63,208 bases of DNA, filler included, from Octopus bimaculoides (GCF_001194135.2; 3 parts of 3 records of this genome joined end to end with filler, not necessarily neighbours in it); one strand, 5' to 3'; positions 1 to 63,208 are shown, numbered from the whole stretch's first letter. Numbers and translations: made by a program. The notes: generated from the letters alone by a model not told the origin.

Positions 1-24240: not shown

Positions 24241-24748
24241 ATTGTCGTTCTCTTTGTTATTTCTATTTGGAAAGTTGTTCTATGTTATTCTTCCTTACTG
24301 TAGATTACCAAGGGAAACAACGTGACACTTCGGTGAAATAGCTCGTTTTAGTTGTCTGTATTACCTCTTTTGCGGTGGGGGTGAGAGAATTGTACAGTTA
24401 CTGGACAACATTTTCAGATTGTTTTTTCTATCTCTTGTAAATAAGGGAATGTTATAAATACGCCTCATAAATAATTCGAACGAAAACAAACATGTTTTTA
24501 CAAGCAGTCGTTGGCGAAAATGTAATCTTCAGCCAAACATTTATTTTACAAGAAGCAATTAATAGCTTTCTGACTAAAAATAACATAATTTTAAGCAATT
24601 TAACCGATCATGGAAATGATAAGATGAACAATGGTAGTGTTAGACACACACACATAAAACACACACACACACACATACATACCTTTCACCATGTTCATGA
24701 CAGAATGAATAAAATATGCGAATTGAGAAGCAGGGAGAACTATTTCCG

Positions 24749-24828
24749 ACAGTTCTATATTTAAGAGATGAGGAATTATGTACATTATTTACATTAGTTA
24801 CCTTTGGCGGATATTTGTCCTCATCTTG

Positions 24829-24860
<32 letters not shown>

Positions 24861-24921
24861 CACTAGTCAGGTCACTGCCTAGAATCGAACTCGGCACTTA
24901 ACCACTACGCCATATGCCCGT
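24749..24921 (-). mobile_element. Deletion derivative of the 8111 tRNA-head/pLTR element (hammerhead and anticodon arm missing)
   Basis: Reverse complement: ACGGGCATATGGCGTAGTGGTTAAG-TGCCGAGTTCGATTCTAGGCAGTGACCTGA, (AAT)n, then AACAAACAAGATGAGGACAAATATCCGCCAAAGGTAAC...CTCATCTCTTAAATATAGAACTGT, matching 8323-8411. Confidence 0.9.
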
Positions 24922-25224
24922 GGGCATATGGAGTAAATAATGTACACATCTTTTGTTGAAACTACTCAATGAGGAAGACTCTAAAATCGAATTATCTGAG
25001 GCAGAAAGTATCTGCCCGATAATATGCTTGGCCATAGCACGTGTTTTTCTATTTTTTTTTTTATTTATTTTTACCTGAGCGCTAGATCGTATGGTGAGAA
25101 GGAAGATGGTACTCTTTATCTAGAAAGATATAAAATCAATTCTAATGTACGTGAAAGTGTATCGTTAGAAGTTTTGTTCAACATTCTAATCAAAAGCTGC
25201 CAATGGAAAACTGCGAAAATAATA

Positions 25225-25440
25225 TTGGTTTCAATTTATGACACAAGGCAAGCAATTTGGGGGAAAGGGCTGTGTTGATTACATCCACGCCAGGACTCAA
25301 CTGGTATTTATTTCATCGACTCTGAGACGATGATATATAATGTCGACATCGGCAGCAATTAAGTTCATAACGTGAAGACGAACTAGATGCCGTTAAGCAT
25401 TTTGCCCGGCGTGCTAACGATTCTACCAGCTCGCAGCCTT
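25225..25440 (-). mobile_element. SINE family B, degenerate
   Basis: GCATTTTGCCCGGCGTGCTAACGATTCTACCAGCTCGC at the right end and AATATTGGTTTCAATTT at the left end. Confidence 0.75.
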
Positions 25441-27129
25441 AAATGGAAAAATAATATTAACTCTTGCTAATATTATTATAATAAATGGAATACTCACCAA
25501 TGGTTTTGATTGTCCCACTGGTTATTTGTAGTGATAATGGAAAAAAAAAAAAAGAAGAATGTTTGATCAGGTCAAATAATTTCCTCTGAACATACACTGC
25601 GAACAAGAAAATCGATATCAATCTCAGTATTCGAAAAATTAAGCAACATTCAACATTTTGCAAACAGATTTTGCCAGCACAAATTTATCAACAAATTTTA
25701 ATAATATTTAGTTTAATTTCTTATTTGGAAACAGTTTGAATGATGACTATACAAAGTGTTTTAATTAAAAACAATATTGAATGTAGTTTTATCAATGTAA
25801 CTATCATACAGTATTCAATAACATTGTGATCATAACATTTTACAGCCTGTTTTATTTTCGTGATTTATTATGAAATGATTTAAGTAATGAATTTCAAAAT
25901 ACGTTACAATTTCGTCATTTTAATTAATTTTCTTTTTTAAATAAATATTTATCAAAATTTATATAATATTTAAATTGTTTACTGTCAAATAATTCCAAAT
26001 TAATTATTGGCATTTCTATTTATGACATCCATATGCCATGTCGTGGTTATTTGTCGTATAAATGTCATTAGAAAGAACGTTTGCATTCCATGTACAAGCT
26101 ACTTTCATCAATAAGACAATAGCATTTAAGGAAACTGACAAAGTTCTGTGATGGATGACAATGCTAGAAATAATAAAGCATGGAATACAAGTCATGAAAT
26201 AATACAAGCGTAAATGCCTCGAAGCTTTAGTTCCATTCTTAAAGCAAGACATTATAGAGTTGTTTTCGTCAAGGTACAAGACAATACATTACAAAAAAGT
26301 CTGCCATCCAATTGGTCAGGGGATAGAGAGGGGAGAAATGATTATTGGGCAGGTAGAATGCGTATCTTGTGAACTGTGGGAGAAATTAAACTCATTGGGA
26401 AACTTAGATCAAGAATTCAAATTGTGAGGCAAGATATATTCAAAATGTAGATCTCCCGTTCGTAAAATAGTAACGGAGACAAAATGATATTTATGCGTGC
26501 TCACGGCTACTAGGCCCCTAAATCAAATAGCAAAAGCATAGAATATGCTACTATGTCAAATCCACAGTTATTGGCCCTGGATAATCTATTTTTCTAACAA
26601 TCCGCAATGAGTGATAGTATGTTGTCAACTTCATGTGACAGTCCCATGAAAGTGAAGAATGCTACTGTTATTTAGCACTAGGAAACTCCGTACTTCGTCC
26701 GTGCGATAATTTGTGCCTAAAAAGAAGGCCGACACGGTTGAGTGAACATGTTTAGTCATAATCAAGGCACTCCAAATTTAATCTGTCTGGTGGGATACTG
26801 GACAAGAGTCATTTGTATGTAGTCCAATTGTTAAAATTTAAATTGTTAGGTGTGTAGATTCCTCATGATAAGTGGCAGAATGAATTTTGTGTGTGAATAG
26901 TTATTTGCATATGTATTCTGTTAAAGTTTGTTTAAGTCTTGTGATGTACTTTTGTATGAAAGTATTTTCTTTGCTTATCCGTGCTTCATGCGTGGTATTC
27001 GCAGAACATAGTTCGAGTGGAAAGACCTGAAACTCTGGAAACATGTTTTTTTCACATATGTGTATGTGACCACTCGGTGGAATATGTCTAGTACTGGGGC
27101 CTGTCACTTCATCGAGCTGCTACTGCATT

Positions 27130-27189
27130 AATCTCTCTGAGAGATTTGGAAATGTAATATTTCTAAATCTCTCTGAGAGATTTAGAAAT
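27130..27189. repeat. Duplicated palindrome; perfect 15+1+15 inverted repeat at 27159-27189
   Basis: ATTTCTAAATCTCTC-T-GAGAGATTTAGAAAT, preceded by the partial copy AATCTCTCTGAGAGATTTGGAAAT. Confidence 0.9.
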
Positions 27190-27842
27190 GCCTTATTTCT
27201 AAGTAGCAATGAGGTTGTAACCTATTGATCACTCTTTATCAGCGTGTGTGTGTGTACAATGACCATAAAATTTAACTAGTATGTCTATATGCTTGAGTTA
27301 GTATAATAGTTCATAGGAGAGAAAGTGACTGAACATCAACTTTTGACAATGCTGCCAAACTAATCGCCAACTAATGGGATTCTTAAAAGCCACACATATG
27401 TTATGCTGAAATTCTATTTGGAACAAGTGGCATACATGTAATCCTTGATAGAGAAAATAAAATGTCTACCCGAAATAAATAAAACACAACGAAACAAATG
27501 CAAATTAAATAATTTATTATCAAAGCGTATATATATATATATAGACAGACACACATTATATACGTATATANNNNNNNNNNNNNNNNNNNNNNNNNNNNNN
27601 NNNNNNNNNNNNNNNNNNNNNNNNNNNNNNNNNNNNNNNNNNNNNNNNNNNNNNNNNNNNNNNNNNNNNNNNNNNNNNNNNNNNNNNNNNNNNNNNNNNN
27701 NNNNNNNNNNNNNNNNNNNNNNNNNNNNNNNNNNNNNNNNNNNNNNNNNNNNNNNNNNNNNNNNNNNNNNNNNNNNNNNNNNNNNNNNNNNNNNNNNNNN
27801 NNNNNNNNNNNNNNNNNNNNNNNNTATATATATACGTATATG

Positions 27843-27876
<34 letters not shown>

Positions 27877-29909
27877 CACGCACATATATAATACACCATA
27901 CTATAAGATAAATATACCAGAAATTTATTTGAAGTATTTGAATTTTATTCACGGCATATATGAGGCTTCAATACTTATTGCAATTCCATTGATATGAATA
28001 AAAGAAATGTAAGGCTTGATTTACTAAGTTAGTAAAACTGTATAATAATGTTATTCACTCCCTTGGCGAGTATGTAGGAAATAATACAAAATCATATGAA
28101 TTAAAATGAATATAATATATTCTATTCCGTTCATACTGTTTCTGATTAAAACTTGTTTATTTCGCTATTAGCTACTTTATAAACGATAGTGAAAAGGTAA
28201 GACCGTACGTCTTCATTAATATTGATATGAAATTTTGAATTCTTCTTTACAATTATAAAATATATTTCACTGTTTCAAGCAAAGTTGTATGTGCATAATT
28301 AAATGTAATTGAATATATGACAATATGCGTGCTTTTCGAAAGTTCGTGATTTCGTAGAATAATTACAAAACCAAAAAAGGGAAAAATAATGCTCTGTGAA
28401 ACCGAATCGCAAACCTTTCGCTTCTGCGTTAAAATTCCACCAATGTTAATCCTCATGACAGGAGAGAAATAGTTACAACGCATTAAAAACATACATAAAT
28501 ACAACATATCCTAGAGATGTATTTTCCTGAGCAGGAGGGTCTTTTCCTGAACCTGATCCGATACCTTTTGCTCACATTCAGGTATATTATTCGGATTTTG
28601 AAAATATTACAAGATGGTCGAAACGTCATTTAGCAGATTCCCTGTTGTAAATGTTTGTCGATCACCAAGCGTCTTTTACGTACCAGAAAAATAAAATAAA
28701 CCATGCCCTCTTTTTATGTAAAAATGTATTGCATAAATGCTAAAAATCAATATCCGTAGAGAATAATATTTATGTAGACCTAGAAAAAAGTTTGTAATGT
28801 TTCGAAATCGTTTTATATACAGAAATTCCTATATTTAAATTCCATTTGTCCGTACGCTCTGCCATGCAAGAATCTAATTAATAAAACTTCGATGACAAGT
28901 TGTCTTTTTTTTCTGAATAATATCATTGCAAAGTGCCAGTGTGATTTGAGATACAAAGAGAAGGATGTTATTGCAAAATCAAACTTTTCAGACCAAACCA
29001 ATAAATTTCAATATGCCATTTTGTGAAAAGAAGATTATACTGTTTTCTTAATAGGCTTAAAAGCTAAAGAACCAACGACCACAATTTGATGTAACGAATT
29101 TGATTATATGATAAACACAAGAGGCTGGAAAGAACACGAACCTTGATGGAGACAAAGTACAAAATATTTCATCGCAAAAATATTTCCTGTCACGAGTGAA
29201 GGAAGGGGAGAAAACTACTTTAAAATCATCAGGATGTACTAAACGTGACATATTTAAAACATCACTTAGAAAATGTATATATATATGTATATATATATAT
29301 ATATATATATANNNNNNNNNNNNNNNNNNNNNNNNNNNNNNNNNNNNNNNNNNNNNNNNNNNNNNNNNNNNNNNNNNNNNNNNNNNNNNNNNNNNNNNNN
29401 NNNNNNNNNNNNNNNNNNNNNNNNNNNNNNNNNNNNNNNNNNNNNNNNNNNNNNNNNNNNNNNNNNNNNNNNNNNNNNNNNNNNNNNNNNNNNNNNNNNN
29501 NNNNNNNNNNNNNNNNNNNNNNNNNNNNNNNNNNNNNNNNNNNNNNNNNNNNNNNNNNNNNNNNNNNNNNNNNNNNNNNNNNNNNNNNNNNNNNNNNNNN
29601 NNNNNNNNNNNNNNNNNNNNNNNNNNNNNNNNNNNNNNNNNNNNNNNNNNNNNNNNNNNNNNNNNNNNNNNNNNNNNNNNNNNNNNNNNNNNNNNNNNNN
29701 NNNNNNNNNNNNNNNNNNNNNNNNNNNNNNNNNNNNNNNNNNNNNNNNNNNNNNNNNNNNNNNNNNNNNNNNNNNNNNNNNNNNNNNNNNNNNNNNNNNN
29801 NNNNNNNNNNNNNNNNNNNNNNNNNNNNNNNNNNNNNNNNNNNNNNNNNNNNNNNNNNNNNNNNNNNNNNNNNNNNNNNNNNNNNNNNNNNNNNNNNNNN
29901 NNNNNNNNN

Positions 29910-29960
<51 letters not shown>

Positions 29961-30222
29961 GTGTGTGCGTGTGTGTGTGTGTGTATGTATCTATGTATAT
30001 ATATATATGGTATATATGTATGGATGTATGTATATATATATGGGAAAGATAGAATTTGAAAATGCATTAAACCTCTTGACGAACCCAAGATAGCCGCTGA
30101 TGACGATCGTAATGATCATGATGTCGACGCCATTTTATGTGCCTATTAGCCCTAATACCCCTTATAAAAGAACTTAACAGAAAAGATTAAGGATAAAAAA
30201 TTGGCGACTAGAAAATAAGTCG

Positions 30223-30990
30223 GATGACTTAAAATTTTATGGCAGAGGTGATAATATGCTTGGAGGACAATTAAGTAGTGATGACAGTGGGAGGGAATTA
30301 GGCATCGTTAGAAGTTTTAAGAACACTTTCCAGTATAGGAAACTGACGACCTGACATTCAATTGTGTTGGATATTGACACTGTCATAGAAGAACACGAGT
30401 AGGAATAAACTTACAAATACCTTGCAATAAATGAGGGCTCTGACATTCAGCATGCAAATATGAAAGGGAAGAACAGGAAGGAATGTTACAGGAGAGGTCA
30501 AGGAATCGTAGAATCTAAGTTAAATGCACGTAACAATGTGTTAGCTAGTATTTCCCTAGTAGTTCCTGCTATTTATAGTTTCAAAGTGTTGAACTGGAAT
30601 TTGAGTGAAATAAGGAAGATTGACTGGAAAATATGTAAGCTCCTGACTTGCAATAAGAAACACTACCTAAATTCAGATGCGCATCATCTTTACCTATCAA
30701 TTGCTCAGGGACGTCAAGGCTTGATTCAATTTAAAATCTCTTACAAAACCACCACGTTAGGACTGGCAAAATATTTGGAGACATCTAACGGCCGGATGCT
30801 AAAGCTTGTTGAAAACCATGTAAGAAGTAAGAAGCATCATTATGTTATGAAGGAGGACAAAATATTTTCAAGTGAGATTATGCATAATACCCAGTTTGAA
30901 CAGCATGATGGAAGTGCAGCAACTGTAGCTGCAAAGAAGGTTAAATCAATAGCAAAGGAAAATGCGTTTGAGCAACTGGCTGATAGGTGG
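30223..30990 (+). mobile_element. R4/Dong-clade LINE RT/post-RT fragment
   Basis: DDLKFYG...TYKYLAINEGSDIQHANMKGKNRKECYRR...SKLNARN...IRKIDWKICKLLT...LYLSIAQGRQGL...EQLADRW. Confidence 0.9.
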
Positions 30991-32120
30991 TTATGCTGTA
31001 GCACCGGATGTGTTTGGATTGGGAAATCCCAGAGGATTTTGCTAGTCTCTAACTCTGTTACTCTTTGTGGTTTGTGCTCATACCACATCTTGCATCTCTC
31101 TAGCCCCCAATTTTTAGCGCAGTTTGCAATGGAGCACTTGCGCTACCTGGTTGTGTTGTCACAACTTGTAGTGGTATTGGGGAATTCTAGGGCATTTGTT
31201 TGTGATATGGGCAATGGTTTCATCCACTTTATTGCAGGTGAGGCACAGTGGAGACATTTGCTCATTCCTAAGCTTGACCCTCCTGTTCATGGCCAAAGCT
31301 TGGTTTTGTGCTGCCAGTATAGTGCTCTCGGTATCCTTTTTTTTGGCGGGGAGTTCCTTTCATCAGCCAATCCCACCTATTTTTCCAGCAACTTCTCTTG
31401 AATTTCATGGATTTGGTTGTGTCGTCTCTAGCGTAATCTTCTTCATTTCCTTTTCGTACTTCTTCCTTTGTTTTCCCGTTTTTTCTGTGCCCTTAATATT
31501 CCCTCGTTCCTAACTATGGCCAGCAAAGTTTCTTTACTTTAGGCTAGGTATCTCATTAAGCTCTCGAGTTCGATATGCACGCAGTCTTTCACACTTATCA
31601 GTCCACTTCCTCCATTTACTCTCATAGTGTATAGACGATCAGTGTTTGCATGTAGATGATGGACTTAATGCAACATTAGATGCTTTCTTGACTTCCTGTC
31701 CATCTCCTTTAACTCCTCTGCCCACTTCAAAATTCCAGTGGCATACCAAACTAATGTAACTGCACTCAAGTTTATTGCCGAAATTAAGTTTCTGGCATTC
31801 AGCTTTGAAGACAATACTTTTGTCACTCGCCTCAGGAACTGTCTTTTTATATTTTCCTTCATGTCGTGGTGTTTGATTCCAGCTGCCTCAAGTATTGCAA
31901 GGAACTTTTAGCTGGACTGAAGTTGAATTACTTTCATTATTTCACCACTTGGTCCTGACACTTTCACCTTCTATCCTCACAGGTTTTCCACGTCTCATCA
32001 CCATCATAACCCATTTTGAAATTTCAAACACCATCTTAATATCATGGGAGAAAGTACGCACTAACTGGACTAGGCTGTCCAATTCTGCCTCAGTTTCTGT
32101 GAATTACGCGTTTGATTTGT
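30985..32120 (-). mobile_element. Second R4/Dong-clade LINE fragment (RT end, zinc knuckle, start of the restriction-like endonuclease) in opposite orientation
   Basis: Minus strand: ELDSLVQLVRTFSHDIKMVF...IKHHDMKENIKRQFLRRVTKVLSSKLNARN...DTESTILAAQNQALA...CLTCNKVDETIAHITNKC...HNQVA...WYEHKPQRVTELETSKILWDFPIQTHPVLQHN. Confidence 0.9.
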
Positions 32121-34071
32121 CAGAAATATACATCACCGCCATGTTTAAGATTTTGAAAATATTTTATCAGTCTTCCACAAAATCGGATTAAAATTTGCTT
32201 GCAAATGAAAATATTAATTGATTTTCAGTGACTCGATGCTATTTTATGCCTTATATGTATAAAATATAATTTTATACTTATTTCGGGAAAGTTACTGAAA
32301 AATACATAAAAATGTAACTACTCTATTAGCAGGTTTAGATACGGTGGACAAAATATATATACATACATACATACATACAAATGTAGAAGCCTTTTGCGTT
32401 TCGAGCTATTCAACAGAAAGGAATAAGAGAAAATAAACAGAGAGAGAATGAAGAAGAAAAATTTGTGGACTTCAGCGGTCCTGCATGGCAAATGATATAT
32501 AAGTAAATGGAAGGATAAGCAAGTTAGGGTGAGTAAAGTATACTATTTACATGAAATATAAAATCTGTATAGGCTTACATATAACAAAGTCCGAAAGGAT
32601 ATCAAAAACCAAAGGGTTTGAAGAAGTGTGTTACAACTCCAACAGCTGTTTCTGGGAGCTCGGTGGTCCAAAATAATGGTTGCTGATTGATTCCATCGTC
32701 GGATGAGACGAGCCTTCATCTCCAGGAAATAGATCTTGTGTACGAGAAGTTTCAAAAAGATCTTTCTTTCAACACCCCATATGTATAATTTCCTAATTTC
32801 CTAATTTCCGCAATGTTGCGAGGGTAAAGTACAACGAGCACCAGTAATTTGTCTGGTTATATTTAGATTGCAATCTTTTCAAATAATATGTATTCCAGTC
32901 TTAAATCTATTTATACTATTTGGTGTAGAGGAATAAAATGGTCAGCAACGTTTTATAAATTCGAAATAGTATTATTCAGCGTAATTATTTATTTACTTCA
33001 CAACGAAATAATTTGATAACGTCTGTGTAGTTTGTTGTTTTAATCATTTCTTTTAATTAGGATAAATGACTTGTTCAATTCTCGCTTAAACACAATGAGA
33101 TCAAAGCACGCTAAGAAGATAATAGCGTTGCACGAAAACAAAACATACTAGACTTAAAATTATGTGACGAATCACATCAACGTTAAACTAAATGAATGGA
33201 GGGAAAGTAGAAAGGCTGTAAGTAAGTGGATCAAAGGAATGGAAGGTTTAGTATTCCGGAGGATCAATGGAAATTTAACATAAGCAGGAGCTACTTAAAC
33301 AACAACAACTATTGTCCCAAATGCTATCTACGAAGATTTATATAAATCGCAAAACTAACAGTAATAAAATTGCTTTTTAATTCGCACACCTCTTTGATCA
33401 ATTATTTTACATTTCGTTCATAGACAACACTGTCAATGATATTGTATTTTGCTTCTTATTTCTCTTCTCTTCTTATTCTTTGCTTGTTAAACAAGAAAAT
33501 CCAATTGATAATAGTTTGTGAAAAAAAAAAGAAAAAGAAAAAGAACCACGATCAAGATTCAGCATTTCTGACAGTTTGCCCCTCTCATTCAACATTGTTT
33601 GCGCAAATATGTGATGTTCACAGGGGCAAAGCAAGTCTCTCACATACTGTTAATTTTCCTGCAGGTATTTATGTTTTTTTTATTCCGCCATGATTGACAA
33701 CATCGGTGGAAGTTTTATTGTAGTCAATACACGCGTAAGTTATTCCGTTGAAAGTAGTTGTCAAGTGTAATATGCAGACACATCATTAACATGTGATAGA
33801 CAAACAAAGGAATCGGAGAAAATAGCTTTTTAACTTTCGACAACAGGCGTTTTCAATCGATTGCAAGGAAATTCTTTACGATGTTTACATCCTTATTGTA
33901 ACAGAAGCTCTTGAAGTCAAATAGATGCGCTTGCCTTTGAAAATCTTTCTTGAATTGTTGCTAAGATTTGTTGTTTAGTCTATCAGTAATCACTCGGCAC
34001 GTCTGTTACATTGTTTAATTACTTTTACTCCGTTTGTTTGCTATCGTTTCTTTTGTACGCGCGCACATTCA

Positions 34072-34122
<51 letters not shown>

Positions 34123-34222
34123 NNNNNNNNNNNNNNNNNNNNNNNNNNNNNNNNNNNNNNNNNNNNTTAATTAATTAANNNNNNNNNNNNNNNNNNNNNN
34201 NNNNNNNNNNNNNNNNNNNNNN
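34123..34222. other. Artificial 100-bp scaffold spacer (44 N + TTAATTAATTAA + 44 N)
   Basis: Same layout as 17006-17105. Confidence 0.9.
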
Positions 34223-34293
<71 letters not shown>

Positions 34294-37200
34294 CTGCATC
34301 AGCAGCAGTAGTAGTAGTAGTTGCCCGTGCAAAAATTATTCAGAGAACCACAAGTTCAGAAACTTATAGAAATATATATGCTAGGAAATGTTTATCATTG
34401 GAAACTCTATGCAAACAGGACTAATTTGTATGGAAATACCAGTATACACATGCGCTGGGGCGCACTCACAAGCTTCCGCATACACGCACACACACACACA
34501 GACATATACGCACACAGAGATACAGGTACAAGTACATATAGAAACACACGCGCTCACACGCATACATAACACAAACAAACGCATGTATGTGTACGTTTGT
34601 ATGGGTATAAGCCCATGCCAGTGTACACATATATATATATATATTCCCAGGCGTCTTGGATTCAGTCGAATTACCCAAATACAGCCAGTACACTAAATTT
34701 CTTTGGACACAAAAGAATATTTTCTTCTCAGGAAATTCCAGCCGAACTACTGAGAATAATAATATTTTTCACTACAATGTAATATAGAATGATCTTAACT
34801 TCGTGAATTAAACTGTTGACTTTAATAAATGCTCTCTTCTAAATAATGTTATACAATGAAATGCTAACGTGTTATATCCAACTAGCACGTTTTAGTCGTC
34901 TTAGTGTTAAATACAAGCCTCCTTTCATGATTGAAGCAACTTGCGACGTACTAACAAGTGCGAATTATTAAGAACAACTATTAAGCTACAATTCTCAGAT
35001 GAATTTAAATCTTGATACAATTTCACGTCTTATAATATTGCCTAAAATGAACAAAATTTTATGATGGCTAACTTGAAATTAAATGAACAAGTAGTCTGAC
35101 TGGTGATCGCAGACGATTAAAATGTCTTAGCTTAAAGTTTCAGAAACTATGCACTTTTGTCCTCGTTCGTTGTTGCTTATAGTAAGCAATTAAGCGCTTG
35201 CAGTATATCAGAGATATACAAAAATCAACGTTGCCAAATATGGTTTGTTGTACATATCTAACGTACGCATCGTTGGAAAAAGATAACTCTTTGAGAGTTG
35301 AATTAAATACAGATATAACCCAAAACTGTTAGCTTAAAAAGTTAAAACATCATTTTCGCAGAGAAATATTGCAGAAAAGCAAGACGCTCTCAATTCAGAG
35401 AGCCCCTCCACTCCCCGCCGTTTACTTCTCTGCCACAGGCTTTTCTTCGTAAAAATGGAAGTATCTGATTTGAAATAACTTTTATTGATGCAAATGTGGA
35501 TAATGCTGAAGCGCTGTAAAGTGGTGTGAAAAAAACATATGAATGCGACATTGATCCATACCAAAGATTTCGGTTATTGCCTTAAGTAGTATATGTAGAG
35601 TTAAACACTTCTTAATGGGACATTTGAGTAAATATTTTACTGACATTTGATACGTGGATTATATGCTGTAAATACTGATATATTTAGTGTCTTCTGGTGT
35701 AAAAAATGTGTCTTTTGTTAAAAAAAAAAGGAAAACAGAAATAGAAACATGTGAGATATTTCGGAAAAGGCGAGTTTAATTATAATTGTAATATAAGTGA
35801 CAAGTGCATCTATCTTGATTGTTCAAAATCGTTATTTCTTACATATGTGATAAATCTCAAATATATTTAGATAATCTTTTTCAAATTAAACATTTCATAT
35901 TACATAACACTAGAAATACTCCATTAAATAAGCATGAAACTGTGTCCGAAGTGGATCATTACCTCCTCTATTCACTTCTTCCCAGCATTCTATAATTTGA
36001 AAATGGTTTGCAGTTGCATGATAATTTATGCAGAAAGTGATTGACCGCCATATGATGAATACAACCTGATGGTGCTGTAAGACGCCTAGATATCGCTTAT
36101 AAATTTTATTCGCAATAAACATATTTCAGTGCATCTAATATTCTTGCGTTTGTTTATAATTTACTGCAACCAGAGAACTCATAGATTCTCTCAAACCCAT
36201 GGTGTTTTCTTATAAATATGTATTATTTTCCTTACGTTTCACTATCATCAGGCGCACTATTATCTATTTCAGTTGTGACATTGATACCAGCGATTTGAAA
36301 TGGATTTTCAATAGAATATTCTTTGTATATATTACAGTATTAATTCCAGTTTCCGTTAGCTCACCGTATCATATACCCCATAACACGAGATTTGCATTTA
36401 TGATGGTTTTCTTTGAAAATGAACACTTCTTGTGAAAAGACAATTTAGTATACATCCATAGTCATCTATCTGCACAATGTAAGACTTCCACGAAAGTGGA
36501 ATGCAATGCAACAAAAAGAAAAAAAAAAGAAAAACCTATAATTTTCAAGGAAAATAATTGTATCTTGTATATTTGTTATTAATCGTTTTTTGTATTAGCA
36601 TTCGATACACTTAGGCAGTTAATAAACATGCTTAACTCACGTTAATTGCGATTGTAATTGAAATATTTGGTGGACAGAAATTCAATAATAACAATGTCAC
36701 ACTGTTTGATTTATTGTAACTTGGCAGCAGTCTATTGTTCACAATATTACTTTCGTTCTGTAACAAATTTATTTTGCAGGAAAACGCTTTCACATCGTGG
36801 CTTGGCATACAGCTATTTTGACAAGATTAATATTTCAATTTCAAGGGCCTCTGCAAACAAAGAAACCCCTTCACGCTTTCCTTTCAAAGATTGACGCTTA
36901 TAAACAGATTCTTTGGTTATACATAAACGCATCAGAAATATAAATATACTGTTGTCCATGATGGCTTTTTTCAACCACAATCCAGTTGATCGTTGAGTGA
37001 TGGCAGTTATAATAATTAAAAATATTTTTTGTGTGATTGCAATCAGTAATCCAAATGTATGAGTTATTCAAATAACTTAAAATGTTGAAAAATGTTCAAT
37101 GTGCCCGTGTTTTTAATGTGCGTTTGTGTACGTGCGTATGTATGTGAGTGTGTGTGTGTATTTATGCATGAGTGTGCGTGTATGTAGTATGATAACTGCA

Positions 37201-37428
37201 ATTCAGGTGTCTGTCAAACTTCAGGACATACATTAGTGAAAGAAAATAGAGAATATTTAAAACAAATAATGAACGTTGTGCTATATCGTTACAGACCAAG
37301 AACTGTAATTCTGTGTACATAACGGTGGAAAAAAGTTAATTATCGGGAGCTTTTGTATTACCGTGCTGAAATAGATACCACCTTTGAATATGGAATTCCT
37401 ATGAAATGTAAATCAAAGTATATTTCAG

Positions 37429-39947
37429 AGGTCACAAGTACCTTACAAAGCAACATTAACTCTGTTTTTGATAGTGTAACAACTAATGAAATCCAAACGT
37501 AAGCTTAAACGAATCTTTTTTATGCCTGTGCAAAGAAACTAACTATGAAATACTCATACTTCTTTACTATCGGCAAGTATGGAACGGGATGTAAAACAAA
37601 TTATCAAGTTGAATGGTTCATTGTTTAAATAATGATGTATATGTTTCAAGACCTGTTGTCGATGTTAAAAAGAAAGTGGTTAACCAAACTTGCAATGAAA
37701 AAGCTGTAATAAAAGTGAACGAAACGGAGTATAAACATCTTGGGAAAATGATTTAAATGTTGTGTAATCATTCATTAATAAGAATATAATCTGTAAAAGA
37801 TTCTAAGTTGGCAATATTTTTCTGACATTTTCTCATCCCCTACTGACGCACATCTGTAAATACGAAGGCGGAGAAGTAGTGAGTTTTGTATCAAAATTTT
37901 ATATCTGTGTAACAAAAGCTAGTATTGAAGATCCATGGCAGTGTTAGCCGGAAAGCAGCTACTGTAGATCTTGACAAGGGAAGTCAATTTGAATACGTTT
38001 GAGAATGTAATAAAAGATCGAATACAGATATACTCAATGAACACGATACCATTTTGACAAAAGTGAATGGCTTAAATTTCACAATTTTCATAAACTATTT
38101 TTAATTATAATGCCAAGGGCTTAGATTTACCATAGATAATTTCTGAGGGCATTTCTGAACCCAGCAACATCAAATTAGATAGAACTAATTGTAAGAAAGT
38201 AAAAGAAAAAAATATGTTTTTGAAAAAGTTTACCAGCGTTATCAATACAATAATAAAGCAACTGACAGCACTATTGCTTACAAGCAAACAATACAATTGT
38301 ATTTACCTGGAGAGGAAGCTATAGAAAACACCTGACATGATAGCAGAAAACCAACTGTAGAATTGATATCAGTATGCTATGTTTTGTTTAAATGAAGTGA
38401 AGAAGGAAAATCAAGGAAACAAAATGGTTCCTTTGTCTTATTTGGAGAGAATTTGAACCCAAAGCAAAACGTAACCACAGAAACTCTAAATAAGTTTATA
38501 TCTAATCCGTATAATGAGAAATTGGCAAGCCATCTCGATAGACTTAATTTTTTTCTCCTGTTTCTTAAAAGGTTTTCACAGTGACGTGATCGATGCGATT
38601 TAAAAGGTAGTGTTGAATGAAGTAAAAAATTTAACTTAAGCGTTATGTTACTAAAGATAGTGTGCTTAAAGAATGAGTTATCGCTTCGAAGAAGGATAGT
38701 GCAGACCGTTACGCATATGCTTTATCTGACCATGTTTTTAAATGTATTGAAATGTGGAACTGTGTCAATAAATTAAATGATAAAACTGATGCAAATGTAT
38801 TTAATACAGCAGCACTTTTAAATGGTTTCCAGTCAAAGATTATGGAGATGTATGAATATACGATCCTTATTCATTTCTGTGCTCATCTAATGAATTGAGA
38901 TCTTCCACAGATATACTATTAGAGAAACATGCATGCAATTAAAAGACATGATATTTTTCCTACAATAATTGCACATTTTTTCTCGAAATGATGCAAAAGG
39001 CCACTGGAATAGATGATATTGTTTTTCAAAATTAGCAGCAACTGAATGGAGTTACTCGCTAGGTCTTGTTCATATTATAAGATAGATTTATGATTTTTAC
39101 TCTGCCTTTCTGGTCACAGTACCGAGAATACTGAGGGATAGGATGAGACCTCTATAAATTTTGGAATTGGTCTATTCTAAAATTTGAAACATTCTGATTT
39201 CTTGATTTTAATGATATATATTTCTTCATTGATGTCATATTTAACATACTTCAAACTGAATATACTGGCATTTTGTATTTTACAGAGCAAAGAGATAAAC
39301 AAAAAATAGAATCACGCTAGAAAAGTAGCCGGAAAACTTTTAAATGATTTATGAAATGTTAGCGGGAAATATGGTATAAATGCATTAATTCACATGAAAC
39401 TAATCAGGGATAAATCTACTGCCCCACCCCAACATCAAAGAATGTTCTTCAAAAGATATTGGCAAAATAGTTGACCAATCAAAAGCATGTTATTGATCAT
39501 TAAAGAAGCAACGCTATTAAATATTGCTAAAAAGTACCTATGGATGATTTAAGATCTTTAAAACCCACTTCTGGATATTTTTTTCATGTAGCTGGTTTAC
39601 AGGATGAACTAAATATTTAAACATTTAATGAACATTTTAGAAAGCAAAGTGTAAGGAAATTAACCCATTACATTTTTGTTTGATATTATTGATACCTTCA
39701 ACAAATTATATATCTCTCAAATTTGATTTTCGCAATTGTTTTCATAATACCTTTATAGAGAGGCTGTTTGATGATTTGAACAGAATTATAACTCATCAAA
39801 GAAATGCGACTGGAGAAAATATACTAGCTTTCATGTCAATTGGAGAAAATTTACTCCAACGACTAATTAAAAAAGAATATTTCTATGAAAACGTAACAAA
39901 TATAACTGCCCTAAAAGATCGAAGAATGGAATTCATTTATAAATGAG
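37429..39947 (+). pseudogene. Decayed multi-exon gene remnant, possibly of the death-fold (CARD-like) class
   Basis: Exon-like blocks with splice consensus at 37429-37498 (tttcag/gtaag), 39286-39650 (ttttacag/gtaagg) and 39759-39947 (ctttatag/gtaatt). Frames are mostly open but contain premature stops. Confidence 0.35.
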
Positions 39948-40465
39948 GTAATTAAATAATTATTTTTGCACTGGTGTTTTACATTATGTCTATTAAACAT
40001 CGATTCTCGTGGCCATGTTACGAAAGTAAACAGTTTCACTTAATTAATTAATTTAAGCAAAAATGATTCGGTCCAACCAATACATAGCTATTACATCGGG
40101 AACCACAAAAGCATCGCATAATCAGTACACGCGGTATATATATATATATATGTGTATATATACCATTGGTCTCTTTATCTCATTGTTTTATANNNNNNNN
40201 NNNNNNNNNNNNNNNNNNNNNNNNNNNNNNNNNNNNNNNNNNNNNNNNNNNNNNNNNNNNNNNNNNNNNNNNNNNNNNNNNNNNNNNNNNNNNNNNNNNN
40301 NNNNNNNNNNNNNNNNNNNNNNNNNNNNNNNNNNNNNNNNNNNNNNNNNNNNNNNNNNNNNNNNNNNNNNNNNNNNNNNNNNNNNNNNNNNNNNNNNNNN
40401 NNNNNNNNNNNNNNNNNNNNNNNNNNNNNNNNNNNNNNNNNNNNNNNNNNNNNNNNNNNNNNNNN

Positions 40466-40499
<34 letters not shown>

Positions 40500-40564
40500 G
40501 GTATATATATATATACATAGGTATATTTATATAGATATATATATGTTTATATTGATATATATGT

Positions 40565-42450
40565 ATCATCATCATCATCGTTTAACGTCCACTTTCCATG
40601 CTGGATTGGGTTGGACGGTTTGACTGAGGACTGGCGATCCAGATGGCTACACCAGGATTCAATCTGATCTGACAGAGTTTCCACAGCTGCGCACCCTTCC
40701 TAACGACAATCAGTCCGAGAGCGTGGTGGTTGCTTTTATGTGCCACCGGCATCAGGGCCAGTCAGATGGTACTCGCGACAGCCTAGCTCAAATGGTGTTT
40801 CTTTATATGCAACCTGCACAAGAGCCAGTCCAGCGGCACTGTCAATGACACCGCTCGAATTTTGTTTTTCACCTTCCACCGAAACAAGTGCTAGTAAGGC
40901 GACGCTGGTAATGATCACGGTCGAATGGAATGGTGCTTTTTATGTGCCAGGGTCACGGGAGCCACTCAGCGGCCCTGGCAATGATCACGCTCAGATGGTG
41001 CTTTTAACGTTCCACTGGCACAGATGCCAGTCAGGCGGTGCTGTCATTGGCCACGTCAACGAATTTGAATTTGATAGTGATTTCACTTGCCTCAACAAAT
41101 CTTCGCAAGCAACGCATAAGTAGGCTTGTTACACCGCAGGCATAGGCCACGGGTTATGGTTTTACTTGTCTTGCCGGGTCTTTTCAAGCACAGAATATTT
41201 CCAAATGTTTCTCACAAAATATTTCCAAAGAACCTCTACCACAGATTCCCTCAACTGCTAGGGTGTGACACTTTTTCACACAGCTGTCCTCATCCATTCA
41301 CACCACGTGTTCGCACAATTGCTGTCGTCTCTCTTGCACACCACATCTGATGCTTCTTAGGTCCTACTTTCTCAAGGTGCTTACACTCTGTCGTGTATGC
41401 ACACTGACATTACACATCCAGCGGTGCACACTGGCTTCGTTCCTTGCAAGCTTATGCATATCCTCAGCAGTTAGTGCCCATGTTTCACTGCCATGTAGCT
41501 TGGCTGTTCGTTCACATACGTCATACAGTCTACCTTTTACTCCGAGCCAGAGGCCCGTTATCACTAGCAGAGTTAATAGCTCTCTGAACTTTGCCTTGGT
41601 TATTCTTATTCTTGCAGGTACACTTTCAGAATATCCACACCCGCTGCTGACTTGGTCACTAGGTAACGGAAACTGTCAACTACTACTAGTGTTTCTCTCT
41701 GGAATGTGACAGAAGTTGTTCTCTGCACATGTCCAGTGTTTATTGCTCCTGAGAATCTGCCCCATACGTAAACTATCTTCCCAGTCAGCCTTCCTTTGAT
41801 ATCGCTGCACCTCTTATGTGTCCATATCTTGCACTGGATACATCTTATAGAGTTTCTACCTGCGCCTTTTTCTACAGATCGAGCAGGGCCATCAACATGA
41901 AGGGATTTGTGTTTTGTCTGACTTCCTACTTATTGAGACTTTGGTTTTAGCTAGGTTGACTCTAAGGCCCTTCGATTCTAATCTTTGCTTCCACACCTGA
42001 AACTTATCTAGTTCTGATAGTGACTCAGCAGTTAGAGCAAGATCATCAGCATAGAGGAACTCCCAGGACCATCCTGTCTTGAATTCCTCTGTTATTGCCT
42101 GGAGGACTATGATAAATAGGAGGGGGCTTAGGATGAACCTTGGTGGACACCTACGTCTACTTGGAATTCTTCACTGTATTCATTGTCAACACTCGCCTTA
42201 CTGACAGCGTCCCTGTACATAGTTTACACAGCCCTCACTAACCATTTATCTATCCCTAGTTTCCTCATTGACCACCAGATAAGGGATCAAGGGACCCTGT
42301 CAAAGGCTTTCTCTATATCAACGAAGGTCAGGGACAGGTGTTTATCTAGTAGTCAAGGTTCGCTAATGGGATGGTTACCTTCCCTGTCAGTATATGCAAA
42401 TGTGCTTTCTTGCAGCTCTAAGGGTTTAACTCTTATTTCTAACAATATAG
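40565..42450 (-). mobile_element. 5'-truncated RTE-clade LINE (RT, C-terminus, long 3' UTR, (GAT)n tail)
   Basis: Minus strand FVDIEKAFDRVP (about 42300-42325), GVHQG..LSPLLFIIVLQAITEEFKTGWSWEFLYADDLAL (YADD at 42042-42053), and GSETWAL. It ends GGAAAGTGGACGTTAAACGATGATGATGAT. Frameshifts and stops are present. Confidence 0.92.
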
Positions 42451-42636
42451 GTAGTATCTAGCACACTCAGTCACAATTAGTAAGAATTGAAACTTTACCT
42501 TTTGGTCTTTATATTGCGTATAGCTGGCTTCAGTTTTTTTATGATTTTGACATAGCTCAGCCATAAGTTTATAACTTAAATATATTTACTGATTTAGCCA
42601 AACCAATCTGCGATGGAGTAGCCACTACTGACAAGA

Positions 42637-42670
<34 letters not shown>

Positions 42671-42764
42671 NNNNNNNNNNNNNNNNNNNNNNNNNNNNNN
42701 NNNNNNNNNNNNNNNNNNNNNNNNNNNNNNNNNNNNNNNNNNNNNNNNNNNNNNNNNNNNNNNN

Positions 42765-42781
42765 NNNNNNNNNNNNNNNTA

Positions 42782-42823
<42 letters not shown>

Positions 42824-43010
42824 CGTATATTTGTGTTTGCCTCCGGCGCTGGTTTGTTTTCGCCTGTAACTTCGCGGATCAGCAAAAAGACCAGTACAAT
42901 AATTCCCAGGCTAAAACATGTACTAGAATCGGTCTGTTCGGCCCAAACCTTTCAAGTTGTCGCCCCTACAGGTTCGCAGTCCAATAACTGTTATAAGCAA
43001 AAATATAAAA
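42765..43010 (+). mobile_element. SINE family A 3' half, after an N gap
   Basis: GCTGGTTTGTTTTCGCCTGTAACTTCGCGGATCAGCAAAAAGACCAGTACAATAA parallels the family 3' region. Confidence 0.65.
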
Positions 43011-44574
43011 GATAACTGTAGCTAGTATGTCGATTGATCTTGAAGTGGACCGTTCATTGTCTGTTTTATATTTGAAACGCTTACCCTGATTTGTCTGTGC
43101 TGTTCGACGTAAATAAGTACCAGTCAAATATTAAATTCGATTTTATTGATGCGCCATCCTTCTTCAATATATGGGATGTTCAACCGATATTGGAATATAG
43201 TGTTATTCCGTTCATTTTGTAGTATCTATTCCACACTTACTTGTCATCGTTCATTATTAATAGTACAGCATTACATAAACACATATACAGAATGAATCAT
43301 TGGAAAAAAAATATCGATATATAGCATTTCACAAAAAATGATGTTGTAAAACAAATATTTTATGCTAGATTTTTCATTTAAACAATAGTCTACGAATGAT
43401 GCACAGCCTACTAAACATGATAATGCGTTGGAATTAGTGTCATTAGGATTTCCAAGGGAATTTCGTTGCACATATCTCACACTGATTCATTAACATAAAG
43501 ATACAATTGTTCCCGAGGGTATTATTGTCACAGTTCTGGGTTTTTTTAATTTTTTTATTGTAGCTACTCATCAGCAGAATGATAATCTCTGAAGTGGATA
43601 CGTGTAACTATTAATAAATAGTAGAAGAAAAAAGAAAGAAAATCAGCGTTGATCTACTTGGGCACAGATTATTTACAGGAGCAGGATATTTTGTTGAGTG
43701 TTGATATAGGAAGAGAATTGTAAATGTTGTGGCAGATTAATTTGTAGCTGATTAATTAATATTATAATCGTAGTGGCTCCATTTTGGCGCGGGAGATATT
43801 AACTCGAGGCCTGCTCATTGACTACATACATTATTAACGCGATTAAATTTCAATAGACAGAATGTGGTGTATTTTAATTTGAGTTTATAATATGTGCTTG
43901 TATTAATTCTTGTCATATTTCTAATTGTTATACATTGTGTTCTTAGTGATGCTTAATGTTACTTACCACATATATAGCACTGATATATCATCCACATCAT
44001 TCTGTCCGCGATTTCTTTGTGTTGTTCTTGGTGCATAGTATTAAATTTTCTAGCGCGTCTTTAGAACAATAAACAATTGGTAATTTATCAGCAGTTGAGG
44101 ATTCATTATTCCTTACATTTTCCAGCGATCTATCCAGTGCTTTAAACATCTTCAGTGAAACCACGTGATACATCACAGTATAATCATTTGAGCGCCGCTT
44201 ACGAAACGATCAGTGGCAACAAGTAATGCCAGTTTGCAAGATCAAGTTGATCTGTGGCATATTTTCAATAAAGTTACAGGCAAGCCAAACGTTATTGTGG
44301 CAAAACCTATAGGTTCTTCCAAAGTTTAAGGAAATATAACACTTCAACGAAAACTGCTTACTGTCTTTCCTAGTTTTTCCCACTAATATACATCCAGATC
44401 TATTTTTCTGTTTGAAATTTTATACGCGATTCTATGTGTGGAAATAATCAGGAGGATATCGTTGTTTTTAAAATTATCATACTCTGTATCGATTTTTATC
44501 ATCATAAACTAAAACATTGCTATTTGTAAGATCATGCTGAGCGAGATTACGACTTTGAACGCCTGTATATTTTG

Positions 44575-44725
44575 GGGTAGGCTTTTGAATTCGTCACCGT
44601 ATGATTGTGGTTTCGATTCCTGAACAAGGTGATGTGTTGCATACTTGAGGAAAACACTGTCATGTTACCCCGTTCCACTCAGCTGGCAAAATGAGTAAAC
44701 CCACGACGGACTGACATCTTGTCAA
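44575..44725 (+). mobile_element. Old tRNA-derived SINE with a V-domain-like segment
   Basis: B box GTTTCGATTCC, then CTTGAGGAAAACACT, CCACTCAGCTGGCAAAATGAGTA and CCCACGACGGACTGACATCTTGTCAAGGGG, which resembles the V-SINE CCTGCGATGGACTGGCGxCCTGTCCAGGG motif as recalled. Confidence 0.5.
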
Positions 44726-45482
44726 GGGGCAACATTTATACTTTACAGAATTCGGCAATCATGAATATCATTTGAAGATCATGTTAAGCCGATGGATAAT
44801 ATATTTTAATTACACTAAAGAAGCTTATTGTCGTATGCATGCAACCAAGAATACGCCTCATTATTCTGAAAATGCCAGATGTTTAGATTTGTGTCTTCTT
44901 TGATAAATCTAATCTTGAAAATGCTTAAAGCGTGCGTGCCTGTATTTTAAACGTTTTCTCTATGTTTTATCTCACTCATGTGTACTTCAAATTGTTCACA
45001 TAAACAATTAAAATTTAGCAAATCGTAAAAAAATTATAGCAGTTGCCTACCGCTTCAGAAGTAAACGCATGGAAGATACTGACCCTTATATACTTCCAAT
45101 TAATGGGTCAACAAGTAGCGTCCGAGATCCCTTCTTTATGTTTAAAATATTCATGCCATAACTAAAATGAAAGTGATCATCTCCATACACTACTTCTGTT
45201 ATAAGAGGATACTTCATTTATCTTAAAACTGGGTCTAAACTTTTAAAAAATGATGGCATTCTATTGTCTCTTGTTTTGGATTTGGTGCAAAACAGTAATT
45301 TATTAATGTAGTAAATATATACGCAAACATTCCACGAAGGGAGATAGGATGCATTTTGTTATACAGAAAACTGAAATAATACTCAGCAAGCCTCAGAAGG
45401 TTTTGAAAATTTTCTCTGCAATGAAACTAAATGGTTTTCTTCACCTTAGAAGATATTCTTATAATGATAATTTACTGACAGT

Positions 45483-45832
45483 GGAAGCGCAATGGCTCAG
45501 TGGTTAGGGCAGCGGACTCGCGGTGATAGGATCGCAGTTTCGATTCCCAGGGTGTTTATTGAGCGAAAACACCTAAAGCTCTACGACACTAGACAGGGGA
45601 TGGTGGTGAACCCTGCTGTACTCTTTCACCACAACTTTCTCTTACTTCCTATTTCTGTTGTGCCTATAATTCAAAGGGTCAGCCTTGTCACACTGTGTCA
45701 CGCTGAATATTCCCGAGAACGTGTCTGTGGAGTGCTCAGCCACTTGCACGTTAATTTCACAAGCAGGCTGTTCCGTTGATCGGATTCAACTGGAATCCTC
45801 GACGTCGTAAGCGACGGACTGCCAACAACACA
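45483..45832 (+). mobile_element. tRNA-headed SINE, family D
   Basis: A box TGGCTCAGTGGTT, B box GTTTCGATTCC and a short (AAC)n tail; the body is shared with 12335-12537. Confidence 0.9.
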
Positions 45833-46454
45833 AATTTACTGACTTATTTGAGGCAACACTAAAAATAAATAATGTGATTCATAACTTTATAGTAACAAAG
45901 CATTCAATGAAACAACGTAGTGACCGTCAACAACAACGAAACTATTTTTAATGAGTATGCGCACAATATTAAGATTTCTTGAACATGCTGAAGAAACTGT
46001 GGATACAAATCATTTGTAATAAATGGTTGTGACCTATATTCTCCTCAATGTTTCTAGTTGAAAACACGATCTCACACCCAAAGTGAATATCGAAGATCTA
46101 GGGCGTACTTTTAAAGCATCCTAAGTTTTCTTTTATAGAAAGTTGAATAAGGCTTTTGAAGAAAAGTCGGATATTATAATTCAGGACTGAAAATATGTGT
46201 ATCTCATACACTCACTCTTGCATACATAAGTACATATATATGTGCATATATNNNNNNNNNNNNNNNNNNNNNNNNNNNNNNNNNNNNNNNNNNNNNNNNN
46301 NNNNNNNNNNNNNNNNNNNNNNNNNNNNNNNNNNNNNNNNNNNNNNNNNNNNNNNNNNNNNNNNNNNNNNNNNNNNNNNNNNNNNNNNNNNNNNNNNNNN
46401 NNNNNNNNNNNNNNNNNNNNNNNNNNNNNNNNNNNGTGAGACTCAATGTATTCA

Positions 46455-46724
46455 GTAGGCCGATGTCAGCGCCGTCCGAGTGGCTCCCGTGCCGGTGGCA
46501 CGTAAATAGCACCATCTGAACGTGGTCGATGCTATTCCCCTTGCCCCGTCTGGCTCCTATGTCGGTCGCACGTAAAAAGCACCCACTACATTCTCGGAGT
46601 GGTTGGCGTTAGGAAGGGCATCCAGCTGTAGAAACACTGTCAGATCAGATTGGAGTTTGGCTTACTAGACCCCAGTCAAGCCGTCCAACCCATGCCAGCA
46701 TAAAAAAGCTGACGTTAAATGACG

Positions 46725-46756
<32 letters not shown>

Positions 46757-46757
46757 G
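46455..46757 (+). mobile_element. 3' UTR fragment of the same RTE family as 40565
   Basis: GTGCCGGTGGCACGTAAATAGCACC, CTCGGAGTGGTTGGCGTTAGGAAGGGCATCCAGCTGTAGAAAC, GACGTTAAATGACGATGATGAT. Confidence 0.88.
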
Positions 46758-48329
46758 TTTTTCTTCTTATTTATGGATGTTGCAGTTTGTGTGTGTAATC
46801 TCCCGCGGTGGAAGTGTTGATAATTGCTAGCTCTAGTTGAGTATCGAGGGAGCTCTCTCAATAATACTCCATTGATTTTTCATTCCGGTGGTCACGGAGT
46901 CGCCAGATAATACAGAGTAGGGAGAGGGAGTTTTTCCAATCCTCATACCTCAAAGAGTGCATATGCCGTCTATAAATATACCTTGTAGACATTGGCTATC
47001 ATATTCGAGTAATGCCGTGCAATGGAAGCGGATGTGGGCGAGCCGCGTAGCAAAGTGGTCTAGACGATCCTTTCCATTTTGAAGGGTGGCTTTTTCCTTC
47101 ACTTCAGTGTTTGTGTCGTTATATGCAGAGGTGTTTGTTTTCTTGATATTTTGGTGATTGTATTTGTATCAAGTTTTGTAGTAGTGGAAATCTTCATTTC
47201 AAACATGGTTTTTATTTTCAGACGACGATGTGTAGATTAGGTGACTGTTTCATTCGTGCCATGTAATTGTTTAAAGAGTGCAGAAATGGGTTAATGATGA
47301 TGAAATCTTGTTCAACCTGTCCATTAAGTCAACTTCAAAACTCTCAGCGTACTTCATCTGGGGAAGACAATTTCATGATTTAAAGCCCAACCTAGCTCTG
47401 TGTAGGCAGGTAGACAGATTCTCAAAGCATTATGCCTTCGAACGCATGCGCCAGATGACGCTTTTTTGTTGTCTAGTTGAGGAGCATTAAATAAAGTTCT
47501 CTTATTGGTATTTCGATGTCTTACAAAGAGTACTGTAGATGCTACTCTCCATTATAAACCGTTTATCCGTCGTTTGCGGATGGAGGACAAAAGATTTTGA
47601 AATGTGAACTCACATGAATTGAAAAATGAAACAAAATGTCACTGTACACATTTGATTGGAATTACATGTATTATGTAATAACAATTTGACTCAGTTTCAT
47701 GCAATTTAATATTTCGTTGGATTGTAAAATGAAGCAAACTGGCCAAGTATTAGTAGATCATGTCACAATAAATTAGACAATTTCAAGATGGTTTTCTGAT
47801 TTTAGGCCTGTATTAGTTAAGTTCACATAGTGTAATCGGTTTTCAAATTATATTAGTTCTTATTCTTTGTTCTGACAGCGACGTGGTCTGCCAGGGTGTT
47901 TGTCGATATGATACACGTACTTTCATGCATACATACACATACGCACACACATACACTCACACACACATATGCCCGTGTCGGTATACTTCATATTTAGCGT
48001 TCTAACAAACTAGACACGTATATTGAGCACTCATCTTCTTAGAAAGCTGTACTAAATACGCTGATGTACATAATATATGTATAGTCTAACAAATGTTATG
48101 GGCTGAAGCATGGAACGGGGCAGTGGACGATGCGAAAATAATAAAGCTTATAATCATGAAATCGTAAAATATATAAGGGCATTTCGCACTAATATATACA
48201 AGTTGTTAATATGGTAATGCTAATACTGATTGTAGCAGCAAAACAGAAGCCTTAAAATAATGTTCAAATGTGTAAAATAACATAAGTGATGAAAATTACT
48301 GTCATATTTAAATATCGTTAAGTATTTCG

Positions 48330-49760
48330 TGAATGCTATGTTAATGAACATTATAATATTGAAAAAAAAGGAAAGAGAAGATATTTCTATATTTTTAATG
48401 TCCAGTGGACGTTTATTAAGAAAGTGGATGGCATTTGGACTAACAAATAATAAAATGTTGGATATAAAATGTTATTTAAAAATTAAATATTAATTAATGT
48501 TGTTTAGTTTAACTCTGTAGTGTAGTCTACGTTTTGTAATTTATTTCCTATACGTCTATTATTTCGAGATTATGGAGGAGAGTACATAGTGATGTAAAAC
48601 AAGAGAGTATGTTACAGCAGTAAATAACAACGACAAAGTAAGAAGATAAACGGTGAAGAGATATGTCAGTTAATATTACCTTAAGGAAATACAATATGTG
48701 TGGATATTTAGATAAAATACACTAATGATAAGAATAATATTGAGATAGAAATAATGTAGATATTTGTTCGTTCTTCCTAAGGTAAAATTGACGTTTGAAA
48801 AAGTTGTTGAAAAATATAGAGTTTAAAAACTAAAAGATAAAACAAATCTATAGTGGAGAAATTAAGACTAAATAAATGTTGCAGGGCGAGAAGGTGAAGT
48901 GGATAACTGTTTAAGAAACAATGTTAAAGGTTAAAAAGCGAAAAAAAAAAAATGAAAATAATCTAAGAGATAATAGTTATAGGTAAGACAACATAGGCTA
49001 GAAAGTCACTACGTAAAAGCTGTTTGTTATATACCTGTGGACTAAGTGTTGGGATAATTACGAAGGTGGAAATGAATAAAACAACAAGTTATGAGGAAAA
49101 GGCGGATAGATATGAAGAGGTGTAGAATACAAAAGGAAGAAAAGAAGAATATAAGGAAGAATAGAGACAGATGAGAGAGAAAAGGTTTATGATGAGGATG
49201 ATATGAACGTATGGATAAGAATTCTGTGAGTGCTATATTTCAAAATTAGGTAATGCTAGCAGTTGACTTACAGGGCTATAGGAGTAAAACGAAAGAATTT
49301 GAAAAAAAAGTACTATTATATAAATTGGAAAATTTGAGAGTCGATATAAAAATAAATTAGAACATGTTTGCTGGAAAAATGGGAGACAGGAAAAAGTAGA
49401 ATTTTTTTAAATAACGAGGTTATAAAGTAGAGTGATCGATGGCACAGATTACAGAGTTAAAGTGGTTGTAACAGGTAAAAGAATAAGCTAGAGATAAGCT
49501 AAAATATAATTTTTTTAAATGTGAAATAATTAATAATTCTATAAAATATAACATTGTGCAAAAAATATTTATTATGAAGATAATAATAATAGTTCTAAGC
49601 AAGAAGGATGAGTTCTATTCTTTTGTGGTGGTGGCAGTGGTGGTGGTAGTGATTGTGGACTTTAGAATGGTTATGAGAAAATAAGGTAAAGCATATTTAA
49701 GAAATGCGTGAAGTAAATGTTATTAGAGGCAGTGAAAGGATTTGAAGTATGCATACGGTT
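48330..49760 (+). mobile_element. Possible very old LINE remnant (A/G-rich, strand-biased)
   Basis: Strong purine bias with only faint endonuclease-like peptides such as RVDIK and GTDYRVKVVV; not assignable. Confidence 0.25.
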
Positions 49761-50082
49761 TTAAATATCATGAGCGTATGTAAACAACGACTTCGGATGT
49801 CTGTTTAAATGAAGTTTTCTAAGCTACTAGCATATGAAAGCATTCTTTGTGAAATCCACAAATATTTCTATCTCCAATGTAGTGTTAGGCTCTTTTTAAA
49901 ATATCTTAGCTTCGGCTTCTTGGTGCATACTTGGTTTTCAGACGAAAATATGGCTTCTGATAGTCGTAGTTTTTCTATATGTTCAAAACGTAACCTGTGC
50001 CGGCTTTATCTTGCCGTGGAGCTGATAATGTGTAAGATAGATTTCATTGGTTTACTTGGCAATATATATTTACATGTATAAA

Positions 50083-50358
50083 GCGGCGAGCTGGCAGAAA
50101 TGTTAGCACGCCGGGCGAAATACTTACCGGTATTTCGTCTGTCTTTATGTTCTGAGTTCAAATTCCACCGAGGTCGACATTGCCTTTCATCCTTTCGGGG
50201 TCGATAAATTAAGTACCAGTTACGCACTGGGGTCCATGTAATCGACTTAATCCCATTGCTTGTCCTTGTTTGTCCCCTCTATGTTTAGCCTCTAGTGGGC
50301 AATAAAGAAATAAGAAACGTTAGCAAGCCGGGTGAAATGCTTGGCGGTATTTCGTCTC
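50083..50358 (+). mobile_element. SINE family B, well preserved, followed by a second truncated head
   Basis: GCGGCGAGCTGGCAGAAATGTTAGCACGCCGGGCGAAATACTTACCGGTATTTCG...GAGTTCAAATTCCACCGAGGTCGAC...GGCAATAAAGAAATAAGAAACGTTAGCAAGCCGGG. Confidence 0.9.
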
Positions 50359-50359
50359 C

Positions 50360-51930
50360 GTGAGTTTACTGATCGGACGTGTTATTACTTCCGTCGTCCC
50401 AGGCCTGCTGAAGCAAAATGAAATACATTGCAATGAAGACATGACTGAGAAGGTTGGAAAATATAAAGAAATGATAAGGAAGGAGGGGTCAAACGTAAAG
50501 TTGACCCCATCAGAGGAGGAAAGAACAAAGATGAAATTTGGAGGCGTGGAATATACATCATTTTCAAGGAAAAATACAAGAATAGAGAGTGCAACGAAGG
50601 AGGAGGTGGAGGAGTGTTTGAAGGAATTGCAAGAAGATGTGTCGTTTTTTACAAGAAGCAAGACATACGCGTCTGTAGAGATCATATTTGTATCGGAGGA
50701 GGCAGCAAAAAATACGCCAATAAAACACTAGCCAAAGGAAATTGGATGCTCTTTCCCAATAACTTGGGTAGACGTCCAACGTGGATTAGAGTGGGTAGGA
50801 TACCACCGAAAATAGAGTTGGAATGGGTAATGGCAGCAGTATTTCCTGAAGGAGAAGAAGATGTAAGGATAATTATGATAAACAGAACCCAACAAATAAA
50901 TTGTTGGGGGTATGAATTAGAGGTACTTTTTATGGCAAGTCCGAAAGTTTACAGTGGCATACCGGAGACACTGGAACTGCCTAACGAGGACAAAGTGGGC
51001 ATAATGTTGGAGGGGAGACCTCCAAAGTGCTACGAATGTGGCAAAAGAGGTCACATTAGAAGAAGGTTCCCAGAAATAATGGAAAACAAAGAAATGGAAA
51101 CGCAAGAAGGCGCGATAGAGGAGAGGAAACAGTTACAGGAAGAGCAGCAGATAGCTGATTTTGAGGAAGCAAAATCTAGGAAGACAGAAAGGAGGAGCTC
51201 ATCGCCGATAGTCGAACAAGGGAAAAAATACAAACAACAGGATCAAGTGGGAACATTGAGGAAAGAGGATAATAACAGAACATTACCACAGAACCATACA
51301 ATCTCACAATCGCACAGACAGAAAGATACACAGATGCATAAACACACAGACATACATACACTCGGAAGAGTAGAAGATAACGCAGAGTTGCAGAAACCTA
51401 AAAGCACAGAACCTGAAAACACAGACACACAAACACAACATGCAGACCCACCGACAGATAAACACGCAAATATACAGTCGCAAAGAAATATAGAAGAACA
51501 GATGCATGGTAGTACAGAATCACAAAATCCAAGAAAACAAACATACAGACGCAGGAGGTACATAATAACGGTACATATTTGATGTCATATCGATATACAC
51601 AATAAATAGAAAAGAAGATATCCAAAATAAAACACATTGTCAAAGTGAACCACTCGGACGGTTGCAATAAGGAGATGAGATGGATTTTAACAGAAAATGA
51701 AAAGTATAAAAAATTAAAAGAGGCTTTCCCGACAGATATAAACGCATTGGGGCCCGAGGTGAATTTCGAACCCGGCGCCCCAGTGGTGACCTACGAGGAA
51801 ATAAAAGATTATATCAAATGGTGAGTAGTTTTATTTTGGATAAATTATTGAGAGACTTTTGAAAAGAACTATCGAAGACTGTGAAAGGAACTATTAAGAA
51901 CTGCTGAAATAATTGAAATAACGCGGCCGC
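50360..51930 (+). mobile_element. Tx1/L1-type ORF1 (gag-like, RRM region plus zinc knuckle) element with no visible ORF2
   Basis: ORF 50441-50731 continues after a single-base slip in the A run near 50708 into TLAKGNWMLFPNNLGRRPTWIRVGRIPP...IMLEGRPPKCYECGKRGHIRRRFP (knuckle 51028-51069, last Cys changed to Phe), then a Q/T/H-rich tail to 51582. Confidence 0.75.
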
Positions 51931-52039
51931 CCCGGGTTCGCCATCCCATCATCATTGTTTAATTTCATTGTTCCAGTATATCATGTGTTAATTGTCTCCG
52001 CATGTGTGTATTGTCCAATCTGTGTTTAGCCCCCCGTGA

Positions 52040-52455
52040 GCAATTAAGAAATTGGTATTTCGTCCGTCTTTATGTTTTGAGTTCAAATTCCGCCCAGTCG
52101 ATCGACTTTGCCTTTCATCCTTTTGGGGTCTATAAATTACGTGTCAGTTGCGTACTGGGGTCGTTCCAATCGACTGCCCACCACAAAAAAAAAGAAAAAA
52201 ATTCGGGCCTTGTGCCTAGAGTAGAAAAGAATATATATTTACATGTATAACGCGCAGTAGTGGTAGGAACGTTGGGATGCCGGGAAAATGCTTGACGACA
52301 TTTAGTCTACGTTCTGAGTTCAAATTCCATCAAGGTCGACATTGCCTTTCATATATTCGGTGTCGATAAAGTACAAGTTGTTCTCTGAAGATCGATGTAA
52401 TCGACTTATCCCCTTCACTGTCATTTCTGGCCTTATGCCAAAATTTGGAACCCAT
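52040..52455 (+). mobile_element. Two tandem SINE family B copies
   Basis: GAGTTCAAATTCC core at about 52080 and 52316, each followed by GTCGAC(T/A)TTGCCTTTCAT. Confidence 0.85.
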
Positions 52456-53169
52456 ATACATTTACATGTATAGTACAACAATGGATACGTAATTTAGTAG
52501 CAAACCTATAGGACACCTGTAAATAAGAAAGACAGTGATTTTGGTTTGAATTCTACAACACTACATAGGCGAAATGCAACCATGAAATGATATAAGTAGA
52601 AATTCGATATTATATATATCTGCCATAAATCCAATGACGCGTAAGTAGAGCTAACTCACTAGCTAATTTTTAAAAGCATATCTTCATATAGTATCTACCT
52701 CACGGATTTAAAATAACCGTATCGTGTTATATTCGTAAAGGAGTACCCAAAACATAAAAAAACTTAGTACTATCACTTGAAATTTATTAATATCATATTC
52801 ATCATAGAGAAATGATCAGGTGTGAAGTAAAAAATCGCTCACTCTCTTATACCACTATATTTTCCAACAAGCAAAATTTGCTTCCCTCAGTTCAAGCAGC
52901 CAATAAATTTTGATTAAGCATACTTAAAATTTGCAAAGAATATATATAAATTTAAATATGGAATGATGTCACCAAGTCCGTGATATCGTTATGGTTGAAG
53001 ATAAAGGAGAACGATTACAGATACTCCACCAGGCAGAAGTGTAGTAGTGCAAGGGTGAGTTTCGACAAGAATCATTGATTCTGAATCGTAACCTCAGTTG
53101 TATTTCCAGCCAATTTCACAAGCTCCGATGCTGAAAGAAGCGATGGTATAATCTCATATGATATACTAC

Positions 53170-53330
53170 ATGTCGATTGTAACTAAATATTATATAAATT
53201 GGGCTGAAGATAATATGAAATTTAAGGATTCTAAATTTCAAATGCATCGCTATCAATTAATGAGTTCATCGCAACCATGGACACATAGGTTTGGGAGAAA
53301 AATGTTTGACGAGGTGGTCAATGTGTGTAA
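53170..53330 (+). mobile_element. Short CR1/L2-like RT remnant inside the TIR element
   Basis: YINWAEDNMKFKDSKFQMHRY resembles the WAxxNxMxFNxxKFxxLxY RT motif. Confidence 0.35.
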
Positions 53331-53956
53331 TGAGACATTTTCCATGGGTATATTATTAAAGCCAGAACAATGGGCAGGTGACCGGAGGGATGTTTCGTAG
53401 GTCATTCCGAACGACTAAAAGTTATGTCACGTTTTATTTCCTTCGTCTCATTTTCAAAAGTTTATTCTTAGTTATGGTCGTCATATTCTATCTAACTAAC
53501 GAGAGAACTTGAAGAAATCCGACGCTGCCTTAGGGAGAAAGTCATTGCGATACAATAGAAGTAGAATGGGAAGAGCGTCAGCACAAACAGGAGAAATATG
53601 AAATTATATATATATGGTAAAGGTGGCTTATTCGCATGTTATAACCAAAAGGCAGATATATAGACATCATTAAAGTGACTAAGAGTACTAGACAGCAACA
53701 GTACTGCTAGAAGTGAGAGTGAAAGCAACTCATAGCCATAGAAAGCGCTTATCATTATGATTGACGTGGGACGCAAGCGCCTACATCCAGGACATAGCCA
53801 GATCACCAGTGATTTTGCATTTCATTAATGCCCGTCAGTGGCTCTTACCTGGCCTAGGGTTAAACTTGCCTTGTCAGTTTATAAGACGACCGTAGAAATC
53901 GCACGCCGATTTCATAAATGGTAAAAGTGAAAATTATAAATAGTAAAGGTGGCTTA

Positions 53957-54257
53957 TCTTAATATATAAAGCTGAAGTTGTGTGTCTGTGTAAAGCCTTT
54001 TTAAAAGTGTATAGAAATCCACATTTTCCACTTTTTCCTAAAAAATATTACATCAATGGAATTTTCTCGATGTGAACTTTCCAGTGCAGTAATTAGATTT
54101 TTTAAATTCCGTTTACTTTGTGTGATTTAAGGGAGATTTGACTGTTGTTTCTAACAACTTTTATATTTCTTGTCTTCTACCTGGAACAGCGTTCTTACAC
54201 ACGCGTTCAACATATAATATAGAAATTAAGAGTAAAAGAGGGAGATAGAGAGAGAGA

Positions 54258-54305
<48 letters not shown>

Positions 54306-55988
54306 NNNNNNNNNNNNNNNNNNNNNNNNNNNNNNNNNNNNNNNNNNNNNNNNNNNNNNNNNNNNNNNNNNNNNNNNNNNNNNNNNNNNNNNNNNNNNNN
54401 NNNNNNNNNNNNNNNNNNNNNNNNNNNNNNNNNNNNNNNNNNNAGTGATACATACAAAGTCATAGATTAAACTTTCCTCTCGGTATTCTTTACCTATTTT
54501 TCATAACATTGTTACGTAAAAACACACACAACCACACATACGTGATCTGTGACAAAAACAACAACATTGCTCTCGTTCTCTATTCCTTTCTTCCCCTCTT
54601 CCTCTCTCGCTCTCTCAAACGCAGACACGTGCAAGTAAACACAATCATTCACAAAAGTATAACTCATGTTCGTCAATGTGGCTTAACTACAGAGTTGTAC
54701 CCGCCGACTTTGGAAGGTCATAACTTTCAGAAAAATGAATATTTTTTAATGAAATTTTCTATGCATATATTATTTATTATGTAGATTCCGAATAAACAAA
54801 AAGAATTGGTGATAGTGTTTTAGGAGGGGGGTTGGACAATTTTCGCAAATTCCACTTAAATTCCTTTTAACTTTAACTTTTAACTTTAATATTTTTTTCG
54901 TGAAATTTTCTACAAATATACCTTGATGTATGTACATTTGAAGCATATAGGAATTTTGAAGGAAACAACTGCAGGTTATTTTTGAGAAGTGTTCCCCACT
55001 CGGTCGTGTTTCGGAGCAAGTCGTCCATATTTGTTTCATTTTCTCTATTATAGGCTTCTGTGTATCTGTAGATTTCTAATGAAGTGATAGGCAGTGAAGA
55101 GAAGACGTCATAAGAAAACTTTTAACTACCTCTATTCCTTTCTCCCTCTCTATCTACCTCTTCCTCTCGCGCTCTCTCGAACGCATACACGTGCAAGTAT
55201 ACAATCATTCAATAAAATATATCTCATATTCGTCAATGTTTTGTAAATATATCACCATTTTCACTAGGGTGTTAGGGTTAGGGTTTTAGGGTCAGGGTTA
55301 GGGTTTTAGGGTTAGAGCTAGGGCTTAAGGTTAGTGTTAGGGTTAGTGCTAGGATTAGGTTTAGGCTTAGGAGTGGGTAATCGTGCGGGAGTTAATCTGA
55401 AAAATTACAGATATGTGAAAAGAACCGACCCTGTCATCTATTATAACTTTTGTTGTTCTGTTTAATATATATATATAGATTATGCCTCCAAAGAAGTCAG
55501 TTTGCAGGGGAAAGACAGTAACCGGTTTAAAATGACAGCAACAGACTGCAGCAATTCACCACATTCCAGAAGCTACTTTGAACACAATGCAAAATGGTGC
55601 ATCAACATCTTCTGCCCAATCTGATAGAATTCTTGCAAAACTGTGTAGCAACAGATTGCCGGCAATTGCTTCATCACAAATTGCCGTCCTAGCCCCTGTG
55701 AAAAGGGATTACCCGGCTATGTATAATCAGGGCAGCGCAAACAGTTTTTTTGCACAAGCATTTCTATAGCCAATTAGACGGATGAAATTTACGTGCGCTT
55801 AAAATTTTACGCAAAACAGCCTTCAGACTTTCCCTATTAATTTCATCGTCTTTTGAATTATGAACATATTTACACCATAAGGGTTGTTTCGTTGTAAGGC
55901 TTTCTGTTTTAGTTGATTTTCACCAAGCAAGACTTATCGTACATGGCGTAATAAGTCACACCCGGACAAGGTCAGGTTATACTGCTAG
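53957..55988 (+). mobile_element. Non-autonomous Helitron nested in the TIR element
   Basis: The 5' end TCTTAATATATAAAGCTGAAG follows A at 53956. The 3' end has an imperfect hairpin ACCCGGAC-AAG-GTCAGGT (55960-55977), a 7-nt spacer and CTAG (55985-55988), followed by T. Insertion between A and T without a TSD is canonical. Confidence 0.7.
55265..55375 (+). repeat. Degenerate interstitial (TTAGGG)n-like array
   Basis: TTAGGGTTAGGGTTTTAGGGTCAGGGTTAGGGTTTTAGGGTTAGAG..., decaying to the right. Confidence 0.9.
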
Positions 55989-56022
55989 TTCACAATATAA
56001 GCGTGCGCATGTGTGTGTTTGT

Positions 56023-56024
<2 letters not shown>

Positions 56025-56092
<68 letters not shown>
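56025..56092. repeat. (TG)n microsatellite
   Basis: Direct. Confidence 0.95.
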
Positions 56093-56097
<5 letters not shown>

Positions 56098-57495
56098 GTG
56101 CTTGCGTTGGTGTGTCCGTTTAAATGTTAGCGGGCGAAAGAAACGGTACATAGCAGAAGTTGATATTTTAATTTTTATTTAGCTCCGTCAAACTCTTGCT
56201 GTTCTAAGGTTCGCCTGTTGGTGCTGAGTCTTTAGGTAAGTTCTCAGTTTTTGGAAGTTTCTGTGAACATACAAGTGTAACTCAGTGTAGGAAGATCTGC
56301 CACGAAAAAAGTGAAACAGTATTATATATACATGTACATGTGTGTGTGTGTGTATACACATCACTAAAGTAACTGTGGGTGCTAGTAACGACTATACTTG
56401 TTACTTTTCATTTGTAAATTGCGAAAAGCCACATTGGTTTTATATATATTCTTTGCAAATTTTAAGTATGCTTAATCAAAATTTATTGGCTGCTTGAACT
56501 GAGGGAAGCAAATTTTTCTTGTTGGAAAATATAGTGGTATAAGAGAGTGAGCGATTTTTTACTTCACACCTGATCATTTCTCTATGCATGAGTTTGTTAG
56601 TGCGTGCGTATGTGTATGTGCGTGTGGTGTGTGCATGTCTATATGTTGAAGTTCCAAAATGACCTACAACCAAGTTTATCTTCGAAATTAAACCAATTCT
56701 CCCACTAGGCACCATTTAAAGACGGATGCTTCAACGATTTGGTGCTTCAAGGCACAAGACTACAATAACATGTTGAAGAGCTGTGAGATATATAAAGTGT
56801 GGATGTATATGAATTAAAGGTATCTGGATTTTGTATTATCAGAAATCCTAGATCAACCTAACCAAATGAGATAATTCAAATCAGGATATGTCCTTGGTAG
56901 TGTGCCTCGAGAGCACGTTCGCCACATACGGCTGTCAGGTATCATCTACGGTACTGCACTTTAGTCGTGAGACCTACGTAAGTAATATGTCGGTGCACGT
57001 TTAGTATATTCTACATAATTCAGAGGGAAGACAAAAAGTGTACTGCTAGCTTTATGTAGCATGACGGTCATTTCGCTGACTTCTGCATTACTCCCTAGTG
57101 GGTGGGAAACAATATAATGAAATCGAATGAACTCCACAGTGCAGAAGAAACCTAATCAGGTTACATAAATTACGGTGTTATAATAAGTAAATTTCGCTAC
57201 TGTATGTGGCAGGATGGTGTTGTTAGGATGCGTTCATAGTAGTTCGCAAATCCATTGACGAGGTAAGTTGTTTGGTATGTGTTCGTTGACTGGTGAGTAA
57301 ATGATACAAAGAATCAAATACAAAGTATAAATGTAATGGTCAGAATGGCTTTTGAATGAAAAACGCTCAAAACGTCATGGAGTTCATCAGTGGTTGGTTA
57401 TGCGTAACATTCGTCGCAACGTGGGTATACATATACACTCATACATGTATATGCATTTATATATAAACACACAAACATGCACATATATGTATATA

Positions 57496-57545
<50 letters not shown>

Positions 57546-57707
57546 NNNNNNNNNNNNNNNNNNNNNNNNNNNNNNNNNNNNNNNNNNNNNNNNNNNNNNN
57601 NNNNNNNNNNNNNNNNNNNNNNNNNNNNNNNNNNNNNNNNNNNNNNNNNNNNNNNNNNNNNNNNNNNNNNNNNNNNNNNNNNNNNNNNNNNNNNNNNNNN
57701 NNNNNNN

Positions 57708-57747
<40 letters not shown>

Positions 57748-57767
<20 letters not shown>

Positions 57768-57910
57768 GCCTTTTTGCTTCTGTTTGTCTTTGTCCTCCAC
57801 CATTGCTTGACAACCGGTTTTGATGTGTTTAGGTCCGTGCAACTTGGAAATTCATCAAAAACGACCGATATATATATTAGGTCGCAAGTAAATGACTGAA
57901 GCAAGTAAGA
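57748..57910 (+). mobile_element. SINE family A 3' half
   Basis: CTCCACCATTGCTTGACAACCGGTTTTGATGTGTTTAGGTCCGTGCAACTT...AAATGACTGAAGCAAGTAAGA. Confidence 0.7.
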
Positions 57911-58101
57911 TGCTAAAAGATTAAAGGATGGATGTTATATATATCCTTATATGTGTGTAGGGAGTTTAAAATATATGTGCCTGACTGAGTGAGTGCGTGA
58001 GTGAGTGTGTGTGTGTGTGTATGTGTGTGTGTGTGAGTGTCTGTGTGTTTATGTGTGTTTATGTGTGTGCGTGTGTATGTGTGTGTGNNNNNNNNNNTAT
58101 G

Positions 58102-58145
<44 letters not shown>

Positions 58146-58913
58146 CGGTGCGAGTTAGTGTTGATATCGTGAGTGTGTACAGAAAAAAGTTTGTAGAGAG
58201 CAAGAAAGAAAGTGTTTTGTAGGCTCAGGATTCAGTCAAATTAAATCGATCACAATAACAAAAAGCAACTACTCAGATTAATGTTCTATAAATACGTCAT
58301 ATGACAAACGAACGGCCGCAGGACGTATCATACTATAAGTTATGGATGGTTGGAACTGCAGGGTTTCGGGCAAAACACTTTATGATGTTTACGTACATTA
58401 TGTACATTAGTTCGCTGTCTCTGTTCGTTTTCATCTTGGCTGATCATAACTTTGATGTTAACCCTTTCGAGATTTGATAGAAATATGTACCAGTCAAATG
58501 TTGGTTTATCACTTATGCCTTTCTCTGTCTAAATGTTTGATGTTGTGGTGCCAGTGACAGAAATAAATATTATTATATTCATATTTTACTGAATTCTATG
58601 TGCAAGTTAAATGCAATAAACCAAAGATATGAAAAAAAAATCATTTAGCGAAGTTAGTATTATAGTATATAAATATTTTATGTAGCGTTATCCAAGCAAT
58701 CAGTATTAGAAATTATTTATTTTAGTGTGTCTTGGATTTCCAAGGGAATTCTTCAATCTACAAGTCACTTAGTTCTTTTTCTTTATCAACATACTTACTG
58801 CCGTTTTTATGGTTGTTTTTATCCGTCGAAGTTTGCAAGATTTTTTTTTATTTTCAAGACCTTATTCATAAAACTATTCGAAACAAATTTCAGTTTCCGA
58901 GTTTGCACTGATA

Positions 58914-58976
<63 letters not shown>

Positions 58977-59043
58977 NNNNNNNNNNNNNNNNNNNNNNNN
59001 NNNNNNNNNNNNNNNNNNNNNNNNNNNNNNNNNNNNNNNNNNN

Positions 59044-59081
<38 letters not shown>

Positions 59082-59089
59082 GATCTACC

Positions 59090-59170
59090 TCCCTACCCAC
59101 CTTCTACCTACCTACCTACCTACCTACCTACCCACCTACCTACCTACCTACCTACTTACATACATACATA
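59090..59170. repeat. (CCTA)n/(CATA)n microsatellite
   Basis: Direct. Confidence 0.9.
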
Positions 59171-59730
59171 CTATATTTTACTTGCGGTCATGCCTGGGCA
59201 CGGTTTTGAAGTGTTTAGTCGAACAGTTCATTTGCAGTGCATTTTCGTCTGGTTTAGCACTTATTCTATTGCAGTTTTTAGCCGAGTGCTGTGTTATTGT
59301 GACGTAAAACAAACTAAAATCTCTAGTGATGTGGTGGTAATGTACAAACGATGTAAACATGCATGCATACATATATATGTGTGTGTGTCTGTATAGAAAG
59401 GAGTTGTTCTTTCTTAGAGATATATTATCCGAGCGCACACAAGTTTTGTACTAATATCGATTAGCAATAATGGAAATATTTCACGTGTATAAATACTAGT
59501 ATTTATCGTTGGTTCTTCTTCAATGTTAGGACTTTACACATCTGAACTTTCAGTTGTCGCTATAGATATTTCCATAAGTTTCGATATAGGAGAAAAATGT
59601 TTCAAAATTATTTTCTAGTATTTTTTAAAACCGATATCCAACCTTCATGCAAATATAACGATTTTGGAGTACTAAAATGTGTAGAAGAGGCACATTAAGG
59701 CACAGCTTGAATTAGAATGCTATCGACATA

Positions 59731-59776
<46 letters not shown>

Positions 59777-60049
59777 TATCTCGATGGTTGTACATGTACA
59801 GATTTTTATTAATATGTCACGTTTTTAAAAATTAGCGCTTGCATCTATTATTGTAGATTCTCCAGATTTAAATTTTCTTCAGAGGATTTGTCTCTTTTTT
59901 TAGTATTATTGAATATGTAGGGATCGAGAGACATGTATAACAACAACAAACAAATACACAAAAACACACACACACACCCTCACCACCCCTATTTCTCACC
60001 GTCTTTTACTATCCCATATATATATCTATCCACCGCTACACATTTTTAC

Positions 60050-61410
60050 AATTAGCTTTTTTCGTTGTCGTGGACAGCGTTCTATAAACTAATGTCTGCT
60101 TGGTTACATTCGCTGTCGTATCTTGCGGCGCAGTCAACCTCAGGCTGGTACCGTCCTTCTCAATGAGCTTTTGTTCTATTTTCACCTCTCGAAACTGCAG
60201 ACCGTCTGCAGTTAAGCTTCTTCCCGTTGCCGAGGCATAGCTACCGACTGGTTCGTTGGGCTTTTCCTGAGTGTGGTAGTCGGGCTTATAATATATTTAC
60301 CGTCTGCCACTTCGGCGGTTATGTCCCTTATGTCTTCCATATACCTCATCTTCATATCCGTAAACAGTTTCTCGTTTGTTCTTGCATACCTAAAGTCCGT
60401 CCGTGTTTCTTTCGTTGCTCTTAACAATTGTGTCATGGTGTGCACTAATGACTCTAGCTAATGGCTCATTCTTTTCGCGGAACTCTATAGTTTTTACTTA
60501 TAATTTGGGGAAGGGTTAGGCAAATGGCCTCCTTGTGGGATTCGGCTTGGGTTGGTGACTTTGCTTTTGTGCGTCTATGTTTTGTGCAATTTATTTGTTT
60601 GGGGATTCAAGGACTTGTGCCTTCTTACGCTTATGAGTCACCGTTGTAATCTCCTTCTCCTCGGTAGTTTCGTTCTTTTTTCCCGTTGTTCTCCCCTCCT
60701 TCCCTTCTGCTGCGCTTTCTGGTCTGTCTGCTGATGTTTCCTTCGCAGTGTTTTGGAGAGGGCCTGATTCTCATTTTTCTTTTTGGTACGCTTGGAGCAG
60801 ACGTCACCCTTCTCTCCACACTTGAAGCATCGGGGCCCACGTCCCATACACACGTACCTCTACAGACATATTTTCAACCCTCCTCCACAAACACTATTTC
60901 GGGTAAATTTTCCAGAGTGTTGTTCGCCTCTTGAAGTACCATCTCGAGCCTCTGGCCTCGCCAATTCACGGCATCCCACCTCTTCATTTGTAGGATGAAG
61001 TCTTCTTCTTCAACGTCATATATTATTGCCGCTGCTGCCCACATCACTTCATAACCAGCTGGTATATCTTTTATCGTCACTTTCGCCTTTTTGCGGCCAA
61101 AGTATCTGGGTAGCAGCATAATTTCGTCGTTTTTTTAGTGTCTTTGTGGACACATCTTTTGCTACGTCAGCCGTTTGAAACTGCGCTTCAACAGTTGTGA
61201 TTTGCGTTCCACAGCTGAGGTAGCATACATTATTCCATATATCTGCCATGCACCTCCCCACCTCTTCATTTTTTGCCTCCACAATTTCTTTTCTTTTATG
61301 GTGTATATCTTGTATACAACTGTACGGGCATTAATTACCCGCACTGTTTCCGCGGGCGGCAACGGTTTCGTGTCGCTGCAACTTTTTCGATAAAGTTCCT
61401 AAACTTAACT
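60050..61410 (-). mobile_element. Tx1/L1-type ORF1 remnant, second subfamily
   Basis: Frameshifted minus translation ...TVEAQFQTADVAKDVSTKTL...LLPRYFGRKKAKVTIKDIP...LENLPEIVFVEEG...GRGPRCFKCGEKGDVC. Confidence 0.7.
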
Positions 61411-62170
61411 GTTCCATCCGGACATCTAAATCTGGAGGGCTGTTTGAACGAATTGGAAGAAGATGTGTCGTTTTTCACAAGAGGCAAGACATACGCGTCT
61501 GTAGGGATCACGTATCGGGGGAGGTAACAAGGAAATACGTCAATAACGCATTAACTGTAGAAAACTGGATGCTCTTTCCCAATCAACTGAGTAGACGTCC
61601 AACGAGGATAAGGGCGGATAGGATCCCGCTGAAAATAGAGCCACAATTCGTAATGGCAGCAATTTTTTTGTGGAAAAAAAGAATAAGTAAATGTAGTTAT
61701 GATAATCAGAACCCAACAAATAAATTGCTGGGCGATAGTTTGGAGGTGGTTTTTCACGGCAAATCAGACAGTATGCAATACCATACCGGGGACACTGGAA
61801 TTCCCAAACGAGGAAGGCTATGAATGTAGTAAAAGAGGTCAAATTAGAATGAGGTGTCCAGAAATAATGGAAAACATAGAAATGGAATCGCAGGAAGGCG
61901 TGATAGAGGAGAGGAAACAGACACAGTGAGAGGAACAAGGAAGCTAAGTCAAGGAAGAGAGAAAGCAGGAGCTCATCGCCGAAAGTTGAACAAAGAAACA
62001 ACTATAAATCACAGGATCAAGTGGGATCACTGAGGAAAAAGTATAAAAGCAGAACATCACCAAAGAAACATACAGACACACAATCGCACAAACACACGTA
62101 TTCACCGGCGGATTAGCACACAGGCATACATACACACGGAAGCGTAAAAGATACCATAGAGTTGCACAAA
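61411..62170 (+). mobile_element. Decayed paralogue of the 50360 ORF1 element
   Basis: GAAGAAGATGTGTCGTTTTTCACAAGAGGCAAGACATACGCGTCTGTAG and TGGATGCTCTTTCCCAAT...AGACGTCCAACG are close to 50633-50781; colinear through GGAGCTCATCGCCGA. Confidence 0.85.
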
Positions 62171-62284
62171 CTAAAATACTGAAGAACTTTACATGCTAAA
62201 TACCAATTTCCAGCCATACTCCGAGGCGAACAGTGACTTCCCTTTTCCTTTTCACATTACAATTTTAAAGAAAAAGTTTTTAAA

Positions 62285-62520
62285 AAATGAAGTTTTTATT
62301 ACCCACAATGGGCGAACACAGAGGGGACTACACAGACCTGCAGCAACAAAAAACACATGAAAAGATGAATGCAAAATGAAAATGATTTCAATGAAAATGA
62401 GACGATGGTGGCGATAATGTTAGAGAGACTATCAAAGTGTAACGAATGTGGTGAAAGATGGCACTTGAGAAAGAAATGCCCTAGAGCAGCAGTGGAAATT
62501 GTAGAGGAGTGTATTCCATC
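62285..62520 (+). mobile_element. Further ORF1 fragment with an intact CCHC knuckle
   Basis: MVAIMLERLSKCNECGERWHLRKKCP (knuckle 62438-62479). Confidence 0.65.
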
Positions 62521-62889
62521 TATATTTTGAGTTATCTCGTATCTGTCTATATTTCCGTGCTTTTGTATGTCTGTGTGTTCGTGTGTCTGTGGGTCTGATC
62601 GTGGCGTTATACAAAAAAACTGCTGCAAAGCAGTACAAAACAACTCGACCAACAAAAAACCGCAGCGAAGCAAAAACACATCCGATAATTAAATCCTGTA
62701 GGTATTGAATAAAGGGTCGTTAAAATCTTTTCTTTAAAATGTAAGGAAAAAGGAAATTGCGTGTTTACCCAGGAGCGGTGCTGGAAATTGTTACTTAAAA
62801 TGTAAGTTTAAAAAAGAAAAACAGATCACGGTTTCTTCTCGGAGCGGGACCGAGATGGCCGTCTCATTTTCATTTTTATTTAATTCATT

Positions 62890-63208
62890 TGCAGTCATCC
62901 TTTCATGTGTCGGATCTTTTTTAAAACGGGGGCCACATTTTTCATTAATGTTTTACGTAGTGTTTTTGTTACCGAAAGACTTTCAAACTTCGTATACTTA
63001 TCTATTTTTTGTTATAGAACAGAAAAATATTTTTGTATTCGAATTTATTTCATGTAAAAAATTGTCTTATTTCGATAATTTCAACCAATCACTGACATCC
63101 ACTCAGCCGATATACATTAAATGCCGACTACATAAACAAACGATTCTTCGTTTTATTTGCTTTTTTCATTTTAAATTTGCTTTAACCCTAACCCTAAGCC
63201 TAAGCCTA
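62890..63208 (+). mobile_element. Probable non-autonomous repeat with an internal (CCCTAA)n-like array, cut by the window end
   Basis: Ends TTTAACCCTAACCCTAAGCCTAAGCCTA. The repeat assignment rests on recollection of an abundant octopus element and cannot be confirmed within this window. Confidence 0.4.

What the first reader, a model, noticed from the sequence alone, without database searches (positions are those of the whole stretch)
52803..56586. 3.8-kb element bounded by near-identical 148-bp TIRs and a CAT target duplication
Seen: a long inverted repeat with about one mismatch, CATAG termini and an exact 3-bp direct flank. There is no transposase inside, only passenger DNA: a LINE scrap, a Helitron, microsatellites and a telomere-like array. 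The ends look far younger than most repeats here. Inference: a recently mobile non-autonomous cut-and-paste element carrying cargo. CATAG ends with a 3-bp TSD fit neither Tc1/mariner (TA) nor hAT (8 bp). Academ or a CMC-group superfamily are candidates, but the sequence alone does not decide it.
Basis: partly seen in the sequence, partly recalled or inferred. Interest (0 to 1): 0.7.

Follow-up and report, generated by a model that had tools for sequence, protein, structure and literature searches.

The report
Non-autonomous DNA transposon copy in octopus
A 3.8-kb stretch of what is probably an octopus genome is bounded by two almost identical 148-base inverted repeats and a 3-base duplication, so it is most likely one young, protein-less copy of a cut-and-paste transposon, which is an ordinary kind of thing in octopus genomes.

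Summary
Arms 52803-52950 and 56439-56586 are inverted repeats with 147 of 148 bases matching. They start with CATAG and are flanked by a direct CAT on each side. Shuffled sequence gives inverted matches of at most 20 bases, and a chance 3-base match has p of about 0.02.

No reading frame in the 3.5-kb interior matches any Pfam family or any protein in the large collections. This confirms there is no transposase. The microsatellites and the degenerate telomere-like array are real.

The best reading is a single non-autonomous TIR transposon of unclassified superfamily with a 3-bp target duplication. It probably inserted within the last few million years.

Three caveats apply:
- The two arms lie on different contigs joined across the N gap, which follows an (AG)34 run. 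Continuity could not be tested.
- No other copy of the arm could be found, because no cephalopod genome is reachable with these tools. Mobility, copy number and target-duplication length are therefore inferred from one locus.
- Moving the boundary 4 bases inward gives a TA duplication, the Tc1/mariner type that dominates octopus genomes.

Young TIR elements, including unclassified families, are already documented in Octopus vulgaris, so interest is low.

The parts
52800..52802 (.). Left copy of CAT, the putative 3-bp target-site duplication
   Evidence: Identical to 56587-56589 and directly abuts the left arm. Chance p = 0.020.
52803..52950 (+). Left terminal inverted repeat, 148 nt, starting CATAGAGAAATGATCAGG. 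It is 30% GC and contains AAAATTTGC twice (positions 71 and 124) and near-palindromes
52951..56438 (.). Interior of 3488 nt including the gap. It is non-coding, with 37.5% GC like the flanks, and has no transposase, reverse-transcriptase or helicase remnant
   Evidence: Six-frame Pfam found nothing. The 80-aa ORF searched against 1.84 billion representatives gave only an artefact. All stop-free stretches of at least 35 aa (microsatellite-coded runs and the two terminal-repeat frames left out) gave no hit at E <= 0.001. No tRNA was found, and no Rfam match apart from one weak chance-level snoRNA match.
53617..53957 (+). Probable nested retroposon-like insertion. Exact 15-bp direct repeats GTAAAGGTGGCTTAT (53617-53631 and 53943-53957) flank 311 bp that end in an A-rich run
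   Evidence: families D9 and D13. The identity of the insert was not determined.
54237..54305 (.). (AG)34.5 microsatellite that runs into the gap
54306..54443 (.). Assembly gap of 138 N (length estimated) that separates the contigs carrying the two arms
   Evidence: Continuity is not testable here.
54578..54679 (+). Copy 1 of a short repeat of about 105 nt, with a CT-rich head followed by ...CGTGCAAGT...TTCGTCAATGT
   Evidence: 80% identical to 55130-55239
55130..55239 (+). Copy 2 of the same short repeat
55271..55371 (+). Degenerate telomere-like array: GTTAGG, 16 units, 73% matches
56010..56093 (.). (TG)42.5 microsatellite
56439..56586 (-). Right terminal inverted repeat, 148 nt, with 147/148 bases matching the left arm
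56587..56589 (.). Right copy of CAT, the putative target-site duplication

Best explanation
This is one copy of a non-autonomous class II (TIR, cut-and-paste) transposon in a cephalopod genome, most likely an octopus. Its superfamily is unclassified.

Inferred mechanism: a transposase encoded elsewhere in the genome binds the two 148-bp terminal inverted repeats, excises the whole 3.8-kb unit and inserts it at a target cut with a 3-nt stagger. Repair of that stagger produced the flanking CAT/CAT duplication.

The interior encodes nothing. It is either family-specific filler or captured genomic DNA, complete with its own older microsatellites, short repeats, a telomere-like array and a nested retroposon-like insertion.

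Age is also inferred. If the arms were identical at insertion, one difference in 148 nt, with the octopus calibration of JC 0.09 = 25 My, puts the insertion at roughly 1 My ago. The Poisson range is about 0.02-5 My.

Shown directly: the TIRs, the 3-bp direct flanks, the absence of coding capacity, and the age contrast with neighbouring repeats. Inferred: mobility, trans-mobilisation, the 3-nt stagger, the age, and that the two arms are physically linked as scaffolded.
For: - Arms match at 147/148 bases and have sharp outer and inner ends. Shuffles give inverted matches of at most 20 nt.
- The direct CAT sits exactly at the ends of the inverted repeat, with chance p = 0.020.
- Counting free bases at the junction, the 3-bp model is about 64 times more likely than either 'no duplication' or the TA model.
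- Neither arm has a duplication of its own between its outer and inner flanks, so the arms are not two self-contained insertions.
- The two interior halves share no similarity, so this is not two adjacent copies.
- No coding remnant exists in any frame.
- Other repeat pairs in the piece are 70-87% identical, against 99.3% for the arms.
- The host is an octopus-like genome. The neighbouring ORF's only good hit is an Octopus bimaculoides protein, at E = 3.9e-67.
- Curated O. vulgaris annotation lists 963 TIR families, of which 123 are unclassified. It lists 238 recently active TIR families (49 unclassified) with 3243 insertions. Such an element is therefore expected.
- Superfamilies with 2-4-bp duplications (CMC, PIF-Harbinger-ISL2EU, Academ) are annotated in octopus. 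Their duplication lengths are given in PMC10045372.
Against: - There is only one locus. No second copy of the arm occurs in the 29-kb piece or in any reachable collection, so repetitiveness and a consistent duplication length are untested.
- The arms sit on different contigs joined by a gap.
- The CATAG terminus matches no superfamily signature that I could verify.
- The duplicated CAT is not the TWA that I recall as typical of PIF/Harbinger, and CATAG is not the CAC(TA) that I recall for CMC.
- Among recently active octopus TIR insertions, CMC contributes 1 of 3243 and Academ and PIF none. A known 3-bp superfamily is therefore unlikely a priori, and the element would have to belong to the 'unclassified TIR' group.
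Confidence: 0.62

Rival explanations
1. The element is the same kind of thing, a single non-autonomous TIR transposon, but of the Tc1/mariner type. The true ends lie 4 nt further in (TIR starts GAGAAATG) and the duplication is TA. The two extra complementary bases (CA/TG) and the direct CAT would then be coincidences.
For: - Trimming 4 nt gives an exact TA on both sides.
- Tc1-Mariner is by far the largest TIR superfamily in octopus, with 362 families and 119 Mb. It supplies 1553 of the 3243 recently active TIR insertions. This gives prior odds of roughly 10-20:1 over families with 3-bp duplications.
- Positions 14-34 of the arm resemble the Mos1 mariner 3' ITR (sequence from PMC2642840). Only 51 of 5000 shuffles reach that score.
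Against: - It needs a 2-nt extension of the inverted repeat (1/16) and a 3-nt direct repeat (about 1/50-1/64) by chance. The net likelihood ratio is about 64:1 against it relative to the CAT model.
- GAGAAATG is not a usual Tc1/mariner start (my recollection, not tested).
- The mariner-like motif begins 13 nt inside the repeat and is not preceded by TA.
- The resemblance is post hoc and marginal.
Confidence: 0.13
2. This is not one mobile unit. The arms are two separate pieces of a dispersed repeat that landed in opposite orientation 3.5 kb apart, or a local inverted duplication of a 148-bp segment made by replication template switching. The CAT match is chance or microhomology, and the interior is ordinary resident DNA.
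For: - The interior looks like ordinary octopus non-coding DNA. It has the same GC content as the flanks and carries microsatellites, old short repeats and a nested insertion.
- A 3-bp match has p = 0.02, which is small but not negligible.
- No family-level evidence exists.
Against: - Both arms end at exactly the same inner and outer positions and are 99.3% identical.
- Neither arm has its own flanking duplication or a tail typical of a retroposon copy.
- Neither arm has internal terminal inverted repeats of its own, which a self-contained MITE would have (sequence).
- The CAT lies exactly at the outer ends.
Confidence: 0.12
3. This is a scaffolding or assembly artefact. The two arms belong to copies at different loci, or the 3.1-kb right-hand contig is misplaced or misoriented. 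The 3.8-kb 'element' would then not exist as drawn.
For: - The arms are on different contigs joined by an N run that follows a microsatellite.
- The piece has 7 gaps in 29 kb, typical of a short-read scaffold.
- A 148-nt near-identical repeat is about the length at which short-read assemblers mis-thread.
Against: - Each arm lies well inside its contig, 1.35 kb and 2.0 kb from the gap, with unique sequence on both sides.
- The assembler kept the single difference between the arms.
- The matching CAT flanks appear only in the present orientation.
Confidence: 0.08

Closest known systems
Unclassified non-autonomous TIR elements of octopus genomes (the 'Unclassified TIR' class in the curated O. vulgaris annotation, PMC13282606)
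   Same: The host lineage is the same. Both have TIR-bounded structure, no transposase and low divergence. That annotation lists 49 unclassified TIR families with 871 recently active insertions.
   Different: Whether this family is one of them could not be checked, because no library sequences are available. At 3.8 kb it is larger than a typical MITE.
CMC (CACTA-Mirage-Chapaev) superfamily
   Same: Its short target duplication of 2-4 bp includes 3 bp. It is present in all molluscs surveyed, including cephalopods, and has 22 families in O. vulgaris. Capture of host DNA by non-autonomous members is known (my background knowledge).
   Different: The terminus here is CATAG, not CAC(TA). No subterminal repeat arrays were seen beyond the arms. 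Only 1 recently active CMC insertion is recorded in O. vulgaris. No transposase is available to place it.
AcademX lineage of Academ, and Zator
   Same: AcademX makes 3-4-bp duplications and Zator makes 3-bp duplications (PMC10045372).
   Different: Academ, Zator and Kolobok are reported as almost restricted to bivalves among molluscs. O. vulgaris has only 0.2 Mb of Academ and no Zator listed. I could not verify their terminal motifs.
PIF/Harbinger (PHIS group)
   Same: Duplications are 0-4 bp, typically 3 bp. There are 46 families in O. vulgaris.
   Different: The duplicated triplet here is CAT, not the TWA that I recall as usual for the superfamily. No recently active PIF insertions are listed.
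Tc1/mariner non-autonomous elements with long TIRs
   Same: This is the dominant TIR superfamily in octopus. A TA reading is possible. A weak mariner-ITR-like motif lies inside the arm.
   Different: It requires two coincidences at the junction. The motif is 13 nt from the end and lacks an adjacent TA.

Membership tests
Class II TIR (cut-and-paste) transposon, non-autonomous | Terminal inverted repeats with sharp ends | tested here: met
   148 nt, 147/148 bases matching, with sharp inner and outer boundaries
Class II TIR (cut-and-paste) transposon, non-autonomous | Target-site duplication directly abutting both ends | tested here: met
   CAT/CAT, p = 0.020 by chance, at one locus only
Class II TIR (cut-and-paste) transposon, non-autonomous | Several copies in the genome with different flanks, and an autonomous relative sharing the ends | not testable with these tools
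   No cephalopod genome is reachable. There is no second copy in the piece, and the collections returned nothing or only chance 18-19-mers
Class II TIR (cut-and-paste) transposon, non-autonomous | No functional transposase inside (non-autonomous) | tested here: met
   The gap, estimated at 138 nt, is too short to hide one unless the estimate is badly wrong
hAT | 8-bp target-site duplication | tested here: not met
   No exact duplication longer than 3 bp at any boundary trimmed by 0-8 nt
Tc1/mariner | TA target-site duplication directly abutting the TIR | tested here: inconclusive
   TA is present only if the ends are moved 4 nt inward. The junction likelihood is about 64:1 against, but the prior in octopus is strongly in favour
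Tc1/mariner | Terminal transposase-binding sequence like known family ITRs | tested here: inconclusive
   A Mos1-ITR-like motif lies at arm positions 14-34. Its score is reached by 51/5000 shuffles, and it is offset 13 nt from the end
CMC (CACTA-Mirage-Chapaev) | 2-4-bp target-site duplication | tested here: met
   3 bp
CMC (CACTA-Mirage-Chapaev) | CAC(TA)-type terminal motif (from my background knowledge) | tested here: not met
   The terminus is CATAG
CMC (CACTA-Mirage-Chapaev) | CMC-type DDE transposase | not testable with these tools
   There is no transposase in the element and no autonomous partner is retrievable
PIF/Harbinger | 3-bp duplication, usually TWA (the preference is from my background knowledge; the length is from PMC10045372) | tested here: inconclusive
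   The length fits, but the sequence CAT does not fit TWA
Academ (AcademX) / Zator | 3-4-bp (AcademX) or 3-bp (Zator) duplication | tested here: met
   3 bp
Academ (AcademX) / Zator | Superfamily-specific transposase and termini | not testable with these tools
   There is no coding sequence, and the terminal signatures could not be verified. Both superfamilies are scarce in cephalopods
piggyBac | TTAA duplication | tested here: not met
   No TTAA at either junction
Mutator / Merlin / P | 7-10-bp duplication | tested here: not met
MITE | Miniature size (under about 800 bp) | tested here: not met
   3784 bp including a gap estimated at 138 nt
Foldback elements | Long arms built of tandem subrepeats | tested here: not met
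   TRF finds no tandem array in either arm
   No Pfam hit in six frames and no homologue of any stretch of at least 35 aa searched. DNA-level similarity to TE libraries is not testable here

The most novel reading that the evidence does not exclude
The copy belongs to a previously undescribed, currently active cephalopod TIR family. Its features would be CATAG termini, 148-bp TIRs with internal AAAATTTGC sites, and a 3-bp duplication with no TWA preference. Its transposase would fall outside the superfamilies now annotated in octopus, and it would pick up and move kilobases of host DNA.
Probability: 0.08. Interest if true: 0.45.

Novelty: new member of a known kind. Interest (0 to 1): 0.18.

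Why it matters
If confirmed, this is one more young DNA-transposon insertion in an octopus genome. It would also be a handle (the 148-bp end) for finding its family, its autonomous partner and its duplication length. It could serve as a presence/absence marker between individuals or sister species, and as an example of a TIR element carrying non-coding cargo.

It does not open a new question. A curated O. vulgaris annotation already reports thousands of recently active TIR insertions, including 49 unclassified TIR families.

Tried and rejected
1. Other copies of the arm:
- A peptide encoded by the arm, searched against 5.8 billion protein clusters, found nothing (a first 36-aa query was too short; the 40-aa query is).
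- A 29-mer in JGI metagenomes found nothing.
- The terminal 18-mer gave 10 hits in metagenomes, 5 in bacterial genomes and 0 in viral contigs. All hits match only 18-19 nt exactly (one extends to 24 nt at 92% identity), so they are chance.
- A full-text search for the terminal 15-mer in papers found nothing.

2. Reaching octopus genomic DNA:
- The O. bimaculoides homologue P0001 and P0002 are not on record as genes.
- Ten window ORFs are not in the protein collection.

3. Coding content of the interior:
- X-masked six-frame Pfam gave only GA-microsatellite noise, namely Atrophin-1 and DUF3915 matches below their cut-offs.
- The 80-aa ORF 53158-53397 gave one hit that is an artefact of a 10-fold tandem-repeat protein.
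- The concatenated stop-free stretches gave nothing.

4. RNA genes: no tRNA was found, and Rfam gave only sub-threshold noise, none of it in the arms.

5. Alternative boundaries: trims of 0-8 nt give only CAT (trim 0), AT (trim 3) and TA (trim 4). No 4-, 5-, 6-, 8- or 9-bp duplication exists.

6. Arms as independent insertions: neither arm has its own flanking duplication.

7. A third, inverted copy of the short CT-headed repeat left of the gap: only low-complexity similarity was found.

8. A disrupted ORF at the joined flanks: none is longer than 51 aa.

9. Terminal-motif tables for superfamilies: these were not retrievable from the papers tried.
Full report
**1. Observation**

Arms 52803-52950 and 56439-56586 are 148 nt long and differ at one position (52872 C; the reverse complement of 56517 gives A), with 3488 nt between them. 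The longest exact inverted match in the piece is 78 nt, which is the longer of the two exact blocks either side of that mismatch. In 20 shuffles of the piece the longest is 14-20 nt.

The left junction reads ...ATATTCAT|CATAGAG and the right reads CTCTATG|CATGAGTTTG. The arms therefore start with CATAG and are flanked by a direct CAT. Two random triplets of this piece are equal with probability 0.020.

The inner boundary is as sharp as the outer one, with no shared 9-mer beyond position 148. The piece 34223-63208 contains no other copy of the 148-mer.

**2. The gap**

The N run 54306-54443 follows directly on an (AG)34.5 microsatellite, and the sequence restarts in unique DNA. Nothing coding is at stake, so 'in frame' is not an issue. 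Continuity cannot be tested, because no other assembly or reads of this organism are reachable.

The gap still matters. The piece has seven gaps. The left arm lies in contig 46436-54305 and the right arm in contig 54444-57545. Their linkage, spacing and relative orientation therefore depend on scaffolding.

Three facts argue for the scaffold as drawn:
- Each arm is 1.35-2.0 kb from the gap with unique sequence on both sides.
- The assembler preserved the one difference between the arms.
- The CAT flanks match only in this orientation.

**3. Host**

The only substantial ORF nearby (50614-51582, with a weak CCHC knuckle) has one good hit among 5.8 billion protein clusters. That hit is an uncharacterised Octopus bimaculoides protein (47% identity, E = 3.9e-67). 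Together with the microsatellite-rich, AT-rich, gap-ridden sequence, this points to an octopus or close relative. The species is not established.

**4. Interior**

Six-frame translation, with stops masked, has no Pfam match other than low-complexity noise from the GA microsatellite.

The longest ORF (53158-53397, 80 aa) was scored against 1.84 billion representative proteins. It matched only a bacterial-type tandem-repeat protein through ten summed weak stretches, which is an artefact.

All stop-free stretches of at least 35 aa in all six frames were concatenated into 2273 aa, leaving out microsatellite-coded runs and the two terminal-repeat frames. None found a protein at E <= 0.001. No tRNA was found. 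Rfam gave only sub-threshold matches, and none lies in the arms.

There is also no protein-level trace of the 'LINE scrap' or 'Helitron'.

The features that are present:
- (AG)n at 54237-54305 and (TG)n at 56010-56093.
- A degenerate telomere-like GTTAGG array at 55271-55371.
- A repeat of about 105 nt at 54578-54679 and 55130-55239, 80% identical.
- An exact 15-bp direct repeat (53617-53631 and 53943-53957) around a 311-bp stretch with an A-rich end, which looks like a nested retroposon insertion.

Interior GC content (37.5%) equals that of the flanks (36-39%). The arms are 30% GC.

**5. What it is**

The anatomy is that of a single non-autonomous TIR transposon.

Alternatives at the junction were enumerated. 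Trimming the ends by 0-8 nt gives exact duplications only of CAT (no trim), AT (trim 3) and TA (trim 4). Nothing of 4-9 bp appears, which excludes hAT, piggyBac, Mutator, Merlin, P, Transib and similar.

Counting free bases at the junction gives these comparisons:
- The CAT model explains the 20 junction bases with 10 free bases.
- The TA model needs 13 free bases, a likelihood ratio of about 64 in favour of CAT.
- 'No duplication' also needs 13 free bases.
- The AT model needs 14.

Priors pull the other way for TA. In the curated O. vulgaris annotation, Tc1-Mariner supplies 1553 of 3243 recently active TIR insertions. CMC supplies 1 and Academ and PIF supply none, while 'unclassified TIR' supplies 871. 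I therefore keep about 13% for a Tc1/mariner reading.

A post hoc resemblance between arm positions 14-34 and the Mos1 3' ITR (sequence taken from PMC2642840) is reached by 1% of shuffles. However, the motif lies 13 nt inside the repeat and has no adjacent TA. I treat it as a lead only.

The arms are not two independent insertions. They share both boundaries exactly, and neither has its own flanking duplication. Neither arm's own ends are inverted repeats of each other, as a self-contained MITE's would be (sequence). Two adjacent full elements with their partner ends hidden in the gap is also unlikely, because the two interior halves share no similarity.

**6. How it most likely works (inferred)**

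A transposase encoded elsewhere recognises the arms. The arms contain AAAATTTGC twice and near-palindromes around it, which are possible binding sites. The transposase excises the unit and integrates it at a 3-nt staggered cut.

The cargo's own repeats are 73-80% conserved while the arms are 99.3% identical. Every other repeat pair in the piece is 70-87% identical. The interior is therefore much older than the last move. It was either carried along or is the family's standard filler.

The calibration quoted for octopus is JC 0.09 = 25 My and JC 0.2 = 56 My. With it, one difference in 148 nt between arms that started identical gives about 1 My, with a Poisson range of roughly 0.02-5 My. That is far younger than the 25-My TIR burst. 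The estimate assumes that the source copy's arms were identical and that no gene conversion occurred.

**7. Comparison with known families**

Superfamilies with short duplications are Zator (3 bp), AcademX (3-4 bp) and the PHIS/Harbinger group (0-4 bp), all per PMC10045372, plus CMC (2-4 bp, from my background knowledge).

In molluscs, Academ, Zator and Kolobok are reported as nearly bivalve-restricted, while CMC, Mariner, hAT, MULE and piggyBac occur in all molluscs, including cephalopods (PMC10294476). The curated O. vulgaris table nevertheless lists CMC (22 families), PIF-Harbinger-ISL2EU (46) and Academ (48, only 0.2 Mb), along with 123 unclassified TIR families.

CATAG is not the CAC(TA) start of CMC, and CAT is not the TWA of Harbinger (both from my background knowledge). 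I could not verify the termini of Academ or Zator. Without a transposase the superfamily cannot be assigned, so 'unclassified TIR' is the honest label.

**8. Novelty and verdict**

A young, protein-less TIR element in an octopus genome is expected. Recently active TIR families, including unclassified ones, are already catalogued. It is at most a new member of a known kind, and may already sit in an existing library.

Noticed in passing
window 53617-53957: An exact 15-bp direct repeat GTAAAGGTGGCTTAT (53617-53631 and 53943-53957) flanks 311 bp that end in an A-rich run. This is probably a nested retroposon or SINE-like insertion with its own target duplication inside the element. ARAGORN finds no tRNA-like head.
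   Followed up: partly
window 52816-52836 and the mirror position in 56439-56586: Arm positions 14-34 (TCAGGTGTGAAGTAAAAAAT) resemble the Mos1 mariner 3' ITR as printed in PMC2642840. The score is reached by 51/5000 shuffles. The motif is 13 nt from the end and is not preceded by TA.
   Followed up: partly
window 54578-54679 and 55130-55239: A short repeat of about 105 nt, with a CT-rich head followed by a conserved tail ending TTCGTCAATGT, occurs twice in direct orientation at 80% identity inside the element. The GA-rich run left of the gap matches only its low-complexity head.
   Followed up: partly
window 50607-51403 and 61433-62176: A repeat of about 800 bp occurs in direct orientation at 75% identity. 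The first copy carries a 322-aa ORF with a weak CCHC zinc knuckle. Its only good homologue is an uncharacterised Octopus bimaculoides protein, A0A0L8HJ83. It is probably a gag-like fragment of an octopus retroelement.
   Followed up: partly
window 50061-50257, 52054-52175, 52230-52415: Three copies, 76-84% identical, of a unit of about 190 bp lie just upstream of the element. None reaches the insertion site, so they give no paralogous empty site.
   Followed up: no
window 40565-41052 and 46458-46735: A diverged inverted repeat pair of about 280 nt at 70% identity lies about 5.5 kb apart, and both members sit next to assembly gaps. It was not examined.
   Followed up: no
window 34223-63208: There are seven N gaps in 29 kb, and those I read through directly (54306, 57546, 58088, 58977) abut microsatellites such as AG, GT and AT runs. 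This is typical of a short-read scaffold, and repeat structures that span gaps should be treated with care.
   Followed up: no
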